64,000 nucleotides of DNA, from NCBI GenBank assembly GCA_937891595.1, contig CALATF010000052.1, positions 17,921 to 81,920 on the forward strand, read 5' to 3'. Numbering within the stretch: position 1 is the first letter of the stretch; the number at the start of each line of letters is the position of its first letter. Origin of the DNA: an uncultured Clostridia bacterium. Its GTDB lineage: Bacteria; Bacillota; Clostridia; Christensenellales; UBA1242. Shown piece after piece: positions 1 to 64,000 of this stretch. The translations under genes were made by a program, and so were the position numbers. The notes below the pieces were generated by a model that ran no database searches, had not been told where the DNA came from, and saw only the letters and a list, made by a program, of their open reading frames with translations.

Positions 1-2138
1 AATTCTTGTACTTTTTCTTCAGCCTGTTTAATAACTTTTTCAGAATCAGTTTTAACCTTTTCTATTTCTTCATCATTAATTAAGCCACCGTTTTTTAAAG
101 CTTCAGCTGTTTTAATTCTAATTGCTTGCTCTTTTTTTATTCTTTCTAAATCTGCTTCTGCTCTTTCAATTTCAATTCTTGCTTTATTTCTTGTTTCGTC
201 TTTTGCCATTTTTGCAAGAATTTGTTTTGTTGTTTTACCCTTCATTATTAATTCTACTTCGTTAAAGTAGATTGTTTCTTTTTCAAGTAAAACTTCTATC
301 ATGGTGTTCATTTCTTTTATATGAGAAGTAATAATTTCTTTAGCTTTATTATAACATTTATCAAAAATTGCTTTTATTTCATTATCTATTTCCGAAGCAG
401 TTTTATCACTATAACTTACTTGAGATTGATAATCTCTACCTAAGAAAACTTCTCCTGTTGAAGAATAATTTATAGGTCCAAGATTTGCACTCATACCCCA
501 TTCAGTAACCATTTTCCTAACAATTTTAGTTGCCCTTTCGATATCGTTAGAAGCACCTGTAGAAACATCTTTAATTAAAATCTCTTCAGCAACTCTTCCG
601 CCAAGCATCATAGTAATTGTGTCAATAAGTTTATTATAAGACATATGGCTTTCGTCACTATCTGGACGGCTAATTGTATACCCCGCAGCCATACCTCTTG
701 GAATTATAGAAACTTCTTGAACAACATCACAGTGTTCTAATACTTTACCTATTATTGCGTGGCCTGATTCGTGGCAAGCTGTTATACGCTTATCATTTTC
801 AGTAATAATTCTACTTTTCTTTTGAGGGCCCATAAGAACTTTATTAATACTCTCTGTAATATCAGTCATTGTAATAGTCTTTTTATTAAGTCTTGCTGCT
901 AAAATAGCAGATTCATTTAATAAGTTTTCAAGGTCAGCACCTGTAAAACCACTTGTAAGTCTTGCTAAGTTTTTAAAGTCTACCGAACTATCAATCGGTT
1001 TATTCCTAGCATGGATTTTCAATATCATTTCACGACCTTTAACATCCGGCGGATTGATATAAATTTGTCTATCAAATCTGCCTGGTCGCAAAAGCGCAGG
1101 GTCTAATACATCACTTCTGTTTGTTGCAGCAATAACGATTATGCCTTCGTTAGCTTCAAAGCCATCCATTTGAACAAGAAGTTGATTTAGCGTTTGTTCA
1201 CGTTCATCGTTACCACCACCTAAACCAGTTCCTCTTTGACGACCTACAGCGTCAATTTCGTCAATGAATACAATACAAGGTGCTTGCTTTTTAGCTTGGT
1301 CAAATAAATCTCTAACACGTGAAGCACCAACACCTACAAACATTTCAACAAAGTCTGAACCACTTATTGAAAAGAATGGAACATTGCTTTCGCCAGCAAT
1401 AGCTTTTGCTAATAAAGTTTTACCTGTTCCCGGTTGACCTACAAGCAAAACACCTTTTGGTATTTTAGCACCAAGTTCAGTGAACTTTTGAGGATTTTTT
1501 AAAAACTCTACAATTTCTTGCAATTCTTCTTTTTCTTCATCAATACCAGCCACGTCAGTAAATCTTACTTTTACATTTTGAGCAACTTGAGCTTTAGTTT
1601 TACCAAAATTGAAACTCTTTGAATTTGCACCTAAAATATTTTTAATTAAAATAACACCAAATACAACAACCAAAATCACGCTTAAGTATGGTAGTAAGTT
1701 TTCCCACCAAGATGGACCAACTACACCCGAACTACGAGAAATAATAACCCAGTCAACATCTGTTTCGGATATTTTATTATTTTCCTTAGCTTTTGCATTA
1801 TAAGCATCAATTAGCTCATCTATTCTAGTAATATCAGATTCCGAAATAAAATAAAAATGGTAATCACTATAATTTGTAATGTTATCTACATTATACTTGC
1901 TATCCTTAGTAATTACATAACCAACATTGTTGTTATAAATTCTAATATATTTAATCTCGCTTTCTTTATCGCCGGTACCTATCATTTCTTCTAAAGTTTT
2001 AACACCGCTAGAAGAAGAGCTTCCAAATATATCTATCTCTGCACCATTACTACTACCTTGAAAAAGGTACATAAGCATAATAACGGCTAAAATTATCATT
2101 ATTAAAAAAAACCAGCTTTTGCCTCTATTTTTTTTCAA
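1..2138 (-). CDS. ftsH: ATP-dependent zinc metalloprotease FtsH (C-terminal end runs off the window start)
   Basis: Absent from the ORF track because no stop lies in the window. My translation from TTG 2138 (GGAGG 8 nt upstream) gives [19 protein letters not shown].. with two TM segments, Walker [18 protein letters not shown] and an HESGH zinc site (~nt 770-785). The frame is open to nt 1. Confidence 0.92.
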
Positions 2139-2591
2139 TGCATTGTCCTCCAATTATAGATAATATAATATTATCATATAAATATTTCCAAATCAATAAA
2201 ATTAATACAAAAATTAAAAATTTTTATATACCGTATAATCAGTCGATAATATATGCTTTTAATTAGGCTTAATATAAAATTTTTAATTTATTTTTGTCGA
2301 ACATGTAGTTAAAAGATATAGTTATTATTTTATAACTATATTAAATACAAAAATCTAAGTTGTTTTTCTTTTTGTGTTTAATCATTTCCTGTTTTGATTA
2401 ACACCACACATATAATTTCAAAACACTTCGTCAAAATTATATTTAAGTTTAACACGTTTATATTTCAAACCTATTAGTGATAAAAAACGATTATACATAA
2501 ATTTATTTTGTTTGCTTTATGATTTTTACGAACAAATTTTAAATGCGTTTTTTATTGATACAAATATATTTATTTTTTTCGACATTAAGAA

Positions 2592-2607
2592 TGTTTCACG
2601 TGGAACA
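2592..2607. promoter_or_regulatory. parS: parS site 1 (TGTTTCACGTGGAACA)
   Basis: One mismatch to palindromic symmetry and matches TGTTNCACGTGAAACA-type parS. It sits inside a 32-bp palindrome at 2584-2615. Confidence 0.8.
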
Positions 2608-2703
2608 TTCTTAATATATATTTTTATTTGCTTTAATAGACACTTTTAGTTTTTACATTTAAAACTGAATGTTCATACAAAAAAACATTTTGCTTCGCAA
2701 AAA

Positions 2704-2719
2704 TGTTTCACGTGAAACA
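2704..2719. promoter_or_regulatory. parS: parS site 2 (TGTTTCACGTGAAACA, perfect palindrome)
   Basis: Exact consensus 16-mer. The extended perfect palindrome CAAAAATGTTTCACGTGAAACATTTTTG spans 2698-2725. Confidence 0.85.
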
Positions 2720-2882
2720 TTTTTGTTCTCTATATTAAACTTGCAGAAAAACTTATATATTAAGTTTTTAATGTTTTAAGCACCTCCTTTTAAAAAATAT
2801 TTATATTGTGTTATGTTTAAAATATTTTTTGGTTTTATTATTTTTTTTAAATATAAAATTAAAAGTGCTTTTTAATATAAAA

Positions 2883-2898
2883 TGTTTCACGTGAAACA
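2883..2898. promoter_or_regulatory. parS: parS site 3 (TGTTTCACGTGAAACA, perfect palindrome)
   Basis: Exact consensus 16-mer, with an extended palindrome at 2880-2901. Confidence 0.85.
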
Positions 2899-3065
2899 TT
2901 TGCCTTTTAAGTTTTGCAGGAGTAAAACCAAAATAATTTTATAAAAGATTAACATATAGGTGATATTGTTAAACCAAAAATAAAATTAAAAAATAAACGA
3001 AAAAGAAATCTAATCTCCCGTTAAAAGAATAAATTAATATTGCAAGATTTTAAACAAAAAAAGAA

Positions 3066-3081
3066 TGTTCCACGTGGAACA
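3066..3081. promoter_or_regulatory. parS: parS site 4 (TGTTCCACGTGGAACA), probably also the parB terminator hairpin
   Basis: Perfect palindrome AAAAAGAATGTTCCACGTGGAACATTCTTTTT at 3058-3089. It overlaps the parB stop codon (3088-3090) and is flanked by A and T runs. Confidence 0.8.
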
Positions 3082-3087
3082 TTCTTT

Positions 3088-4008
3088 TTAATTTCTTTCT
3101 AATGTTTTAATAAAGGAATATATTCTATCCAAATCATCTTTGTTATAATAATCAATAACTATTTTACCTTTTGCGTCGTCACCATTAATAATTACTTTTG
3201 TTTTAAACAATCTAGCGATCCTGTGCCCAAGTTCTTTAAGTTCTATGCTTTGTACTTTTTTTGCTTTTGCTTCAGGCATTTTCTTGTCTTGAGGCTCTTT
3301 GTAATTTTTTATGTAGTTTTCTAATTCTCTTACAGTAAGTTTATTTTCAATAACAATCTTTGCTAGCTCAACTTGTTTTTGTTTGTCGTCTAAACCAACT
3401 AAACATTTACCGTGACCTGCAGATATTTGATTTTTTTCAATCATGCTAATCACATCAGTTGGTAAAGTTAACAACCTTAAAGTATTGGCTACAAGCGGAC
3501 GGCTTTTTCCTATTCTGTCTGCAACAGTTTCTTGCGTAAAATCATATTCTTGCATTAACTCTTTAATTGCTTTAGCAGCTTCTATAGGATTTAAATCTTC
3601 TCTTTGTAGGTTTTCAATTAAAGCTACTTCTTTAATTTGTTTTGGAGAATATTGCCTTACGATAGCAGGGATAGTAGTTTTGCCAGCAACTAAAGAAGCC
3701 CTAAATCTTCTTTCGCCAGCAATAATAGTGTACCTTCCATTATTTTCGTCATTAACAATAATAGGTTGAATAACACCATGTTGTTTGATAGATTCTGCTA
3801 ACTCTTTTAAAGCATTTGGTTCAAAAGTCTTCCTAGGTTGATTTTTGTTTGGGTCTACTTGTTTCAAACTTAATTCAACAACACCATCTTGTAATTTGTT
3901 TGTTTGTTGTACAACAACTTCTTGTTTTGGCTTTACTTCAATTTCTTTTTCATCATCTTGATAAATAGAGAACAAAGCATCCAAGCCTCTTCCTAAACCT
4001 TTTTTCAT
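3088..4008 (-). CDS. parB: Chromosome partitioning protein ParB/Spo0J
   Basis: 306 aa with the ParB-box GERRFRA, an HTH region (..TQETVADRIGKSRPLVANTLRLL..), and a position adjacent to parA. Confidence 0.95.
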   Translation of the reverse strand: MKKGLGRGLDALFSIYQDDEKEIEVKPKQEVVVQQTNKLQDGVVELSLKQVDPNKNQPRKTFEPNALKELAESIKQHGVIQPIIVNDENNGRYTIIAGERRFRASLVAGKTTIPAIVRQYSPKQIKEVALIENLQREDLNPIEAAKAIKELMQEYDFTQETVADRIGKSRPLVANTLRLLTLPTDVISMIEKNQISAGHGKCLVGLDDKQKQVELAKIVIENKLTVRELENYIKNYKEPQDKKMPEAKAKKVQSIELKELGHRIARLFKTKVIINGDDAKGKIVIDYYNKDDLDRIYSFIKTLERN

Positions 4009-4026
4009 ATTTTCATTCCTTTATTA

Positions 4027-4824
4027 TTATTTTAAAAATTTAGTTATTTTTTTATAACTATCTTTATTTCTTTGTAAAAATTCTTCCGCTAATTCGTAAT
4101 ACGCAACCCCACCTTTACTTTTTGCTTCATACATGATAATAGGTTGGCCATGACTTGGAGCTTCAGCAAGTCTTATACTTCTAGGAATAGCAGTTTTATA
4201 AACTTTTGCGCCAAAGAACCTTTGAATTTCTTGTGAAACTTGCATAATTAAGTTTGACCTATTGTCTTTCATTGTTAAAATAACACCCTCAACATCTATT
4301 TCTGGATTTAAATGTTTTTTAACAAGCTTGATTGTATTCATAAGCTGGCTCAAACCTTCAAGCGCAAAAAATTCACACTGAATAGGAATTGCAACTGAAT
4401 TTGAAGCTGTTAAAGCATTAACCGTTAAAAGACCTAATGATGGAGGGCAGTCAATTAAAATATAATCATATTGACTACTTACTTTGTTTAATAACTTTTT
4501 TACAATTTTTTCTCTATTATCCATATGCACAAGTTCAATTTCAGCACCAGCCAAATCTACTGTAGCAGGAACTATATCTAAATTCTTAATTGCAGTTTTA
4601 CGAATAACATCTTCAATATTAACAGAACCATCTATAGCATCATAAAGAGTAGCAGTTTCTTGACTTTTTTGAACTCCTAACCCACTAGTTGCATTCCCTT
4701 GTGGGTCCATATCAACAACAAGAACTTTCTTTTCCATTACTGCCAAGTATGCAGCTAAGTTAATACATGTGGTTGTTTTTCCAACTCCACCTTTTTGATT
4801 AGCAAATGATATAATTTTTCCCAT
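4027..4824 (-). CDS. parA: Chromosome partitioning ATPase ParA/Soj
   Basis: 265 aa with the deviant Walker A KGGVGKTTT. It is typical of Soj over its full length. Confidence 0.95.
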   Translation of the reverse strand: MGKIISFANQKGGVGKTTTCINLAAYLAVMEKKVLVVDMDPQGNATSGLGVQKSQETATLYDAIDGSVNIEDVIRKTAIKNLDIVPATVDLAGAEIELVHMDNREKIVKKLLNKVSSQYDYILIDCPPSLGLLTVNALTASNSVAIPIQCEFFALEGLSQLMNTIKLVKKHLNPEIDVEGVILTMKDNRSNLIMQVSQEIQRFFGAKVYKTAIPRSIRLAEAPSHGQPIIMYEAKSKGGVAYYELAEEFLQRNKDSYKKITKFLK

Positions 4825-4998
4825 AAAACACCTTTACAAAATAATTATATCAAAAATCTTTTCAAAATAAAAACTAATTTTGCAAATTTTATAATATTAA
4901 TATATGTTAAGAGCTTTGTACTTAATTCATGAGTTATACACAAATTTATTAAAAATGTGGAAAACTAAAAAATAAAGCAGAAAAATTTTTCTGCTTTT

Positions 4999-5712
4999 TT
5001 AAATAATAGGAGATAGCCTTGGTTTATTTCCACCTCTTGGATATTTATTAGGTGTGCTTTTTATTTTATTAATAAAAACAAACTTCCTTTCAACCCCTTC
5101 TATATTTACAGTTAAAATATCTTTTAAAATTCCGCCCAAAACTTCAATAGCTTTTTTGCTTACTTCAAGTTCTTCTTGTATATCGCTAGATTTATATGCA
5201 ACCATTTGTCCACCAACTTTAATAAATGGTAAGGCATATTCAGAAAGGGTAGTTAAGTTTGCAACCGCACGAGAAACACAATAATCAAATTGTTCGCGAT
5301 ATTCTTTTTTGTTAGCAAGATCTTCAACTCTCGAATGAATAGTCGATATTCCATTTAAAGCTAAACTATTTATAACTTCTTGCAAAAAGCCTACTTTCTT
5401 ATTAACACTATCAACCATTAAAACCTCTAAGTCAGGTCTAATAATTTTTAATGGCAAACTAGGAAAGCCCGCTCCTGCACCTATGTCAATAATTTTAGCG
5501 CCCTGTTTTAAATATTTACTTGCTATAACACTATCTAAAAAATGCTTAACAATTACGTCATCTTGTTCTGTAATAGTTGTTAAATTAAATTTGTTATTTG
5601 TTTCTATCAATAAATTATAATAATTAAAAAACTTTTCTATTTGTTCTTCAGTTAACAAAATTTGATTTCTTTCGAATATTTCAGAAATTTTTATATTAAA
5701 TTCTTTTGTCAT
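4999..5712 (-). CDS. rsmG: 16S rRNA (guanine527-N7)-methyltransferase RsmG (GidB)
   Basis: SAM motif IIDIGAGAGFPSLPLKI. It lies immediately downstream of mnmG, the classic gidA-gidB order. Confidence 0.9.
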   Translation of the reverse strand: MTKEFNIKISEIFERNQILLTEEQIEKFFNYYNLLIETNNKFNLTTITEQDDVIVKHFLDSVIASKYLKQGAKIIDIGAGAGFPSLPLKIIRPDLEVLMVDSVNKKVGFLQEVINSLALNGISTIHSRVEDLANKKEYREQFDYCVSRAVANLTTLSEYALPFIKVGGQMVAYKSSDIQEELEVSKKAIEVLGGILKDILTVNIEGVERKFVFINKIKSTPNKYPRGGNKPRLSPII

Positions 5713-5713
5713 T

Positions 5714-7585
5714 TTACCCCTGCCTTTTTTCCATATTTTTTTGCATAGACAAATAAACAGTTAATACAGAAATATCTGCAGGAGAAACACCACTAATTCT
5801 ACTTGCTTGACCTAAAGAAAGAGGTTTAAATTTATTAAGTTTTTGTTGCGCCTCTAAACGCAAACCTTTAATTGTTGCATAGTCAAAATCGCTATCTAGC
5901 TTGATACTTTCGTTTTTCTTCATTTGTTCTATTAATAATTCTTGACGTTTTAAATATCCTTCGTATTTAACTTCTGTTTCAACATATTTTAAAACTTCGT
6001 CAGAAATATTTTTAAATAAACCAAATTCTTCTTTTACCTTATCTATAGTTATATTATTTCTTTTCAACATTTCTTTAACAACGCATGCTGTGCCATTAAA
6101 GTTTTCATCATTTTTTTCCAAAAATTCTTTAGCTTTTTTAGAAGGCATAGATGTTGAAATTTCTTTCTGAACTTTATTAATATCCTTAATCTTTTTGCTA
6201 AAAATTTTATATCTGGCATCATCAACCAAGCCAACTTGCCTGCCAATAGGTGTTAATCTAATATCTGCATTATCTTGTCTTAATAATAAACGATATTCCG
6301 CCCTACTTGTCATCATTCTATAAGGCTCGTTTGTTCCTTTTGTAACAAGATCATCAATTAAAACACCTATGTAAGCTTGGTCACGTCTTAAAATTAAAGG
6401 TTCTTTGTTTTGTAGATAGTTACTTGCATTTATTCCTGCAATAATACCTTGAGCAGCTGCTTCTTCATATCCACTAGTTCCATTAATTTGACCAGCAAAA
6501 AATAATCCGTTAATTTTTTTAGATTGTAAAGTAGGTAATAAATCTAAAGAATTAATGCAGTCATATTCAATAGCGTAAGCATTTCTTAAAATTCTAACAT
6601 TTTCAAAACCCTCAACGCTTTTATACATTTGTTCTTGAACATCTACTGGCATAGAAGAACTAAAACCTTGAACATAAATTTCATTACCTATCTTATCTTC
6701 AGGTTCCAAGAAAATTTGATGTCTTTGTTTGTCTGAAAATCTTACAACTTTATCTTCCATAGAAGGGCAGTACCTAGGGCCAACACCCTTTATAACCCCA
6801 GAATACATAGGCGCACGTGGAAGGTTATTCCTAATAATTTCATGTGTTTTTTCGTTAGTATATCCAAGATAACAAACACAAGTGTTCTTAGGTTGTTTTT
6901 TAGTCATGAAAGAAAAGGTTTGTATATTTTCATCACCCGGTTGAACTTCAAATTTTGAATAATCAATAGATGAACTTAAAACCCTAGCAGGGGTACCTGT
7001 CTTAAATCTTAAAATTTCAAAACCAAGATTTTCTAAACTTTTAGAAAGTCCGTGTGAATTAACAAAACCATTAGGACCTGAATTTTGAGAAAATTCACCT
7101 ATGATAATTTTACTTTCAAGATATACACCTGTGCAAATAACAATAGTTTTTGCTTTTATTATTTCGTTAAATGCCGTTTTTATGCCTATAACTTTATTGT
7201 CTTCGGTTAATATATCCACAACTTCACATTGTTTAATTGTTAAGTTTTCTTGATTTTCAAGTGTTTCTTTCATGGTAGAATGATAAGAGTGTTTATCAAC
7301 TTGTGCCCTTAAGCTATGAACCGCAACACCTTTGCCCATATTTAACATTCTAAGTTGCAAAATGTTTTTATCTGCATTTTTACCCATTTCGCCACCTAGA
7401 GCGTCTATTTCACTAGCAAGTTGACCTTTTGCTGTTCCACCTATTGAAGGATTACATGCTAAAAAAGCTATGCTATCTAAATTAAGCGTCGTTAAAAGTG
7501 TTTTATTATTAAGCCTAGCCAAAGCAAGAGCTGCTTCACATCCTGCATGACCGCTACCTATTACAATCGCATCAAAACTTTCCAT
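5714..7585 (-). CDS. mnmG: tRNA uridine 5-carboxymethylaminomethyl modification enzyme MnmG (GidA)
   Basis: 623 aa with the N-terminal FAD motif DAIVIGSGHAGCEAA and full-length GidA-like sequence. Confidence 0.95.
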   Translation of the reverse strand: MESFDAIVIGSGHAGCEAALALARLNNKTLLTTLNLDSIAFLACNPSIGGTAKGQLASEIDALGGEMGKNADKNILQLRMLNMGKGVAVHSLRAQVDKHSYHSTMKETLENQENLTIKQCEVVDILTEDNKVIGIKTAFNEIIKAKTIVICTGVYLESKIIIGEFSQNSGPNGFVNSHGLSKSLENLGFEILRFKTGTPARVLSSSIDYSKFEVQPGDENIQTFSFMTKKQPKNTCVCYLGYTNEKTHEIIRNNLPRAPMYSGVIKGVGPRYCPSMEDKVVRFSDKQRHQIFLEPEDKIGNEIYVQGFSSSMPVDVQEQMYKSVEGFENVRILRNAYAIEYDCINSLDLLPTLQSKKINGLFFAGQINGTSGYEEAAAQGIIAGINASNYLQNKEPLILRRDQAYIGVLIDDLVTKGTNEPYRMMTSRAEYRLLLRQDNADIRLTPIGRQVGLVDDARYKIFSKKIKDINKVQKEISTSMPSKKAKEFLEKNDENFNGTACVVKEMLKRNNITIDKVKEEFGLFKNISDEVLKYVETEVKYEGYLKRQELLIEQMKKNESIKLDSDFDYATIKGLRLEAQQKLNKFKPLSLGQASRISGVSPADISVLTVYLSMQKNMEKRQG

Positions 7586-7597
7586 AATTATCCTTCT

Positions 7598-8140
7598 TTA
7601 AAAATCAATTTGCTCTACGTCACCGTTTTTCATTACTTTATAATTTTCTGTTCTAACAAGAACAGGCCTGTTTCTGTCTTCTTTATTTTTAGATAAAAGA
7701 TTTCTTAAATATTTAAGAACTTCACCATGCCCAACAATTAAAATATTTTTGCCTTTATATTCTTCTAAGTCTTTTAAAAAACTACTAACACGAATATAAA
7801 CATCTTCATCTGTTTCGCCATTAAATTTATGAGGGTCTTTAAAAAATTCATCATATTTCCATTGTGGATTCTTAGTTCCTTCCAAGTCACCCTTAGCAAC
7901 TTCCATTAAACGTTTGTCTGTATGTAAGTCTAAATTATGATACTCTAAAATATATTCTGCCGTTTGCGTAGCCCTGTTAAGTGGAGAAGATACAACATAA
8001 TCAAATTTATAATCTTTTAGTTTTTCTGCAATCTCTTTTGCTTGCTTTAATCCTGTTTTATTTAAAGATGTATTAAGTTGTCCTTGGCTTACATTAAACA
8101 AATTAAAATCTGTTTCGCCATGCCTTACATAATAAATCAT
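7598..8140 (-). CDS. Histidine phosphatase family protein (phosphoglycerate-mutase-like)
   Basis: 180 aa with RHGETDFN near the N-terminus and a later GHGEV motif. Confidence 0.8.
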   Translation of the reverse strand: MIYYVRHGETDFNLFNVSQGQLNTSLNKTGLKQAKEIAEKLKDYKFDYVVSSPLNRATQTAEYILEYHNLDLHTDKRLMEVAKGDLEGTKNPQWKYDEFFKDPHKFNGETDEDVYIRVSSFLKDLEEYKGKNILIVGHGEVLKYLRNLLSKNKEDRNRPVLVRTENYKVMKNGDVEQIDF

Positions 8141-8158
8141 AACTTTTCCCTTATTAAT

Positions 8159-9520
8159 TTATTTTCCCAAACAAAACTTAGAAAATATCCTATCAATAAT
8201 TTTTTCGCTTGCACTTTCGCCAGTTATTTCTCCAAGCTTTTCCCAAATTGTTTTTACATCTAGCGCAGTGCAATCAAGTGGCATATCTAAAATATTTAAA
8301 AGAGTAGAACTTAATAAATTTTTACTTTCTTTTAAAACTTCCACATGTCTGGTGTTGGTTAAAATAATACTATTACTTGTATCGCAGTTGTTTAGTGTCA
8401 AATTATAAATTTGTTGTTTAAGCTGTTCGGTATTAATTTTTTCTTTTGCACTTATTTTAATACATTCACCATCAAAATTCCACTTAGCCGGCAAATCGCA
8501 TTTGTTTAAAACAACTATAGATTTTTTATCTTTAATAATTTCTAAGTTTTCTCTGTCTTGTTCGTTTAAATCTCTTGAACTATCTAAAACTAACAAAACA
8601 ATATCACTGTTTTCCAAAGTTTTTTTAGCTTTTTCAATTCCTATGTTTTCAACTTTGTCATCTGTTTTTCTAATACCTGCAGTATCAAAGAAATTGTATA
8701 CAATTCCATTATATTCAATGCTACCAGTAACAATATCTCTTGTAGTACCTTCAATGTCTGAAATAATAGCTTGGTCATAATTTAACAATGCGTTTAACAA
8801 ACTACTTTTACCAACATTTGTTTTTCCAACAATAGCTACGTTTATTCCTGATTTAATTATTTTACCTTGATGTTCAGTTTTTAGTAAATTACCAATTTTT
8901 GAAAGTAAATTTTCTAGCCTAGCTTTTATACTTTCTTTTGTTTCATATTCAATATCATGTTCAGGATAATCTAAGTTAACTTCTATTTCTGAAATAACAT
9001 CAGTTAATATGTTTTGAAAATCAACAACAGTTTTATATAAATTACCATTAGTAAGTTCATTGCTAGCTTTTAATTGACTTTCTGTTTCGGAATTAATAGT
9101 GTCTATTATTCCTTCAGCTTGGTCAAGAGACATCTTCCCGTTTAAAAAAGCCCTTTTTGAAAATTCACCTGGTTGAGCAAGTCTTGCACCAAACTTTAAG
9201 CATTGTTCAATAATTTTTTTACTTACAGCTAACCCGCCATGACATTGAAATTCTACTACATCTTCGCCTGTAAATGAACGTGGTGCTTTAAAATAAACAC
9301 ATAATCCCTTATCATAAATATCGCCTAAATTAATTTTACCTAAGTACATGTAATTTGGCATAGGATTTTCAAATTTACTGCAACAAAAAATTTGTTTGGC
9401 AACATCCAAACTATTTTTTCCACTTATTCTAATAATACCAATACCACTTTTGCCATTAGGCGTGGCTTGTGCAATAATTGTGTCTTCAAGCATGAAAATA
9501 TTATAGCACATAACTTTCAA
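8159..9520 (-). CDS. mnmE: tRNA modification GTPase MnmE (TrmE)
   Basis: G-domain motifs GKTNVGKSSLLNAL, DTAGIR and NKCD, plus the C-terminal CLGK. The start is ambiguous: TTG 9520, ATG 9511, or ATG 9493 giving MLEDTIIAQATP.. Confidence 0.93.
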   Translation of the reverse strand: MKVMCYNIFMLEDTIIAQATPNGKSGIGIIRISGKNSLDVAKQIFCCSKFENPMPNYMYLGKINLGDIYDKGLCVYFKAPRSFTGEDVVEFQCHGGLAVSKKIIEQCLKFGARLAQPGEFSKRAFLNGKMSLDQAEGIIDTINSETESQLKASNELTNGNLYKTVVDFQNILTDVISEIEVNLDYPEHDIEYETKESIKARLENLLSKIGNLLKTEHQGKIIKSGINVAIVGKTNVGKSSLLNALLNYDQAIISDIEGTTRDIVTGSIEYNGIVYNFFDTAGIRKTDDKVENIGIEKAKKTLENSDIVLLVLDSSRDLNEQDRENLEIIKDKKSIVVLNKCDLPAKWNFDGECIKISAKEKINTEQLKQQIYNLTLNNCDTSNSIILTNTRHVEVLKESKNLLSSTLLNILDMPLDCTALDVKTIWEKLGEITGESASEKIIDRIFSKFCLGK

Positions 9521-9630
9521 TTTTCCACCATTTTTTTTATTTTTTTTTACAGCTCTTACATAACATAATTTTAAAAATTTTTAGGTTTAAAAATATAAAA
9601 AAATTTGCTTTTATTTTGCCATAAAATACT

Positions 9631-9670
9631 AAAACGGTTTATTGAAAATTTTAAAAAAATAAACCGTTTT
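9631..9670 (-). terminator. Hairpin terminator downstream of jag
   Basis: AAAACGGTTTAT / ATAAACCGTTTT 12-bp inverted repeat, followed by T-rich sequence on the minus strand. Confidence 0.5.
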
Positions 9671-9738
9671 ATTTTTAATATTGCTTTTATTAAGCAAAAA
9701 AAAGAAAAACTATTTTTCAAGTTTTTCTTTTTTTTATT

Positions 9739-10518
9739 TTATTCGTTTTCGCTTTCTTTAGTAGGTATAATTACTAAATATCTATTAGGTTCTTCACCTT
9801 CACTTTTTGTAGTAACCCCATTAACATTTTGAAGTGCAGTGTGAATGATTTTTCTTTCATAAGCATTCATTCTTTCAAGTTTAATAGGCTTTTCAATTTT
9901 TAAAGCTTTTTTTGCCATTCTATCAGCCAAATTAATTAATGACATTTCTCTTCTGTTTTTATAGTTTTCAACGTCAAAATAAAATTTATATTTTCTATAC
10001 CCAGCATTCTTTAAAACATTAGATATAACATCTTGAATAGCATTTAAAGTTTCGCCTCTTTTACCTATTAAAGTGCTAACTTTTTCACCAGAAGCATTAA
10101 AAGTCATACTTGTTGAATCGTTGAAAGTAGTAATTTCAGCTTCAACATTCATTTTTTCAAATAAACCTTTTAAGAAATTAATTCCAAAGTTAGAAATATC
10201 TTCATCAGTATAAGTAGGTTTTTCAACTTCTTTAGTTTTTTCTTCGCTAACTTCTACTTTTTCTTCTTTTTTAACTTCTTCCTCTTCTTTTTGTTTTTTG
10301 GTTTCTTTTAAAGCTTTTTGTTCTTCTACTTTTTTAGCTTCTGCAATTTGTTTTTCTTCAACTTCTTTGTCTAAAATAAGTTCAACTCTAGCTTTCTTGA
10401 AAAATCCACCTTCTTCAAGAATTTTAATATCAACTTGGTCTTGGGTAGCATTTAATTCTTTAAGCCCAAGTTCAATAGCCTTTTGAACATTCTTTGCAGT
10501 AATTTCAATTTTTTTCAT
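9739..10518 (-). CDS. jag: RNA-binding protein Jag/KhpB (KH + R3H)
   Basis: E/K-rich linker, KH-like IGKRGETLNAIQ and R3H-like ERKIIHTAL. The ATG at 10518 is preferred because the ORF-track start at 10563 would overlap yidC. It sits in the conserved yidC-jag position. Confidence 0.88.
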   Translation of the reverse strand: MKKIEITAKNVQKAIELGLKELNATQDQVDIKILEEGGFFKKARVELILDKEVEEKQIAEAKKVEEQKALKETKKQKEEEEVKKEEKVEVSEEKTKEVEKPTYTDEDISNFGINFLKGLFEKMNVEAEITTFNDSTSMTFNASGEKVSTLIGKRGETLNAIQDVISNVLKNAGYRKYKFYFDVENYKNRREMSLINLADRMAKKALKIEKPIKLERMNAYERKIIHTALQNVNGVTTKSEGEEPNRYLVIIPTKESENE

Positions 10519-10546
10519 TAATAAACCCTTCTCTTTTAAATAAAAG

Positions 10547-11674
10547 TTATCTTCTATAGTCAACCTTTATTTGTTCCTGTCTTTTTAGTTCTTTTTTATC
10601 TTCAATTTTATTACATACAACTGTGCTAATAGGAGTGATAATTGTTGACATTAACGAGTTAGTAATAATATATAAAGCAAATATTGCACTAGATGAAATA
10701 GTAAACAACAACATAGCAATAGGTAAAATCCACATCATAGCTTTTGCAAGGCCAGGTTGTTGAACATTAACTGCTTGCCCGTTCTTTGCTTTTGGTTGTG
10801 ATATTTTTCTAATAAACCATTGTGATAAGAATGAAACCAACACAACAATAACAGATAAAACATAAAAACCATTTACATTATTAGTATTGTCATAACCTTG
10901 TAATAATAATCCCATTACCAAGTTATATTCTTCTTTGCTAACCTCAACATCTGTTGAAGCTTTAAAACTTTCGTAAGTAGAAATTTCTTTTACAGAAGCT
11001 TTGTCTGGTAACCATATATTTTTAATCCAAAGCCAACTGTCTTTAATGTCTTTGTATTTTTCAACAACTGCTTTTTGAGCATTGTTTATTGCAGTGTCTT
11101 TATTTTCTTTAACAGCAGTTTCATCACCTATTAAACTTTCTTTTTCAGCAATTAATGCCTTTTGTTCGTCTGCTTTTAAAGTTTTAAAGTTTTGTAAATC
11201 ATCAATTCCCAAATAATCTTGATAATATTCTTTTTCATAGGAAGTGTAATAAGTTGTTTGTAATTCTTCATACTGTTTTCCTATTTTGTAACCAGAAATA
11301 AATTTTAAAGAATTGAATAATGTTAAAAACACTGTAAGTGTAACAACCATATAAACTAACATTACTATACAAGAACCACCCATTCCCATATTATGTTTTT
11401 TGTATAGTTCGTTTTGTTTTTGATATAAAAGCTGTTGATTTTGCCCATATCTTTTTTTAAGTTTTTCTAGTTCAGGTTGAAGTTTTGCCTGTACTCTAGA
11501 TGTTTTATTAGTGTAATATCTTTGCAAAAAATCTAGTGGTGAAAGCACTAGTTTTAATACAACGGTAAAAAGAATAATTGTCCAAGCATAACTACCAACA
11601 TCAAAAATCTTAATAAGACTGGACCAAAAATTATTCTCTGGCCAAGCAGAGCTTAATAAATTTATAAAATCCAT
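10547..11674 (-). CDS. yidC: Membrane protein insertase YidC/SpoIIIJ family
   Basis: 375 aa multi-TM protein in the conserved rnpA-yidD-yidC-jag cluster. Confidence 0.88.
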   Translation of the reverse strand: MDFINLLSSAWPENNFWSSLIKIFDVGSYAWTIILFTVVLKLVLSPLDFLQRYYTNKTSRVQAKLQPELEKLKKRYGQNQQLLYQKQNELYKKHNMGMGGSCIVMLVYMVVTLTVFLTLFNSLKFISGYKIGKQYEELQTTYYTSYEKEYYQDYLGIDDLQNFKTLKADEQKALIAEKESLIGDETAVKENKDTAINNAQKAVVEKYKDIKDSWLWIKNIWLPDKASVKEISTYESFKASTDVEVSKEEYNLVMGLLLQGYDNTNNVNGFYVLSVIVVLVSFLSQWFIRKISQPKAKNGQAVNVQQPGLAKAMMWILPIAMLLFTISSSAIFALYIITNSLMSTIITPISTVVCNKIEDKKELKRQEQIKVDYRR

Positions 11675-11949
11675 TTTATCTTTCCTTTAATATTGGGTTT
11701 AACTTCGTCACGTCCGCCCTTATTCCATGGGTTACATCTAGCTATTCTTTTAAATCCCATAATCGAGCCTTTAAAAATACCATACTCTTTAACGGCTGTT
11801 AAAAAATATTTTGAACAACTAGGATAAAACCTACACACATGGGGAAGAAAGGGGGATATACAAAACTTATAGAAATATAAAAAGAAATATTCTATAATTA
11901 AAAGTGGAAAGAATATAATTTTACAAAAAATATTTAAAATTTTTAGCAT
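11662..11949 (-). CDS. yidD: Membrane protein insertion efficiency factor YidD
   Basis: CRFYPSCSKY and RCNPW motifs. It lies between rnpA and yidC. Confidence 0.88.
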   Translation of the reverse strand: MLKILNIFCKIIFFPLLIIEYFFLYFYKFCISPFLPHVCRFYPSCSKYFLTAVKEYGIFKGSIMGFKRIARCNPWNKGGRDEVKPNIKGKIKWIL

Positions 11950-11955
11950 ATAAAA

Positions 11956-12291
11956 TTAACTAATAAACTTAGCCTTTTTTAATAAATTAAAAAAATGCTC
12001 TTGCAAAGTAAAATAATCTAAGTTTTCACAACCTTGCTTTGCAACGAAAATATAATTATTGTTTGGCAATTTTTGTAAATTAAGCCTAACAATTTCACTA
12101 AGCTTTCTTTTAACTTTGTGCCTTACAACACTATTGCCAACTTTATTGCTTACGCTAAAACCAACTTTTTTATCTTTAAGTTTTGTTTTATGTACATACA
12201 TAGCAATAAACTTTGAATAAAAAACTTCGCCTTTTTTGTAAATAAAATTAAATTCTTTCTTTTTTTTAAGTCTATTATTTTTTTTTAACAT
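11956..12291 (-). CDS. rnpA: Ribonuclease P protein component
   Basis: 111-aa basic protein with the segment KVGNSVVRHKVKRKL, directly downstream of rpmH. Confidence 0.9.
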   Translation of the reverse strand: MLKKNNRLKKKKEFNFIYKKGEVFYSKFIAMYVHKTKLKDKKVGFSVSNKVGNSVVRHKVKRKLSEIVRLNLQKLPNNNYIFVAKQGCENLDYFTLQEHFFNLLKKAKFIS

Positions 12292-12302
12292 TTTTTCTTA
12301 AA

Positions 12303-12440
12303 TTAAGCAGATAAAACTTTTCTGCCACGATTTCTACGTCTTTTTAAAACTTTTCTACCATTTCTTGTAGCCATTCTTTTTCTAAAGCCATGAACTTTAA
12401 CTCTTCTTTTTTTGTTTGGTTGGTAAGTTCCCTTTTCCAT
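12303..12440 (-). CDS. rpmH: 50S ribosomal protein L34
   Basis: Too short for the ORF track. My translation is [45 protein letters not shown] (45 aa), with SD AGGAGG 7 nt upstream of the ATG at 12440. Confidence 0.95.
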
Positions 12441-12560
12441 AAAAAACCTCCTGTAAAATTTTATATAAGAAATTAAATTTTTTCTTTGTGCAAGTTTGTC
12501 CGTGGTAAAAGATTAATCGGTCGCTTTAAAACTGGTCTTCAATATTAAACTCGCTTGGCT

Positions 12561-12589
12561 AGTTTAGAATATTTTAACTTACTTGTCAA
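12561..12589 (-). promoter_or_regulatory. Putative sigma-A promoter of rpmH-rnpA (TTGACA-17-TAAACT)
   Basis: TTGACA is the reverse complement of 12584-12589 and TAAACT of 12561-12566. This implies a ~115-nt leader. Confidence 0.4.
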
Positions 12590-12710
12590 CAAAAAAATTC
12601 TTGAAAAATTTATATACTTTGCACTAAAATTTTTTTGCTAATTAAAATATATTATTTTATTAATAATATAGTTTAAAAACAAAACCGACCAACTTGTATT
12701 AAACAAAATT

Positions 12711-12741
12711 GCTACATTCCTTTGTTTTAGCGGAATGTAGC
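12711..12741 (-). terminator. Hairpin downstream of the 12888-13712 ORF
   Basis: GCTACATTCC (12711-12720) pairs with GGAATGTAGC (12732-12741) around an 11-nt loop. On the minus strand it is followed by AATTTTGTTT. Confidence 0.5.
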
Positions 12742-12887
12742 AAGAAATCTTTTATATTACTAAAAACAAAAAACAGTTAGTCGATTTTTCGTTTTAATAT
12801 TTTAACTTTTAAATTTATTTAAAATTTTATATTTCTTTAAATTTTATTTTTAACAAATCTAAAATCGTAAGCAATTTTATTTTGATT

Positions 12888-13712
12888 TTAGTTTTCAACC
12901 ATATCAGAAGTAGCTTCGTTAAAATTTTGTTCACCGACTACACCGTCGAGATTTTCGGCAAAACTTTTGTCTAAATTAAATCTTAATTTGTCTACTATAA
13001 AACTTGCGCTTGCCCCCCAAATATCATTACTAAAACTCCCAAAATTCAAACTTCTCATTGTTTGTTCATTAGGAAAATAGTTGAAATTAACTGAAACATA
13101 GTTAGGGTCAGAAGAATATGAGTAAACTTCATTATCGCACATCTCTTTTGAAGAATGAATATTACATATCCCCTGAGCAACTGCTTGTTGTATCTCATCA
13201 AAAGAAAATTGCTTTAATTCAATATTTGTTCCCTTTTGTGGTTCTTTATAAAATTTTGTAGGAATACTAAAAAATTCATGAACATCAACCAAAGGCATTA
13301 AAGTTAAAAACAATTCTTCTACTGTCTTTTTTTCTGGTAAGTTATTGTCAGCACTGTTTACTAAAACTATAACATCATTTTGATAAGTATAGTATTTTAA
13401 AAGGTCATATGTTGATACATAATCTTTCCAATTTTCACCTTGTTGTTTTATTTCAAAGTATCTACCAACACCTTCTTTCCCAGCTGTCTTTTGTATAAAT
13501 TGAGTTTCTAAAAAATTATTGATTATTTTTGGTCTTTCGCCAGTAAGAAAACCTCTTAATTCTTTATTAATAAAAAATTCATCTCTTTTTTCGTTAGGAT
13601 TACTAAAACCATATCTAGATGCAACATCGTTATTGTACATACTATCAATTTTGTTGTCGTTATCATCTGTTAGAGCTCTAAAAATTCCTCTAAGTAGTTC
13701 TTCTGTGTACAT
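12888..13712 (-). CDS. Hypothetical protein (no family recognised)
   Basis: A clean 274-aa ORF with no TM segment or signal peptide. The opposite-strand ORF 13519-13728 is a low-complexity shadow. Confidence 0.6.
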   Translation of the reverse strand: MYTEELLRGIFRALTDDNDNKIDSMYNNDVASRYGFSNPNEKRDEFFINKELRGFLTGERPKIINNFLETQFIQKTAGKEGVGRYFEIKQQGENWKDYVSTYDLLKYYTYQNDVIVLVNSADNNLPEKKTVEELFLTLMPLVDVHEFFSIPTKFYKEPQKGTNIELKQFSFDEIQQAVAQGICNIHSSKEMCDNEVYSYSSDPNYVSVNFNYFPNEQTMRSLNFGSFSNDIWGASASFIVDKLRFNLDKSFAENLDGVVGEQNFNEATSDMVEN

Positions 13713-13800
13713 ATATTTTTCCTTTTAATTCAACTAAAATAGTGTATCATAGCTTTTTAAAAATATATATAGTCAGTTTGCACATATTTTTATTTTTTTA

Positions 13801-13832
13801 TTATCCACAAACACTTAACTAAATGTGGATAA
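13801..13832. promoter_or_regulatory. Convergent pair of perfect DnaA boxes (TTATCCACA-N14-TGTGGATAA)
   Basis: TTATCCACA at 13801-13809 and TGTGGATAA at 13824-13832. Confidence 0.8.
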
Positions 13833-13860
13833 TATCCTTTGTTTTAGCGACATATAACTA

Positions 13861-14132
13861 TTTTTTAATAAATAAATATTTAAAAATAAAAAATATAATT
13901 TTTTTAAATTCTATTATTAAATTTTTTATATTAAATTATAAATTAATTAATAATATAATATAATAAAAAAATAAAATTTTTTAATTTTTTTTCATAAAAA
14001 TAATACTTTATTATAATTTAATAAATAATATAGTTGTTTATAATTTTTTTCGTAATTTTTTAACGTAAAAAGAAAAAAATTTTTATAATATATTAATTAA
14101 TAAAATAATTTTATGTTTTAAAAAAAATAATA
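13861..14132. other. Extreme A+T tract (candidate DNA-unwinding region)
   Basis: I count 11 G/C in 272 nt (~96% A+T). It lies directly beside the DnaA-box pair and downstream of dnaN. Confidence 0.4.
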
Positions 14133-14171
14133 AAAAAAACAACCCGATTAGGTTGCTTTTTTATTTAAATT

Positions 14172-15278
14172 TTATTGATTTATAATTCTAACAGGTAAAA
14201 TTAAGTATAAATATTCGTCTCCATCATTTGGTGTTATTACACATGGGCTTGAAGGCATATTAAAACTAATTTTTATTGCTTCGTCAGAAATTGTTCTTAA
14301 ACATTCAGTAAAATATCTGCTATTAAAAGCAATTGTTAAATCATTACCTTTAAGTGAAATACCTATGTTTTCTTTTATATTGCCTATGTCTGAGTTAGAA
14401 GTAAGTGTTAAAACTTTTTCTTTAATATCAAATTTAACTAAATTGTTTCTATCTACCCTAGAAAGCACTGAAGTTCTTTCAATAGCTTCTTCAAAAACAT
14501 TTTTACTAATTGTAAGATTTGTTGAAAAATCTTTTGGAATAATTTGTTTGTAATTAATAAAATCGCCATCAATAAGTCTTGTAATAATTTTTGTGTTATC
14601 AAATTCAACCATTAAGAAGTTCTTTTGAATATAAACATTAATTTCTTCATCGTTATCTTCTAAGAACTTGCAAATTTCAGTTAAACTTTTAGCTGGAACA
14701 ATAATGCTTGTATTAACTGTTGTTTTAACTAATGGTTTTTTAACAAATGCAAGTCTATAACCATCAAGACCAACAGAATTAATACAATCTTGGTTAATTT
14801 CAAAACAACAACCTTTTAAAACTGGTCTAGTATCATCAATAGCAGTTGAGAAAATTGATTTGTTAATAAGAGTTTTAAAATCTTTTTGTTTAATTGTAAA
14901 GAAATCACCATCTTCAATAATATTTAAATTAGGAAACTCTACAACATTAAAACATTGAACATAACTTTCACTATCTGTGTAATTAATTTTTAATCTGTTT
15001 TTATCAGATAATTCAAGTTCTATTTTTTCTCCAGTAAGTTTTTTAATAAATTCCGAAAAGAATTTACCAGGAATAACTGTTTCGCCTTCTAATTTTACAT
15101 CTGCTTTAATTGTTTTTTCAATAGCTAACTCTAAGTCTGTTGCTGATAACTTTAATCTATCATTTTCTGCACTAAGTTTAATACCTTCTAAAACCGGATT
15201 TGTAGTTTTGTTAGATATTGCTTTTATTACTTGAGCAGTTGCAATACTTAAGTCAAGCCCGTCACATACAACCTTCAT
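14172..15278 (-). CDS. dnaN: DNA polymerase III beta sliding clamp
   Basis: 368 aa with full-length DnaN-like sequence (MKVVCDGLDLSIATAQVIKAISNKTTNPVLEGI..), adjacent to dnaA. Confidence 0.95.
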   Translation of the reverse strand: MKVVCDGLDLSIATAQVIKAISNKTTNPVLEGIKLSAENDRLKLSATDLELAIEKTIKADVKLEGETVIPGKFFSEFIKKLTGEKIELELSDKNRLKINYTDSESYVQCFNVVEFPNLNIIEDGDFFTIKQKDFKTLINKSIFSTAIDDTRPVLKGCCFEINQDCINSVGLDGYRLAFVKKPLVKTTVNTSIIVPAKSLTEICKFLEDNDEEINVYIQKNFLMVEFDNTKIITRLIDGDFINYKQIIPKDFSTNLTISKNVFEEAIERTSVLSRVDRNNLVKFDIKEKVLTLTSNSDIGNIKENIGISLKGNDLTIAFNSRYFTECLRTISDEAIKISFNMPSSPCVITPNDGDEYLYLILPVRIINQ

Positions 15279-15328
15279 TTTATATTCTCCTTTTTTTTAA
15301 TTTAATAATAATATTAAGCGTGTGTAAA

Positions 15329-15558
15329 TGTGAATAACCTTTTTTTTAACAAAATGTTGTGTTTTTATTTTAGCACAAATTTCAAAAAACTCAATATGTT
15401 GTTGTGGATAATTTTTTTTAGCAATAATTAAAATTGTTGATAACTTTATCTTTGTTCGACCAAGTGTTCTAAAACACTTTCGCGCGTATTAAATTATTAA
15501 TTTATTAATAATATTAATTATAAAACGTTATTAATAAGCATTGTGAATTTGTGTATAA
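15329..15558. promoter_or_regulatory. DnaA-box cluster in the dnaA-dnaN spacer (oriC part)
   Basis: TGTGGATAA at 15403-15411 is perfect. One-mismatch boxes are TGTGAATAA 15329-15337, TGTTGATAA 15435-15443 and TGTGTATAA 15550-15558. All share the same orientation. Confidence 0.7.
15481..15525. other. GC cluster (CGCGCG) followed by 39 nt of pure A/T: candidate DUE
   Basis: CGCGCG at 15481-15486, then an uninterrupted A/T run at 15487-15525, lying between DnaA boxes. Confidence 0.4.
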
Positions 15559-15668
15559 CTTTTTATACAACCCATATATTGTGGTTTTTTTAAAAAAAAT
15601 TAAAAAAAATCAATAAATATTGATAAATTTTATCAACAAAAAAAGTGGAAAAATATGTATATTTGTTT

Positions 15669-17027
15669 TTAATTGTCAGATTTTATCATAGCGATAATAT
15701 CTTCAATATTTGTTTTTAAAGACCTATCAGTCTTAATGTTTTGTGAAATTTTATCCCTAGCGTGCATAATTGTTGTATGGTCCCTACCACCAAAAGCATT
15801 ACCTATTGTCATTAAAGGAACATCCATAAGTTCTGTAATTAAATAAATACAAATTTGCCTTGGGTCAACAATTTCTTTGTTTTTCTTTTTGCCAACAAGG
15901 TCTGCTTTTTTAACATTGTAATATTTACAAACAGTGTCCATAATCTTTTCGACTGTCAAGTTTTGATTTTGAGTGTTAGCAATATCTTTTAAAGCTTCTT
16001 CAGCTTCAAGCATTGTAGCTTTAGATCTACCTATTAAACTAGAAAGTGAAACAACTTTATTTAAACTACCTTCAAGTTCCCTGATATTTGTATCAATACT
16101 TTCAGCAAGAAATTCTAAAACATCATTTTCAACACTATAATTTTCTATTTCAACTTTCTTTTGTAAAATTGCAAGTCTTGTTTCAAAATCAGGTTTTTGA
16201 ATATCTTGAATCAAACCGCCCGTAAATCTTGATTTTAAACGTTCCTCAAGTGTTTCCATGTTTCTTGGGTGTTTATCAGAAGAAATTACAATTTGTTTGT
16301 CTAATTGATATAAATCATTAAAAGTGTGGAAGAATTCTTCCTGAGTGCTTGTTTTGTTAGAAATAAATTGAATATCATCAACCATTAAAACATCAACATC
16401 TCTATATTTATCTCTAAAAGCTTTATTAGCATTTTCTTTTTTATCTGCTTTTAAAGCTTGGATATAGTCGTTTGTGAATTGTTCACTTGTAACATATAAA
16501 ATTTTTATATTTTTGTTATTTTTTTTAATATAATTACCTATTGCGTGCAATAAGTGAGTTTTTCCTAAACCAACGCCACCGTAAATAAAAAGTGGATTGT
16601 ATTTTTTACCTGGGTTTTCGGCAACACTTCTTGAAGCTGCGTAAACAAATTGATTGCTTTTACCAACAACAAAACTTTCAAATGTGTATTTTTCGTTTAA
16701 TTTGTTTTTATCGTTTAACATGTTATTAGTTTCAATCATGTCCTCAGCTTCTTTAACATCTTCTAAAAAAGCTTCTTTTTCACCTGGTTCTAAAACTAAA
16801 ATATCTTCAATGTTGTCAAAATGTTCTTTAACAACGTTTAATAATTTTTCTTTATGCAATTTTAAAAGTTGATTTTTGTTTGTAGAGGTTGAAGCCAAAA
16901 CAACTAATTTATTTTTATCAACCTTAATAGGCTCTAAAGTTTCAATATATAAATCGTAACTTACTGCAGTTACCAAATTTTCCATTTCTTTTAGAACTTC
17001 ATTCCACCTAGTTAAAAAATTATTCAT
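15669..17027 (-). CDS. dnaA: Chromosomal replication initiator DnaA
   Basis: 452 aa with Walker A GGVGLGKTHLLHAIGN and the C-terminal DNA-binding segment GGRDHTTIMHARDKI. Confidence 0.97.
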   Translation of the reverse strand: MNNFLTRWNEVLKEMENLVTAVSYDLYIETLEPIKVDKNKLVVLASTSTNKNQLLKLHKEKLLNVVKEHFDNIEDILVLEPGEKEAFLEDVKEAEDMIETNNMLNDKNKLNEKYTFESFVVGKSNQFVYAASRSVAENPGKKYNPLFIYGGVGLGKTHLLHAIGNYIKKNNKNIKILYVTSEQFTNDYIQALKADKKENANKAFRDKYRDVDVLMVDDIQFISNKTSTQEEFFHTFNDLYQLDKQIVISSDKHPRNMETLEERLKSRFTGGLIQDIQKPDFETRLAILQKKVEIENYSVENDVLEFLAESIDTNIRELEGSLNKVVSLSSLIGRSKATMLEAEEALKDIANTQNQNLTVEKIMDTVCKYYNVKKADLVGKKKNKEIVDPRQICIYLITELMDVPLMTIGNAFGGRDHTTIMHARDKISQNIKTDRSLKTNIEDIIAMIKSDN

Positions 17028-17054
17028 ACAAACCTCTCAAATAAATATATAATT

Positions 17055-17083
17055 ATATTACTACAATAATTAATATTTGTCAA
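17055..17083 (-). promoter_or_regulatory. Putative dnaA promoter (TTGACA-17-TAATAT)
   Basis: TTGACA is the reverse complement of 17078-17083 and TAATAT of 17055-17060. SD GAGAGG precedes the ATG at 17027. Confidence 0.5.
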
Positions 17084-17358
17084 GAAAATAAAGGTTTTTA
17101 GCCTTTTTTAGTAAGTAATAAATTTGTTCAATTTGTACAAAAATTTAATAAAATTTATTATGTATAAAATATAAAAATACTTTTAAACAAGCAATAAAAA
17201 TTTTTGGTTAAAAATAACAAAAAATAGTATATTTTGGTAAAAAATATCTATTTTTACTTAAAAACAATAAAAACAAATGTTTTTTAATAAAAAATTATAG
17301 AATTTAATTTATTTAAAAATACCTTTTAAAAGTGTTTAAATTATGATAAAATATTCAC

Positions 17359-18465
17359 ATGTATATAGAAAGTGTAAAACTAGAAAATTTTAGAAATTAT
17401 AATACGTGTGAAGTAAAATTAAAGCCAAATCTAAATGTTTTTAAGGGTAACAATGCTCAAGGTAAGACAAATTTTTTAGAAAGCATATATTTTTCAAGCA
17501 TAGGTAAATCTCCTAAAACAAATAAAGAAAAAGACTTAATTTTATGGGGCGAAGATAGTGCAAAAATAACAATTAACCTAAAAAAACAATATTTTAGTCA
17601 AAAAATAGAGGTTTTTTTAAACAAAAGCACTAATAAAACAATAAAAATAAATAGTTTGAATATTAGAAAAATAGGTGACTTAATAGGAGAAATGCCAGTT
17701 GTTTATTTTTCTCCCGAGGAAATAGGTTTAATAAAAGATGGTCCTGCAGATAGAAGAAGATTTATGGATATTGATATTAGTCAATTAAATAAAAACTATT
17801 TTTACTTGCTTTGCAGGTATGAAAAAGTTTTGGCAGAACGAAATAAATTATTAAAGCAAACAAGAAAAATTGAAAATCTTTATGAAACCATTGAACTTTG
17901 GGATTCTCAACTTGCAGATATAGCTAGTAAAATTATATTTTTTAGGTTGGATTTTATAGAAAAAATTAAAGAACCCGCAAAAAAAGTTCATTCCAATATA
18001 ACTTCTAATCAAGAAGTGCTTGAAGTAAAATATCAGGGTATTCAATTAAAAAATGTTGAAGAAATTAAAGGAAAGTTATTAAAAGCTTATAAATCTAGTT
18101 TGCAAAAAGATTTTGAGTTTGGTTATACAACGGTAGGCCCACATAGAGATGATATAGAAATTACAATCAACAACATTGATATTCGAAATTTTGGTTCACA
18201 AGGTCAACAAAGGCTCGCAACTCTTTCTCTCAAAGTTGCCGAACTTGTTTTATTTGAAAAACAAACAGGTGAAAAACCTATTTTACTTCTTGATGATGTT
18301 TTAAGTGAATTAGATGCAAAAAGACAAAAAAATTTATTAAATGAAATAAAAAATTATCAAACTATAATAACAACTACAAAATTTGGTAAAATTTCAGATG
18401 AAAATAGTACAATTTTTATGGTAAAAAATGCTGTTATTGAAGAAAAACAAAATATAAAAAATTAA
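17359..18465 (+). CDS. recF: DNA replication/repair protein RecF
   Basis: Walker A GNNAQGKTNFLESIY, signature GSQGQQRLATLSLK and Walker B LLLDDVLSELD. Confidence 0.95.
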   Translation: MYIESVKLENFRNYNTCEVKLKPNLNVFKGNNAQGKTNFLESIYFSSIGKSPKTNKEKDLILWGEDSAKITINLKKQYFSQKIEVFLNKSTNKTIKINSLNIRKIGDLIGEMPVVYFSPEEIGLIKDGPADRRRFMDIDISQLNKNYFYLLCRYEKVLAERNKLLKQTRKIENLYETIELWDSQLADIASKIIFFRLDFIEKIKEPAKKVHSNITSNQEVLEVKYQGIQLKNVEEIKGKLLKAYKSSLQKDFEFGYTTVGPHRDDIEITINNIDIRNFGSQGQQRLATLSLKVAELVLFEKQTGEKPILLLDDVLSELDAKRQKNLLNEIKNYQTIITTTKFGKISDENSTIFMVKNAVIEEKQNIKN

Positions 18466-19118
18466 AAAAGATTTAAATTATACAAATTTAAGTCTTTTTT
18501 TATTAAAAAATTGCCAAAATTATAAAGAAAATATAAATAAAAATAAAAAAATATTTAAAAATAAAAGTCAAAAAACAAATTATTACAATAAAATCTAAAA
18601 CTTTTAAATAAATATTAAATTGTATAAATTTAAAATTAAATTAAAACTTTATATAAAAAATGATTAAAATTAAATATACACATAAAAGTTAAAATTATAA
18701 AAATTATAATTAAAACTATTTTATTTTTTATAGTTTTTTATAAAAATAATTAAAACAAAAATACTTTTAAATCTTAAAAAATGTTTTTTTAAATTAAAAT
18801 TTTTGTTTAAAAATTTTTATTAAAATAATAATTTTATTAAAAATTTCTAAAAAAAAGCCAAAAAAGCATCAATTTTCACTTAATTTTCATGTTTTTCACA
18901 CACTTTGGCAAACGCTAAAAATTTTAAATTAACATAGTTATAAAATTATAATTATTATAATTTAATGATTTGTCTTAATTTTTATCTATTTTTAGGCAAA
19001 ATTTTATCCTGAAATTATAAAAAATTTTTCATAAAAAATTTACAAATTTGCTTTTTTTTTAAAAACATATATGATATATTATATATATAATATATATTAA
19101 TAATATTATAATAGGAAA

Positions 19119-19159
19119 AACCAAACATCGAACACAAGTTTGGTTACTTAATTTTTTTT
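19119..19159 (+). promoter_or_regulatory. Hairpin plus T-run in the gyrB leader (terminator/attenuator-like)
   Basis: AACCAAAC (19119-19126) pairs with GTTTGGTT (19138-19145). T8 at 19152-19159 ends ~8 nt before the gyrB SD AAGGAG. Confidence 0.35.
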
Positions 19160-19163
19160 GTAA

Positions 19164-21116
<1,953 letters not shown>

Positions 21117-21133
21117 ATTAAAGAGAATAAATA

Positions 21134-21451
21134 ATGGTAGATTTAAATAAATTACAGCAAGAAATTTATCAAAATAAAGTTAACAAAGGTTTTAATGTTT
21201 CAGATAATAAGGAAAATATATACAGGCAATTTTGCTTAATACAGGGTGAGCTTTCCGAAGCTTTTGAAGCTTATAATAAAAACTTAAATAATTTAGGTGA
21301 AGAACTTGCAGATGTTTGTATTTATATTCTTGGTTTAAGCCAAATAAAAGGCATAAATCTTGAAGAAGAAATATTAAAAAAAATAGAAGTTAACAAAAAA
21401 AGAAAATATAAAAACGTTAATGGAGTTTTTATAAAAGAAGAACAAAAATAG
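21134..21451 (+). CDS. MazG-like all-alpha nucleotide pyrophosphohydrolase (small, single domain)
   Basis: 105 aa. The helix pair GELSEAFEAY ... EELADVCIYILGL matches the MazG/YpjD-type metal-binding E-x-x-E/D motifs. Confidence 0.7.
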   Translation: MVDLNKLQQEIYQNKVNKGFNVSDNKENIYRQFCLIQGELSEAFEAYNKNLNNLGEELADVCIYILGLSQIKGINLEEEILKKIEVNKKRKYKNVNGVFIKEEQK

Positions 21452-21460
21452 GTAAAAATA

Positions 21461-21946
21461 ATGCAAAAAGAAACAATTTTAGTTGTGGCAACTGATGAAG
21501 AATATCAAAAAGTAAAAGGCAGAACGCCATTAAAAATAATTCAAACGGGCATAGGTTATGGCAACGTAATAAATGCTTTAAAAAATTTAGATGCAAAAAA
21601 AATAAAAATATATAATGTTGGATATGCAGGCAGTAATTTGCTTAAACGTGGAACGTTAGTAAAGGTAAAAAATAGTTATAATCACCACGAAAATGCACAG
21701 TTTGATGAAAAACTATACACTTTAAATGGTACGACCGATTGCTACACATCAAGTGATTTTGTGCTTAGTACAAAAATTCAACAACCTGTTGTTTTTGATA
21801 TGGAACTTAATGCAATATGCTCCTTTGGTTTTGAAGTTGAGTCCTATAAAATAGTAAGCGATAACTTATCTATGCAAGAATATGAAGAAGCAGATTTTGA
21901 AAAGGCATGGGTAGAAGTTTTAAATTTAATTAATAAGGGGAATTAA
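21461..21946 (+). CDS. Compact PNP/UDP-phosphorylase-superfamily protein (MTA/SAH-nucleosidase-like)
   Basis: 161 aa. The segments VATDEEY, TGIGYGNV, GYAGS, FDMELNA and IVSDNLS parallel the MTAN catalytic segments, but the protein is ~70 aa shorter. Confidence 0.6.
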   Translation: MQKETILVVATDEEYQKVKGRTPLKIIQTGIGYGNVINALKNLDAKKIKIYNVGYAGSNLLKRGTLVKVKNSYNHHENAQFDEKLYTLNGTTDCYTSSDFVLSTKIQQPVVFDMELNAICSFGFEVESYKIVSDNLSMQEYEEADFEKAWVEVLNLINKGN

Positions 21947-21952
21947 AAGAAG

Positions 21953-24442
21953 ATGAAAAAACAAGATTATTCAAAAGAATATGAACAAATTGTTGACAAC
22001 ACCAAGTATATTAAAGTTCACCTAAACGAAGAAATGAAAAAATCGTTTATTTCTTATGCTATGGCTGTTAACGTAAGTCGTGCTATTCCTGATGTTAGGG
22101 ACGGTTTAAAGCCTGTTCATAGGCGTATTCTATACGCCATGGGCGAGTTGAATTTATCTAACGACAAACCTTTTAGAAAATGTGCACGTATCGTTGGTGA
22201 CGTTTTGGGTAAATATCACCCTCATGGTGACACTGCTGTTTATGAAGCTCTTGTAAGATTAGCTCAAGACTTTTCTATTAACGAGCCACTTGTTTCTGGA
22301 CAAGGTAACTTTGGTAGTATAGACGGCGATCCTCCTGCTGCTCAACGTTACACAGAAGCAAAGCTTTCAAAAATTGCTGGCGAAATGTTAAAAGAAATAG
22401 ACAAAGAAACGGTAGATTTCTACCCTAACTTCGACGGTACTTTGCAACAACCAGTTGTTTTACCTTCACGTTTCCCTAACCTTTTAGTAAATGGTTCAGA
22501 TGGTATTGCTGTTGGTATGGCTACAAATATTCCACCACATAATCTAGGTGAAGTTATTGATGGTGTTATTGCCCTTATTGATAACCCAGAAATTGAAATT
22601 GAGGATTTAATTAAAATTATTCCTGCCCCAGATTTCCCAACAAAAGGTATTATTATGGGTAGAGCAGGTATAAGAAATGCCTATAAAACAGGTAGAGGAA
22701 ACATTGTTCTTAGAGCAAGAACTGAAATTGAAGAAGAGGAAAGAAGAAGTCGCATAATTATTACCGAACTTCCTTATCAAGTAAACAAAGCAAAATTAAT
22801 TGAACTTATTGCTAACCTTGTAAAAGATAAAAAAATTGAAGGTATTAGCGATATTAAAGAAGAATCTGACCGAACAGGTATGAGAATTGTTGTTGATGTT
22901 AAAAAAGATGCAAATCCACAAGTAGTTTTAAATCTTTTATACAAACACACGCCACTTCAACAAGGCCAAGGAATTATTTTCCTAGCTCTTGTAGATGGCG
23001 AACCAAAAATATTAAATTTAAAACAAATGCTTTATTATTACTTGCTTCACCAAAAAGAAATAGTTACTAGAAGAACTCGCTATGACCTTGAAAGAGCACA
23101 AGAAAAAGCACACATTTTAGAAGGCTTAGCAATAGCTTTAGCTAATGTAGATGAAGTTGTTAGAATTATTAAAAAGAGTGAAGATAAAGTAGACGCAAAT
23201 AACAAATTACGCCAAAAATTCTTGCTTAGCGAAAAACAAGCCACCGCTATTTTGGAAATGCGTTTGCAACGACTAACTAGTCTTGAAGTTCAAAAAATTC
23301 GCGAAGAATTAGACGGATTACGCATTCAAATTGCTGAATATAAGGCTATTTTAAAAAGCGAACAACGAGTTTTGGATATTGTTAGAAACGAACTTAACGA
23401 AGTTAAAGAAAAATATGCAAGACCAAGACAAAGTGAAATTAGCGTTGACTTTGACGATATTGATATTGAAGACCTTATTGAAAAAGAAGATGTTGTAATT
23501 TCTCTTACTCATTTTGGTTATATTAAACGTCAGCCTGTAAATGAATATAAAACACAAAAACGTGGTGGTGTAGGTGTGAACGCACACAAGACAAAAGAAG
23601 AAGACTTTGTTAAAAAGATGTTTATTGCAAATACTCATGATAATTTGTTATTCTTCACAAGCAAAGGACGAGTTTTCTGTCAAAAAGCTTACACCATACC
23701 AGAGGCTCAAAAATCAGCCAAAGGCAGAGCAATCATTAATTTACTACATTTATCCGAAAATGAAACAGTTACCGAAATTTTAACTCTTTCTAATGACTTA
23801 AAAGGCTATTTAATTATGGCTACAAAAGGTGGCTTAATTAAAAAGACTTCTATTGATGAATTTAAGCATATTAATAAAAATGGTAAAATAGCAATTAAGT
23901 TACTTGATAACGACTCGTTAATAAGCGTAGACATCACAAATGGTAGAGATGAAATTATAGTTGCTACACATGAAGGAAAATGCATAAGATTTAGTGAAGA
24001 AAATGTTAGAAAAATGGGTAGAAGTTCACAAGGTGTAAAGAGTATTAGTCTTAATAAGAAAGATTATGTTGTAGATATGTCAGTAATTAAAAAAGGTTGT
24101 CAAATCTTAACAATATCTGAAAACGGTTACGGTAAACGTAGCGACCCTAACGACTATCGCTTACAAACACGAGGTGGTAAAGGTATTAAAGCTGGTGTAT
24201 TCAACCAAAAAACAGGTAAACTTGTAAACTTAAAACAAATTAAAATGGAACAAGATGTTATTCTAATTTCAGATAATGGAACAATTATTAGGTTAGAAGC
24301 AGAACAAATTAGCAAAATAGGTAGAAATACTCAAGGCGTTAAGATTATGCGACTTAAAGATAAGAGCTATAAAGTAGTTTGTGCGTCTGTTGCTGAACAC
24401 GAAGAAGTTGAAGAAACTGAAGAAGTTGAAGGCGAAGAATAA
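21953..24442 (+). CDS. gyrA: DNA gyrase subunit A
   Basis: 829 aa with active-site region [10 protein letters not shown], a GyrA-box-like QKRGGVGV and an acidic C-terminal tail. Confidence 0.98.
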
Positions 24443-24456
24443 TTTCTATTAATAAA

Positions 24457-24493
24457 AAGTAGCAAGGGTTAAATAAACCCTTGCTACTTTTTA
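24457..24493 (+). terminator. Rho-independent terminator after gyrA
   Basis: GTAGCAAGGGT (24460-24470) pairs with ACCCTTGCTAC (24478-24488), followed by TTTTT. Confidence 0.8.
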
Positions 24494-24704
24494 TCATTAT
24501 TATAAAAATAACATTCAAACAAATGATCAAATTAAAAAAAATCGCTTAATATAAACATATTATTAATTATTATAGTTAAAATAGCAATTTTACATTATAT
24601 AATATTGTTTATTAATTATCATACTATTTTTTTATCTTTCATATTATTAAATATACAAAACAACATAAAAATGTGTTTGTTAATCTTTTTTAAAAGGAAT
24701 TAAT

Positions 24705-24992
24705 ATGGAAGTAATAGAGCAAGAGAAGGCAAAGGAATTTTATGAAAGCCAAATTACCTTAACTAATAGAGCAAAACTAACTTTATCTGGCGTTGAAAAG
24801 GTGTATGAAACAAACGAAAGTAAAGTACAATTAAAAGTTTCTGGTTCAAACTTAGTTATTGCAGGTGAAAAATTAAATATTTCTAGGCTAGATGTAGAAA
24901 GCGGTGTTGTTCAAATAGACGGGTTAATAAATGAACTAAAATTTCAGGTAGGAGATAACAAAGGGGGGTTATTTAAAAAGATTTTTAAATGA
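24705..24992 (+). CDS. yabP: Sporulation protein YabP
   Basis: 95 aa. The pattern LTNRAKLTLSGVEKVYETNESKVQLKVSGSNLVIAGEKLNISRLDVESGVVQIDGLINELKF is typical of YabP. Confidence 0.8.
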   Translation: MEVIEQEKAKEFYESQITLTNRAKLTLSGVEKVYETNESKVQLKVSGSNLVIAGEKLNISRLDVESGVVQIDGLINELKFQVGDNKGGLFKKIFK

Positions 24993-25516
24993 TACTTTTC
25001 CCTACATTTAATCATGTACTGTTGCTGTTTTTATATGTTTATTTAGGACTTGTGTCTGGTATAATATTCAAAATTATTGATAAGTTTTCCACCTTGATAA
25101 AAGCAAAAGTGGATAAACCCTTTTCTCATTTAAAAAAAGAGAAAATAGAAACGTCAACAAACTATGGTAAAACTAAAAAAAAGTTAAAAAATACTGAAAA
25201 TATATCAAAAATAAAAAAACAAAAACAAGCAAAAAATCATTTAATTATATTTAAAATAATATTGAATAAAACTAGAGTATATTTAGTTAAAGGTTTTTCT
25301 TCTTGCATTTTAATAGTTACTTTAGTATGTTTGGTTTTTGTAAGTTTTTTAATAAACTTGCAGTTAAATTTTGGCGAAATTAGAATAATATATGTTTGCG
25401 TTTGGGTGCTTTCCTTTTTTGTTGGTAAAAGATTTTTTAATTTGCTTGCCAACTATATAACTAATTTTTATAATTACTTATGTAAAAGGAAAAGTAAAAA
25501 TGGCACAGCAGAATAA
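24989..25516 (+). CDS. yabQ: YabQ-like membrane protein (spore cortex biosynthesis family)
   Basis: ATGA overlap with yabP, TM segments flanking a K-rich loop, and the conserved yabP-yabQ order. Confidence 0.5.
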   Translation: MILFPTFNHVLLLFLYVYLGLVSGIIFKIIDKFSTLIKAKVDKPFSHLKKEKIETSTNYGKTKKKLKNTENISKIKKQKQAKNHLIIFKIILNKTRVYLVKGFSSCILIVTLVCLVFVSFLINLQLNFGEIRIIYVCVWVLSFFVGKRFFNLLANYITNFYNYLCKRKSKNGTAE

Positions 25517-25697
25517 TAACAACAAAACAAAACTTTTAATATTTATGCTTTTAGCTATAATAATACTTTTAGTTGCAGGAATTGTTTATCAGTTTGTAGT
25601 TATAAAAAGGCTAGAAAAACAACAAAACGCAAATGCAATTATTAGCGTAGTTAATGAAGAAAATTCGAAAATGTTAAATTATAAAAATTTTTTATAA
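25500..25697 (+). CDS. Small bitopic membrane protein in the DivIC/FtsB position
   Basis: 65 aa with a single TM followed by a short polar segment. It sits after yabQ, matching the yabP-yabQ-divIC order, but is short for DivIC. Confidence 0.35.
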   Translation: MAQQNNNNKTKLLIFMLLAIIILLVAGIVYQFVVIKRLEKQQNANAIISVVNEENSKMLNYKNFL

Positions 25698-25789
25698 AAA
25701 ATCTTCGCAATTTTTAGTTATAAGTTGACTAATTTTAAGAATAATTTTATAATATATGCATATATTGATAATAAAAGGGGAAAATTAAT

Positions 25790-26011
25790 ATGGCAAAAAA
25801 ATCTGATTATTTTGGTTTAGGATATCTTGTTAGCTTAATTCTTGCAATTATTCCTGTAACTGCATGGATCTGCGGAGCTCTTACAAGATTTTCAGAAGGC
25901 AAAATCGTTGCTGGCTTAATTAGATTAATCTTCGGTTTCACAATCGTTTGGATTATCGACTTAGTATTAATGATTTTAAGCAAACATATCTTTAGATTAC
26001 TTAACGTTTAA
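25790..26011 (+). CDS. Small two-TM membrane protein
   Basis: 73 aa with SD AAAGGGGA upstream and its own terminator. Confidence 0.55.
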   Translation: MAKKSDYFGLGYLVSLILAIIPVTAWICGALTRFSEGKIVAGLIRLIFGFTIVWIIDLVLMILSKHIFRLLNV

Positions 26012-26013
26012 TC

Positions 26014-26049
26014 AAAAAAAACAACCTTGAAAAACAGGTTGTTTTTTTT
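26014..26049. terminator. Bidirectional terminator
   Basis: ACAACCT (26021-26027) pairs with AGGTTGT (26036-26042), flanked by an A-run and a T-run. Confidence 0.7.
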
Positions 26050-26067
26050 ATGCTCATTAAAAAATAA

Positions 26068-27288
26068 TTAATAAAGTTTATTGTTTTGTAAATAGTCTAC
26101 AAGTATTTCTCTTGTTGTTTCTTCATTTTTTGGAATAAAATAAGAGCAGGAAGCAAATGTTAAACCTATAATAGCAAAACAAGGAATAAACATGAACGGC
26201 CCTATAGCCATTAAACCATGAATAACAATTTGAACTAACCTAGACGCCTGAGCTCTGTTATTAAGCGCCACGTTACTTACACCCAGTATTTTACATCTTG
26301 TCATCATTCTTGAATAACAGAATATGCTAATAAATGAATATAAAAAGCCTATTACACCAAAAATTATTACATCTAGCCAAATTAAAGTTGCAACAAAAGG
26401 AACAGCACAGACTAAAGCTCCTGATGCAATACAACAGATGCACACTATTTTTGTTATATCTATTTTTTCATCTAACTTTCCGGCAATAAAGTTACCTAAA
26501 CCAAAACTAGCATAAAATGAAGCTTGAATGTAAGCGGTAAAAGTGTAACTTTCGGCACTAACCTTAAACAAATATAACGAAAATAAATTCATTAAAGCAT
26601 CTAAAACACAAAAAGCAAAGTATATTCCAAAATATCTTAACAAAAGTTTCTTAGTAATAACTTTTTGCTGGTGCTGTTTAATTTTAATATCTTTAAAACT
26701 TTCTACAGCATTAGAAGTTGCATCCTTATTAAATGTCTTTTCATTTTTTTGCCTAAAATAATAAATTAATAGCGGAATTACCGAGATTAAGTAACAAACG
26801 CAAGCAATTACAGCAACAATCCATTTAGGAAGGTTATCTAAAAATAAACCACCTAAAATAATAGCGGCAATAACTCCAGTGTATTCAAGTAATCTTGAAA
26901 AACCATTAGAGGAAGACCCCTTACCATAGGAAGCATAGTTATATGTTAATTCCATAGGTAAATCTTTAAAGGCAACAGCAAGTGAATGGAATAGTGCAGA
27001 AAGTATTATGCCAAGAACAATCATTTGGGTATCAAGCAAAATAATAGAAAGTGAATATGCTAAGAAAGGAAAGGTCCTAATAAATAAAAACACCTGAGGT
27101 TTCTTTTCCATTTGTTTTAAAAATATTTGAGAAAAGAAAATTCTAAGAGTCATATTTAATGCTAAAAACAAAAAGGCATAAGAAAAGTTATGTGTGCTTT
27201 TATAAATTATTAAAGCCAAAAAAGCCCCTACAATGTTAGAAGCAAACTGGGAAAATATCTTGTGAAAATTTAATAATTTTAATTGCAT
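26068..27288 (-). CDS. MFS-type polytopic transporter
   Basis: 406 aa with ~12 hydrophobic segments. Substrate unknown. Confidence 0.6.
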   Translation of the reverse strand: MQLKLLNFHKIFSQFASNIVGAFLALIIYKSTHNFSYAFLFLALNMTLRIFFSQIFLKQMEKKPQVFLFIRTFPFLAYSLSIILLDTQMIVLGIILSALFHSLAVAFKDLPMELTYNYASYGKGSSSNGFSRLLEYTGVIAAIILGGLFLDNLPKWIVAVIACVCYLISVIPLLIYYFRQKNEKTFNKDATSNAVESFKDIKIKQHQQKVITKKLLLRYFGIYFAFCVLDALMNLFSLYLFKVSAESYTFTAYIQASFYASFGLGNFIAGKLDEKIDITKIVCICCIASGALVCAVPFVATLIWLDVIIFGVIGFLYSFISIFCYSRMMTRCKILGVSNVALNNRAQASRLVQIVIHGLMAIGPFMFIPCFAIIGLTFASCSYFIPKNEETTREILVDYLQNNKLY

Positions 27289-27376
27289 GGCATTACCTTT
27301 TTACGTTGAGTATTTTTAAATAAATATATATTAAAAATTAGTTTAAAATTATATTTAAATTTTACTAAAATAATGC

Positions 27377-27404
27377 TTGAAAATCAAACAAATAAGTATA
27401 TAAT
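27377..27404 (+). promoter_or_regulatory. Putative promoter of queH (TTGAAA-16-TATAAT)
   Basis: TTGAAA at 27377-27382 and TATAAT at 27399-27404. The ATG at 27411 begins 7 nt after the -10 element and no SD is present. Confidence 0.45.
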
Positions 27405-27410
27405 TTAAAT

Positions 27411-27956
27411 ATGAATAAAAAGAAATTATTACTACACAGTTGCTGTGGACCATGTAGCACAAGTGTTATAGAAAAATTAAAAAACGAGTATGATTTAACA
27501 ATATTTTATTATAACCCAAATATATATCCACAAGAGGAGTATATAAAACGACTTAACGAACAAATTAAGTATTTAAAATTATCTAATCAAAATATTATTG
27601 TTATAGACGGCACTTACCAAGATAATGCGTTATTTGAAAAAGCTTACCAAGGTTATGAAACTTGTAAAGAAGGTGGCAGTAGATGTGAAAAATGCATATA
27701 TCTTAGACTTAAAAAAACTGCAGAATATGCAAAAAATAACAACTTTGATGTTTTTGCCTCTACCTTAAGTGTAAGCCCACACAAAAATGCTAAATTAATA
27801 AACGATTTAGGCACAAAACTACAAGAAGAATATAAAATAGAATATTTATTATCTGATTTTAAAAAGCAAGACGGATATTTAAATAGTATAAAAATATCCA
27901 AAGAATATGATTTATATCGTCAAAAATATTGTGGCTGCAAATATTCAATTTATTAA
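27411..27956 (+). CDS. queH: Epoxyqueuosine reductase QueH (DUF208)
   Basis: N-terminal HSCCGPCS and C-terminal YCGCKYS cysteine motifs; 181 aa. Confidence 0.85.
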   Translation: MNKKKLLLHSCCGPCSTSVIEKLKNEYDLTIFYYNPNIYPQEEYIKRLNEQIKYLKLSNQNIIVIDGTYQDNALFEKAYQGYETCKEGGSRCEKCIYLRLKKTAEYAKNNNFDVFASTLSVSPHKNAKLINDLGTKLQEEYKIEYLLSDFKKQDGYLNSIKISKEYDLYRQKYCGCKYSIY

Positions 27957-27969
27957 AAAAATCCTCTAA

Positions 27970-30405
27970 TTATTTAGAGGACTTTTTATTTATTTTAAGT
28001 TTTATTTTTTTATGTTTTTTCAAATCGTTTTCTAGGGCCTTGTCGCTACTTTCTAAAACGTTTTTCATCCATTTAATTTCTAGCAGTTTTTCGCAAAGCT
28101 TTTTAAACATTGCGTAAAAAGCAAAAATTAAAACACAAACAACTAATATAAATATTTGGTTTTGATTAGATAGTTCTACATATCCAAAGAACTCTGTAGG
28201 AATTAAAATAAGACAAGTTATACAAATAAACAACAATCCAAAACAAATATATGCTCTAAACTTATTTAAAGGAATGCAAACATTAAATAAAATAGCGAAA
28301 GCTCCAAGTGTTACAGTGTAAGAAAGTATAGTAGGTAATATTTCAAAATTATTAGTTATGCTGCAGTAAATATAACAAGCCATAGCGCTTAAGAATAATA
28401 TTAAAGCACCGGGTAGTGCTTTAGACGCCAAACTACCTATAAATGAACCTTTAATTCTTTCATTATTAGGTTGTAAAGCAAGTAAGAAAGCCGGAATACC
28501 TATAAAAACTGTTTCCCAAATTAAAATTTGGTTTGCTTGTAATGGATAAACAAAAGTAGGTGATATTAAAACAAAGATTGTTAAGAAAATTGTAAAGAAA
28601 GTTTTAGTTAAGAATAATGACGATGCTTTAGAAATATTATTAATAACACGTCTTCCTTCAGCCACAATTTTAGGCATTGTAGAAAAATTATTTTCTAACA
28701 TAACAATATCGCTAGCACTTCTTGTTGCCGCACTACCGCTTGCCATAGCAATAGAACAATCAGATTCTTTTAGCGCTAAAATATCGTTAACACCATCGCC
28801 TGTCATAGCAACAATTTTGCCTTTGTCTTGTAAAGCACTAACAATAATACACTTTTGCTCTGGTGTAACACGTCCAAATACATTATATTTGAAAGCCGCT
28901 TCGGCAACTTCTTCCTCGCTCATACCTTCAAGACTAATGCAATTATCTGCTCCTATAACACCAACCTTTTTACTTATGTTACTTACTGTATCTACGTTGT
29001 CGCCCGATATAATTTTTATGTCAACATCATTAGTATTAAACCACTCTATAGTTTCTTTAGCGTCTGGTCTAATATTATCTTGAATGGTAATCATAGCAAG
29101 TGGAGTAGTGTTTAATTCAATTTGTTCTTTTTTAATATCAGTTTTATTTTTGCATAACAAAACCACTCTATAGCCGTTTGTTGTAAAGTCCTTAATTGTT
29201 TGTTTTACACCTTTTTCTAACTTAGAACATACAAATTCAGGGGCCCCCAAAACATATGTGCCTTTGTCTTTAAATGTAACTACAGAATATTTTCTTTCGC
29301 TACTAAATTCAATAGTGTCTTTAACTTCCCAGTCTTTTTTTGTTCCAAAGGGATTTTTTAACGCTCTTTGTGTTTGGTTAATAGCTTTAAATGCTTGAAT
29401 ATAATTTGGCATTATAACTTCAATGTCTTCATAAACGCTATTTATAGCAAGTGTTCCAGTTACCGACATTGTTCCGTCTGTAATAGTACCTGTTTTATCT
29501 AAACATAAAACATTAGCCCTTGCCAACATTTCAATGCTATAAAGTTCTTGAACTAAAGTCTTTTTTCTAGCAAGTTTTAAAACACTTACAACTAACGAAA
29601 CGCTAGTTAATAAGAAAATTCCAACCGGCATCATTCCCATAACCGAGCCAGATATAGTTATAATAGCTTCTGAAAAATTATTTCCATTATATGCGTCAAA
29701 GAAAGACAATAAACCAAGCGGAATTAAAAGAATGCCAACTGTTTTAATTATAAAGTTTAAAGTTCTTAAAATTTCACTTTGATTACCTTTAAGCTCTCTG
29801 GCTTTCTTAATAAGAGTAGCCGAATAACTTTCTAACCCAACTTTTACTACTTGTGCTTTACAAAAGCCACTTACAACATAACTACCACCAAGTAATGTTG
29901 CGTTATCCGTTTTTCTAATAGGTCTACTTTCCCCAGTAATTAAACTTTCGTTAACTTCTACTTTTCCTTCAATTACAACACAGTCTGCACAAATTTGGTC
30001 GCCAGTTTCAAAGAAAATAATATCGTCTTCAACAACAGCGTCAATATCTACATTAATTTTTCTTCCATGACGCAAGACTTTAACCTTCGTTTTGCCAAGA
30101 ACTGTAATTTTATCTACAACTGATTTGGCTTTAATTTCTTGAATTAAACCTATAAGCAAGTTAGCAGCAAAAATAAATATGAATGTTATATTTTCAAAAC
30201 TATCCGCAATAATTAAAAGGGTAGCCATAAAAACGCATATTAAGTTAAACCAAGTGCAAAAGTTATCAATAACAATTTTAAAATATGACTTAGTTTTTTT
30301 TGTGTTTAACTTGTTAACTTTATCTTGCTTTATGCGTTCTTCAACTTGAACTTTGCTAAGGCCTACGTCAAAATCTATTTCAGTGTTAAGTTTTAATTCT
30401 TCCAT
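27970..30405 (-). CDS. Cation-transporting P-type ATPase
   Basis: 811 aa with TGES (ITGESRP), phosphorylation site DKTGTIT and hinge MTGDGVNDILALK. Confidence 0.9.
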   Translation of the reverse strand: MEELKLNTEIDFDVGLSKVQVEERIKQDKVNKLNTKKTKSYFKIVIDNFCTWFNLICVFMATLLIIADSFENITFIFIFAANLLIGLIQEIKAKSVVDKITVLGKTKVKVLRHGRKINVDIDAVVEDDIIFFETGDQICADCVVIEGKVEVNESLITGESRPIRKTDNATLLGGSYVVSGFCKAQVVKVGLESYSATLIKKARELKGNQSEILRTLNFIIKTVGILLIPLGLLSFFDAYNGNNFSEAIITISGSVMGMMPVGIFLLTSVSLVVSVLKLARKKTLVQELYSIEMLARANVLCLDKTGTITDGTMSVTGTLAINSVYEDIEVIMPNYIQAFKAINQTQRALKNPFGTKKDWEVKDTIEFSSERKYSVVTFKDKGTYVLGAPEFVCSKLEKGVKQTIKDFTTNGYRVVLLCKNKTDIKKEQIELNTTPLAMITIQDNIRPDAKETIEWFNTNDVDIKIISGDNVDTVSNISKKVGVIGADNCISLEGMSEEEVAEAAFKYNVFGRVTPEQKCIIVSALQDKGKIVAMTGDGVNDILALKESDCSIAMASGSAATRSASDIVMLENNFSTMPKIVAEGRRVINNISKASSLFLTKTFFTIFLTIFVLISPTFVYPLQANQILIWETVFIGIPAFLLALQPNNERIKGSFIGSLASKALPGALILFLSAMACYIYCSITNNFEILPTILSYTVTLGAFAILFNVCIPLNKFRAYICFGLLFICITCLILIPTEFFGYVELSNQNQIFILVVCVLIFAFYAMFKKLCEKLLEIKWMKNVLESSDKALENDLKKHKKIKLKINKKSSK

Positions 30406-30502
30406 ACACTTATTTTATCAAATATTAATAAAAATTACTACTACAAAAATTAAAAAATAAAAAAAACTTTTAATTATTTTATAATAATGTATAATATTAA
30501 GT

Positions 30503-31363
30503 ATGAAAGAAATAAGTAAAAGTATACAAATAGAAAGAAGTTTAATAAAAAAATTTAGAAAAGATATTTTTGCACCTTTTGTACGGGCATTAAAAACATA
30601 CGATATGTTGCAACCAAACGATAAAATTGCCGTTTGTATTTCAGGTGGTAAAGATTCTATGTTGCTTGCAAAATGCATGCAAGAAATTGCAAAGCATGGT
30701 CAAATGCCCATAGAACTTGTTTTTTTAGTGATGAATCCCGGCTATAACCAAAAAAATCACAAAAAGATTTTAGAAAATGCTAAAAAATTAAATATTCCTA
30801 TTACCGTTTTTGAAACACAAATTTTTGATGCTGTAAAAGATGTGCAAGATTCTCCTTGCTATCTTTGTGCACGCATGCGCAGGGGATATTTATATTCAAA
30901 GGCAAAAGAGCTTGGTTGCAATAAAATAGCCCTAGGACATCATTTTGATGATGTGATTGAAACTATTTTAATGAGTATGCTTTATGGTGCAGAAATGAAA
31001 ACCATGATGCCAAAAGTGATAAGCCAAAATTTTGAAGGAATGGAGCTTATTAGACCTTTGTATTTTGTAAAAGAAGAAAGTATAATAAAATGGGCAAATT
31101 ATAATGATTTAGATTTTATTCGTTGTGCTTGCAGGTTTACAGAAAATCTTGAAAAAGATGAAATGTCTTCTAAGCGTGAAGAAATGAAAAAGCTTATTAG
31201 CGAACTTAGAAAAGTTTATAAAAATGTGGATATAAACATAATGCAAAGTGCACATAATGTAAATCTTGATACGCTGGTCGGTTATAAAAAAGACGGAAAG
31301 ACGTATGACTTTTTAACCTTATACAATATACGTAAAGAAGATAAATTAAAAAATAAAAATTAA
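30503..31363 (+). CDS. PP-loop ATPase, TtcA-like tRNA 2-thiocytidine biosynthesis family
   Basis: PP-loop SGGKDS, CYLCARMRRG and ALGHHFDD. Confidence 0.8.
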   Translation: MKEISKSIQIERSLIKKFRKDIFAPFVRALKTYDMLQPNDKIAVCISGGKDSMLLAKCMQEIAKHGQMPIELVFLVMNPGYNQKNHKKILENAKKLNIPITVFETQIFDAVKDVQDSPCYLCARMRRGYLYSKAKELGCNKIALGHHFDDVIETILMSMLYGAEMKTMMPKVISQNFEGMELIRPLYFVKEESIIKWANYNDLDFIRCACRFTENLEKDEMSSKREEMKKLISELRKVYKNVDINIMQSAHNVNLDTLVGYKKDGKTYDFLTLYNIRKEDKLKNKN

Positions 31364-31496
31364 TTGTTTTATTTTATAACGTACCAGTAGTTTTACTCTT
31401 ATTATCCGCAAAATTAAAGCAAAACAGGCTGTTTATAAATAATAAACGTACAATAAGTCGAAAATAAAAACAATAAGTTATGCCAGTTATATAATA

Positions 31497-31530
31497 AAAG
31501 ACCTGCTTTAATTGAGCAGGTCTTTTTGTT
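31497..31530. terminator. Bidirectional terminator between the ttcA-like and tetR-family genes
   Basis: AAGACCTGC (31498-31506) pairs with GCAGGTCTT (31516-31524), followed by a T-run. Confidence 0.75.
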
Positions 31531-31538
31531 TTTATTTG

Positions 31539-32126
31539 TTAATTAAGTTGTTTAACAACACAACTGCAAAGGTTATCTATAAATGCTTTAGCTTCGTCTG
31601 TTTCATAATCATATTCGCTATCAACCTCTTCAGTTAAACTGCCTATAACACCATTGTAAGCAAAATTAATTGTTGCATCATCTATTTTGAATAAAGTTCC
31701 TTCTTCTTCGCCTTTATGACAAATAGCTGTAAACAAAGTAACAATAACTTCTTTGCATTTATAAAGCATTTCAGTAATAGTGTCAGCATCTTCTTCTGTT
31801 AAGAAAGGTGCATAGTTATCTAAGAAAGTCCAAGGCATAACCATCCAAAAGTTTGCTTTCATAGTAATAATTACAGCCTTAATAAAAGTTTTTAAACTTG
31901 CCCTGAAAGTAGAAACCTTAAAACCATTAGAGAAAAATTTAATCATTCTATTTAAATAGTAAATAATACTATTAAAAACCATTTCGTCTTTACTTGCAAA
32001 ATATTCATAAATAGTGCTTTTGCCCATATTGCATCTTTTTGCAACTTCAGATAGAGTTATAGACTTATAGTCCACACGGTCGTTAAGCATTGCTAAAACT
32101 TCTTCATAAATTAATTCTCTTTTCAT
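31539..32126 (-). CDS. TetR-family transcriptional regulator
   Basis: HTH ITLSEVAKRCNMGKSTIYEYFASKDEM. The ATG at 32126 with SD GGAGA is preferred over the ORF-track GTG at 32138. Confidence 0.85.
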   Translation of the reverse strand: MKRELIYEEVLAMLNDRVDYKSITLSEVAKRCNMGKSTIYEYFASKDEMVFNSIIYYLNRMIKFFSNGFKVSTFRASLKTFIKAVIITMKANFWMVMPWTFLDNYAPFLTEEDADTITEMLYKCKEVIVTLFTAICHKGEEEGTLFKIDDATINFAYNGVIGSLTEEVDSEYDYETDEAKAFIDNLCSCVVKQLN

Positions 32127-32328
32127 GATTATCTCCACAAATTTATATATATTTAAAATTATAACTACTTTTTAAATATTTGTAAAACAATTTAATTAAC
32201 ATTTTTTAACTTAAAAAAACCAACAAAATAAAGCAAAATAGCAAAAATAATGCATTAAAAAAGTAGATAAAAAATTATAAAAAATATATAATATATTTGT
32301 AAATCAAATAAATAAGGAAGATTTTAAA

Positions 32329-33741
32329 ATGAGAAAAACTAAAATGGTTTGTACAATAGGTCCTTCGACCGACGGGTACAACAACATTGTAAGACTAATA
32401 AAATGTGGTATGAATGTTGCTAGACTTAACATGAGCCATGGAACACTTGAAAGTCATCAAAAAACATTAGATAATGTTAAAAAAGCAAGAGCAGATTTAA
32501 ATATGCCTTGTGCAATCATGGTGGATACTTGTGGCCCAGAACTAAGAATAGGCACTTTTGAAAGTGGGAAAATAACTCTTACCAAAGGTCAGCTTTTTGT
32601 TTTTTCAACAACAAAAGTCAATGGTACAGTTAACGAAGTATATTGTGGCTACCCAGCACTTTTAGATATTTTAAAACCAAAGCAAAAATTATACGCTAAT
32701 AATGGTTTATTAGAATTTACAATTCAGCAAGTTGAAAATGGTAAAATTTTATGTAAAGTTGACGTAGGTGGCGAACTTAGTAACCACAAAAGTATTTCTA
32801 TACCAAAAATAAGATTGCCATTGCCATTTATTAGTGAAAAAGACGAAAAAAATATAGAGTTTGCCGCTAAAAATGATGTTGAAATGATTTCTGCTTCATT
32901 TGTTAATAGACCAAGCGACGTTATTGAAATGCGTGAATGTATTAAAAAGTATGGCGGAAGACAAGAAATTATTTCTAAAATTGAAAGTGCTGAAGGTATT
33001 GCTAATTTAGATAAAATTATTGATGTAAGCGACGGCATTATGGTAGCCCGTGGTGATATGGGTACAGAAATACCTATCGAACAAATTCCAGCTGTTCAAA
33101 AAAATATGATTGAAAAAACAATAGAAAAAGCAAAAAGGGTTATTGTTGCTACTGAAATGCTTGAATCTATGACTTATAAACGTCGCCCAACAAGAGCAGA
33201 AACTACCGACGTAGCACAAGCAATTTATGACGGTGCAACAGCAACAATGCTTTCGGGTGAAACAGCATCTGGGCAGTATCCTTTCGAAGCTGCTTCAACA
33301 ATGTCAAAAATTATAACAGCTACCGAAAAAGTTATAGATTATGATAAAGAACTTCCAAGTACTTGTAAAAACGAACACAAAAACCTTGTTGCAATTTGCT
33401 ATTCTGCTTGTGCTGCAGCTAGGTCGTTAAATGCAAAAGCTATTGTTTGCTTTACAGACAAAGGCAAAACCGCAAAAATGATATCTCGCTTTAACCCAAA
33501 AGCTAAAATTATTGCAATTACTCATGACGAATTTATTTATAACGATTTATCTCTTGCATGGGGCGTTTACCCTGTAATGTCAAAAGTTTTTGATAACTTC
33601 GAAGATATGCTTCAAAACGCCGAAGATATTGTAAAAGATCTTAAAATTGCAAAACCGGGTGATACTATTGTTATTACTTTAGGTATTCCAACTAAAGATA
33701 AGGGCACAACAAACAGTATAAAAATTACACAAATTCAATAA
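32329..33741 (+). CDS. pyk: Pyruvate kinase
   Basis: 470 aa, including NMSHG and MVARGDMGTEIP. Confidence 0.95.
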   Translation: MRKTKMVCTIGPSTDGYNNIVRLIKCGMNVARLNMSHGTLESHQKTLDNVKKARADLNMPCAIMVDTCGPELRIGTFESGKITLTKGQLFVFSTTKVNGTVNEVYCGYPALLDILKPKQKLYANNGLLEFTIQQVENGKILCKVDVGGELSNHKSISIPKIRLPLPFISEKDEKNIEFAAKNDVEMISASFVNRPSDVIEMRECIKKYGGRQEIISKIESAEGIANLDKIIDVSDGIMVARGDMGTEIPIEQIPAVQKNMIEKTIEKAKRVIVATEMLESMTYKRRPTRAETTDVAQAIYDGATATMLSGETASGQYPFEAASTMSKIITATEKVIDYDKELPSTCKNEHKNLVAICYSACAAARSLNAKAIVCFTDKGKTAKMISRFNPKAKIIAITHDEFIYNDLSLAWGVYPVMSKVFDNFEDMLQNAEDIVKDLKIAKPGDTIVITLGIPTKDKGTTNSIKITQIQ

Positions 33742-33811
33742 TAAACAAAAAGACTAAAAATTTAGTGCTTTTTTAATTATTAGTGTTATTAAATATTTTA
33801 ACTTTTAAACA

Positions 33812-33845
33812 AAAAAAAGAGATAGCTAATGCTATCCCTTTTTTA
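33812..33845. terminator. Hairpin terminator between pyk and the convergent membrane-protein gene
   Basis: GAGATAGC TAAT GCTATCCC (one mismatch), flanked by an A-run and a T-run. Confidence 0.55.
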
Positions 33846-33858
33846 ATAAAAATATGAA

Positions 33859-34368
33859 TTATTTTTTTGCACACATTGCAAGAAGTCCGCTACCAGCAAA
33901 TCCGATTACAACTGATAAGAATGCAAACCAGTTAGAAATTGCAACAGCTGTGCTGCCAGCATCAGCTGTAACTTTATTTGAAAGAGTAAATATAATTACT
34001 GCTACAGCAAATAAAATTGCGGTGATAATAAGTACAAGGCTTGCAAGTTTTTTAATTCCTGCCATTTTAGATTTTTTACCACTAAGGAAATCTAAAACAA
34101 TAGCAATAGCAAGAATTGCAAAAGCAGCAATAGCAACAATAGCAACAACCATAGCAATAACTCTGAAAGTATCAGCAAAGCCATCGTTAATAAGATCAAA
34201 AGTAGTAACAACCGCTTTGTCAGGAGCAGCAAATATACCAAAGGTTGTTTCTGCCCATGTAGATTTTTCGCCTAGTGTTATTTTTACGTCGAACATATTA
34301 ACAAAAGCCATGATTGATGCAAGTACGCCAAGTGCCAAAGAACCAATATTGCAAATTAATTTTTTCAA
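33859..34368 (-). CDS. Hypothetical polytopic membrane protein
   Basis: 169 aa from a TTG start with SD AAAGGAG 9 nt upstream and ~5 TM segments. It is preferred over the co-extensive plus-strand ORF 33854-34387. Confidence 0.6.
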   Translation of the reverse strand: MKKLICNIGSLALGVLASIMAFVNMFDVKITLGEKSTWAETTFGIFAAPDKAVVTTFDLINDGFADTFRVIAMVVAIVAIAAFAILAIAIVLDFLSGKKSKMAGIKKLASLVLIITAILFAVAVIIFTLSNKVTADAGSTAVAISNWFAFLSVVIGFAGSGLLAMCAKK

Positions 34369-34595
34369 ATTTCTATTCTCCTTTTAATAAATGATAATTT
34401 ATTATACTATAATTTTATTTTTCCTTCAAAGTAAAATAACAAAAAAAATTATAAAACAGCAAATTAATATTTTTTGTTTAAGTATTTTATACAATTCTTT
34501 ATAAAAATGTTAAAAGGAGCACAATAAGTTTATGATTGACAAAATTAGCACATAACAATAATATATTAATGTATTCATTAAAGGGAGAAAAGTTT

Positions 34596-35414
34596 ATGAA
34601 CATGTTCTTTTCAGTGGGTTGGACGTCACTAATTGTTTTTTTTGTTGTTGGTTTAATAGGACTTTGGGTTTCTTTTAGTTTTTTAAACAAAAATGGCCTA
34701 TATTTATTTTGTGTTTTAGCTTCAGTTATTACTAGCGTTTTACCAAGTGCTCAATTATTTTCTCATAATATATCTCTTAGCACAGTTCTAATGCCTATAA
34801 TCATTTTTTCAATTATTGCCTGCTTTAATAAGTATGGCAAAGCAGAGGCTGTAAAATTATTTTTGGTAACTATTATTTCTCAAATTATTTTATTTGTTGT
34901 AGCTTTATTACAAAGTGCATATATAGATGCATTTGTTAAAACAAAACTATTTATGTCTTGGCAAATATTTGGCGGTTATTTTGCAAATATATTATCACTT
35001 TCATTTGCTTGTTTTGGAGTAATGGTTTTTCAAGAAAAAGTCAATTTAAAAAAGTTAAATGCAAGTCTTCAAACCGCTTGCCTTATTGCGGTTGCTTGTG
35101 CTATAGAAAATTTAATATTTTCGGTAATAGCTTATGCAGGTTTACTTTCTTTTGGTAACATTTTAATTGTGTTCTTAATTAAACTTTTAATTACTGTTTT
35201 AACTTCATTTATTTTAGGGTTTTTTGAAAAATATTTAAACAGGCAACTATCTTTCAAAATTGCAAAAATAGAAAAGGAAAACAAAAAAGAAACTGAAGTA
35301 AAAGAAGAAAAGCAGAAAAAAGAAAATAATAAACAGATTAAGGAAGAAGTAAAAAAAGAGCAACCTTTAGAAGAAAATTCTGAAGAAATAAATTATGATA
35401 ATTCAGCAGATTAA
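34596..35414 (+). CDS. Polytopic membrane protein with a K/E-rich C-terminal tail
   Basis: ATG at 34596 with SD AAGGGAG (the ORF-track start 34536 is unlikely) and ~7 TM segments. A link to the VUT/YhhQ family is only a weak impression. Confidence 0.55.
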   Translation: MNMFFSVGWTSLIVFFVVGLIGLWVSFSFLNKNGLYLFCVLASVITSVLPSAQLFSHNISLSTVLMPIIIFSIIACFNKYGKAEAVKLFLVTIISQIILFVVALLQSAYIDAFVKTKLFMSWQIFGGYFANILSLSFACFGVMVFQEKVNLKKLNASLQTACLIAVACAIENLIFSVIAYAGLLSFGNILIVFLIKLLITVLTSFILGFFEKYLNRQLSFKIAKIEKENKKETEVKEEKQKKENNKQIKEEVKKEQPLEENSEEINYDNSAD

Positions 35415-35493
35415 AAAATACTTGACTTAAACATAAAAAGGTGTATTATATCAAAGTAGTTTTTAATAAAAGGGCAAAAAGCCCTTTAAATTA

Positions 35494-35569
35494 GGGCAAT
35501 TAACTCAGTTGGTAGAGTGTCACTTTGACGTAGTGGAAGTCAGGAGTTCGAGCCTCTTATTGCCCACCA
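35494..35569 (+). tRNA. tRNA-Val (anticodon GAC)
   Basis: Hand-folded cloverleaf: acceptor GGGCAAT/ATTGCCC, D arm ACTC/GAGT, anticodon loop TTGACGT, T arm AGGAG-TTCGAGC-CTCTT, and an encoded CCA. Confidence 0.9.
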
Positions 35570-35576
35570 TTTATTT

Positions 35577-35603
35577 AAGCACCTTTTCTAAGGTGCTTTT
35601 TTG
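35577..35603 (+). terminator. Terminator after tRNA-Val
   Basis: AAGCACCTT TTCT AAGGTGCTT followed by TTTTT. Confidence 0.8.
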
Positions 35604-35748
35604 TTTTATTTACAAATTAAAATATTTTTAATTATAGATAATTAATTATAATTTTTGTAATTTACTTAAAGGGTGTCTTTTGATAAATATTGACAATTTT
35701 ACAATTTTATAGTACAATATAAACATAATACAAAGGGGGGAAATTAAT

Positions 35749-36324
35749 ATGCCAAGAGTATATAATTCAGCAAAAACTGCTTTTTCTACTGTTTTAGAAG
35801 ATAATAAAAACAGGGTAGAAAACGACATGGCTATATATGGTCCTGGAAGTACAAAACTAACAATAATCACAGATAATAGGGGTGAAAGACCAAATTGTTC
35901 TAAGAAAGGACCTATTTCGGAATCAGATGTTTTAGAAGGAACCACCGGTAATGGAATTAATTCTTTTGAAGGTAGAAATTATACACTTACACAATCAGAT
36001 AATTATACCCAATTACTAAAAAGTGCAACAAAAGATGATTTATATTTGTTTGCAACTTTGGCAAACCCAACTATTTTAAATGATGAATCAGTTAAAACAT
36101 CTTTTTATGACAGATTATCTGGTGTTCAAAGTATTGAAATTGCTAAAGTGTTAAATGACAAGGATAGTTGTGACAAATTACTTAAAGAACAAGCTGACGA
36201 AAAAGCTCAATTTGAAGAATTTTTTGGACTAGTAGAAGGTGCTGTAATGGCTCCTCAAAAAGATACTTTTTATCCAAAAGGGCATGACCAAACAGAAGAT
36301 TCTTCACTTGAAATTACACAATAA
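35749..36324 (+). CDS. Hypothetical protein
   Basis: 191 aa with SD AAGGGGGG upstream, no TM segment and no recognised motif. Confidence 0.55.
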   Translation: MPRVYNSAKTAFSTVLEDNKNRVENDMAIYGPGSTKLTIITDNRGERPNCSKKGPISESDVLEGTTGNGINSFEGRNYTLTQSDNYTQLLKSATKDDLYLFATLANPTILNDESVKTSFYDRLSGVQSIEIAKVLNDKDSCDKLLKEQADEKAQFEEFFGLVEGAVMAPQKDTFYPKGHDQTEDSSLEITQ

Positions 36325-36431
36325 TATTAAATAAATTTTATATTAAGCAAACTTAAAAATCTTTAAATAGCAATGTTTTTTAAGCAAAACTCTATTTAAA
36401 TATTTATTTTAATTAGTATTATTTGAATTAT

Positions 36432-36465
36432 AGCTCGAGGATTAAAGCCTCCGAGCTTTTATTTT
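36432..36465 (+). terminator. Terminator after the 35749-36324 ORF
   Basis: AGCTCGAGG ... CCTCCGAGCT (one bulge), followed by TTTTATTTTT. Confidence 0.65.
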
Positions 36466-36600
36466 TAAGTTTTTAATTTTTATAAATAAAAAAGTATGCA
36501 TAAAATACATATTTATTGTTTTATATGTTGAAACTATTAGCGTTAAAATTATTGCCTTAAAATTTTTATTAATATATTATATATTATGGAAGGTGAAATT

Positions 36601-37311
36601 ATGTTAGAACTAGTTAATTTTTCAAAGATTTATGAAAATGGTAAGGTAGGAGCACAAGATATTTCTTTAAAAGTAGAAAGCGGGGATATTTTTGCATTTA
36701 TAGGTCACAATGGTGCAGGGAAAACAACAGTTATTAAAAGTGTTGTAGGAATAAACGATATTACAAAAGGTGATATTTTAATTAATGGAATTTCTATGGC
36801 CAAAGACCCTCTTGCATGTAAAAAAATAATTGCTTATGTGCCTGATAATCCTGATATTTATGATTCATTAACTGGTGTGCAATATTTAAATTTAATAGGT
36901 GATATATTTAAAGTAGAAAAAAAGGAAAGAGAAACTTTAATAAAAAAATATGCTGATTTATTAGAATTAACTAATCAACTTAATAACTTTATTTCCACAT
37001 ATTCACATGGCATGAAACAAAAATTAGTTATTATTTCAAGTTTAATTCATAACCCAAAATTATTAATAATGGATGAACCTTTTGTTGGCTTAGACCCAAA
37101 GGCAAGTTTTATTGTAAAAAATATAATGAAAGAATTTACTTCAAATGGCGGGGCAATCTTTTTTTCAACACATGTTTTAGAAGTTGCTGAAAAATTGTGC
37201 AATAAAGTAGCTATTATTAAAAATGGTAGCATAATAGCAAACGGAACAATGAAGGATATTAAAAAAGATGCCTCATTAGAACAAGTATTTTTGGAGAGTG
37301 CAAATGAGTAA
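36601..37311 (+). CDS. ABC transporter ATP-binding protein
   Basis: Walker A GHNGAGKTT, signature YSHGMKQKL and Walker B LLIMDEP. ATG at 36601 with SD GGAAGGTGA. Confidence 0.9.
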   Translation: MLELVNFSKIYENGKVGAQDISLKVESGDIFAFIGHNGAGKTTVIKSVVGINDITKGDILINGISMAKDPLACKKIIAYVPDNPDIYDSLTGVQYLNLIGDIFKVEKKERETLIKKYADLLELTNQLNNFISTYSHGMKQKLVIISSLIHNPKLLIMDEPFVGLDPKASFIVKNIMKEFTSNGGAIFFSTHVLEVAEKLCNKVAIIKNGSIIANGTMKDIKKDASLEQVFLESANE

Positions 37312-38872
37312 TCTTAAATTATTAGTAAAAAATAATATAAATGCATTTGTTGGTGCTTTTCAAAACAAAACAAAAAGCAAATCTGAAAAAACTGCTTTAA
37401 TTTTTATTATTTTAGGTGTGCTTGGTATTCTTGCAATATATGCATTACAAGCAAACTATATGTTCATAGGGCTTGGCAAACAGTTGGGTTTGCATGATCT
37501 TTGCATGTTTCATTCTTTTACAACAACGTTAAGTGTTTGTGTAATAATAGGAATTATGCGTGTTTCAGATAAACAAAAAACGAACGATTCAGATTTATTA
37601 CTTTCATTACCTATAAAAAAAATAGATATAGTTATTTCTAAAACTTTATCTAAATACTTATTTGATTTTGCTATTATATTTATACTATATATACCTTACT
37701 TGGTTTTATATCAAGTTTACACAGGTTTTTCACTTTATATTACTTTAGTAGGGTTAGCTTATCAAATTTTACTACCTCTTTTAAGCACGGGTATTTCATA
37801 TATATGGTCATTTATAGTAACGCACATATTTAATAAAACAAAAATTGCTGGTTTTTTAAAATCTTTATTAACATTAATTGTGTTTGTGTTAATAATGGGA
37901 TTGCTTCTAATAAAAACATCTTTTTACGGCTTAGTAAAATATGAAAAATTATCTGCTTATTTTGCCGATAGACCTATAACAAACTTGTTTTTACAAGCAG
38001 TTATTTATAAAAAAGCTTTATTAAATATTTACTTATTTGCTTTAATTTTAATACCATTTTTTACAGGACTAATGCTTTACTACAAAACGTTTGGCAAAAC
38101 ATTTATGGCTTACACTTCTAAAAATGAAAAATTGAAGATAGTAGCAAACAATAATAGTTTTGCAAGCATGTTTAAAAAAGAACTTAATTATTTTTGCAAT
38201 ACACCAGCTTATTTGATTAATACTATGATAGGTCCAGTTATAAGTTTAGTTCTTTCAATAATAGTTTTAATTATGGGTGAAAGCGGGTTGTCTTTCTTGT
38301 TTGGTGGAATGTTGCCGGGTAATATATTAAGTGCAATAATTGTTCTTGTTTTATGCGGTTGTAGTGCATTAACAACTATAAGTTGTAGTTCAATTTCATT
38401 AGAAGGTAAAAGTTTTTGGATTTTAAAATCTTCTCCTATTAGTGAAAAAACATTATTTTTATCAAAAGCAATGCTTAACGTCTGTTTACTATGCCCATTT
38501 AATATTGTTTCAGCAATTTTATTTACAATAGCATTAAAATTACCTATTGCAACAATGTTGTTGTTAATCCTGTTACCTAATTTATTAGCTTTAAATATCT
38601 CTTTTGGTGGAGTATTTTTTAATATTTGTTTACCAAAATTAAAATGGGATAATGAAACAACAGTAGTAAAACAAAGTATGTCCGTCCTACTAACAATGAT
38701 TTTAGGAATGCTTTTAACTGCACTACCAGTAGGTGTTAATTATTTGTTTAAAGGCCTTTCATTAGAAATTGTTGCATTAATATCAGCTGGAATATATGTT
38801 CTTGCTTTAGTTTTAATTGTTGCAATATTGTTTACTAAAGGTATAAAAATATTTAGAAATATTAAATATTAA
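37298..38872 (+). CDS. ABC transporter permease (large, ABC-2-like)
   Basis: 524 aa with ~12 TM segments. It overlaps the ATPase gene by 14 nt. Confidence 0.7.
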   Translation: MQMSNLKLLVKNNINAFVGAFQNKTKSKSEKTALIFIILGVLGILAIYALQANYMFIGLGKQLGLHDLCMFHSFTTTLSVCVIIGIMRVSDKQKTNDSDLLLSLPIKKIDIVISKTLSKYLFDFAIIFILYIPYLVLYQVYTGFSLYITLVGLAYQILLPLLSTGISYIWSFIVTHIFNKTKIAGFLKSLLTLIVFVLIMGLLLIKTSFYGLVKYEKLSAYFADRPITNLFLQAVIYKKALLNIYLFALILIPFFTGLMLYYKTFGKTFMAYTSKNEKLKIVANNNSFASMFKKELNYFCNTPAYLINTMIGPVISLVLSIIVLIMGESGLSFLFGGMLPGNILSAIIVLVLCGCSALTTISCSSISLEGKSFWILKSSPISEKTLFLSKAMLNVCLLCPFNIVSAILFTIALKLPIATMLLLILLPNLLALNISFGGVFFNICLPKLKWDNETTVVKQSMSVLLTMILGMLLTALPVGVNYLFKGLSLEIVALISAGIYVLALVLIVAILFTKGIKIFRNIKY

Positions 38873-38892
38873 TAGTAAAATATAATCCATGA

Positions 38893-38932
38893 AAAAACAG
38901 CATTATCTACTTAAAGACAATGCTGTTTTTTT
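38893..38932. terminator. Bidirectional terminator
   Basis: AAACAGCATT (38895-38904) pairs with AATGCTGTTT (38919-38928), followed by a T-run. Confidence 0.75.
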
Positions 38933-38953
38933 GTTAATTTAAATAAGTTAATT

Positions 38954-39904
38954 TTAATCCTTTTTTAAAAACTTTTTTATTGTTTTTATAATTTCTTTAA
39001 CAGGTAAAGTTGTTTCAAATCCTGCTTCTTTTTTATGTCCACCACCACCAAATAACTCAGCAATTTTGTCTGCATTTTCATCATAGTTTGTCATAATTTT
39101 TGCAGTAATATTTTTATTTTGCTTAATTAAAACAACAAAAACATTAATATCAACAATCTTTCTTAATTCTTCTGCAATATGTTTAAAAACAAAGTTTTTA
39201 GTTATAAATTTATATTCGTCTTCTTTTTTATCCACAACAACATAATAACAGCCGTCAAAAGATAATTCGTTAATTGCTTTAGCAAGAGCCTTTGCTTCGT
39301 AAATAGATGTTTCAAAAAGTGTTTTTTTAGTAATGTTAATATAGTCTATTTCATTATTTATAAGTGTTTGAGCTATGCCGAAAGTTTTGTTAGAAATTCT
39401 TCTAGTAAAGCCGTTTGTATCAGTTAAAATTCCTGCATATAAACAGCGACATATTTTTTTTGTTAAATACTTTTCACCATTCAAAACAATTAGATTATAA
39501 ATCATTTCGCAAGTAGAACTTATCCCTGGCTTAGATAAAATATAATTAGATTGTTTTTTGTTGTTTTGGTGATGGTCTATATTAATAGTAAGTTGAGCAT
39601 TTTCAAAATATTTTTCGTAAATACCAAGTCTATTTTTAGTGCTAACATCTAGCGAAATAAACACATATTTTTCTTCATTTATTTTGTCAACTATAAAATT
39701 ATAATCATCTAACCATTTAATAATATCCCTATCTTCAGTAGGCAACAAAACGTAAGCCCTTTTTCCTATTGTGTTCAAATATTCTGCAAGTGCAATGCAT
39801 GAGCATACAGAGTCTTGATCAGGAGTAATGTGGCCTGCCAAGTAAATAGGAGTAGTGCTAGATAATGTTTTTATTAATTTGTTTATTTTTTTATATTCTT
39901 TCAA
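38954..39904 (-). CDS. DHH/DHHA1 phosphoesterase (NrnA-like)
   Basis: GHITPDQDSVCS, IDHHQNN, GILTDTNGF and the DHHA1 motif GGGGHKKEAG. Its start lies 2 nt after the stop of the upstream gene. Confidence 0.85.
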   Translation of the reverse strand: MKEYKKINKLIKTLSSTTPIYLAGHITPDQDSVCSCIALAEYLNTIGKRAYVLLPTEDRDIIKWLDDYNFIVDKINEEKYVFISLDVSTKNRLGIYEKYFENAQLTINIDHHQNNKKQSNYILSKPGISSTCEMIYNLIVLNGEKYLTKKICRCLYAGILTDTNGFTRRISNKTFGIAQTLINNEIDYINITKKTLFETSIYEAKALAKAINELSFDGCYYVVVDKKEDEYKFITKNFVFKHIAEELRKIVDINVFVVLIKQNKNITAKIMTNYDENADKIAELFGGGGHKKEAGFETTLPVKEIIKTIKKFLKKD

Positions 39905-39906
39905 TT

Positions 39907-41715
39907 TTACACCCCAAAATCTATAACCTCACAAGGGTTAATATCATTTAATCTTTCAAGCCCTTTTTGCCTATAGTTAGTACTAGAATTATCGTTCTTT
40001 TCTCTTGGCAAACTAATTAAATTAATGTCTGAATAATTTAGTTTTAGATTAGATAATTCTTTTAAACTACTTTCAGGTTTACATTCTGGCCTTTCAACCC
40101 AGTCAGAACCAAGAAAAATTGCTGTTTTTCCGCCTTTTTTATTAACATTATCTAAATGCTTTAAAATTTCAATAGGTGGTAAAATATCGCAATCTGTTTT
40201 TACAACCTTATCTGTATTTCTTAGCGAATATAAAATATATTTTCTTTCGTTACAACTAAGAACAGGAGCTTTGCCTTTAACTAGCATACTATACTCGTCT
40301 GTTTTAACCCCAACAATAAGTGTTTTACATAAATCTGATGCCTGTTTAATGTATGTTATATGCCCGGGATGTAGCATATCAAATACTCCAGGTAAATAAC
40401 CAACATCATAAACTGTATTTGGTTGATTATACAAAAATAGAGGAGCTATTTCATTTTTCAATTTAATTTGAGCAGATAAATCTATTCTTGTTGTAGCCGA
40501 AACATTAGTCATCAATTCTAAAGCTTCACGACGTTGAATGGTAGAGTACATAGGGGGTCTTCCGGTTACAAGTTCAACAAGTTCTTTGTTATAAACAGCC
40601 ACTTCAACGTGTTTGTAACTTTCGCTAAGTTTCTTAATAAGTTCCAAATCTTTTTTTCTTAGCAAATCGAAAATTCCACTTAAAACACATGTGGTTAGTC
40701 GAAAGTTTCCTGCAATAAGTTTTCTTATTTTATCAAATTCGTCATAACGCATGTCTGCAATTTTATCTACAGTTCTTCTAAAAACTTCAACTACTTTTAA
40801 ATTTTGGTCCTTAAGTTGAATTTGTTTTTTAGTATAGTTAAAAACACGCTCTATTTCGCATTCAATTAATTTATTATTTAATACAGTTTCTTTAAGTGCA
40901 AGATTTTTGTATATTTTATCTTCGTTTTTTAAAATAAATGAAGAAATAGCATAAGTTACGCAAGCGTCTTGATAAATTTTTGGATATTTATTAAAAATGT
41001 CTAAATTTCTATTAAAAATATTTTCAATGTCTTTTTGATTTTGCGATATTTCCTTGTTAGACATTATATTTTTGTTTAATTGCAAGTGGGCAAGAGCTTC
41101 AAAATAAGGGAATAAGCATGCCGAGATATATGATTTTTCACTTTCATCTATTAATAACTGAGATTTATAAACAGGTGCGTGTGTTGCAAAATGTGCGATA
41201 TATTGTTCTCTTGTTTTAACTTGAATTTCAATGGGATAACCATTTAAAACAATGTTAGCCCTAACATTTTTATAGCCATTGCATGTTTGATAGCCTTTAT
41301 TAGAAGGCGGGTCATATGCAGGAAAAGATTGTGCGTCTAAACCTTTATCTTTAATAAAATCATCTTTCCTATAATCATGAAAAAGGTTTCTAGAAAAAGG
41401 GTTTTTATTATTGCTATATGTTTTTGTTATATAATTTAATACAAAGTCAACGTCTTGGTTTGTTTTAACAACAACCATAAGGCCTATAATATCTTTCATT
41501 CTTGCCCAGCTAACATTGTACTTATTGTCTGAAGAAAATTTTCTTAAAGCAGATAACGGAGCTTTAATCCTTTCTGTTACAAAAACATAATCTAGTGGCA
41601 AATTTTCGAAGTTCGACTTTAAAGAAATAACCATTGAATGCACATTTTCGTCATCATTAGCTATTCTAATTTTTTCTAGTAGTTGTCTAGCTACATCTAA
41701 ATTTGGTTCGTTCAT
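39907..41715 (-). CDS. Fusion protein: divergent RelA/SpoT-type nucleotidyl/pyrophosphotransferase domain + degenerate and intact cytidylyltransferase-fold (HxGH) domains
   Basis: Residues ~45-185 align to the small alarmone synthetase pattern: ERIKAPLSALRKF, MKDIIGLMVVV, CNGYKNVRANI, EIQVKTREQY..H..VYK. Residues 341-410 are TagD-like with HxGH degraded to RKKD (SGIFDLLRKKD). Residues 436-585 form an intact domain with GVFDMLHPGH (CATCCCGGGCAT = reverse complement of 40359-40370) and a C-terminal PRE..SST segment. Confidence 0.75.
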   Translation of the reverse strand: MNEPNLDVARQLLEKIRIANDDENVHSMVISLKSNFENLPLDYVFVTERIKAPLSALRKFSSDNKYNVSWARMKDIIGLMVVVKTNQDVDFVLNYITKTYSNNKNPFSRNLFHDYRKDDFIKDKGLDAQSFPAYDPPSNKGYQTCNGYKNVRANIVLNGYPIEIQVKTREQYIAHFATHAPVYKSQLLIDESEKSYISACLFPYFEALAHLQLNKNIMSNKEISQNQKDIENIFNRNLDIFNKYPKIYQDACVTYAISSFILKNEDKIYKNLALKETVLNNKLIECEIERVFNYTKKQIQLKDQNLKVVEVFRRTVDKIADMRYDEFDKIRKLIAGNFRLTTCVLSGIFDLLRKKDLELIKKLSESYKHVEVAVYNKELVELVTGRPPMYSTIQRREALELMTNVSATTRIDLSAQIKLKNEIAPLFLYNQPNTVYDVGYLPGVFDMLHPGHITYIKQASDLCKTLIVGVKTDEYSMLVKGKAPVLSCNERKYILYSLRNTDKVVKTDCDILPPIEILKHLDNVNKKGGKTAIFLGSDWVERPECKPESSLKELSNLKLNYSDINLISLPREKNDNSSTNYRQKGLERLNDINPCEVIDFGV

Positions 41716-41913
41716 AATTTCACCACAAATAGTAAATTAGTTGAATAATACAACTTTATGTATTTAATTATAAAATATTTTAATTTTATAGTCAATTTTA
41801 ATAATTAATCAAACCAGCAATTAATTTAAAAAAACATATATAGCTGTTGTTTGACTTTTTTATATAAAAAAAATAATATATTAATGAAGAATATAAAATT
41901 TAGGGGTATTATT

Positions 41914-42744
41914 ATGAGTGTAGGAATTAATACAAACATTGAATATGGTCTTGATACACAACAACTTTATCAAGCTATGCTTGATGCTGGCTTTAATAAT
42001 ATAATGATTGCTTTTAAAGAAACAGATATAGAACAATCTATTACCATTGCCAAAGAAATGGGATTAAATATTCCTTATGTTCATTTGTCATGCAGAGAAG
42101 CAAACTCTTTTTGGGTAGAAAGCCCTTTAAATGTAAAATATATTAATAAACTTAAAAATGAAATTGATATTTGCAGTAAATACAAAATTCCTATAGCAAT
42201 AATTCATCCTAATGCGGGCAATCCTAATTCAAAAGCTGTAGGAGTAAATGAAAAAGGTTTAAAATCTATATTAGAAATTGTTAACTATGCAAATAGTAAG
42301 AATGTTAAATTAGCCTTAGAAAATGTAGATGAAGATAGTTTAGAATACTTAAATTATATTTTTGATAATATAAAAAAAGAAGAATTAGGCTTTTGTTATG
42401 ATGCGGGGCATCACAACTTATATTACCCAAACATTGATATTTTAGGTAAATATTCAGATAGGGTAATAGCCATTCATTTGCACGATAATTATATGAACTA
42501 TCAAAAATTTGATGACTATACAAAAGATGTTCATTTACTTCCTTTTGATGGCAAATTAAATTATGAAGAAATTTGCAGTAAAATAGCTTCCTCAAGTTAT
42601 AATAATGTTATTATGCTTGAAGTAAATAGAAAAAACTGGGGTAACCCAGAAAAATATCTTTCATTTACATTAGAAGAATTTATTAAAGAAGCAAAATTAA
42701 GGGCAGATAAAGTTGAAAAAATGATAACAAAAAAGCAATCTTAG
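41914..42744 (+). CDS. Xylose-isomerase-like TIM-barrel protein (sugar phosphate isomerase/epimerase or AP-endonuclease-2 fold)
   Basis: Metal-ligand-like segments AIIHPN, ALENV, DAGHHNL, AIHLHDN and MLEV. ATG at 41914 with a GGGG SD is preferred over the ORF-track TTG at 41851. Confidence 0.65.
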   Translation: MSVGINTNIEYGLDTQQLYQAMLDAGFNNIMIAFKETDIEQSITIAKEMGLNIPYVHLSCREANSFWVESPLNVKYINKLKNEIDICSKYKIPIAIIHPNAGNPNSKAVGVNEKGLKSILEIVNYANSKNVKLALENVDEDSLEYLNYIFDNIKKEELGFCYDAGHHNLYYPNIDILGKYSDRVIAIHLHDNYMNYQKFDDYTKDVHLLPFDGKLNYEEICSKIASSSYNNVIMLEVNRKNWGNPEKYLSFTLEEFIKEAKLRADKVEKMITKKQS

Positions 42745-42765
42745 TATAGATTGCTTTTTATTTTT
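42731..42765. terminator. Hairpin terminator spanning the stop codon of the TIM-barrel gene
   Basis: AAAAGCAATC (42731-42740) pairs with GATTGCTTTT (42749-42758). Confidence 0.7.
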
Positions 42766-43786
42766 ATTCAGGGTTTGTTGCATAATCTTGCCCGTTATTT
42801 TCAACTAAAACTTGTAAACTAATAAGTTGTTCATAAATTTCAGGTGTTAAGTATGGGCTTTCAAAAGCTTCACTCATTTTTTCTTTGTATGTTGATTTAA
42901 AAACATCTCTATCTTCTTCTCTTGCAGCAAACAAAGCTTCTTTAACATTATCAAAGCCAGCCATATCTTCTTCAGTTGATATATTAGTGCTAGAAGCAAT
43001 AACTGCTAAATTTTCAGGATTGTCATAATTTATTTCTGTAAAAACTTTTATAGGCTGAACAGGAGTTGGCCCTCTTCTAAATACTTGCAAAACATCATAA
43101 CACCCTTTTTTTTCTATGCATTCGAGAGTTCCCGGCATGCCTTTATAAATGTTATCGTGGTCGGACACTGTTACATATCTGCAGTAACCAGTATGTTCAA
43201 TTTCACCCAGACATCTTGAAGCCATAGATAATCTACTATTAGCTTGGTCAACACCTAGTGCAGATACAACAATAGAATAGCCGTTTTCTCTAAGCATAGG
43301 AATACCGTCATTTGCTATGCGGTCATTTTTAAATGTTTGATGGAAAATTAAGTTGTAGCCTTGTTCAGCAATATATTTTAACAATTTACCCGTTAGTGGG
43401 TTTGTTAGCTGATTAGTTACTTGAATATATTCCTTAGGGTATTCAACTGAAAGTTGTTCTCCATTTGGGTAATATTGTCTAAGAGGGTCGTCTTCTAAGA
43501 TAATAACATTACCATCAGGAAACATCCCTTTTGTGTAAGAAATAACACCGCTTTTTCCTGCACCAGATTGCCCACCTACAAGTACACATACTGGGTTTTT
43601 AACAGGTGTTTTACCATAAGTAAGAATTTCTTGAGCACGCAAGAAAGCTATCTCTTTAGCTTTATCTGAAATAGGATATTTATCTAAAATTTCTTGGTCT
43701 ACAGATGGAGCTTTTTGAGACAGTAAAACGGCTAATTTTTTAGTTTCTTCTGAAACAGGATATTTATCAAAAAAATTATCTACCAT
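42764..43786 (-). CDS. Zeta-toxin-family kinase (P-loop)
   Basis: Walker A GGQSGAGKSG, followed by ILEDDPLRQYYP (zeta D-x-D-x-x-R segment). It is 340 aa and is preceded by a small overlapping ORF. Confidence 0.75.
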   Translation of the reverse strand: MVDNFFDKYPVSEETKKLAVLLSQKAPSVDQEILDKYPISDKAKEIAFLRAQEILTYGKTPVKNPVCVLVGGQSGAGKSGVISYTKGMFPDGNVIILEDDPLRQYYPNGEQLSVEYPKEYIQVTNQLTNPLTGKLLKYIAEQGYNLIFHQTFKNDRIANDGIPMLRENGYSIVVSALGVDQANSRLSMASRCLGEIEHTGYCRYVTVSDHDNIYKGMPGTLECIEKKGCYDVLQVFRRGPTPVQPIKVFTEINYDNPENLAVIASSTNISTEEDMAGFDNVKEALFAAREEDRDVFKSTYKEKMSEAFESPYLTPEIYEQLISLQVLVENNGQDYATNPE

Positions 43787-43982
43787 ACTTCACCTTATTT
43801 GTTTTTGAAACCCTTAGCACATGGTTAATAGCTTCTAAATCATAATTTTCAATTCTTTCTTTTAATTTAATTAATTGAACAAGTTCTTTATCTTTTGTGG
43901 TTAACTTAAGAACAGTAACAGCTTTAGCAATTTTACTAGAAATAATATCTTTTGCTACTTCAAGTTTAATATTGTCTTCCAT
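43776..43982 (-). CDS. Putative antitoxin (epsilon-like position) of the zeta-family toxin
   Basis: 68-aa helical protein that overlaps the toxin gene by 11 nt, with SD AAGGAGTGG upstream. No sequence family recognised. Confidence 0.55.
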   Translation of the reverse strand: MEDNIKLEVAKDIISSKIAKAVTVLKLTTKDKELVQLIKLKERIENYDLEAINHVLRVSKTNKVKYGR

Positions 43983-44091
43983 AAACCACTCCTTTTAAGT
44001 TAGTTACATAAAAAAAGGAAATTTAGCTAATAAATAGCTTAGATTTCCAAACAAAATTAAAAAAAATCAGGTACGTTTTTCATATATTTAC

Positions 44092-44120
44092 ATAATAATA
44101 CATAATATTTGGTTTGTCAA
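44092..44120 (-). promoter_or_regulatory. Putative promoter of the antitoxin-toxin operon (TTGACA-17-TATTAT)
   Basis: TTGACA is the reverse complement of 44115-44120 and TATTAT of 44092-44097. An imperfect inverted repeat at 44017-44048 lies in the leader. Confidence 0.45.
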
Positions 44121-44314
44121 TTTAAAATATTTTTTAAATAGCATATTTAAAATTATATTGTGCAAAAAACATATAAATATAAAGTATTTATTTGTTTTAA
44201 TTTTACATTTTTATTTATGGTGGTATAATTATGATGTTATAAAAATTTTGTCGATATTTGTAAATAAAAAATAAATATTATTTGTTTATTATTAACTTTA
44301 ACTAGGAGACTTAC

Positions 44315-45073
44315 ATGAAAAACACAGACGATAAAAAAATTGTAAAAAAACGCAAATGGTGGTTTAGAGCTTTAAAAAATATAATGAAAATTAGGTATAA
44401 AAAACCTCAATTTATTTATCTTGGCGATGAGTTTAAAAATGGTTGTATAATATTAAGTAACCATGAAGGAACAGATGCTCCTATGTCACTTGAAATTTGG
44501 AACGATAGCCCTATAAGAATGTGGGGTGCGCATGAAATGAACTCTGGGCTTATAAAAATGTATAAATATCAAACTCGCGTTTATTATCATGAAAAGAAAG
44601 GTTGGAATTTGCATTTAGCAAGATTGTTTTGTTTAATAGCAACGCCACTTACAAACATGTTTTACAAAGGTTTAAATTTAATTTCAACATATAGGGATAA
44701 CAGATTAATTAAAACCATAAAAGAAAGTATTCAATCTTTAAAAAATGGTGAAAATATTGTTATTTATCCAGAGCAATCTGATGACGGATATCTATCTGAA
44801 TTAAAAGGTTTCCACGCTGGATTTGTTGTTCTTGCAGAAACTTGTTTAAGGCGTGGTTTAGATATTCCTATTTACATAACTTATTTTAAGAAAAAAGAAT
44901 GTCAATATATAATAGATAAGCCTGTAATGTATTCACAAATAGCAAAAGAATATAAAACTAAAGAAGAAATTACAAAAGCTTTATGTCAAAGATGTAATGA
45001 ACTTGGAAAAATGCAGTTTGAAAAAGTTGTTGACAAAGCAACTGAACAAGAAGAAAGAGAAGTTACAGCCTAG
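44315..45073 (+). CDS. PlsC-family acyltransferase
   Basis: HX4D motif NHEGTD and a later IYPEQSDDG block. Confidence 0.7.
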   Translation: MKNTDDKKIVKKRKWWFRALKNIMKIRYKKPQFIYLGDEFKNGCIILSNHEGTDAPMSLEIWNDSPIRMWGAHEMNSGLIKMYKYQTRVYYHEKKGWNLHLARLFCLIATPLTNMFYKGLNLISTYRDNRLIKTIKESIQSLKNGENIVIYPEQSDDGYLSELKGFHAGFVVLAETCLRRGLDIPIYITYFKKKECQYIIDKPVMYSQIAKEYKTKEEITKALCQRCNELGKMQFEKVVDKATEQEEREVTA

Positions 45074-45087
45074 TTGTTTTTTAAATT

Positions 45088-45118
45088 AAAAGCAAGCAGC
45101 GATGTGCTTGCTTTTTTG
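45088..45118 (+). terminator. Terminator after the acyltransferase gene
   Basis: AGCAAGCA (45091-45098) pairs with TGCTTGCT (45105-45112), followed by TTTTT. Confidence 0.75.
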
Positions 45119-45222
45119 TATTTTGTAGTATATAAAGTTTTGGTCTATAAATAATAAAACCGCCTTTTGTTAGCGGTTTTATTTAAAAAATTTTAATAAA
45201 TTTAAATTTTTATTTATAATTT

Positions 45223-46311
45223 TTATTTTGTATGGTAACAACCAACAACTTTTAAGTTGTCACAATATGTTTCTAATTCTTTGAACATTTTGTTACCTTT
45301 TTCGCAATTAACGTTGCCTTCAATTTCAATGTAAAAATAATAATTCCAAATTAATTCTTTCATAGGACGGCTTCGTAAACTTATCATATTATACTCATAA
45401 CTACCTATTATGTTTAAAGTTTTTGCCAGTGCTCCAGCTTCATTTTTTACAGTAAACATTATTATTGAATGCTCGCTATCTTTTTTGTTAGGGCGGGCAT
45501 TATTTTTACATCTAGTAAAAGCTCCAAACCTTGTAGTGTTATTATTACTTGTATTAATTTTTGTATCTAAAATTTCAAGATTATAAAGTTTTGCGTTTTC
45601 ACTTGAAGCAATAGCTCCTAAATGAATATCATTACCTTCAGCAACTAATTTAGCAGCAATAGCTGTATTTTGTGCTTCTAATGTTTTTAAATTATTATTA
45701 GATAGGTAATCATAACATTGAGACAATGCTTGTGGGTGGCTAATAACTTTTTCAATATCAGTTTTTTTACTACCTTTCTTGCCTAATAAGTTGTGAACAA
45801 CTTCAAGGTCGTATACTTGGTTAACAAAAAGAGAGCCCGAAAACATTAAATCCATAACGTGTCCAACGTCCCCGGCATAGCTGTTTTCAAGTGGTAAAAC
45901 ACATATATCGCAGTCCCCATTTTCAACAGCTTTATATGCTTTTGCAAAATCACCATAAGAATAATAATTAGCTTGAGGAAACATCTTCTTTGAAGCTATG
46001 TGAGCAAAAGCTCCCTCAACACCGCTATAAGCTATCTTTAAACCTTTTGTTAAACGACTTTGATAATTTTTTGATAATTCCATAGTTTTTTTTAAAAAAT
46101 TTATATAATACTCGCGAATGGTGTCGTCTAATATATTTTTGCTGTTTATTTCTATAACTTCTTTTTCTCTATTTGAATTAGTAATAGGCAAAGCATGTTT
46201 AATTTTGTATTTTGCAATATCTTTACAAACAAGCATTCTTTGTTCAAATAATTTAGCTATTTGTTTATCTATATCGTTAATTTTATTACGTGAGTTTTCT
46301 AATAAATCCAT
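45223..46311 (-). CDS. pheA: Bifunctional chorismate mutase / prephenate dehydratase
   Basis: N-terminal chorismate-mutase helices, a PDT domain (IAYSGVEGAFAH, TRF motif NNTTRFG) and an ACT region (SLRSRP). Confidence 0.88.
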   Translation of the reverse strand: MDLLENSRNKINDIDKQIAKLFEQRMLVCKDIAKYKIKHALPITNSNREKEVIEINSKNILDDTIREYYINFLKKTMELSKNYQSRLTKGLKIAYSGVEGAFAHIASKKMFPQANYYSYGDFAKAYKAVENGDCDICVLPLENSYAGDVGHVMDLMFSGSLFVNQVYDLEVVHNLLGKKGSKKTDIEKVISHPQALSQCYDYLSNNNLKTLEAQNTAIAAKLVAEGNDIHLGAIASSENAKLYNLEILDTKINTSNNNTTRFGAFTRCKNNARPNKKDSEHSIIMFTVKNEAGALAKTLNIIGSYEYNMISLRSRPMKELIWNYYFYIEIEGNVNCEKGNKMFKELETYCDNLKVVGCYHTK

Positions 46312-47510
46312 TATATTTCACCTTTGTTTTTGTAATATTCAATAAGTTTTTTAAATGCAGGTAACGAGTTCTTAATTTGACTTGTGCTTACGCAATACGA
46401 AATTCGTACATACCCACTTGTGCCAAAAGAATCGCTAGGCACTAATAATAATTCAAAATTTTTAGCAACTTCAGAAAATTTATTTGCATCTTGTTCTAAA
46501 GCTTTAACAAAAAGATAAAAAGCCCCATCAGGTTTAACAACTTTGTAACCATATTCACTAAGGGTAGAGTATAGTAAATCTCTGTTTTGTTTGTAAATAG
46601 TTAAGTCTGATGTTTTGCCCAAACAATATGGTATAACATGCTGAAACAAACTAGGAGCGCAAACATATCCTAAAGACCTAGCGGAACCGCATATTGCTAA
46701 AAAAACATTTTTACATTGAATGCAATTAGGATTAACTAAAATATACCCTATGCGTTCGCCCGGCAAAGAAATAGATTTACTAAAAGAATAACAAACAATG
46801 GAATTATCATAATAGTTTGTGATAAAAGGATACTCTATGTTTGAATATATAAGTTCACGATAAGGCTCATCGGAAATTAAAAAAATTTCTTTGTTTAATT
46901 CATTTTGCTTTTTATTTAGTATGCTTGATAGTTTTTCAATTTCGTTTTTATCTAAAACAACTCCAGTAGGGTTGTTAGGTGAGTTAATTATAACCGCTTT
47001 AGTTTTGTTAGATATTACTTTTTCAAGTTCTTGTAAATTTGGTAAAAAAGTTTCTTCTAAAGATTGAACAACAACAACTTTTCCACCAGCCTTTTCAATA
47101 AAAACTTTGTATTCAGGGAAGAATGGCGCAAAAACGATAACTTCATCACCTTCGTTTAAAAGTGCATGCAAAGTACTAGTTAAACTAGCGGCAGCACCAA
47201 CCGTTAAATAAATTAAATTACTATCAGTATTTGCATTGTAAGTTTTATTTAAAAAGTTTGAAATGGCATCCCTAGTATTTTTATCGCCTACTGCTGAAGT
47301 GTAGCCATGTAAAAAAGAAGGGTCTTTAGTTTGCAATAAATTAATTAATGCATTAGTTACACATTCTGGAGTAGGCACATTAGGATTGCCTATGCTAAAA
47401 TCAAAAACATTTTCTTCGCCTATTTGTTGTTTACGTTTTCTACCATATTCAAATAAATCTCTTATAGTAGAAGGATTACTACCAAGTTCTAAAGCTTTTT
47501 TATTAATCAT
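46311..47510 (-). CDS. Class I/II pyridoxal-phosphate aminotransferase
   Basis: SPNNPTG and the PLP-lysine block SFSKSISLPGERIGY. It overlaps pheA by 1 nt. Confidence 0.88.
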   Translation of the reverse strand: MINKKALELGSNPSTIRDLFEYGRKRKQQIGEENVFDFSIGNPNVPTPECVTNALINLLQTKDPSFLHGYTSAVGDKNTRDAISNFLNKTYNANTDSNLIYLTVGAAASLTSTLHALLNEGDEVIVFAPFFPEYKVFIEKAGGKVVVVQSLEETFLPNLQELEKVISNKTKAVIINSPNNPTGVVLDKNEIEKLSSILNKKQNELNKEIFLISDEPYRELIYSNIEYPFITNYYDNSIVCYSFSKSISLPGERIGYILVNPNCIQCKNVFLAICGSARSLGYVCAPSLFQHVIPYCLGKTSDLTIYKQNRDLLYSTLSEYGYKVVKPDGAFYLFVKALEQDANKFSEVAKNFELLLVPSDSFGTSGYVRISYCVSTSQIKNSLPAFKKLIEYYKNKGEI

Positions 47511-47789
47511 TTTTTTAACACCTATTATAAGTAAATTTTATAAATTGATGTTAGACATTATAACACAAACTTTTAAAAATAAAAATTATTTAATATATAA
47601 ATTGTTATAACTAGATTAAAGAAAATAAAATATTTATTCAGTTTTATTATTAATCTTCTAAACCTAATAAAAAGCCAGAGGTACATTAAAATATTGTAAA
47701 AATTTTAGAAATTTATATTAAGGATATTTTTAACAATTAAATTTTAAAAAAAAGAGATTAATAAAATTAATCTCTTTAAATATATAGTA

Positions 47790-48164
47790 TTAAGCTTTCC
47801 AAAGACTATGTAAGTTGCAGTATGCATAAACATTTTCAATTTTTTCGTTAGTATTTAATATAAAACATGTTTCAGGTTTTTCAAGAGGTTGTAAATATTT
47901 AATTTGAAAACCTTTGTTTGTTTGAAGTAAAACCCATTCTATGTAATGTTCAGCCGTCATAGGGTGTTCAACCGAACCTACTTTTATATTAACTAAATTG
48001 TTTTGTGTTTCTACAACAGGAACGTGTTTTTCAACGGATGCGTCTGTTGAACTTGCTGCAATTTCGTGCATGTTTTCACCGCAACAAACTACAGGAACAC
48101 CGCTATCTTTTAATTTTGTTATAATATTTCCGCAGTGTTTACAAATAAAAAATTTTAGTTCCAT
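47790..48164 (-). CDS. Desulfoferrodoxin-type superoxide reductase
   Basis: N-terminal CKHCGN..CCGENM, and centre II ligands EKHVPV, HPMTAEHYIEW and CNLHSLW. ATG at 48164 with SD AAGGAGA. Confidence 0.88.
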   Translation of the reverse strand: MELKFFICKHCGNIITKLKDSGVPVVCCGENMHEIAASSTDASVEKHVPVVETQNNLVNIKVGSVEHPMTAEHYIEWVLLQTNKGFQIKYLQPLEKPETCFILNTNEKIENVYAYCNLHSLWKA

Positions 48165-48238
48165 ATATTTTCTCCTTAATGTAATATACAAAAATTATAT
48201 CAAAAATGTTAGATAAAACAAAATATCTAAGCAAAGTT

Positions 48239-48712
48239 TTAAATCTTTTTATAATTAAATATAATAGGCGAACAACTTGCGACCCCTAAAAATGGGGTGC
48301 TTTCACTAGGAACAATTCCAAACGATTTACAAATAAAAGCACCTAAATTAACTCCGCTGGTTACGCAAATAATAGTGTCTTCGTCGTTATATTTTTCAAT
48401 AATATCGTCAATACAATTAATAATTCTTGTTTGTGCCTGCGTCCAAGTTTCATTTTTAAAACTTTTAAATTCGTTAAGTCTATTATCTTTTATGATGGGA
48501 ACATTATGAAATTGATTAATTATTTCAGCTGTTTTTGTACATCTAAAAAAGCTTGAAGTAAAAATAGCCTTTAAACTATTTTTTATGCTTTCGTGTTTAA
48601 ATAGTTCACTTACAAGTTGGCAATCTTTATAACCAAGCTCTGTTAAATCGTCTTTTTGTGAAGGGGGATTTTCTATTTTTCTATTACCATGATGAACATA
48701 AATTATTTTCAT
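48239..48712 (-). CDS. Histidine-phosphatase-like protein (divergent)
   Basis: 157 aa. The N-terminal IYVHHGNR sits where RHG is expected; overall resemblance is weak. Confidence 0.45.
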   Translation of the reverse strand: MKIIYVHHGNRKIENPPSQKDDLTELGYKDCQLVSELFKHESIKNSLKAIFTSSFFRCTKTAEIINQFHNVPIIKDNRLNEFKSFKNETWTQAQTRIINCIDDIIEKYNDEDTIICVTSGVNLGAFICKSFGIVPSESTPFLGVASCSPIIFNYKKI

Positions 48713-48905
48713 TTTTTATCCTTTTATTTTTTAAAATCAACCATTTTTATTTTTTAAAAAGTCTGTGCATTTAATAAAAAAATCAACTTGATTTTGGTTG
48801 TTGTTTATTTCGTTACTACTTATTACATCTATAATAACTATAATTGTACACAATAAAAAATATCCATATTATTTAATGTCGCGTTTTTTTAATTATTTTT
48901 TTATT

Positions 48906-50048
48906 TTAACTTGGTAAAAATTCAGATTGTTCTTCTATTTGAGTTTTGTTAGAAACAGTTTGTTTTATGCCGTTTTCTAAAACATTTTCTACTTCTTCAG
49001 AAGTTTCACTTTTATCGAAAGTTGCAGTAGAATTAGTTTCCTCGTTAAATCCAAAACCATCTTCAAAATTATCACATTCTGTTTTATCTTCTTGAGCAAA
49101 AACTTCTTTTAATTTATCAGTTTCTAAAAATATTGAATTTTCCTTTATAACGGCAGGCATTAAAGAACCATTTGTTCTAATAGGTGCGGGCATTAAATCT
49201 TTAAAGTGTGGGTAAATTTTTCCGTTAATTGCTTTTACACCAAAAATATTTTCAACTTCACTTAATTTATTTGGATGAATTTGGTTGTTATAAACATTAG
49301 GGTAATTATAAGAATAATTAGCTTGTAAAATGCCCCCTTTGTTCATAAAAGGCATTAAAGATTTAACATCTTGTCTAAATGCATTATGGTCAGAATAATA
49401 ATCTAAAACATTTGATAGCAGTGCTACATCAAAAGTTTTGTCTTTTGGTAAAGCTGAAGAAAGGTTTTGTAAGCTTGCTTGAATAAAAGTTACTTTAGGG
49501 TTAGATTGTAATATCTCCCTTAATTGCATGTATTCTTCTTTGTTTTGTAAAAATGAGGGATATCTTACGCTAAACCTATCAAAAAGCCCTTCAATAATTT
49601 CTCGATGTGAAAAATCTTTACTAACTTCAGTCCAAAAGGCAACGCTCTCCTCTGGCATAATAGGAGCCAATTTTGAAACAATTTTACTAAAATTTTTTAA
49701 TGCGTTAATAGGACGAAAAGTAAAAAGATTTTTAGTTTCTTTCATAGATAATGTTTGTATTGCGGCAGATTTTAGCTGAAAGAAATGATAAACAAAAGGG
49801 TTTATATCAAATAATGTTACATCACTTGCCCCGTTTAAAAGAGAGTATAAAGTTTGGTCACAACTACTACCAACAGTTATTACGCTTTTGCCTTGTAGTT
49901 CTAAATATTTATAAAAGTCTCCTTCATTAGAATGCAAGTAAGGTCTTTCAAATTTTTTTATTAAACCAACGTCGTGATATCTATTTATACTTTCAATTAT
50001 TTCTCTTGCACGAGAAATTTGATTATCTAATTTTGTTTTTTCTTCCAT
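48906..50048 (-). CDS. DUF3419/BtaA-like SAM-dependent transferase-fold protein
   Basis: VITVGSSCDQTLYSLLNGASDVTLFDINPFVYHFFQLKSAA resembles the DUF3419 N-terminal SAM-binding pattern. This is from memory and unverified. Confidence 0.5.
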   Translation of the reverse strand: MEEKTKLDNQISRAREIIESINRYHDVGLIKKFERPYLHSNEGDFYKYLELQGKSVITVGSSCDQTLYSLLNGASDVTLFDINPFVYHFFQLKSAAIQTLSMKETKNLFTFRPINALKNFSKIVSKLAPIMPEESVAFWTEVSKDFSHREIIEGLFDRFSVRYPSFLQNKEEYMQLREILQSNPKVTFIQASLQNLSSALPKDKTFDVALLSNVLDYYSDHNAFRQDVKSLMPFMNKGGILQANYSYNYPNVYNNQIHPNKLSEVENIFGVKAINGKIYPHFKDLMPAPIRTNGSLMPAVIKENSIFLETDKLKEVFAQEDKTECDNFEDGFGFNEETNSTATFDKSETSEEVENVLENGIKQTVSNKTQIEEQSEFLPS

Positions 50049-50085
50049 AATTTTATTTTATCATGTTTTTAAATAGGTTACAACA

Positions 50086-50412
50086 TCATCTTTTTATATG
50101 CTTTTTTCTATATTTACGAACAAGTTCAATTATACATATAACAATAGCATATCCTACAACGTAAATAGGAGCAATAACCCATGCTGTTAAAGGTGTTCCT
50201 GAAAGCATAGGCTCAACTATGTGAAAGGAATGGCTAAAACCAAAAACAGACATTTAAAAAGCTCCAACAGTCAAATAGCAAGTAAAACCAAATAATGAGC
50301 AATACCATTTTTTATAAGTAATATTAATTTGCTTAAATAATAAAAGAGCAACCACCATTGTTAAAGCTAATGGTGAAATATTATATACATTTGAAGAACC
50401 TGATTTTGAAAC
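50086..50412 (-). pseudogene. Remnant of a membrane-protein gene (N-terminus missing, in-frame TAA)
   Basis: My translation is ..SPLALTMVVALLLFKQINITYKKWYCSLFGFTCYLTVGAF*MSVFGFSHSFHIVEPMLSGTPLTAWVIAPIYVVGYAIVICIIELVRKYRKKHIKR. The TAA at 50254-50256 is in frame and there is no upstream start context. Confidence 0.6.
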
Positions 50413-50486
50413 TTATTTTATTCAACCTTTAAGAAAAAATAAATTTGTAGAATAGAATTATAATAAAAACCGTGCATTAACACGGT

Positions 50487-50553
50487 TTTTATTATTGTTT
50501 TATTATAAAAAATCCATCCATACCTTAATAGTATGGATGGACAATTTAATGGC
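50487..50553. repeat. Diverged copy of the tRNA-Ser 3' end (CCGCCA) plus its downstream hairpin
   Basis: About 75% identical to 53512-53583. It contains a perfect 11-bp hairpin: TCCATCCATAC (50511-50521) with GTATGGATGGA (50529-50539). Confidence 0.6.
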
Positions 50554-50587
50554 GGGGCGTGTGTAACCTAAAACGAATATTTTAAAA

Positions 50588-50992
50588 TTGCCAAATTCCT
50601 TACTCGCTTACGGTCTTTGTGCCAGAGTTGAAGGTAATATAGGTAGCTTTGTTTTTCTTTCGTTGTTTGCACTTGTTTTTCAAGCCGTTTCAGATTATCA
50701 AATGCACTTATTTAGAAAAAACAAAGATGGTCAAACTTTTATAAAAAATGGACTTTGGAAATACTCAAGACATCCAAATGATTTAGGTGAAATATTAATG
50801 TGGTGGGGAGTAGGCTTATCCGCTTTGTGTACTTTGTGTAACTGGTATTTAGTGTTAGGAGCAACCTTAAATCATCTTTTGTTTTTGTTTGTAAGCATAC
50901 CTCTTGCGGATGGTAAACAATCAAAAAAAGAAGGGTATGCAGAGTATGAAAAAGCAACAAGAAAATTGTTGCCTATAAAAAGGTTTAAATAA
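50588..50992 (+). pseudogene. C-terminal fragment of a DUF1295 / ICMT-like membrane methyltransferase-reductase family gene
   Basis: It carries the family motif GLWKYSRHPNDLGEILMWWG but only ~36 aa precede that region, versus ~150 expected. The ORF-finder start is a TTG with no SD. Confidence 0.5.
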
Positions 50993-51122
50993 GTATAAAC
51001 TCATTATTTATAACTAAGTGAAATTTTTAGACAAAGCAATTTTAAAAATTAATTTAAATTTTGGTTTATTTCATTATCTTTTTTTAATTTTTATATGTAT
51101 AATTACTGAAAAGGATGGCGAA

Positions 51123-52763
51123 ATGGGAATAGAACAAAATATAAGCATATATTGTAAATTAAGAAATCAACAATTTAACAATTATTGTGTACAAAATGGA
51201 TTTCAGGCTGATGCAAAAACAAAGCAATCTTTTTTTGAAATGGAAAGAGAAAAGGTTGATGGGAAACCAAACCCAGTATTTGTAGAAACAATGAAATACG
51301 TTTCTGCATTTACACAGCCAATTCCAAACAAAGTTAATTTGTATTGTATTATTAGAGGACAAGGTTATAAAAGTTATTTATCACAAAATGGATTTCAAGA
51401 TACTCCAGAATCTAAAAATAGTTTTTTCAGTTATGATTTATTGAAACAGGGAGTTCCAAATCCTGAGTTTATAAAATCTATGTCATATGTAGACCTTATG
51501 TCAGATACAAGTGTTCGCAAATGTGCAGAAACCTTTGCGTCTATAAAAAGCAAAGAGTATGAAGAATTTTTATCAGCCAATAAAATGACCGATGGATTAT
51601 ATACTAAAGCAATGTTTTTTACACAAAATAGAGATGCAGCTCTACAACCAAATTCCGATTTTAAACAAGTAATGGAGGCTGTTGTTGTTCTTAGAGAAAA
51701 TTTAACAATAGCTAATAGATATGTACAAGAAAGGCAAGAGGAATATGTTTCTTTTGTTAGGGGAAATGGGCTAGAAAACAACCCAGAATCTGTTGCAAGA
51801 TTTTTTGTAAAGGAAAGAGAAAAAATAGATGGTAAGCCAAACCCAGTCTTCAAAGAAGTAATGGCAAAAATTTCTCAAGAGATGGAAGATCAAAGCTCTT
51901 TTTCTACGCCTAATGCAAATCAACCTTTTACACAAAAAACAGAAAACACACTAACAAATTCAACTCCAGTTACGACAGTACATGAAACCGCTACCAAACC
52001 AGAGCCAGTGGTAGAAGGTTTAAAAGAAAACACAACAAATCAAACTGTAGTGACTAATGCTGTTGTTAAAGATGAAGTTGCTACTCATGGACAACAAAAT
52101 AATAGTCAATTTGTAAATAGCGGGCAAAAAGAGAATACAATAACACCAAGACAAGATTTTAAAAATATGCCCATAGATAAACTTTTAGCATATGTGAGAT
52201 TTGGTATTAATGATAATGGTCCGCATAAAGTACCATATTTATCTGGTGGGATGGGTAGTATTACAGAAGAAGTTATTCCTGCAGCAATGGAGTATTTGTC
52301 AAGAAATCCAAATTTAGCAAGCATAGAATTAAGAGATTTAAATGGAATAAATCTAAATATTACACAAGAAAGTACTTTAGAAGGTTTAGTATCTGAATGG
52401 ACAACAACTATGGATGCTAAAATGGCAGAAGCTCAAGCAAGAAGAGAACAATCTCAAGCAAAAACGGAAGAAACTCAGGTAATACCACAAGAACCGCAGG
52501 TAATAAGTAATAAAACTGAAGAAATATCGCAAGGAACTTCAGTGCTAACCGAAATTGAACCAGTTAATATTCCTATTGAAACAAGAGAAAGATTTGGTGA
52601 GAAATATGATTTAGATGCAATTGCATCTGGACCTAATGCAAATGAAGTATTAAATGATTTGCCTGCTTTTGATAATTTAGCACATGGGCAAGCGATGGTT
52701 GAAGATCAAACCAAATTTATTGATCCAACACTAACACAAACAATTTCAACTACAAATAATTAA
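51123..52763 (+). CDS. Hypothetical protein with four ~60-aa tandem repeats, a T/N/Q-rich linker and an unknown C-terminal domain
   Basis: The repeat signature Y..R...Y..(F/Y)...NG(F/L)......FF..ER(E)K.DGKPNP.F..(V/T)M recurs four times. ATG at 51123 with SD AAAGGA. Confidence 0.6.
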   Translation: MGIEQNISIYCKLRNQQFNNYCVQNGFQADAKTKQSFFEMEREKVDGKPNPVFVETMKYVSAFTQPIPNKVNLYCIIRGQGYKSYLSQNGFQDTPESKNSFFSYDLLKQGVPNPEFIKSMSYVDLMSDTSVRKCAETFASIKSKEYEEFLSANKMTDGLYTKAMFFTQNRDAALQPNSDFKQVMEAVVVLRENLTIANRYVQERQEEYVSFVRGNGLENNPESVARFFVKEREKIDGKPNPVFKEVMAKISQEMEDQSSFSTPNANQPFTQKTENTLTNSTPVTTVHETATKPEPVVEGLKENTTNQTVVTNAVVKDEVATHGQQNNSQFVNSGQKENTITPRQDFKNMPIDKLLAYVRFGINDNGPHKVPYLSGGMGSITEEVIPAAMEYLSRNPNLASIELRDLNGINLNITQESTLEGLVSEWTTTMDAKMAEAQARREQSQAKTEETQVIPQEPQVISNKTEEISQGTSVLTEIEPVNIPIETRERFGEKYDLDAIASGPNANEVLNDLPAFDNLAHGQAMVEDQTKFIDPTLTQTISTTNN

Positions 52764-52843
52764 AAAATTGCAACTGTCAATTATTTGGCGGTTGCAATTT
52801 TATTTCTGGTAAGTAAGAGAAGAGTTAAAGGAGTGTTTTTTAA

Positions 52844-53500
52844 TTATTTCTTAATTAAAAAATCTTTCCAAGAATCGTTTAAATATTTAGTATAATTCTT
52901 TATAGTTATTTCGTTAGGTTTAATTTTTTTTAAATCTGCCCAATTAATAGGGAAGTATATGGTAGCACAATCTCTACATCTTACAGAAAATGGAGCAACG
53001 CAAGTAGACCCTCGATTGTTGCGCAGATAGTCAACAAATATTTTATTTTTTCGTTCTTCCTTTTTTATGTTTGTAGTGAAAGTTTTTGGCCACTTTTTTC
53101 AAGCAATAATGCAACTTGCTTAGATACTTCGTAAAATTCGTTCCAGTCTTTCTTTTTATTTAAAGGAACAACAATGTGATATCCCTTGCCACCACTTGTT
53201 TTTAAAAAGGATTTTAAATTAAGTTCTTCAAGAAGTTGTTTTGTTTTTAATACACCATTACGCAATTTATTTAAAGGCAAATTTTCATCAGGATCAAGAT
53301 CAAAAACCATACATCTGGTTGTTCTAATTTGCGTATTGAACTGCCCCAAACATGAAATTCAATGGTGCCCATTTGCACTTGATATATAAGTTGAGACTGA
53401 GTAGTAATATAAAAATATTCTTCTTTACCATCAAAAAATCCGAACTCCAATAGATTGTTAAAGGTGCTAGGGTTTTTTTGCAGAGTAGAGGGCTATTGAC
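52844..53500 (-). pseudogene. Decayed LigD-type primase-polymerase (NHEJ PolDom / AEP) gene
   Basis: Three reading frames hold consecutive pieces: ..GTIEFHVWGS / VFDLDP..KTSGGKGYHIVVPL.. / ..KIFVDYLRNNRGSTCVAPFSVR... Frameshifts sit at C4 (53344-53347) and T6 (53094-53099), a TAG lies upstream, and the N-terminal ~90 aa are absent. Confidence 0.75.
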
Positions 53501-53511
53501 TCGAACTGAAC

Positions 53512-53583
53512 ATTATTTATGTATTATTATTCAATAAAAATCCACCCGAACCATAATAGTACGGATAGACAAGTTGCTGGCGG
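53512..53583. repeat. tRNA-Ser 3' end plus downstream hairpin (partner of 50487-50553)
   Basis: Aligned by eye to 50487-50553. Shared blocks are AAAAATCCA, TAATAGTA, GGAT.GACAA and TGGCGG. Confidence 0.6.
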
Positions 53584-53665
53584 AGAGGACAAGATTCGAA
53601 CTTGCGGTGGGTTGCCCCACACGCGCTTTCCAAGCGCGCACTTTAGACCACTCGGACACCTCTCC
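53578..53665 (-). tRNA. tRNA-Ser (anticodon GGA)
   Basis: The reverse complement is GGAGAGGTGTCCGAGTGGTCTAAAGTGCGCGCTTGGAAAGCGCGTGTGGGGCAACCCACCGCAAGTTCGAATCTTGTCCTCTCCGCCA, with a long variable arm, discriminator G and an encoded CCA. Confidence 0.92.
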
Positions 53666-53736
53666 ATGATTATAATTTTTTACTTTATGTGAAAGGTTTA
53701 AACTAAAACAATTTATAAAATTAATAATTTAGCAAG

Positions 53737-53776
53737 TTATCCACTTATCCACAAAATATCAATAAATTGTGGATAA
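53737..53776. promoter_or_regulatory. DnaA-box trio: TTATCCACT + TTATCCACA - N14 - TGTGGATAA
   Basis: 53737-53745 has one mismatch, while 53745-53753 and 53768-53776 are perfect. It lies ~70-110 bp upstream of tRNA-Ser. Confidence 0.75.
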
Positions 53777-53863
53777 CTATACTAATTCTTTACCTTTTCA
53801 AAGTAAACTATAGTATTATAGATAATAATTGTACTTTTTGCAATAAAATTTTAATAATAAATT

Positions 53864-54793
53864 TTAATTAATAGACATTAGAAAATCTTCAAAAGCTTCT
53901 TGTTTTTCAGCTGAGGTTTGATTAGATAAAGGTTCTTGATGTGAATTTTCACCACCAAAAAGAATTTCTGTTTCAGATATTTGATATTCTGGAGATATTA
54001 ATTTTTCACAGTTTAACTTATATGCTGTGTAACTTGAGTTAAGAAGTAATTTAGAAACTTGGGTTGGTGTAGCGTCAACATTAAAAGCAAAATTGTCATA
54101 AAATTTAATATTATTATCATACTCAGGTAAAATTTGCTGCCAACTTCTATAAACACCTGTTTGTTTTGCAATATGTTCTAATTCGCAGTTACAAAGTTGT
54201 AAAAAGTAAGGTTTATTAGCTTGTGCTGAATTTTTAACAATATCTTCAAAAGCTCCGCAAGAACGTTGAGCTATAACAAAGTCGTATGGTGTTACATCTG
54301 TTTGTTCATTAAACATGCCGTCAATACCTTTGACATTAAAGTTAGATAAGCAGTCGTTAGAAACAGAAAATTTGTCTATGCTGGAAACATCTTTCATGTG
54401 TCTTGCTATTGAAATTGAAGAATAAGGAACACTACCAGCACCTACTTCAAGCAAAGCTGTGTTTTCTTTGTTAGGTGCAAGTGACATTGCTGTAATAGTG
54501 TAAGCGTCATGTTTTAATGCACATCCAGCTTTAAAAAAGCTATTAAGACTTAAAATAAAATCAGGAACTGCTTTGAAAAAAGAATTACAATCTTCTTCAT
54601 TAGCAAAATTAAAGCAGTCGTGATTACATGTAATAAAATTTAAAAATTCATCAGGAGCTTTTGTAAAATCTTCCGGTGTTTTAATAGCAAAGGTAGAAAA
54701 AGCCTTAAAAATATGATTAAGGTTGAAGTTGTTTTCATTGTATTCTTTAGAATTAATAATTTTTCTTAAAGCAATGCTATCTTTTACTTTCAT
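53864..54793 (-). CDS. Paralog 1 of an uncharacterised two-domain protein (C-terminal Rossmann-like, UPF0146-like)
   Basis: 309 aa. It shares LLEVGAGSVPYSSI, FNVKG, YDFVIAQRSC, NKPYFLQLCNCEL and ILPEYDNNIKFYDNFAFNVD with the next two genes. Confidence 0.65.
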   Translation of the reverse strand: MKVKDSIALRKIINSKEYNENNFNLNHIFKAFSTFAIKTPEDFTKAPDEFLNFITCNHDCFNFANEEDCNSFFKAVPDFILSLNSFFKAGCALKHDAYTITAMSLAPNKENTALLEVGAGSVPYSSISIARHMKDVSSIDKFSVSNDCLSNFNVKGIDGMFNEQTDVTPYDFVIAQRSCGAFEDIVKNSAQANKPYFLQLCNCELEHIAKQTGVYRSWQQILPEYDNNIKFYDNFAFNVDATPTQVSKLLLNSSYTAYKLNCEKLISPEYQISETEILFGGENSHQEPLSNQTSAEKQEAFEDFLMSIN

Positions 54794-54854
54794 TTTTCTT
54801 TTCCTATTGTAATTTTATATCCAAATTTTATTTTGGTCAATATGGCAAATAGAA

Positions 54855-54886
54855 CAAAAAAACAACTTTATTATTTTAAAGTTGTT
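54855..54886 (-). terminator. Terminator between paralogs 2 and 1
   Basis: AACAACTTTA (54861-54870) pairs with TAAAGTTGTT (54877-54886), followed by T6 on the minus strand. Confidence 0.7.
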
Positions 54887-54894
54887 TAATTATA

Positions 54895-55800
54895 TTAAAA
54901 TAATTCGCAAGGTTCTAAACCTAACACTTCTTCAAAGAATTCATGGTTTTCAAATATTGTTTTTAGTAAAAACTCTGTTTGACCATTATCTATAATAGTT
55001 TCTGGAGCACGATGTTCTTCTAAAAGCATACCAACTTGTTCAGGTGTTGCGTCAAGATTAAAAGCAAATTTATGGTAAAATTTAATATCACTATCATATT
55101 CAGGCAAAATTTCATCCCAGCTTCTAAATTTACCTTCTCTTGTAGCAATTTTTCCTAATTCACAACTGCAAAGCTCAATAAAATAAGGTTTGTTAGAGCT
55201 TGAAGCGTTTTTAACTATGCTTTCAATAGCAGTGCAAGGACGTTTTCCAACAATAAAATCATAATTTTCAACATCAGTATTGTCGCTAAAATATTCGTTT
55301 TTGCCTTTAACATTAAATCTGGCAAGGCATTGATTAGATAAATCTAATTTATCCATAGAAGTAACATCATTAAAGTATTTTGCTAAAATAATAGAGCTAA
55401 AAGGCACACCGCCTGCTCCAACATCAAGTAATTTAGTGCTTTCTTTGTTTGGGGCTAAGTCGCTAACAACTTTAGTAAAATAACTAGGTTTAGATTTTTC
55501 AGTATCTTGAACTCTTACATGTAAATCTGCTAAAAATTCAGAGCAGTCGCTAACAAATTCCTCGGAATCTCTTTCGCTTGTAAAATTAATGCAATCAAAA
55601 CTTGAACGAATAGCTTCTAAAAATCCATCAGCTGATTGTTTTATATCTTTTCCATTAAATATTGAAAGGGTAGAGTATATTTTAAACATCTTAGGAATGT
55701 TAAAGCCTTCTTTACTATAATAATTATTTTTTAAAAAATTTCTAAATGTAAAAATATCTTTCATATAAGAAATTCTATCATTAGAACAATAACATTTCAA
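54895..55800 (-). CDS. Paralog 2 of the same family
   Basis: 301 aa. The ORF-track start is TTG; the ATG 12 codons in (MKDIFTFRN) aligns with the start of paralog 1. Confidence 0.65.
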   Translation of the reverse strand: MKCYCSNDRISYMKDIFTFRNFLKNNYYSKEGFNIPKMFKIYSTLSIFNGKDIKQSADGFLEAIRSSFDCINFTSERDSEEFVSDCSEFLADLHVRVQDTEKSKPSYFTKVVSDLAPNKESTKLLDVGAGGVPFSSIILAKYFNDVTSMDKLDLSNQCLARFNVKGKNEYFSDNTDVENYDFIVGKRPCTAIESIVKNASSSNKPYFIELCSCELGKIATREGKFRSWDEILPEYDSDIKFYHKFAFNLDATPEQVGMLLEEHRAPETIIDNGQTEFLLKTIFENHEFFEEVLGLEPCELF

Positions 55801-55875
55801 CTGGTAAAATTGTACAAAAAAAACTAATCAATTTACTAAATTTGTAGATTTTTAAACTATTTTATATAAACATGT

Positions 55876-55900
55876 AAAAAACAACCATAAGTGGTTGTTT
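55876..55900 (-). terminator. Terminator between paralogs 3 and 2
   Basis: ACAACCA TAAG TGGTTGT, followed by a T-run on the minus strand. Confidence 0.65.
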
Positions 55901-55983
55901 TAAAAACCTTGTTCAAACATATCATCAACCATATTATCAATATTTTCTAAATAGTTTTTTTCTTTTAAAATTTGTTAGATTTA

Positions 55984-56799
55984 CTAAAAAAAATCTGGTT
56001 CTAATATTTCAAAAGACTCAATCAAATGTCCTACTAATGAAGGTCTAGTGTCTAAGTTAAATGCAAAGTTTTTGTAAAACTTAATGTCTTTATCATATTC
56101 AGGTAAAATGTCTTCCCATCCTCTATAAATGCCTTCACGTTGTGCTATTTCCGTTAGTTCGCAATTGCATAGTTCAAGAAAATAAGGCTTGTTTGCGCTA
56201 GAAGCATTTTTTACTACGCTCTCAATAGCAGTGCATGGACGTTGACCAACAATAAAGTCATAACCTTCAACGTTTGTATCGTCATCAAAATATTCGCTTC
56301 TACCTGTTACGTTAAAGTTTTCTAAGCAAGGGTTAGATAAAACTAATTTATCCATGGCTGTAACGTTTTTAAATTCTTTGGCTAAAATAATTGAGCTGTG
56401 TGGAATGTCTCCAGAACCAACGTCAAGTATTTTAGTTCTTTCTTTACTAGGGGAAAAAGCTGTAACAAGGTCTGTGTAATATGTGCGAGGCATGCTTGTT
56501 GAAGCTTCAACTTTTTCTCTTAACAAATACATAAATTCTGATAAATCAAAATTAAAAGAGGCTAAATCTTCGGCATTTTGAAAATTTATACAATCGGTAC
56601 ATCTAAGTATAGTGTCTAAAAAATCGCCGGGTGCATTTTTTAAGTCTTCCATATTAGCAATATTGTTAGTAGAATAAGCTTTAAACATTTCTGGAAGATT
56701 AAATCCTTCTTTGCTATAAGCTTTTTCTCTTAATAATTTTCTAAACTCAAATATTTCTTTCATATGCAAAATTTTATCATTATTAAAAACATATTTCAA
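55984..56799 (-). CDS. Paralog 3 of the same family
   Basis: 271 aa, with ILDVGSGDIPHSSI, YDFIVGQRPCTAIESVVKNASSANKPYFLELCNCEL and ILPEYDKDIKFYKNFAFNLD. Confidence 0.65.
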   Translation of the reverse strand: MKYVFNNDKILHMKEIFEFRKLLREKAYSKEGFNLPEMFKAYSTNNIANMEDLKNAPGDFLDTILRCTDCINFQNAEDLASFNFDLSEFMYLLREKVEASTSMPRTYYTDLVTAFSPSKERTKILDVGSGDIPHSSIILAKEFKNVTAMDKLVLSNPCLENFNVTGRSEYFDDDTNVEGYDFIVGQRPCTAIESVVKNASSANKPYFLELCNCELTEIAQREGIYRGWEDILPEYDKDIKFYKNFAFNLDTRPSLVGHLIESFEILEPDFF

Positions 56800-56834
56800 C
56801 TGGTTAATATATACAAAAATATGATGAAATTTAA

Positions 56835-56870
56835 TAAAAAAAGGCTAAGTAAATTTAGTTAGCCTTTTTA
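56835..56870 (-). terminator. Terminator after the 56917-57438 gene
   Basis: AAGGCTAA (56841-56848) pairs with TTAGCCTT (56859-56866), followed by a T-run on the minus strand. Confidence 0.7.
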
Positions 56871-56916
56871 TTGTAAAACGCACAAAATAATTTTATTAGT
56901 TCAAATTTCTAAAACA

Positions 56917-57438
56917 CTAAATATTAAATTTAATTACAGCACCATTACTGCATTGAAGCCATTTTATTTGATTATCTTTAGGAATGCCGTTTATAAAAGC
57001 ATTTATTCCATATAATGTAGAACTATGTGCACAAATTAAAACGGTAGAGTTGTTTTTTGCGCTAGAAACTATTTTGTTTAAACCTATTATGCATCTATCT
57101 ATAAAATCTTTACATGTTTCAAACTTTTCATTGTCGTAATTATAATTTAGATAGTTGTTATCATATTCTTCTTTATATAAAAATTCTTCAGCAGTAGTTA
57201 AAGCTTGTCTTTCATTAAGTTCTTTAATAATAAATAAAGGAACGTTAATTTTTGCGTTAATAATGTTAGCGGATTGCAAGGTTCTAGTTCTTGGCGAGCA
57301 ATATATTGCATCTATTTTTTCGTTAGATAAATATTTTAATGCCCCTTTAATTTGCATAGAGCCCCTTAATGTTAATTTTCCAGTATTATAATTACATTCG
57401 CCATGTCTTATAAAAATAAGTTTAATGTTTTTTTTCAT
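56917..57438 (-). CDS. Histidine phosphatase family protein
   Basis: 173 aa with IRHGECNYN and a later CAHSSTL. Confidence 0.8.
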   Translation of the reverse strand: MKKNIKLIFIRHGECNYNTGKLTLRGSMQIKGALKYLSNEKIDAIYCSPRTRTLQSANIINAKINVPLFIIKELNERQALTTAEEFLYKEEYDNNYLNYNYDNEKFETCKDFIDRCIIGLNKIVSSAKNNSTVLICAHSSTLYGINAFINGIPKDNQIKWLQCSNGAVIKFNI

Positions 57439-57450
57439 GTTGTTTTCTCC

Positions 57451-58371
57451 TTATACTTTTAAAGAAGCTTCTATTGCTTTAGTGAAAATATTTTTTGTTG
57501 TATTATAATTTTCTTTTGAATAGTTCGCATACCCATTCATAGAAACAATAGAGTTAATTTCTAAAACTTTAATTTGTTCATTTTCTATAAATAGGTCAAC
57601 AGAACAGAAATTCATTTTAATAACTTTTAATACTTTTTCAGCAAAATTTATAAGGTCATTTTTTAATTTTTCATCTGTTATGTTTTGGGGGATTGAATTC
57701 ATTTTTAAATTATGTTTCCAACCTATTGTAATTTTCTCCTCTTTTTTAGGCGTTATAAATCTTTTAAAAAAAGGTAATGTAAAATTCAATTCAGAATATT
57801 TGTTTTTAACTATTTTATTTAAAGATGTTTTGCCGTCGCCCACAACAAAAGGTCTAACCTTTTTATAACATGCTTCACACTTTCCGTCTAGCATAATTAG
57901 TCTATATTCATTTTCATAATTTACATAAGGACTTACAGCTATATCCAAACCTTGTTTTAATATTTTTGTTACAGCTCTTTTTAATTGAAAGATAGTTTTT
58001 ACTAAATATACATTATTCCCGCATGAACCAAAATTATCCTTAACAACCAAGCCATTAGAGTTATTAACAAGGAGTTGTTTTAATGTGTTAAATTTCCAAG
58101 GAATATTATATTTTGGGTGTTTAAATAAAACGTGATTTATATGTGGAATGTTATTTAAGGTTAATACATCACTAAGAGCACTTTTGTCAGAACAGATTTT
58201 TTGAGAAGAAGCATTGTTTAGAGGGAACCTATTGCCATAAATATAAAAAGCTTTTTTAGTATTTTTATCTTTAATTTCTATAATGTAATTGTCAGAAAGT
58301 CCTGTAATTTCAAAATTCTTTTGAATAGCAATTTCGCTTAGTAGTTTAAATAAATAATCGTTATATTTCAT
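57451..58371 (-). CDS. ATP-grasp-fold ligase (specificity unknown)
   Basis: The pattern ..SSQKICSDKSALSDVLTLNNIPHINH.., LVVKDNFGSCGNNVY, NEYRLIML and VLEINS is typical of ATP-grasp enzymes. ATG at 58371 is preferred over the ORF-track start 58497, which overlaps the upstream gene. Confidence 0.6.
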   Translation of the reverse strand: MKYNDYLFKLLSEIAIQKNFEITGLSDNYIIEIKDKNTKKAFYIYGNRFPLNNASSQKICSDKSALSDVLTLNNIPHINHVLFKHPKYNIPWKFNTLKQLLVNNSNGLVVKDNFGSCGNNVYLVKTIFQLKRAVTKILKQGLDIAVSPYVNYENEYRLIMLDGKCEACYKKVRPFVVGDGKTSLNKIVKNKYSELNFTLPFFKRFITPKKEEKITIGWKHNLKMNSIPQNITDEKLKNDLINFAEKVLKVIKMNFCSVDLFIENEQIKVLEINSIVSMNGYANYSKENYNTTKNIFTKAIEASLKV

Positions 58372-58436
58372 AGCACCTCTAAAAAAGTTAAAAATAAAAC
58401 AAAAAACTGGATTAATTTTTTGTTTATTAAAAAGTT

Positions 58437-59174
58437 TTAAATTAAAAATATGAATACACAAACAAATGCCAAACTTAAATAATAAATTGAATAGCAAGGT
58501 ATAAAAAATTTATTTGTTTTTTCATTTTCTGCAAAATTTATAAAAGTTTGAAGTATGTTTGAAACTAAATTTAAAATGAAAGTGAGAGCTAAAATATAAA
58601 TAGGTAAATTTGCAACAACTATAGCTAAATATACTGCAAAAATAGTTGTAAAATTAATTACAAAATAATTTAAAATAGTTTGAAATTTGAAAATTCTTAA
58701 ATCAAATTTTAAAGCCTTTGTGAAAACAAAGTAAATAACAAATGTAAGTATTAAAGAACAAGCTAAAATAATTATTAAAGGCAATAAATATTGCTTAGAA
58801 AAAACATCAATGATGTTGTTTGCAATTAAAATAATTCCACAAGCATTAAAAATATGGCTAATAATTAATAAAATAGAGCTTGTTAGGTTGTATTTTTTTT
58901 CATGAAAAGGGTATATAGTTTTAAGTTCAATATACATGTCGCCTATAAAATTACAAACTAATGAAACAATCAAACAAGTAATTGTATAATTTGCAAAGTT
59001 ATCAACCCCTACTTTACCACTGCTAAGTAACAAACAAACAACAATGAAACTAAGGGATGCAAAGGTTTTAAGTAAAAAAGAATTAATTCCACCTTTAGAA
59101 ACTTTTGAATGCAAAAATAAACTTGTAGTTAATAAGCATAAACACAAACCTATAATTAGAATATATAAATTCAT
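58437..59174 (-). CDS. Polytopic membrane protein (YhhN-like impression only)
   Basis: 245 aa with ~8 TM segments. Confidence 0.5.
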   Translation of the reverse strand: MNLYILIIGLCLCLLTTSLFLHSKVSKGGINSFLLKTFASLSFIVVCLLLSSGKVGVDNFANYTITCLIVSLVCNFIGDMYIELKTIYPFHEKKYNLTSSILLIISHIFNACGIILIANNIIDVFSKQYLLPLIIILACSLILTFVIYFVFTKALKFDLRIFKFQTILNYFVINFTTIFAVYLAIVVANLPIYILALTFILNLVSNILQTFINFAENEKTNKFFIPCYSIYYLSLAFVCVFIFLI

Positions 59175-59368
59175 ACCATTTTACTCCTAACAAAAATAAT
59201 TATAACTTTTATGTATTTTTTTGGCAAATAATACAAAGATATTTTACTAATTTTGAAAAATGTAAAACTACTTTTAGTTTTAAAAATTTTAAAAAAATAT
59301 TAAAAAAATTTTACACTTTTTTAAAATTATTGTAGTATTTAAATAATAAAAAAATATAGGAGAAAATT

Positions 59369-60346
59369 ATGAAAAAAATTAATGTTGGTATTGTAGGTTA
59401 TGGTAATTTAGGTAAGGGTGTAGAAAGTGCTGTAATGAATAGTGAATATTTTAATTTGGTTAAAATATTTTCAAAACGCTCAAATATTGAAAGCCCATTC
59501 GGTTCAAGCTTTGAGCTAACAAGTAATCTTGAAAAATATGCTGGGGAAATAGATATTCTTTTTTTATGTGGCGGAAGTTATAGCGACATTGAAGAAATAG
59601 GTCCTAAAGCAATAAAACTATTTAATACAGTAGATAGTTTCGACACTCACTCAAAGCTTGAAAAATACATAAACCAACTTGATAAAGATGCTAAAAAATC
59701 TAAAAAAGTAGCCGTTTGTGCAGGTGGTTGGGACCCAGGTCTCATGAGTATGATAAGACTTATATTCAACAGCATTTCACCTGTTCACTCTTTGGCAAAT
59801 TCTTTTTGGGGAATGGGTGTTAGCCAAGGCCACAGCGATGCTATTCGTAGGGTTGAAGGCGTAAAGAATGCTATTCAATATACTATTCCTAATAAAAAGA
59901 TTGTTGCAAACTGCTACAAAAAGTTTGACTATACTCCAAAAGGCACTGAAAAACATAGCAGACTCTGTTATGTCGTTCTTGAAGAAGGGGCAGACGCAAA
60001 TAAAGTTAAAAATGAAATTGTAAATATGCCTAATTATTTTTTAGGTTACAAAACAACAGTTAAATTTATTACTGAAGATAAACTTAAAAAAATGCAACAA
60101 AAAATGTTCCATAAAGGACTTGTTGTTAAAAACTTTAAATGCAGCAATAAGTTTGCAACAAAACTTAATTTTGAACTTGATGTAGAAAGTAATCCATTCT
60201 TTACTTCAGAAATTTTGGTTACCCTTGCTTGTGCGGTTGCTAAACTTTCAAAAGAAGAAAAATTTGGTGCTTACTCTGTTTTTGATATTCCACTTAGTTA
60301 TTTAACTTTAGAAGATAGAAACACTTTATTAAAAACAATTTTATAA
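59369..60346 (+). CDS. ddh: meso-Diaminopimelate D-dehydrogenase
   Basis: VGIVGYGNLGKGVE, GGWDPGLMSMIR and GVSQGHSDAIRRVEGVKNAIQYTIP. Confidence 0.88.
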   Translation: MKKINVGIVGYGNLGKGVESAVMNSEYFNLVKIFSKRSNIESPFGSSFELTSNLEKYAGEIDILFLCGGSYSDIEEIGPKAIKLFNTVDSFDTHSKLEKYINQLDKDAKKSKKVAVCAGGWDPGLMSMIRLIFNSISPVHSLANSFWGMGVSQGHSDAIRRVEGVKNAIQYTIPNKKIVANCYKKFDYTPKGTEKHSRLCYVVLEEGADANKVKNEIVNMPNYFLGYKTTVKFITEDKLKKMQQKMFHKGLVVKNFKCSNKFATKLNFELDVESNPFFTSEILVTLACAVAKLSKEEKFGAYSVFDIPLSYLTLEDRNTLLKTIL

Positions 60347-60472
60347 AGTTTAAAAGTTAAATTTAATAATTTTATTTATCACAAAGTAAAAAACAATTTT
60401 ACACAGTTTTTTGTTGCTAATTAATCGTTTAAATTTTTACCAAATTAATTTGTTTTATATAGGAGTAGTTTA

Positions 60473-61204
60473 GTGAAAGCTATACTAGATTTATTTCTAA
60501 CCTTTTTTAAACTTGGCCTTTTTACTTTTGGTGGGGGATATGCAATGCTTCCACAGCTAAAAGAAAATGCTATTGAAAAGAAAAAATGGTTACAAGAAGA
60601 TGAATTTGTTAATATGCTTGCAATTTCAGAGTCAACTCCCGGGCCGATAGCAATTAACATGGCAACTTTTGTTGGGCATAAAATAAAAGGCTTTTGGGGA
60701 TCGCTGTTTGCCACCCTTGGCGTTGTTTTGCCATCGCTTATTATTATTTTTGTAATTTCTTTGTTTTTTGAACAATTTGTTAGCAATAAGTATGTTTCTT
60801 ATGCCTTTGTAGGTATTAAATGTGCAGTTGCATTCTTAATATTTAAAACAGGCATAGAAATGTTTTTAAAAATGAAAAAGAAAGCAATAAACATTGTTTT
60901 GTTTTTGTTAATTTTTATTACAGTTATTTTATTAGATATTTTCGCTATTAATTTTTCCTCAATTATCTTCATTTTATTTGGCGGTGTTATAGGTATTATT
61001 TGTTTTTCTATTACTAACAAAAAATCAATTCAAGATATTGCACAACAAGAAATAACTAATAATTCTAAAGAAGAAAATGCGATCATTTTCTTACAACAAC
61101 AAGAACAAATTGAACAAGAAAATAATATCCAAAATCAAAAAGATAAACAAGAAATTGATATAATTTCGAAAGAAAAAAATTCTAATAATAAGGGGGTAAA
61201 ATGA
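60473..61204 (+). CDS. Chromate transporter (CHR) family half-size protein 1
   Basis: GTG start with SD AGGAG. It has FGGGYAMLP and ESTPGPIAINMATFVG, plus a Q/E/N-rich tail. Confidence 0.85.
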   Translation: MKAILDLFLTFFKLGLFTFGGGYAMLPQLKENAIEKKKWLQEDEFVNMLAISESTPGPIAINMATFVGHKIKGFWGSLFATLGVVLPSLIIIFVISLFFEQFVSNKYVSYAFVGIKCAVAFLIFKTGIEMFLKMKKKAINIVLFLLIFITVILLDIFAINFSSIIFILFGGVIGIICFSITNKKSIQDIAQQEITNNSKEENAIIFLQQQEQIEQENNIQNQKDKQEIDIISKEKNSNNKGVK

Positions 61205-61773
61205 TTTACCTCATATTGTTTTTAGAATTTTTTAAAATAGGCTTATTTACCTTTGGTGGCGGATATGCTATGATACCTCTTGTAAAAGAAGTAGTATTAA
61301 AATATGACTGGTTAACAGAGTTTGAGTTTTACGACTTTTTAGGTGTATGCGAATCTACCCCAGGTCCCATAGCTATAAATATGGCAACCTATGTTGGTTC
61401 TACACAAGGTGGAATATTTGGTAGCATTTTGGCTACACTCGGCGTTGTTTTACCTTCTTTTATTATTATTTTATTAGTAGCTACAATATTAAAAAAAGCA
61501 ATAAAAAACAAATATGTTCTTGCCTTTTTAAATGGCATAAAACCGATTGTAATAGCTCTTATTACAGCAACGGGGTTAATGCTTGTTATAAAAGTTTTAG
61601 GTTATCAAAGTTTGCAGCAATTTAATTTGAATTTGACTTCAATTTTAACTTTCGCAACTTTGGCTGTTTCATACAGCGTAATAAGATATTGTTTTAAAAT
61701 AAAAGTTAATACAATTTTATTTATACTAAGTTCTGCTGTTGTAGGAATAGTGTTTTCATTGTTATTAGTATAA
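61201..61773 (+). CDS. Chromate transporter (CHR) family half-size protein 2
   Basis: ATGA overlap with the upstream gene, with FGGGYAMIP and ESTPGPIAINMATYVG. Confidence 0.85.
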   Translation: MIYLILFLEFFKIGLFTFGGGYAMIPLVKEVVLKYDWLTEFEFYDFLGVCESTPGPIAINMATYVGSTQGGIFGSILATLGVVLPSFIIILLVATILKKAIKNKYVLAFLNGIKPIVIALITATGLMLVIKVLGYQSLQQFNLNLTSILTFATLAVSYSVIRYCFKIKVNTILFILSSAVVGIVFSLLLV

Positions 61774-61988
61774 ATATGTTAAAAATAAATTTTAAAAAGC
61801 TTATCCCTTTTTAACAAATGTATTAATATATAATGATTTTCTTTTTATTGTTTGAAGTGTAATCAAATATAGTTTTCAGTTAAACTTTTGTAGAATATTT
61901 AGTTATTATGCATAAAAAAATAATATAGTGTTGAAATAAAGTAATTATAATGATAAAATGTTTCCATTAAAAGATGGGGGAAAACAAA

Positions 61989-62453
61989 ATGAGTAATATA
62001 ACAGAAATGTATAAAAGCATGTACAAAAAAATGAATGCTGAATATTCTAAATATCAACAACAATTTAGTTTTGCAAATAAACCTTATGAAAGCCTTGGCG
62101 TTAATGGGCATGATGTTATTGAAAAGGTCACAACACCAAACTTTATGCTTACTAAACATTTAATAAAATCTTGTTTTAAAGAAAACGAAACTGCTATTTA
62201 TGATGGTGTTGTTCCTATGCCTAATGAAGATGGCAGTGCAAGAAGTTATTTTATAAAAAATTTAGTTGTTCCAAGTGATGACTGTCAGTTTCCTGTTTAT
62301 AGTGGGTATACATTAAATTTAGAAGATGGAAGTTTAGAAACAATAGCTTCCTTAGAAAAAACAGAATTTATACAAAATGTTGTTTCAATATTTGATTTAG
62401 CTAAAGCACATGCTATGCTAGACGAAAGCTGTTTTGTTTGCCCTGAACAATAA
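61989..62453 (+). CDS. Hypothetical protein
   Basis: 154 aa from the ATG at 61989 (SD GGGGGA; the ORF-track start is 61974). No motif recognised. Confidence 0.5.
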   Translation: MSNITEMYKSMYKKMNAEYSKYQQQFSFANKPYESLGVNGHDVIEKVTTPNFMLTKHLIKSCFKENETAIYDGVVPMPNEDGSARSYFIKNLVVPSDDCQFPVYSGYTLNLEDGSLETIASLEKTEFIQNVVSIFDLAKAHAMLDESCFVCPEQ

Positions 62454-62471
62454 TTATTATTAGTTAATATT

Positions 62472-62499
62472 AAGGCGTGTAAATTGCACGCCTTTTTTT
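62472..62499 (+). terminator. Terminator after the 61989-62453 ORF
   Basis: AGGCGTG (62473-62479) pairs with CACGCCT (62487-62493), followed by a T-run. Confidence 0.75.
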
Positions 62500-62629
62500 A
62501 TTTTTATGTTAAAAATGTTTAATTATTATATATTTAGAACAAATTAAAAACATTTATAAATATAAAAACAACAATTTTGCTTTTGAAAATATAAGAAAGT
62601 ATGATAATATAGATTAAGGGTATTTAAAA

Positions 62630-64000
62630 ATGAACAAAAAATATGACTTGATTATTGTAGGCATGGGTCCTAGTGGAGTTTTTTGTGCATACGAACTTAT
62701 ACAAAAGAATAAGCATAAAAACATTTTACTTGTTGAACAAGGCAGAAGTATTGAAAAACGTGGCTGTCCTATAGAAAAAACAGGTAAGTGTATGAAATGT
62801 AAACCTTTTTGTAGCATTACTTGCGGTTTTTCAGGCGCAGGTGCTTTTTCAGATGGAAAAGTAAATTCTTACCACTTGGCAACAGGTGTTCCAGATAATC
62901 TTTATTTAGGTGGGAATGATGGCCCATCTTTTAAGCAAGCACTTTCAACACAAGAAATTAAAGATTTGTTTGCTTATACAGATAATATTTACCTTAAATT
63001 TGGTGCAAGTAAAGAACTTACAGGAATAAATTATGAAAAAGAAATTAAGCAAATGCAAGATAAGTCTAGAAAAGAAGGTCTTGACTTAATTTATTTCCCT
63101 ATTAGACATTTAGGCACAGAAAAAGCACACATCTTATATGGTGAAATTCAAAAGTATTTAGAAAATAATAACGTAGAATTAATGTTTGATACTATTGTTA
63201 GCGACCTTATTATTGAAGATAACCAAGTTAAAGGTATTAAAACAGTATCTTCTTATACAAAGGATAACGAGCAGGTTTTTTACGCCGACAATGTATGTTT
63301 GGCAGTTGGTAGAAAGGGCGCAGACTGGCTTTCAACAATGTGCAAGAAGTATAATATAGAAAATCGTTCAGGTGCAGTTGATATAGGTGTTAGATATGAA
63401 CTTCCAGACGAAGTTATGAAAGAAGTTAACAAATATTTCTACGAAGCTAAGTTTGTTGGGCATCCTTCACCATTCTGCGATAAAGTAAGGGCTTTTTGTC
63501 AAAACCCAAGCGGTTTTGTAGCAACCGAAGTATATGACAATAACTTGACTTTAGTTAATGGACATAGTTATAAAGATAAAAAAAGTACAAACACTAACTT
63601 AGCAATACTTGTTTCGCATAAGTTTACTCATCCATTTGATAAACCTATTCAATATGGTGTTAATATAGCCGAAAATCTAAATGATTTAGGAAATGGAAAT
63701 ATTATTGTTCAAAGATTAGGTGACATTTATAGGGGCAAAAGAACTTGGGAACATGAACTTAAAAACAATAAAGTAGTGCCAACTTTAAAAACAGCTGTTG
63801 CGGGAGACATTACTTTTGCGCTTGGTTATAGAACAATGACAGATATCTTGCAATTTATTCGCAGTGTAGATAAAGTTGTAGAAGGTTTTGGTAACCCAGA
63901 AAACTTGCTTTATGGTCCAGAAATTAAATTCTACAGTAATGAAATTTTACTAGATAAAGAATTTCAAACAAGTGTTAAAAACTTATATGCTATAGGTGAC
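62630..64000 (+). CDS. FAD-dependent oxidoreductase (COG2509-like), 3' end beyond the window
   Basis: Absent from the ORF track because there is no stop. My translation is MNKKYDLIIVGMGPSGVFCAYELIQKNKHKNILLVEQGRSIEKRGCPIEKTGKCMKCKPFCSITCGFSGAGAFSDGK.., open for 457 codons to nt 64000. Confidence 0.8.
   Translation, partial: MNKKYDLIIVGMGPSGVFCAYELIQKNKHKNILLVEQGRSIEKRGCPIEKTGKCMKCKPFCSITCGFSGAGAFSDGKVNSYHLATGVPDNLYLGGNDGPSFKQALSTQEIKDLFAYTDNIYLKFGASKELTGINYEKEIKQMQDKSRKEGLDLIYFPIRHLGTEKAHILYGEIQKYLENNNVELMFDTIVSDLIIEDNQVKGIKTVSSYTKDNEQVFYADNVCLAVGRKGADWLSTMCKKYNIENRSGAVDIGVRYELPDEVMKEVNKYFYEAKFVGHPSPFCDKVRAFCQNPSGFVATEVYDNNLTLVNGHSYKDKKSTNTNLAILVSHKFTHPFDKPIQYGVNIAENLNDLGNGNIIVQRLGDIYRGKRTWEHELKNNKVVPTLKTAVAGDITFALGYRTMTDILQFIRSVDKVVEGFGNPENLLYGPEIKFYSNEILLDKEFQTSVKNLYAIGD

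Follow-up and report, generated by a model that had tools for sequence, protein, structure and literature searches.

Ancient inversion of dnaA and dnaN, with a predicted replication origin in the dnaA-dnaN spacer, in a lineage of uncultured Clostridia

The gene order rnpA-rpmH-dnaA-dnaN-recF-gyrB is treated as a conserved landmark of the replication origin in Firmicutes, on which origin predictors as well as conventions for the genome start depend. The window analysed here, a stretch of 64,000 nucleotides from the low-GC (27% GC) genome of an uncultured Clostridia bacterium, departs from this order, which raises the questions of how old the rearrangement is and where replication starts in a locus of this type. 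Pfam identities and gene strands give rpmH(-), an orphan ORF(-), dnaN(-) and dnaA(-) on one side of a strand switch and recF(+), gyrB(+) and gyrA(+) on the other. The genes are as follows.

12303-12440, minus strand: rpmH (L34; PF00468, E 9e-20), first gene of the rpmH-rnpA-yidD-yidC-jag-mnmE-mnmG-rsmG-soj block, which lies downstream of dnaN and is co-oriented with it
12888-13712, minus strand: orphan ORF of 274 aa between dnaN and rpmH, no Pfam match
14172-15278, minus strand: dnaN, sliding clamp (PF00712, PF02767, PF02768)
15669-17027, minus strand: dnaA (PF00308, PF08299), read towards the candidate unwinding site
17359-18465, plus strand: recF (PF02463), first gene of the recF-gyrB-gyrA block, divergent from dnaA
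19179-21116, plus strand: gyrB (Pfam)
21953-24442, plus strand: gyrA (Pfam)

Thus, two claims of a preliminary description of this DNA are borne out, namely that dnaA and dnaN are inverted relative to the rpmH and recF-gyrB-gyrA blocks and that the coding strand switches in the dnaA-recF spacer; between 3088 and 17027, all ORFs of 90 aa or more, apart from those nested within larger ones, lie on the minus strand. A search of the whole window against Rfam at the gathering threshold yields two tRNAs only and no RNA element in the spacers. The genes yaaA and remB are absent at this locus, and the 274-aa ORF between rpmH and dnaN is missing from the preliminary description.

The flipped order is present in at least 11 independent assemblies in which DnaA is from 98% down to 48% identical to that of the window. 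Two near-conspecific contigs together cover both junctions: L170 (DnaA 98% identical) spans the recF|dnaA-dnaN junction and L171 (95%) spans dnaA-dnaN-ORF-rpmH. The same order is found in L161 (90%), in further relatives with DnaA 81%, 73%, 65%, 62% and 59% identical, and in L003, L004 and L005 (48-56%). The assemblies compared (JGI, ENA/SPIRE, Logan and GenBank MAGs) represent different samples and pipelines. Exact-sequence lookup with the window DnaA (and P0001, which is 100% identical) returned no contig, and relatives at 59-98% identity were used; pattern scans of genome and metagenome contigs reached DnaA sequences no closer than 56% and 53%, respectively, and the closer relatives came from the protein database. 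The preliminary description had allowed for a misassembly. That the 3.2-kb segment is mis-oriented in this contig alone is exceedingly improbable: the low complexity and high AT content of the flanking spacers could in principle mislead an assembler, but no support for such an artefact was found, and both junctions recur across samples and pipelines at 98%, 95%, 90% and lower DnaA identity, including the independent near-conspecific contigs.

The rnpA-rpmH-dnaA-dnaN context is regarded as conserved in Bacillota (PMC7561715). The rarity of the flipped order is confirmed by synteny, with the same order throughout one clade and the canonical order in about 80 fully resolved loci of other Bacillota. 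In a neighbour-joining tree of a single protein, DnaA, the non-canonical loci all group together, separate from the canonical Bacillota. The flipped arrangement is thus an old trait that is fixed across a deep clade of uncultured Clostridia, at the depth of a family or an order. An inversion of dnaA, the spacer and dnaN alone, as originally proposed, is still the simplest description of the locus, but the event is not private to this genome, given its presence in the 11 or more assemblies. Literature searches, incomplete in coverage and hence no proof of absence, found no description of such an order in Clostridia or Christensenellales.

The search for an origin centres on the three spacers around dnaN and dnaA, which contain the following elements.

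17028-17358, no strand: dnaA-recF spacer, with the coding-strand switch and the right-hand inversion junction; divergent promoters only
17055-17083, minus strand: dnaA promoter TTGACA-17-TAATAT, no DnaA box, sole conserved block of the dnaA-recF spacer
15279-15668, minus strand: dnaA-dnaN spacer, predicted oriC2/incC-type origin region with a cluster of 5 boxes
15630-15638, plus strand: DnaA box TTATCAACA, adjoining the dnaA stop codon
15542-15558, minus strand: module A, tandem boxes TTATACACA-aa-TTCACA, with the invariant pattern AAAAGTTAT..ACA..T..ACA
15487-15541, minus strand: candidate DnaA-trio run and putative AT-rich unwinding element, directly adjoining module A
15435-15443, minus strand: DnaA box TTATCAACA, its AGTTAT..ACA core invariant in 6 relatives
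15403-15411, minus strand: perfect DnaA box, conserved in the window, L170, L171 and L161
15321-15337, minus strand: module B, tandem boxes TTATTCACA-tt-TACACA, followed by CGC and TTA ATA TTA TTA...
14133-14162, minus strand: intrinsic-terminator-like hairpin just after dnaN
13801-13832, no strand: convergent perfect DnaA-box pair TTATCCACA-N14-TGTGGATAA (DnaA-box scan)
13746-13782, minus strand: promoter-like block TGCAAACTGAC...TATGAT, putatively serving the orphan ORF

A DnaA-box scan (TTWTNCACA, or at most one mismatch) agrees with the preliminary description in detecting no box in 17028-17358; ATATTCACA, noted there, is present at 17351-17359, where it overlaps the recF ATG, and the dnaA promoter is found at 17083..17055 on the minus strand, as described. 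The lack of boxes in this 331-bp spacer is not significant alone (0.10 expected, P(0)=0.91) and is meaningful only because canonical loci carry a median of 7 upstream of dnaA: all 8 clade loci have a count of zero, compared with a mean of 6.9 in 80 canonical loci. The recF-dnaA spacer is as short as 92-114 bp in L166, L004 and L005; in L168, a perfect DnaA box is located inside the dnaA promoter. In model Firmicutes, the dnaA promoter is embedded in an upstream DnaA-box cluster. Judging from the sequences compared, the chief visible cost of the flip is the loss of this cluster (oriC1/incAB), and the suggestion that box-mediated autoregulation of dnaA has been lost is plausible.

The perfect boxes are situated elsewhere, exactly where they were first reported (13801-13809(+), 13824-13832(-) and 15403-15411(-)). 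Together with the one-mismatch boxes at 15329, 15435, 15550 and 15630, the last of them gives the 390-bp dnaA-dnaN spacer 5 boxes, compared with 0.12 expected (Poisson P ~2e-7). Clade members have 2-5 boxes in this spacer, and the mean of the 80 canonical loci is 4.1. In an alignment of the spacer, the box blocks stand out as invariant columns across the relatives with DnaA identity of 73-98%. Two tandem-box modules are present in the subclade that includes the window. Module A is followed by atg CTT ATT / TTA TTA ATA and 55 bp of AT-rich sequence, after which comes a CGCGCG cluster (15481-15486). Module B is located directly before the dnaN ribosome-binding site, overlaps a promoter-like site and matches the canonical loci in its position relative to dnaN. 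In canonical relatives, the motif, located 54-148 bp before dnaN, reads TTATCCACA-nn-TCCACA-gcc-CCT ACT ACT ATT ACT and continues into AT-rich sequence; clade members share this tandem-box motif, again with trio-like triplets and AT-rich sequence after it. The module has its textbook form in L003, L169 and L087 and is degenerate in the window, where the triplets beside module A have to be read against a background of 80-85% AT in which three consecutive NTN triplets easily arise by chance. The least stable 40-bp stretch of the spacer, according to nearest-neighbour duplex stability, is 15486-15525; because all five intergenic spacers hold equally unstable AT-rich stretches, helical instability discriminates none of them, and the profile supports only the local placement beside module A. 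In those variants examined that have dnaN in another position relative to dnaA, the module stays immediately upstream of dnaN, be it inverted against dnaA together with dnaN (L001) or located with dnaN 3 kb away from dnaA (L087).

These observations are probably best explained by an ancestral inversion of the segment comprising the dnaA promoter, dnaA, oriC2 and dnaN, with the functional origin in the dnaA-dnaN spacer. In the ancestor of this uncultured low-GC Clostridia lineage, a cassette of 3.2-3.6 kb would have been inverted between the rpmH and recF-gyrB-gyrA blocks, and the origin would have moved with it. DnaA would bind the box cluster in the dnaA-dnaN spacer (15279-15668), and a DnaA filament would extend from the tandem boxes of module A, possibly also of module B, onto the adjacent trio-like triplets, opening the AT-rich stretch at ~15487-15541 by the mechanism of the incC/oriC2 basal unwinding system of B. 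subtilis and C. difficile. After the inversion, the rpmH block, dnaN and the recF-gyrB-gyrA block would still be transcribed away from the origin, and dnaA towards it; the real change would consist in the loss of the oriC1/incAB upstream box cluster, with dnaA driven by a conserved, box-free promoter of the sigma-A type. The breakpoint spacers, 13713-14171 and 17084-17358, are ~1.35-1.8 kb and 1.6-1.85 kb, respectively, away from the predicted unwinding site at ~15500; provided that the origin is correctly placed, these similar distances suggest an origin-symmetric inversion, a class that dominates among tolerated inversions (PMC5850607, PMC9584773). Given that transcription runs outwards from 15.5 kb, to the left in the rpmH block and dnaN and to the right in recF-gyrB-gyrA, the inversion could have been fixed because it was neutral for the orientation of genes relative to the fork. 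The breakpoints contain no inverted repeats, IS elements or rRNA operons, only low-complexity AT-rich matches at 70-81% identity, as would be expected because the event is older than the divergence to 48% DnaA identity.

Under this placement of the origin, head-on transcription of dnaA and possibly dnaN as a consequence of the inversion, put forward in the preliminary description, is not supported. With the box cluster and the unwinding module in the dnaA-dnaN spacer, dnaN would be co-directional with the leftward fork and not head-on to the rightward one, and dnaA would be head-on only as it already is in the canonical arrangement. An ortholog-controlled comparison of third-position skew in 10 clade and 50 canonical loci reveals no sign of dnaN having become head-on: its GC-skew shift between clade and canonical loci is -0.27, and those of the co-directional flanking genes are -0.28 to -0.41. 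The skew of dnaA is 0.34 below that of its neighbours in canonical loci and ~0.13 below in the clade (difference of differences +0.21 for GC3 and +0.28 for GC4); this smaller deficit is ambiguous, being compatible either with a weaker replication skew in the clade or with dnaA being no longer head-on. Within the window alone, 4-fold sites hold 7 G and C per gene, too few for replichore placement, and GC3 skew is dominated by gene-specific effects to the extent that gyrA and gyrB look "head-on", which is impossible.

Other placements of the origin have to be weighed against the dnaA-dnaN spacer. The strand switch in the dnaA-recF spacer coincides with the minimum of the cumulative GC skew of the window (16-18 kb bin). 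An origin at 17028-17358, with degenerate boxes or box-independent opening and with dnaA and dnaN both co-directional with the leftward fork, would fit this minimum as well as the direction of the dnaA skew difference, which is the one expected if dnaA is not head-on. Such an origin is nevertheless very unlikely, given that the coding-strand switch alone explains the switch in whole-sequence skew, so that the minimum, although found at the strand switch, does not mark an origin there. The dnaA promoter is the only conserved element of this spacer, which lacks a box with one mismatch or fewer, or any match to TTWTNCACA, in all 8 clade loci, and its length of 92-134 bp in L004, L005, L166, L168 and L169 is too short to accommodate anything more than two divergent promoters.

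The spacer on the other side of dnaN (13713-14171) enters into two further alternatives. If the origin had moved there, dnaN and dnaA would both be head-on to the rightward fork; two perfect boxes do abut the largest low-stability region of the locus, a stretch of 300 bp with ~5% GC (156 forty-bp windows with dG above -37 kcal, the least stable being 13925-13964). This stretch, however, is indel-rich and not conserved even in comparison with relatives 90-95% identical in DnaA (it is 120-300 bp long or absent in L161, L163 and L164), AT-rich spacers are generally expanded in this genome, 13713-14171 contains no tandem-box/trio module, and the skew shift of dnaN equals that of co-directional genes; accordingly, this placement, too, has very little probability. 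Somewhat less improbable, but still unlikely, is a bipartite origin re-partitioned around dnaN, in which oriC2 would cooperate with the pair at 13801-13832, a remainder of oriC1 on the rpmH side, with dnaN looped out instead of dnaA. The convergent pair TTATCCACA-N14-TGTGGATAA is the hallmark of the rpmH-dnaA spacer in ~70 canonical loci and is found downstream of dnaN in the window, L161, L165 and L001, and unwinding in C. difficile in vitro requires both sub-origins (PMC7561715). On the other hand, clade members have only 0-3 boxes between dnaN and rpmH (none in L166 and L004, one in L163 and L164), and the pair is naturally absent in many of them. Where present, it is conserved jointly with the promoter-like block of the orphan ORF (the block itself is conserved in the window, L171 and L161), which suggests a transcriptional operator, and it has no conserved unwinding element beside it; descent from oriC1 is unnecessary, given that the canonical loci L066, L071 and L153 already have the pair right after dnaN. 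The pair is probably either a DnaA operator of the orphan ORF or an oriC1 remnant.

The preferred reading, an origin-centred inversion with the origin between dnaA and dnaN, relates the locus to several known systems. The basal unwinding system was reportedly described by Richardson (2016/2019) and Pelliciari (2021). Its definition calls for three or more DnaA-trios (3'-NAN-5'), no farther than 16 bp from a DnaA box, and an AT-rich flank (PMC8287927). Modules A and B are both followed by triplets of this type, a weak test in DNA of 80-85% AT; L003, L169 and L087 are the clearest cases, where one or two boxes have three or more NAN-type trios at a distance of up to 16 bp, beside AT-rich DNA. 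In the clade, this system may make up the entire origin, not just the core of a larger one. In C. difficile, unwinding takes place at oriC2, downstream of dnaA and beside the DnaA-trio, and the same is predicted for other clostridia; oriC2 alone is not unwound in vitro without oriC1 (PMC7561715), so that oriC2 on its own may not suffice as an origin. The window resembles the bipartite origins of B. subtilis (incAB and incC) and C. difficile (oriC1 and oriC2) in the dnaA-dnaN box cluster, in the tandem boxes, trio-type triplets and AT-rich element that point towards dnaN, in a tandem-box motif near-identical to that of canonical relatives and, as in B. subtilis, in a dnaA gene read towards the predicted unwinding element. 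It differs in that the window and its clade have no box cluster upstream of dnaA and no box-embedded dnaA promoter, the context is recF | dnaA-dnaN-ORF-rpmH-rnpA instead of rnpA-rpmH | dnaA-dnaN-(recF), the cassette is inverted, yaaA and remB are missing, and the subclade has two tandem-box modules.

Like other origin-symmetric inversions, the one proposed here would have breakpoints on opposite sides of the origin at similar distances and would keep genes on both flanks co-oriented with the fork. It is distinguished by its size (~3.5 kb compared with the usual tens of kb to Mb), by enclosing only the origin and two replication genes, by its great age and fixation at family or order depth, and by the lack of detectable junction repeats. 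Origins linked to dnaN and not to dnaA are known, for instance, in cyanobacteria, and the module of the clade likewise follows dnaN when the two genes are separated or mutually inverted (L087 and L001). The single box cluster of the clade is also reminiscent of monopartite origins such as that of Campylobacter jejuni (PMC6052347). In the window, dnaA and dnaN are still adjacent, and the lineage belongs to Bacillota.

Although no new kind of machinery is revealed, the clade indicates that the origin landmark can be broken by a tiny origin-centred inversion that leaves replication-transcription co-orientation undisturbed. It also indicates that, in genomes of this kind, neither the switch of strand or skew nor the region upstream of dnaA is a reliable guide to where unwinding occurs. 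Over long evolutionary time, the box cluster oriC1/incAB can apparently be lost, and so can a dnaA promoter embedded in boxes. It is conceivable, although rather less than an even bet, that an entire lineage of Clostridia at the family or order level has had a naturally minimal, oriC2-only origin throughout its history, with oriC1 dispensable in nature, a box-free dnaA promoter without classical autoregulation and an unwinding module tied to dnaN. The clade thus is a natural setting in which to test whether a chromosome can be run by the basal unwinding system alone and what controls dnaA when its promoter has no boxes.

The orphan ORF downstream of dnaN yields an AlphaFold2 model too poor for a fold search (pLDDT 44). 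A word-based search detects 4 homologues and an exhaustive search of 1.84 billion representatives 8 matches, and weak syntenic homologues are encoded in L161, L163, L164, L165 and L171. On this distribution, the ORF is a member of a clade-specific, fast-evolving family that holds its position. Long AT-rich spacers are typical of this genome as a whole, that between recF and gyrB, for example, measuring 713 bp.

Gene identities assigned by Pfam scans and ORF lists, together with a DnaA-box scan, confirm the preliminary description both in its claim that the dnaA-dnaN pair is inverted relative to the order usual in Bacillota and in its observation on DnaA boxes. The strand switch falls between dnaA and recF, and the 16-18 kb bin contains the cumulative GC-skew minimum of the window.

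Genes and spacers, in map order
Before soj, minus strand: parB-like gene
4027-4824, minus strand: soj
After soj, minus strand: rsmG, mnmG, a histidine phosphatase gene and mnmE
Between mnmE and rnpA, minus strand: jag, yidC and yidD
11956-12291, minus strand: rnpA
12303-12440, minus strand: rpmH
12888-13712, minus strand: unannotated ORF of 274 aa (the orphan ORF)
14172-15278, minus strand: dnaN
15669-17027, minus strand: dnaA
17359-18465, plus strand: recF
18466-19178: recF-gyrB spacer, 713 bp, ~12% GC
19179-21116, plus strand: gyrB
21134-21946: MazG-like ORF and a 161-aa ORF, between gyrB and gyrA
21953-24442, plus strand: gyrA
After gyrA, plus strand: yabP

The preliminary description proposed a local inversion and named an assembly artefact as a possible refutation. 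Neither an artefact nor an event private to this genome survives a comparison with graded DnaA relatives from the protein database, whose contigs were fetched and scored for gene order: the order recurs in other assemblies, at DnaA identities from 98% down to 48%.

Loci with the window-type order (DnaA identity to the window; source; gene order)
L170: 98%; ENA; recF(-), then dnaA(+) dnaN(+)
L171: 95%; Logan; dnaA-dnaN-273-aa ORF-rpmH-rnpA-yidC-jag on one strand
L161: 90%; JGI, 362-kb contig; complete window order, yabP to mnmG
L163: 81%; window order
L164: 73%; window order
L166: 65%; 1.05-Mb scaffold; window order
L169: 62%; window order
L168: 59%; window order
L003, L004, L005: 48-56%; GenBank MAGs; window order

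Among the other loci collected through DnaA similarity, 80 with complete scoring have the canonical order, with rpmH(-) followed by dnaA(+) dnaN(+) recF(+). In a neighbor-joining tree of DnaA (a single protein and a distance method), all non-canonical loci fall into one group, and the window-type order is found in each major branch inside it. A higher-GC sister set (L023, L047 from ‘Candidatus Coproplasma avicola’, L054 and L107) also has recF(-) next to dnaA(+). Several members carry derived variants. In L165, recF is re-inverted, so that the strand switch lies between gyrB and recF (L165 8067-10000); in L167, the rnpA..jag block is upstream of dnaA in the same orientation and an extra gene separates dnaA from dnaN (L167 10246-10740); in L001, dnaN is inverted relative to dnaA (L001 9281-10001); and in L087, dnaN is located 3 kb upstream of dnaA (L087 5680-5915). 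Rearrangements around the origin have been repeated in this lineage. The simplest reading of the single-protein tree would be one ancient inversion followed by later origin-proximal rearrangements, in a region that appears to be unusually fluid in this lineage.

The DnaA-box scan reproduces the box list of the preliminary description exactly.

DnaA boxes and dnaA promoter
13801(+) and 13824(-): perfect boxes, forming the convergent pair TTATCCACA-N14-TGTGGATAA at 13801-13832
15403(-): perfect box
15329, 15435, 15550 and 15630: one-mismatch boxes
17083..17055, minus strand: dnaA promoter, TTGACA-17-TAATAT

The 390-bp dnaA-dnaN spacer contains 5 boxes against 0.12 expected (P ~2e-7), a strong excess. 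The 331-bp dnaA-recF spacer (17028-17358) has no box with one mismatch or fewer, and the sequence ATATTCACA at 17351-17359 reaches into the start codon of recF. Since zero boxes are what chance alone would give here (P(0)=0.91), this absence is meaningful only against the usual content of the region upstream of dnaA. A census of 80 canonical and 8 clade loci, in which TTWTNCACA and any sequence within one mismatch of TTATCCACA counted as a box, provides this comparison.

DnaA boxes by spacer
Upstream of dnaA: canonical mean 6.9, median 7, in ~640 bp; clade 0 in 8/8 (92-519 bp)
dnaA-dnaN spacer: canonical mean 4.1; clade 2-5
Downstream of dnaN: canonical mean 0.2; clade 0-3

The upstream cluster (oriC1/incAB) is lacking in the whole clade. 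The promoter of dnaA, although conserved, is box-free except in L168, where a perfect TTATCCACA lies between -35 and -10.

The dnaA-dnaN spacer, where oriC2/incC lies in the canonical layout, shows a different picture. In canonical relatives, an unwinding module is located 54-148 bp before dnaN and consists of TTATCCACA-nn-TCCACA, a short GC cluster, CCT ACT ACT ATT ACT... (the complement of 3'-GAT-5' DnaA-trios) and AT-rich DNA. The basal unwinding system, as defined in PMC8287927, is a module of this kind, and C. difficile carries one of the canonical type and unwinds there (PMC7561715). The same tandem-box motif, directed at dnaN, occurs in the clade spacers. It is accompanied by good trios in L003 (cc TAC TAC TAA TAA TAC TAC TAT), L169 and L087; those of the window subclade are more degenerate. 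When the window spacer is aligned with those of five relatives (73-98% identity), the columns without variation coincide exactly with the boxes.

Invariant blocks of the dnaA-dnaN spacer
Adjoining the dnaA stop: TGTTGATAA
15542-15558: module A, AAAAGTTATnCACAnnTTCACA
15435-15443: box AGTTATCAACA
15403-15411: box TTATCCACA
15321-15337: module B, GTTATTCACAttTGCACAcgc, immediately preceding the ribosome-binding site of dnaN

After module A come the 40 bp of lowest stability in the spacer (15486-15525), with CGCGCG (15481-15486) beyond them, although trio-like triplets and unstable stretches in such AT-rich DNA are weak evidence alone. The tandem-box module lies directly upstream of dnaN in both rearranged loci: in L001 it is inverted together with dnaN and the AT-rich DNA, and in L087 the form TTGTACACA-tt-TTCACA-cccc..TAC TGC TAC TAC occurs just before dnaN. 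Because it moves with dnaN in these loci, the module behaves as a conserved unit. If motif architecture and conservation are a reliable guide, unwinding would occur at ~15.5 kb. Modules A and B of the window subclade (spacer ~390 bp) have the same orientation, and a single module is present in L166, L169, L168 and L003 (spacers ~200 bp); the unwinding module may have been duplicated in this subclade.

Other positions for the origin are less compatible with these patterns. The dnaA-recF spacer, where the strands switch, looks weak as a candidate: only the dnaA promoter block CTAAAtcCCTTTATTTTCTTGACA...TAATAT is conserved there, and in five relatives the entire spacer is just 92-134 bp long. The region downstream of dnaN (13713-14171) looks weak as well, given that conservation is confined to the box pair and a promoter-like block of the orphan ORF, and that its 300-bp ultra-AT-rich stretch has accumulated many indels even at 90-95% DnaA identity. 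A further alternative, improbable in our assessment, is that a bipartite origin has been re-partitioned around dnaN with the participation of the 13801-13832 pair. The architecture of this pair is exactly the one that marks the rpmH-dnaA spacer in ~70 canonical loci, and the pair may derive from oriC1, having been left beside rpmH by the breakpoint; however, three canonical loci (L066, L071 and L153) already possess a comparable pair right after dnaN, and the pair in the window rides on the promoter of the orphan ORF. These two observations favor a putative transcriptional role for the pair. In B. subtilis, the basal unwinding system is located within incC and the remaining boxes are regulatory (as summarized in PMC7561715); oriC2 of C. 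difficile alone showed no opening in vitro (PMC7561715).

Given unwinding at ~15.5 kb, each of the junction spacers (13713-14171 and 17084-17358) is 1.35-1.85 kb away, one on either side, and the event would be an inversion symmetric about the origin or, equivalently on a circular chromosome, an inversion of everything but the origin cassette. Origin-symmetric inversions are the most easily tolerated class because the orientation of every gene relative to the fork stays unchanged (PMC5850607, PMC9584773). After such an inversion, the rpmH block and dnaN would be read leftwards and recF-gyrB-gyrA rightwards, all away from the origin, and dnaA would be read towards it, head-on to the fork that crosses dnaA. 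The same holds for dnaA in the canonical layout because unwinding there is downstream of dnaA.

Sense-strand third-position GC skew was compared between clade loci and 50 canonical low-GC loci. In the latter, the skew of dnaA is -0.11 and that of the co-directional recF, gyrB, gyrA, mnmE, mnmG and rsmG is +0.12 to +0.31, which is consistent with a head-on dnaA. The shift of dnaN from canonical to clade loci (-0.27) is the same as that of co-directional genes (-0.28 to -0.41). The new head-on conflicts anticipated for dnaA and possibly dnaN in the preliminary description are accordingly not borne out. The deficit of dnaA relative to its neighbors decreases from 0.34 in canonical loci to ~0.13 in the clade, an ambiguous change that would fit weaker replication skew in the clade as well as a different fork geometry; skew at the 4-fold sites of the window is too noisy to tell the two apart. 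Across most of the nine genes compared (dnaA, dnaN, recF, gyrB, gyrA, mnmE, mnmG, jag and rsmG), third-position skew is ~0.3-0.4 lower in the clade. The leading-strand genes of the clade are C-rich, not G-rich, at synonymous sites, and the G-over-C leading-strand signature of the window stems from codon positions 1 and 2.

The window departs from the bipartite Firmicute oriC in two defining features: it has no oriC1 cluster, and its rnpA-rpmH-dnaA context is broken. It contains the sequence elements that define the basal unwinding system. The event fits the class of origin-symmetric inversions, although it is unusually small (~3.5 kb, with nothing but dnaA, the origin and dnaN inside it) and ancient compared to known cases. 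The arrangement is not a new mechanism; judging from its sequence, its mechanism would be that of the unwinding module usual in Firmicute oriC2/incC. A literature search of incomplete coverage found no published description of this arrangement, which is of use in predicting origins and as a system that lacks oriC1 naturally.

Additional boxes occur elsewhere in the window. Three are located at 53737-53776, just upstream of tRNA-Ser(GGA) (53578-53665, minus strand), and include a perfect convergent TTATCCACA-N14-TGTGGATAA with spacing identical to that of the 13801-13832 pair; this is likely a DnaA-binding site remote from the origin. The rsmG-soj spacer (4934-4964) contains a convergent one-mismatch pair with a 13-nt gap, and L163 (81% DnaA identity) has a pair at the equivalent place (L163 20599-20629), which suggests possible DnaA control of the soj-spo0J operon.

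The orphan ORF belongs to a fast-evolving family that retains its place between rpmH and dnaN throughout the clade.

Members of the orphan family
Window 12888-13712, minus strand
L161 13158-14171
L163 13000-13722
L164 12949-13902
L165 13625-14566
L171 3288-4109

Recognizable conservation is limited to the N-terminal ~125 aa, with the motif KNWxDxLSxxDL..YYxFQ. The ORF has no Pfam match and only 8 matches among 1.84 billion representatives, and its AlphaFold2 model has a pLDDT of 44. The promoter block carries a DnaA-box pair in the window, L171 and L161.

The gyrB-gyrA insertion (the MazG-like ORF and the 161-aa ORF, the latter without a Pfam match) is kept in L161 and L164; two small ORFs without a Pfam match occupy this interval in L167, and no ORFs are inserted in L163, L165 and L166. 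The recF-gyrB spacer of the window contains neither an ORF nor a remB/yaaB gene and seems to have decayed or expanded; it is 90-190 bp long in L161, L163 and L164, and in L166 and L169 two ORFs fill it, those of L166 with a weakly mTERF-like annotation. In L164 (719-2830), a reverse transcriptase (RVT_1) and a bAvd-like ORF adjoin gyrA and are followed by a 1518-aa ORF, a set that looks like a diversity-generating retroelement.

Follow-up and report, generated by a model that had tools for sequence, protein, structure and literature searches.

A convergent DnaA-box pair in the predicted leader of a tRNA-Ser(GGA) gene from an uncultured Clostridia bacterium: a candidate DnaA-binding site outside the origin

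The sequence analysed in this work, hereafter the window, is a 64,000-nt stretch of DNA from an uncultured Clostridia bacterium with a GC content of about 28% and the standard genetic code. Its gene order is parB-parA-rsmG-mnmG-mnmE-jag-yidC-rnpA, an uncharacterised ORF, dnaN and dnaA on the minus strand, followed by recF and gyrB on the plus strand, and the GC skew changes its sign at about 16-18 kb and not near 53.7 kb. In the origin-proximal operon, a second gene of the His_Phos_1 family is inserted between mnmG and mnmE (7598-8140), the other one being adjacent to the locus described below. The DnaA-box cassette considered here is located about 38-40 kb away from both dnaA/dnaN and the skew minimum, outside oriC but origin-proximal, in the intergenic region between the stop codon of a paralog at 53864 and a tRNA-Ser(GGA) gene at 53665. 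Since this gene is encoded on the minus strand, the boxes lie 72-111 bp upstream of it, in agreement with the approximately 70-110 bp given in the preliminary description of this DNA.

Upstream of the boxes there are three tandem paralogs of 271-309 aa (53864-56799) which belong to no Pfam family and show only a weak nicotianamine-synthase/methyltransferase-like match; their copy number is 3, 2, 2, 1 or 0 in the relatives (L120, L123, L125, L136 and others). The 3′ side of the tRNA carries a frameshifted LigD Prim-Pol pseudogene (53065-53450) and, at 50588-52763, a 581-aa repeat-containing ORF and a truncated DUF1295 gene. In the related contig L120 an SMC_N/AAA_15 gene is found on this side instead, so the region looks like a variable tRNA-associated islet. 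The box site had been placed at the edge of the decayed islet, which does not agree with the map, as the decayed genes sit on the tRNA 3′ side, away from the boxes. The module was also considered as a part of the islet itself, and this was rejected because the islet lies on the tRNA 3′ side and is swapped for another gene in L120 with the boxes retained. The hairpin with a U-run that follows the tRNA was not called by the consensus terminator scan. Elsewhere in the window, the ORF after tRNA-Val(GAC) (35749-36324; region 35494-36324) is about 40% identical to the ORF following tRNA-Ser in L123 and L125.

Table 1 Features of the window that are relevant to the DnaA-box cassette
Feature	Positions	Strand	Remarks
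Degenerate third convergent pair TTATACACA-N13-TGTGGAAAA	4934..4964		between rsmG and parA; one mismatch per box
Origin-associated module copy	13801..13832		downstream of dnaN; borders the AT-richest DNA of the window
Hairpin and U-run after the tRNA, probable terminator	53535..53570	-	-13.9 kcal/mol, z = -2.3
tRNA-Ser(GGA), gene served by the leader	53578..53665	-	tRNA search and Rfam
Predicted 143-nt tRNA-Ser leader holding the box cassette	53666..53808	-	start predicted from P1
3′-proximal arm of the long-range inverted repeat around the cassette	53671..53687		pairs with 53804-53820; perfect core 53679-53686
Third box TTATCCACT, one mismatch	53737..53745	+	reads as an 8-nt tandem duplication; 1-nt overlap
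Perfect DnaA box TTATCCACA, left of the convergent pair	53745..53753	+	invariant in L120 and L125
Possible weak central box TTATTGATA	53757..53765	-	2 bp / 3 bp from the outer boxes
Perfect DnaA box (TGTGGATAA on the plus strand), right of the pair	53768..53776	-	perfect in L120; one mismatch (GGTGGATAA) in L125
5′-proximal arm of the same cassette-bracketing inverted repeat	53804..53820		overlaps the -10 element and the leader start
Predicted promoter P1, TTGCAA-17 nt-TATAAT	53815..53843	-	best sigma-70 match in the region, 10/12

According to the preliminary description, the cassette contains the box TTATCCACA and its reverse complement TGTGGATAA exactly 14 bp apart, which was borne out both by reading of the sequence and by a pattern search; the one-mismatch box sharing 1 nt with the left perfect box was confirmed as well, and the identical box-N14-box pattern reported for 13801-13832 was recovered by the pattern search. 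The 32-nt pattern occurs twice in the window and in none of 100 dinucleotide-preserving shuffles. Perfect TTATCCACA boxes number six against 0.53 expected, clustering at dnaA-dnaN, downstream of dnaN and at 53745-53776, and convergent pairs number three, with none in 200 Markov simulations. The spacer of the cassette possibly includes a weak central box with two mismatches to TTATNCACA and three to TTATCCACA, which would give the double-box arrangement TTATCCACA-AT-TTATTGATA; about 18% of shuffled spacers reach the same level. Two of the earlier remarks need to be amended. No perfect boxes other than these and the one at 15403 had been noticed, whereas a further one is present at 39228-39236, isolated within a DHH/DHHA1-family ORF (38954-39904) and at about the chance level for a window. 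The A-rich spacers of the 53745 and 13801 modules, believed to be loosely similar, share 7 of 14 positions against a background mean of 6.4. The degenerate pair at 4934-4964, flanked by the rsmG terminator on one side and the region upstream of parA on the other, has the structure TTATACACA-AATTTATTAAAAA-TGTGGAAAA; an ATTTATT motif in its spacer is common to the tRNA cassette and the origin module of the related contig L130. The DnaA protein encoded in the window (15669-17027) possesses the GGRDHTT..H DNA-recognition signature, its recognition residues being those discussed for DnaA in PMC2533591.

Downstream of P1, transcription would start near 53808, and the boxes accordingly fall at about +32 to +71 within the predicted leader, just downstream of the predicted promoter. 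A TATAAT located 3-4 nt before the tRNA was tried as its promoter and discarded, since the start would then fall inside the mature tRNA. The P1 block ATTGCAAAAA...TATAAT is kept in L120 and L125, and the identical -35 block ATTGCAAAAA recurs in L129, which has no cassette, so P1 would be the ancestral tRNA promoter. The box start remains at +25 to +33 in the window, L120 and L125 despite indels and an inversion. The gap between the best-matching promoter and the tRNA is about 16-85 nt in the box-less contigs L122, L129, L126 and L123, with the best match of L136 situated further upstream. In all three box-bearing species the cassette is bracketed by inverted repeats (8-17 nt), represented in the window by I2 with 17 nt at 76% and by I11 (TTTACTTT/AAAGTAAA) with 8/8, in L120 by GTTTGAAAGA/TCTTTCAAAC with 10/10, and in L125 by arms of 17 nt at 82%.

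Homologues of the neighbouring paralog and His_Phos_1 genes led to the related contigs, and a tRNA pattern scan added one more. The closest ones, L120/L121, share 88% nucleotide identity with the window over 10.5 kb and carry paralogs and P1 followed by TTATCCAC-TTATCCACA-N13-TGTGGATAA. In L125, the His_Phos_1 protein of which is 82% identical at the amino acid level, paralogs and P1 are followed by TTATCCACA-N14-GGTGGATAA. The more distant L123, L126-128, L129, L136 and L122 have tRNA-Ser(GGA) with a strong promoter-like match but without boxes. The tRNA-Ser gene itself is identical in L120/L121 over the aligned stretches, and L122 has an exact match to its 50-nt 5′ pattern. The box pair is thus found at the same place in two related species and is absent from five more distant ones, most of which have a short leader.

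Across the window, L120 and L125, 17 of the 18 box columns are invariant compared to 36 of 97 columns in the ungapped non-box leader. The adjacent His_Phos_1 gene, compared between the window and L125, is identical at 50% of four-fold sites and 64% of third-codon sites, and at neutral rates of 50-64% the probability of at least 17 of 18 box positions being kept is, by simple arithmetic, about 0.004 or less. Judging by these comparisons, the boxes are genuine, are not a product of chance and have been maintained by selection in related species, so that a DnaA-related function is well supported. Being kept in two relatives against the neutral divergence and absent from five others, the pair can be regarded as a selected, lineage-restricted addition, and the alignments place the cassette as an addition to the ancestral P1-tRNA leader in one subclade. 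Since it is missing from five related species, neither the tRNA nor the control of replication in this lineage would strictly require it.

Two further observations were made in the box-less relatives. In L126-L128 (at about 8600-8930), a second copy of the first 21 nt of tRNA-Ser(GGA), together with the TATAATTT that precedes them, is found about 190 bp upstream of the intact gene, as if an insertion into the tRNA 5′ part had left a scar. In L136, the sequence AGATATCCACA-N13-TGTGGATATCT followed by a T-run is located at 2154-2184 between the 3′ ends of the HTH_3 and DAPDH genes, 4.4 kb from the box-less tRNA-Ser; it may be either a displaced DnaA-box pair or a terminator hairpin.

Comparison of the window with L120 points to an inversion of the whole box cassette between these sister species (53666-53814 in the window and 11010-11161 in L120). 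The third box, which is absent from L125, is found in L120 on the opposite side of the pair relative to the tRNA, and so is a 4-nt flank marker (ATAG/CTAT). Alignment of the window post-box flank with the reverse complement of the L120 pre-box flank gives a score of 26 against 15.5 ± 2.7 for shuffles, 3 of 1000 of which reach it, while the collinear flank alignments of the two cassettes are insignificant. In the origin module, compared between the window and its orthologue in L137, the flanks are collinear (z = 11-16) and the 14-nt spacer is reverse-complemented, with 13 of 14 positions matching in the inverted orientation and 7 of 14 in the direct one. The cassette flip and the spacer flip taken together suggest that palindromic modules undergo loop or cassette inversions. 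Two features of an inverton, the inverted-repeat bracket and the occurrence of both orientations, are present, the latter between species only, and the inversions are taken as events fixed between species.

The exact spacing of 14 bp is not a special signature. The exact TTATCCACA-N14-TGTGGATAA module was searched for in one genome per species and was found in at least 119 species, with a chance expectation of about 9 matches (arithmetic for equal base frequencies). Among the matches listed, dnaA or dnaN is present within the 8-kb locus in 60 of 119 cases and some origin-region gene in 72 of 119, leaving about 40% without any origin marker inside the 8-kb locus. A third box with no more than two mismatches, centred in the spacer at offset 2-3, was detected in 73 of the 120 modules listed (61%) and in 3% of shuffled spacers, so N14 marks the outer pair of a three-box array with a pitch of 11-12 bp. 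It is therefore a generic DnaA-array pitch, and in the sister species L120 the spacing is N13. Such a three-box array agrees with the rule of 2-3 bp between the two boxes described for E. coli (PMC11317965). The cassette resembles the oriC arrays of Clostridia in its identical outer boxes and the 11-12 bp pitch, and differs from them in having no adjacent unwinding element, skew switch or replication genes. Box-N14-box is thus the outer shell of a three-box array and no evidence of copying, which is of help in reading other DnaA-box finds.

For the best explanation of the locus the chances seem evenly balanced: judged from the sequence, the cassette would be a genuine secondary DnaA-binding site which couples DnaA occupancy with tRNA-Ser transcription and also acts as a small origin-proximal sink. 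The module, composed of two convergent consensus boxes, an overlapping near-consensus box and possibly the weak central one, would have been gained by the subclade in the tRNA-Ser(GGA) leader, between the ancestral P1 and the tRNA. DnaA would then sit some 30-70 nt past the predicted transcription start and, with the cassette placed after a conserved tRNA promoter and ahead of the tRNA itself, DnaA on the boxes and transcribing RNA polymerase would have to interfere with each other. The bound protein would serve as a brake on P1 transcription, either a roadblock or an operator (we infer both the direction and the size of the effect), and transcription from the stable-RNA promoter would in turn displace DnaA. 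The cassette tolerates inversion, which argues against a strictly orientation-dependent roadblock. The locus would couple the output of tRNA-Ser with the free DnaA pool, and at about 38-40 kb from dnaA/oriC such a sink would be duplicated soon after initiation. The most likely outcome would be that DnaA damps tRNA-Ser transcription and is itself cleared by it, with a modest sink effect in addition.

Three possibilities had been put forward in the preliminary description. A DnaA-titrating cluster of the B. subtilis type remains viable, as does DnaA-dependent control of the tRNA, which is sharpened by the position of the boxes downstream of a conserved promoter and inside the leader. Control of the paralog array by DnaA is unlikely because the paralogs end upstream of the site and read towards it. 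The third possibility, a relocated origin fragment, is considered below.

Among known systems, ChIP-seq showed that E. coli DnaA binds, at the promoters it regulates, to two boxes separated by 2-3 bp (Stringer 2024, PMC11317965), such double boxes standing in tandem with at least one of them near consensus. The cassette may similarly have a consensus box with a weaker one 2-3 bp away near a predicted promoter; unlike in the double boxes, its putative central box is weak and the strongest partner is the inverted box 13-14 bp away. The DARS core includes oppositely oriented boxes I and II 5 bp apart and a tandem box III (Sugiyama 2019, PMC6868365), and with it the cassette shares three boxes, two of them in opposite orientation, although the opposed boxes are separated by 14 bp (13 bp in L120) and not 5 bp. 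Among the known DnaA-box sites outside the origin, the cassette is a new example, unusual in lying within a tRNA leader.

In B. subtilis, origin-proximal clusters of DnaA boxes regulate neighbouring genes and restrain initiation (PMC2533591, PMC3245932). The cassette is similar to these clusters in consisting of intergenic consensus boxes in a Firmicute, near the origin and beside a gene of the translation apparatus, and the roles proposed here, regulation of a neighbouring gene and restraint of initiation, are the same. It is dissimilar in having 3-4 boxes only, in being found inside a transcribed tRNA leader and in one subclade, and in containing a convergent pair. The density index of Ishikawa equals 0.11 at the site, below the value of A > 0.3 which marks stable DnaA sites in B. 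subtilis (Ishikawa 2007, PMC2533591), and the site falls short of the DBC density of at least four boxes with no more than one mismatch to TTATNCACA. An index of 0.11 was likewise obtained for the origin region of this genome at dnaA-dnaN, which means that the threshold from B. subtilis may not apply here and that the index cannot decide the matter.

It is possible, though not probable, that the cassette is purely a DnaA sink analogous to a B. subtilis DBC or to datA, with its position in the tRNA leader incidental. The short distance from dnaA/dnaN, the position effect known for origin-proximal clusters of this kind (Okumura 2012, PMC3245932), the unconstrained orientation of the cassette and the existence of similar convergent pairs at unrelated intergenic sites (rsmG-parA in the window and HTH_3-DAPDH in L136) are all in line with that. 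On the other hand, three boxes, or four with the weak central one, would hold very few DnaA molecules and, together with the index below 0.3, imply a small titration capacity; the site is missing from most relatives, and the fact that it keeps its place right after P1 in three species points to a connection with that promoter.

The datA locus of E. coli adjoins the glyVXY tRNA operon, and read-through transcription from the tRNA genes modulates it (Kasho 2024, PMC10950094). As with datA, a DnaA-box cluster is tied to a tRNA promoter physically and, as predicted here, transcriptionally, and transcription crosses DnaA-binding DNA. In contrast to the cassette, which is upstream of its tRNA, datA is downstream of the tRNAs, depends on IHF and promotes hydrolysis of ATP on DnaA. 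The cassette belongs to a Firmicute, and nothing indicates that it and datA descend from a common ancestor, the shared trait being adjacency to a tRNA promoter only. It is doubtful, but worth considering, that the locus would be an independently evolved Firmicute counterpart of the datA-glyVXY hub, in which a strong, growth-rate-dependent tRNA promoter fires through high-affinity boxes, stable-RNA synthesis determines the amount of DnaA bound at the origin-proximal sink and DnaA occupancy in turn determines the supply of tRNA-Ser(GGA), and which may also flip via its inverted repeats.

It is unlikely that the cassette is origin DNA that was moved or duplicated and is now neutral or in decay, or that it serves as a second, cryptic origin. 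This reading would account for the box-N14-box pattern, which is the same as at 13801-13832, and for the cassette spacer ATTTATTGATATTT (in the tRNA sense), which is identical at 12 of 14 positions to the spacer of the dnaN-proximal ATTTATTGA module of L130, a level reached by none of 119 unrelated listed spacers; the likeness to L130 can, though, be explained by a shared degenerate central box. It also finds some parallel in the more distant relative L023 (6632-7054; DnaA and DnaN 54% identical), where three perfect boxes downstream of dnaN include an N14 pair 245 bp upstream of another tRNA-Ser gene, tRNA-Ser(CGA). Flank tests against five origin modules (from L023, L130, L133 and L137), however, revealed no similarity beyond the boxes. 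When aligned locally, the intergenic regions around the two modules of the window scored 37 at best, lower than the shuffle mean of 41.7, with no recent duplication seen, and blastn of the AT-rich origin spacers of the window and L130 returned only low-complexity noise in both orientations.

The surroundings of the two modules are also different. The GC content falls to 2-4% over 13850-14050 beside the 13801 module compared to 16-25% around the 53.7-kb site, which has no DUE-like AT-rich block. Downstream of dnaN, both in the window (13713-14171) and in L137 (2882-3287), a terminator is followed by about 300 bp of nearly pure A+T and then by the box pair; in L130 (5108-5683) the box pair (aTATCCACA-N14-TGTGGATAt) comes first, followed by the AT-rich block. 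As for the features of a chromosomal origin, neither an adjoining AT-rich unwinding element nor a switch of GC skew nor replication genes were found at 53.7 kb, and a DnaA-trio (NAN)x3 within 16 bp of a box (BUS, PMC8287927) is present, trivially so in DNA with about 80% A+T. The order gyrB<-recF<-|dnaA->dnaN->ORF->rpmH is common to L130-L135 and L137, that is, to all the relatives examined, so the orientation of dnaA-dnaN is older than the cassette. The suggestion that a fragment of origin DNA was moved by the inversion of dnaA-dnaN is therefore not upheld, as this gene order is shared by all of them and the cassette by one subclade only, with no similarity past the boxes and no extreme AT-rich stretch; besides, the boxes appear to be under selection and not decaying. 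The site is probably neither a relocated origin nor a second origin.

A palindrome acting at the RNA level, i.e. a structured leader or a pre-tRNA processing hairpin in which the match to DnaA boxes would be secondary, is quite unlikely. It is true that the leader folds far better than its shuffles (z = -3.4 and -3.95 for the leader RNAs, the former value for the leader of the window, and -6.3 for the hairpin alone) and that the long-range inverted repeat surrounds the cassette in all three species. The stem, however, consists of 9-mers with the exact DnaA consensus, from which the origin module, not itself transcribed, is also built, the boxes are invariant and hence no compensatory changes were seen, and the third box lies outside the simple palindrome. 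Searches against Rfam at both gathering and relaxed thresholds returned the tRNA only and no other RNA family, and no intrinsic terminator was called in 53300-54100, the palindrome having a loop of 14 nt and no T-run (U-run) after it. With the same boxes forming a non-transcribed module at the origin and no Rfam family matching, an RNA-level role is the less parsimonious explanation. It is very improbable that the cassette is an operator of another dimeric DNA-binding protein or a recombinase-flipped invertible switch, for although it is palindromic, inverted between the window and L120 and surrounded by short inverted repeats, with a similar pair found beside an HTH_3 gene in L136, its half-sites are exact DnaA consensus sequences over-represented at the origin, neither a recombinase nor an HTH gene was seen in the ORFs next to the window site, a promoter scan found no promoter inside the flipped segment, and the loop inversion of the origin module shows that flips occur at such palindromes without a special system.

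Returning to the DnaA-binding site within the tRNA-Ser leader, if DnaA does bind there, the locus would represent an initiator site embedded in a tRNA transcription unit of uncultured Clostridia and would provide a link between replication control and translation comparable to that of datA-glyVXY. The relatives described here form a comparative series in which such sites appear to have been gained, moved and flipped among close relatives.

Follow-up and report, generated by a model that had tools for sequence, protein, structure and literature searches.

In class I SAM-dependent methyltransferases, the loops following the fourth and fifth strands (beta4 and beta5) cover the methyl group of SAM and hold the acceptor. 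AS3MT/ArsM, which is of this class, binds As(III) by three cysteine thiolates adjoining SAM (PMC3877260). One of its As-binding cysteines is situated in the loop after beta4, and another is Cys206 (PMC3877260). Two further described systems resemble the proteins treated here in part, namely nicotianamine synthase (NAS) and CntL (PF03059; PDB 3FPE, 7C9M), which possess the loop G-x-G-x-x-P-x-(S/T)-(S/G), and UPF0146 (PF03686), a Rossmann-type domain of small size whose loop reads V-G-x-G. Here we describe three tandem genes of an uncultured Clostridia bacterium, the products of which (P1, P2 and P3) found no family match in Pfam, NCBIfam, PADLOC or PHROGs; they belong to an unnamed and uncharacterised family that has no Pfam model.

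The array occupies positions 53864-56799 on the minus strand of a 64,000-nucleotide stretch of contig CALATF010000052.1, hereafter called the window. Three consecutive ORFs of 309, 301 and 271 aa were found there, with exactly the sizes and coordinates of the original prediction, and their homology, also proposed in that prediction, was borne out by pairwise identities of ~45% between P1 and the other two copies and ~58% between P2 and P3 (mean column identity over the three-protein alignment, 64%). The sequence blocks quoted as shared were found, albeit two of them are looser than quoted, the 309-aa copy having RSCGAFE for RPCTAIE and the 271-aa copy TNV for TDV. The array is chromosomal, ~37-40 kb from dnaA, and its neighbours are genes for a His_Phos_1 protein, an ATP-grasp protein, a membrane protein, DAPDH and tRNA-Ser. 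The His_Phos_1 gene (56917..57438, minus strand) lies upstream, in the same position as in the related loci L007 and L009; this linkage is limited to the clade of the array and is absent at distant loci. The tRNA-Ser(GGA) gene (53578..53665, minus strand) is a conserved landmark downstream, past which synteny breaks.

P1, a B-type copy (53864..54793, minus strand; 309 aa), starts with an ATG preceded by an AGGAA Shine-Dalgarno sequence at 54801-54805. The starts of the two A-type copies had been regarded as uncertain, since P2 and P3 share sequence upstream of the ATG. The sharing is real, and the common sequence, CCAGTTGAAAT, belongs to an extended -10 promoter that was duplicated, of which it is the -35 box; the starts, on the other hand, can now be placed, and are likely the ATG codons at 55764 for P2 (54895..55764, minus strand; 289 aa, the same as public protein P0005) and at 56763 for P3 (55984..56763, minus strand; 259 aa, identical to public protein P0001). 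The TTG codons opening the two ORFs are unlikely starts, as (i) MK[DE]I is where the public gene calls and every homologue begin, and (ii) the TTG coincides with the start of the -35 hexamer. With the corrected starts, the spacers measure 153, 219 and 101 nt.

The promoter block of P3 (56771..56819, minus strand) comprises TTTTTGT (56813-56819), ACCAG, the -35 hexamer TTGAAA (56794-56799), a 17-nt spacer and TGaTAAAAT (-10 at 56771-56776). It scores a 10/12 match, with TG, and is conserved upstream of P2 in the window as well as in L007 and L009. Its duplicate before P2 (55772..55820, minus strand) carries TTGAAA at 55795-55800 and TGaTAGAAT, with the -10 at 55772-55777; ACCAGTTGAA occurs exactly at these two promoter sites and nowhere else within the window. 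As only 7 nt separate the end of either promoter from the ATG, translation of P2 and P3 probably uses leaderless mRNAs. The element TGnTAnAAT was also found 6-7 nt before the ATG of at least five other window genes that have no Shine-Dalgarno sequence. The P1 promoter (54812..54840, minus strand) consists of TTGACC, a 17-nt spacer and TAAAAT; L007 has it unchanged, and L009 has an element like it upstream of its second copy.

Each gene had been credited with a hairpin terminator of its own. All three hairpins proved real, as assessed by z-scores of folding energy against shuffled sequence, and two of them are intrinsic terminators of the array, one after P3 (~55878..55901, minus strand; -10.2 kcal/mol, z -2.6) and one after P2 (~54860..54887, minus strand; -11.8 kcal/mol, z -4.7), both followed by a U-run and conserved in L007. 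The third, however, originally given as 56835-56870, belongs to the upstream His_Phos_1 gene (56838..56869, minus strand; -11.3 kcal/mol, z -3.95; identical in L007), from which it isolates the array, and P1 has no terminator-like hairpin within 74 nt past its stop (z +0.49), the next clear terminator downstream being beyond the tRNA-Ser gene. A simple terminator scan overlooked all three hairpins. The promoters, one per copy and conserved in sister genomes, together with the terminators at P3 and P2, support separate transcription of the three copies, as the original prediction had it.

The copies have changed at very different rates. P3 is 95% identical to its L007 orthologue, and the flanking genes are 95-99% identical to their counterparts there, while the corresponding values are 76% for P2 (dS 0.75) and ~79-80% for P1 (dS 1.34); the dN of P1 and P2 is 5-10 times that of P3 and the flanking genes. 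Judged by dN/dS against the L007 orthologues (P3 0.15, P2 0.19, P1 0.09), all three copies are evidently under purifying selection and functional. Between paralogs, identity is 58-71% in the catalytic core and 29-42% in the N-domain, and the C-terminal tails have diverged too, in agreement with the earlier remark that they are unlike one another. The phylogeny, which like the dN/dS and copy-number comparisons had been suggested as a check, places the P2/P3 split after an old A/B split. Copy number was found to vary among genomes between three (L007), two (L009) and one, and L004 carries an independent tandem pair of family genes.

The original prediction associated such an array with diversifying, specificity-determining or conflict-related families, that is, with defence, toxin or immunity functions under positive selection. 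The identity of P1 and P2 to their orthologues (76-80%) set against that of the flanking genes, the variable copy number and the position next to tRNA-Ser are all consistent with this idea, as is the presence, past the break in synteny, of an SMC_N/AAA_21/DUF3226 ATPase in a sister genome. Nevertheless, PADLOC and PHROGs gave no match for the paralogs, the neighbours matching only the generic PHROGs His_Phos and ATP-grasp; gene-wide dN/dS is low, dS is raised as well and the divergence is even over the domains. The chromosomal context near oriC is also stable, with housekeeping genes adjacent, and the family genes are single and stand-alone in most genomes, among unrelated neighbours. We thus consider a conflict-related role very improbable, and the array does not point to any new system of defence or conflict. 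What stands of the earlier claim is that the fast change of P1 and P2, with the differences in N-domain and tail, would fit diversified specificity, without showing conflict.

Relatives of the array proteins are numerous. A word-indexed search recovered 11 clusters of them, and an exhaustive profile search recovered 421 representatives (50% clustering), of which 114 were at E<=1e-30. The related loci are in genomes of ruminant-gut Clostridia, mostly as single stand-alone genes whose neighbours differ from genome to genome; no neighbour gene is conserved across distant family loci, and no metal-transport, ars-type or thiol-metabolism genes linked to family members were found. Among 137 members, weak Pfam matches were to NAS (20), Methyltransf_23 (13), UPF0146 (7) and TehB (6), and every weak match at member level belongs to the SAM-methyltransferase clan. 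One distant member, P0154, exceeds the Pfam threshold for Methyltransf_23 (32.7 vs 27 bits); P1, P2 and P3 reach at most 12.5 bits against curated methyltransferase models, below the Pfam thresholds.

Structure prediction gave a clearer picture. The AlphaFold2 models (full-length P2, pLDDT 86 and pTM 0.79; catalytic domain, pLDDT 95.4 and pTM 0.90) display a helical N-domain of ~100 aa (1-103), a seven-stranded Rossmann/methyltransferase domain (111-235) and an acidic tail, in accordance with the two-domain layout proposed originally. The predicted catalytic fold includes the terminal antiparallel beta6/beta7 hairpin, as in class I methyltransferases, and Foldseek paired it, at probability 1.0, with over 100 solved enzymes of that class, so the expectation of a SAM-binding-type Rossmann fold in the C-terminal half was upheld. 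At E<=1e-3, the matches of two models numbered 163 and 109, all of them class I SAM methyltransferases; the domain TM-scores of 0.45-0.58 (E ~6e-5) are modest, and no one methyltransferase subfamily is prominent. The C-terminal half of P1, P2 and P3 is thus confidently modelled as a SAM-methyltransferase fold of class I, in compact form; the profile and structure searches, envisaged along with the original prediction, recovered this fold and no curated family for the three proteins.

In common with Methyltransf_23/11/25 and other class I methyltransferases, the proteins have, besides the fold, a G-x-G loop after beta1 (G116 in 129 of the 137 members, G118 in 131) and an acidic residue, D138, closing beta2 (130 of 137, and E in six more). 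They differ from that class in the form of the loop, L-D/E-V-G-x-G-x-x-P-x-S-S, in the family-specific helical N-domain and acidic tail, and in the invariant residues that follow beta4 and beta5, namely Cys/Cys/(Cys or His). As the G-x-G-x-x-P loop is devoid of the third glycine of canonical motif I, we only infer that SAM is bound. The tails are variable, acidic and disordered, often with an aromatic residue near the end. The window paralogs are acidic in every domain (pI 4.6-4.9), the family median pI being 5.3.

The C-terminal half had been likened specifically to UPF0146, an assignment that found no support. P1, P2 and P3 gave no match to UPF0146 even at E<=1 (the Pfam gathering score being 26 bits), and the weak sub-threshold matches of the seven family members are confined to the beta1-beta2 region (best E 2.9e-4); the match of P0148, for instance, scores 14.1 bits and covers no more than profile positions 12-53. 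No UPF0146 structure appeared among the top fold matches. Moreover, UPF0146 is a family of single-domain proteins of ~130 aa (profile length, 129), unlike the two-domain bacterial proteins of 259-309 aa, with a tail, described here.

A comparison with NAS and CntL raises a different possibility, in which SAM would donate not methyl but aminobutyrate (3-amino-3-carboxypropyl) for a small metal-binding metabolite, with substrates varying by paralog. NAS is the commonest weak Pfam match in the family, P2 and P3 included, and the best full-length fold match is CntL (7c9m, 277 columns), MtNAS (3fpj) being also among the matches. The nucleotide loops resemble each other and the layouts are alike, a helical N-domain preceding a Rossmann domain at a similar total length, and the alignment with MtNAS is in register over beta1-beta4 (28% identity, 58 columns), albeit it stops short of the cysteine motifs. 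The scores for the NAS model, however, are 16 bits for P2 and 14.2 bits for P3 against a gathering score of 27.1 bits, and all family matches are sub-threshold (best E-value 9.1e-4); the full-length TM-score is 0.35, and hhalign against MtNAS gave E 0.035. The profile search of PDB sequences found neither NAS nor CntL, even at E<=10. Opine-dehydrogenase, racemase and metallophore-transporter genes were absent from the vicinity, so that the metallophore-operon context of NAS/CntL is missing. To our knowledge, NAS and CntL have no cysteine triad, and we regard this possibility as unlikely.

C177 and C199 are the sole invariant residues among the 137 sequences, and P176, A179, C201, G116, G118, S124 and D138 are conserved in at least 90% of them. 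The cysteines belong to two motifs, P-C177-x-A directly after beta4 and C199-x-C/H201 directly after beta5. Six of the seven members without C201 have a histidine within four residues, and the remaining one has a doubled cysteine after beta4; the Cys-to-His swaps are confined to two or three subclades. The third position of the triad is, from this pattern, probably a Cys/His ligand, and the usual class I methyltransferase topology would have C177, C199 and C201 cluster in space at the active site.

This arrangement calls AS3MT to mind, as C177 occupies the post-beta4 loop that holds one of the As-binding cysteines of that enzyme; hhalign aligned 30 columns and put AS3MT Cys156 two residues before C177. 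Cys206 of AS3MT, however, lies ~25 residues past beta5 (PDB 8xt7 sequence), unlike C199 and C201, which follow beta5 directly. ArsM/AS3MT was absent from the profile search of PDB sequences, there being no detectable sequence relationship, and the family loci have no ars operon. The likeness is best regarded as a mechanistic analogy only.

We propose that the products of this lineage-specific tandem array are SAM-dependent transferases in which a thiolate triad forms the acceptor site, the paralogs differing mainly in N-domain and tail; we give this proposal an even chance of being correct. The proteins would be cytoplasmic and most likely methyltransferases, and the triad would bind or activate the acceptor in either of two ways—1) by direct ligation of a soft metal or metalloid, in the manner of the three-Cys As(III) site of ArsM/AS3MT, or 2) by way of a bound metal, through which a small-molecule or protein substrate is activated. 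A common catalytic core is kept by the paralogs, and their diverged N-domains and tails may be read as serving different substrates or partners. P3 and P2 would be expressed from the duplicated promoter as leaderless mRNAs, and P1 from its own promoter with a Shine-Dalgarno sequence.

The same cysteines could instead be nucleophiles, if the proteins were pyrimidine-C5 (m5C/m5U type) RNA or DNA methyltransferases acting by covalent catalysis, in which case those after beta4 and beta5 would answer to the motif IV and motif VI cysteines of RsmB/NSUN-type enzymes. The invariant cysteines right after beta4 (P-C-S-A) and beta5 are at what we take to be the sites of the two catalytic cysteines of RNA m5C methyltransferases, a correspondence that is positional only, and the rRNA uracil-C5 methyltransferase 8z62 is among the domain fold matches (rank 29; rmsd 3.1 A over 107 columns). 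Except for 8z62, no RsmB/NSUN/TrmA-type chain is in either top-50 fold list, and the profile search of PDB sequences, taken to E<=10, yielded none. The strong acidity of every domain is atypical for nucleic-acid enzymes, an RNA-binding domain is absent, and a histidine in place of the third cysteine suits a ligand better than a nucleophile. Such an activity therefore seems decidedly unlikely.

We also considered that the proteins might use the methyltransferase scaffold for a non-catalytic or redox purpose, the cysteines making up a redox-active disulfide or a structural site with Zn or Fe-S, and the N-domain and acidic tail serving a SAM/redox sensor or adaptor. The invariance of the cysteines and their interchange with histidine are compatible with this, as are the presumably anaerobic nature of the ruminant-gut Clostridia and the disordered tails, of which the near-terminal aromatic residues could be partner-binding motifs. 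Nevertheless, G116, G118, S124 and D138 are about as conserved as the cysteines, which argues that cofactor binding is retained, and the cysteines would, judging from the topology, be placed in acceptor loops rather than at a peripheral structural site. We find a non-catalytic role quite unlikely.

Returning to the thiolate-triad transferases that we favour, one may go further, though this is rather unlikely to be right, and see in them an unrecognised class of SAM enzymes, in which an invariant Cys-Cys-(Cys/His) acceptor site on a minimal methyltransferase scaffold was expanded by gut Clostridia into paralogs with distinct recognition domains. Candidate activities of such a class are methylation of a metal, metalloid or thiol by an enzyme without relation to ArsM, or that of a metal-cluster-assisted Rossmann-fold SAM enzyme.

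The locus is a clean natural case of a duplication in which the gene took its promoter with it, and its apparently leaderless expression and very unequal rates among copies make it useful for studying paralog divergence. If the proposed acceptor site is genuine, gut anaerobes would possess an unnamed and, with its 421 representatives at 50% clustering, fairly large methyltransferase-fold family, the active-site signature of which, two invariant cysteines plus a Cys/His, matches no curated family. Were its substrate identified, the known SAM enzymes of the rumen and gut microbiome would be extended by either a novel chemistry or a novel target.

Three consecutive ORFs on the minus strand, 53864-54793 (309 aa), 54895-55800 (301 aa) and 55984-56799 (271 aa), were found to be homologous, as the original prediction had claimed. 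The first of these (P1) shares 45% identity with the other two, P2 and P3, which are ~58% identical to each other. The three can be aligned over their whole length with at least 90 invariant columns, and the sequence blocks initially quoted as shared are present among them, save that two are less strict than described (RSCGAFE in the 309-aa copy and TNV in the 271-aa copy). The window, the G+C content of which is low (~28%), is the chromosomal origin region: dnaN and dnaA are minus-strand genes at 14.2-17.0 kb, recF, gyrB and gyrA run divergently on the plus strand at 17.4-24.4 kb, and the GC skew reverses at ~17 kb. Judging from this layout, the array is located ~37-40 kb from oriC and is not carried by any obvious mobile element. 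In keeping with oriC, the interval between dnaN and dnaA contains five DnaA boxes (15329-15638), each with at most one mismatch.

No Pfam or NCBIfam model matched P1, P2 or P3, and the sub-threshold matches fell in the nucleotide-loop region of NAS, Methyltransf_23 and HMD_N. The AlphaFold2 model of P2, built from a 12-sequence alignment (pLDDT 86, pTM 0.79), is helical over residues 1-103 and forms a seven-strand alpha/beta domain at 111-235, beyond which the tail is modelled with low confidence; a separate model of the catalytic domain reached a pLDDT of 95.4 and a pTM of 0.90. Foldseek retrieved solely class I SAM-dependent methyltransferases and their relatives. With the full-length model, CntL (7c9m) ranked first and plant O-methyltransferases, likewise with a helical N-terminal domain, came next (TM-scores 0.28-0.37). 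The matches of the catalytic domain were mixed, ranging over small-molecule C-, N- and O-methyltransferases, METTL5, TehB-like proteins and rRNA methyltransferases (TM-scores 0.45-0.58), the viral structure library gave the same picture, and no methyltransferase subfamily was prominent. Among the 137 members of the family alignment, the weak Pfam matches were likewise confined to the SAM-methyltransferase clan (NAS in 20, Methyltransf_23 in 13, UPF0146 in seven and TehB in six), and a distant member, P0154, exceeded the Methyltransf_23 threshold. A profile search against PDB sequences hit only the beta1-beta3 region of assorted methyltransferases (E>=0.003). The C-terminal half is thus of the Rossmann, SAM-binding kind, as originally proposed. 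The more specific proposal of UPF0146 membership did not hold: none of the three paralogs matched UPF0146, the weak matches in other members were limited to beta1-beta2, and no UPF0146, ArsM or RsmB-type structure appeared among the top 50 fold matches. A literature search on UPF0146 returned nothing. Kinship to Methyltransf_32/METTL25/RRNAD1, proteins uncharacterised according to the literature, was hinted at by a weak match of P0154 and partly by what we take to be a characteristic 'LHaCG' motif; it was rejected, as weak matches occurred in only three of the 137 members. The family belongs to the class I SAM-methyltransferase-fold superfamily, of which it forms an unnamed and divergent branch.

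A word-indexed search yielded 11 clusters of relatives, and an exhaustive HMM search 421 representatives at 50% clustering, 114 of them with E<=1e-30. Most relatives are 250-330 aa in length, no domain fusion was detected among the best 150 of the HMM search, and public sources give these proteins no name. Scanning a genome collection added five loci at 31-36% identity, all in metagenome-assembled genomes of Clostridia or Lachnospiraceae and four of them from ruminant gut samples (sheep, goat and water deer). The tails of the 137 members are acidic, often with an aromatic residue near the end; a C-terminal motif resembling clamp-binding or SSB-tail sequences (…QMELF, …CELF) was considered and dropped, as these tails share no common motif.

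Only two residues are invariant across the 137 members, namely C177 and C199 in the numbering of the 289-aa P2, and L113, V115, G116, G118, S124, D138, P176, A179, C201 and L220 are conserved in at least 90%. In the model, beta1 is followed by L-D-V-G-x-G-x-x-P-x-S-S, and D138 stands at the end of beta2, positions at which they are predicted to serve as the classical motifs I and II of SAM binding. P-C177-x-A comes directly after beta4, and C199-x-C201 directly after beta5. In class I methyltransferases, the loops after these two strands lie next to each other, above the methyl group to be transferred; by analogy with this established feature of the fold, the loops bearing C177, C199 and C201 would lie over the methyl group of SAM. 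Seven members lack C201, six of which carry a His within four residues and the seventh a doubled Cys after beta4. This pattern is that of a ligand set rather than of a lone nucleophile. A fourth Cys, at P2 position 187 where the helix behind beta4 ends (alignment A3), is present in 102 of the 137 members; the three window paralogs and their close relatives all have Ala or Ser instead. All parts of the proteins are acidic (median pI 5.3 in the family, 4.6-4.9 in the window paralogs), which argues against direct nucleic-acid substrates. The conservation pattern, the ligand-like behaviour of Cys and His and the acidity together favour a SAM-dependent transferase, the acceptor of which would be bound or activated by a thiolate triad.

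The best-known analogue of the proposed triad would be AS3MT/ArsM, in which three cysteines beside SAM bind As(III) (PMC3877260). Cys156 of human AS3MT (sequence from PDB entry 8xt7) was placed by hhalign in the loop after beta4 as well, two residues N-terminal to C177, but there is no real sequence relationship, and the likeness may serve as an analogy without establishing membership. We also keep alive the alternative that the group transferred is aminobutyrate, as in NAS and CntL, instead of methyl, for which speak the common architecture, the G-x-G-x-x-P-x-S/T loop and an in-register alignment over 58 columns.

A sister genome carries the same three copies downstream of His_Phos_1 (L007 and L008), a more distant relative carries two copies in the same position (L009 and L010), and a 1.9-kb contig holds two further copies (P0002 and P0006). 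More distant genomes are single-copy, save locus L004 with an independent pair of deeply diverged copies. In the NJ tree, all array copies formed one clade (100% bootstrap), within which P2, P3 and the first copies elsewhere (A-type) were united with 100% support and the P1-like last copies (B-type) were basal to them. This topology indicates that the A/B duplication predates the split of these genomes and that P2 and P3 arose by a later A-type duplication. Compared with L007, the flanking genes show 95-99% protein identity (dN 0.007-0.024, dS 0.04-0.57, dN/dS 0.02-0.08), apart from one short gene with a dN/dS of 0.22. P3 resembles the flanks (95% identity, dN 0.025, dS 0.17), whereas P2 (76% identity, dN 0.144, dS 0.75, dN/dS 0.19) and P1 (~80% identity, dN 0.119, dS 1.34, dN/dS 0.09) evolve 5-10 times faster at the protein level, their divergence being even along the genes. 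The low dN/dS values indicate that all three copies are functional, and gene-wide positive selection was rejected on these values and the even divergence of P1 and P2. Between paralogs, identity is 29-42% in the N-terminal domain, 37-42% in the tail and 58-71% in the catalytic domain, a pattern that fits conserved chemistry with diversified recognition. Two genes upstream of His_Phos_1, encoding a RimK-like ATP-grasp protein (57451-58371, minus strand) and a 245-aa membrane protein (58437-59174, minus strand), are also unusually diverged from L007 (82-83% identity, dS ~0.71, dN/dS ~0.14-0.15), with surrounding genes at 95-99% identity.

The starts of P2 and P3 had been regarded as uncertain because of a sequence shared upstream of both. 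The shared sequence is genuine, but it belongs to the promoter: CCAGTTGAAAT represents the -35 hexamer TTGAAA, followed by a 17-nt spacer and an extended -10 element (TGnTAAAAT or TGnTAGAAT). Public gene calls and all homologues open at MK[DE]I; P2 accordingly starts at ATG 55764 and P3 at ATG 56763, with lengths of 289 and 259 aa. The upstream TTG was ruled out as a start, as it is part of the -35 hexamer and, in L009, does not lie in frame with the gene. The block TTTTTGT..ACCAGTTGAA-N17-TGnTAnAAT is kept upstream of P2 and P3, their L007 orthologues and the first copy of L009, indicating that the promoter was duplicated along with the gene, and ACCAGTTGAA has no exact match in the window other than these two promoters. 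In the L009 copy, the block is set apart from the ATG by 14 inserted nt, which include an SD-like AAGAGA and put the TTG out of frame. In the window, 7 nt separate the end of the -10 element from the ATG and no Shine-Dalgarno sequence is present; the simplest reading is that the P2 and P3 mRNAs are leaderless. The same geometry occurs at no fewer than five other window genes without a Shine-Dalgarno sequence and is therefore a general habit of the genome rather than one peculiar to the array. A simple anti-SD word scan found 15 of the 47 larger window ORFs to be SD-less, several with an extended -10 (TGnTAnAAT) 6-7 nt before the ATG, e.g., 17359 (+), 30405 (-), 50048 (-), 30503 (+) and 27411 (+), which suggests that leaderless mRNAs are common in this organism. 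P1 is preceded by its own TTGACC-17-TAAAAT promoter and by AGGAA as Shine-Dalgarno sequence, and L007 retains the two.

Hairpins with U-runs follow the upstream His_Phos_1 gene, P3 and P2 (-11.3, -10.2 and -11.8 kcal/mol; z-scores -2.6 to -4.7). Each copy had been described as individually terminated, which is true of P3 and P2 but not of P1: no hairpin was found within 74 nt of its stop, and the next clear terminator lies behind tRNA-Ser. With their own promoters and these hairpins, it is a well-supported inference that P1, P2 and P3 form separate transcription units rather than an operon, as first supposed.

Upstream of the array lie genes for His_Phos_1, the RimK-like protein, the unannotated 245-aa membrane protein and DAPDH, and downstream tRNA-Ser(GGA); only the linkage to His_Phos_1 and tRNA-Ser is conserved, and only within this clade. 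A conserved operon partner was ruled out, since an all-against-all ORF comparison of eight loci revealed none and Pfam assigns the immediate neighbours unrelated functions; the distant loci share no common neighbour. The YhhN protein beside the L002 homologue is not homologous to the 245-aa membrane protein. In two distant genomes, at L001 (11005-12252, minus strand) and L003 (2782-4191, minus strand), homologous 415-469-aa proteins directly adjoin the family gene in differing relative orientation, with a weak rubrerythrin-like match just under threshold (E=2.5e-4). PADLOC and PHROGs searches with the three paralogs gave no match, and, with gene-wide positive selection rejected, the suggestion of a diversifying, conflict-related array finds no support.

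Between the P1 stop and tRNA-Ser, a DnaA-box trio (53737-53776) consists of TTATCCACA and TGTGGATAA, inverted and 14 nt apart, plus a third box; a promoter, TTGCAA-17-TATAAT (53815-53843), lies upstream of it. Promoter and boxes are kept in L007 and not in L009, and the element would fold as RNA into a strong hairpin. Beside dnaN, at 13801-13832, there is another perfect inverted pair, likewise 14 nt apart. Just past tRNA-Ser, at the end of the L007 synteny, is a decayed LigD primase-polymerase gene (52870-53460, minus strand): a 94-aa ORF is hit by PF21686, and the remainder of the domain is read in the two other frames, implying at least two frameshifts. A 581-aa acidic ORF (51018-52763, plus strand) with a hydrophobic N-terminus and four ~63-aa repeats (…NGFQ…SFF…DGKPNPxF…) had no Pfam, PADLOC or PHROGs match and has no counterpart at the syntenic position in L007. 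There, tRNA-Ser is directly followed by a defence-like 639-aa SMC_N/AAA_21/DUF3226 ATPase (12435-14354, minus strand), then AspRS and GatCAB; given the LigD remnant and repeat protein in the window, tRNA-Ser marks a variable region. A second His_Phos_1 paralog (48239-48712, minus strand) and a DUF3419/DUF7790 protein (48906-50048, minus strand) are encoded ~5 kb from the array, and in L007 a 157-aa gene and a DUF3419 gene lie beyond AspRS and GatCAB, indicating local rearrangement.

Save for the details of the starts and one terminator, the original observation is real: the locus contains three tandem genes of an uncharacterised family with a methyltransferase fold and a distinctive cysteine triad that is invariant. 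What is new is a variant within a very well known superfamily, and its main attraction, which we consider moderate, is the chemistry of its active site.
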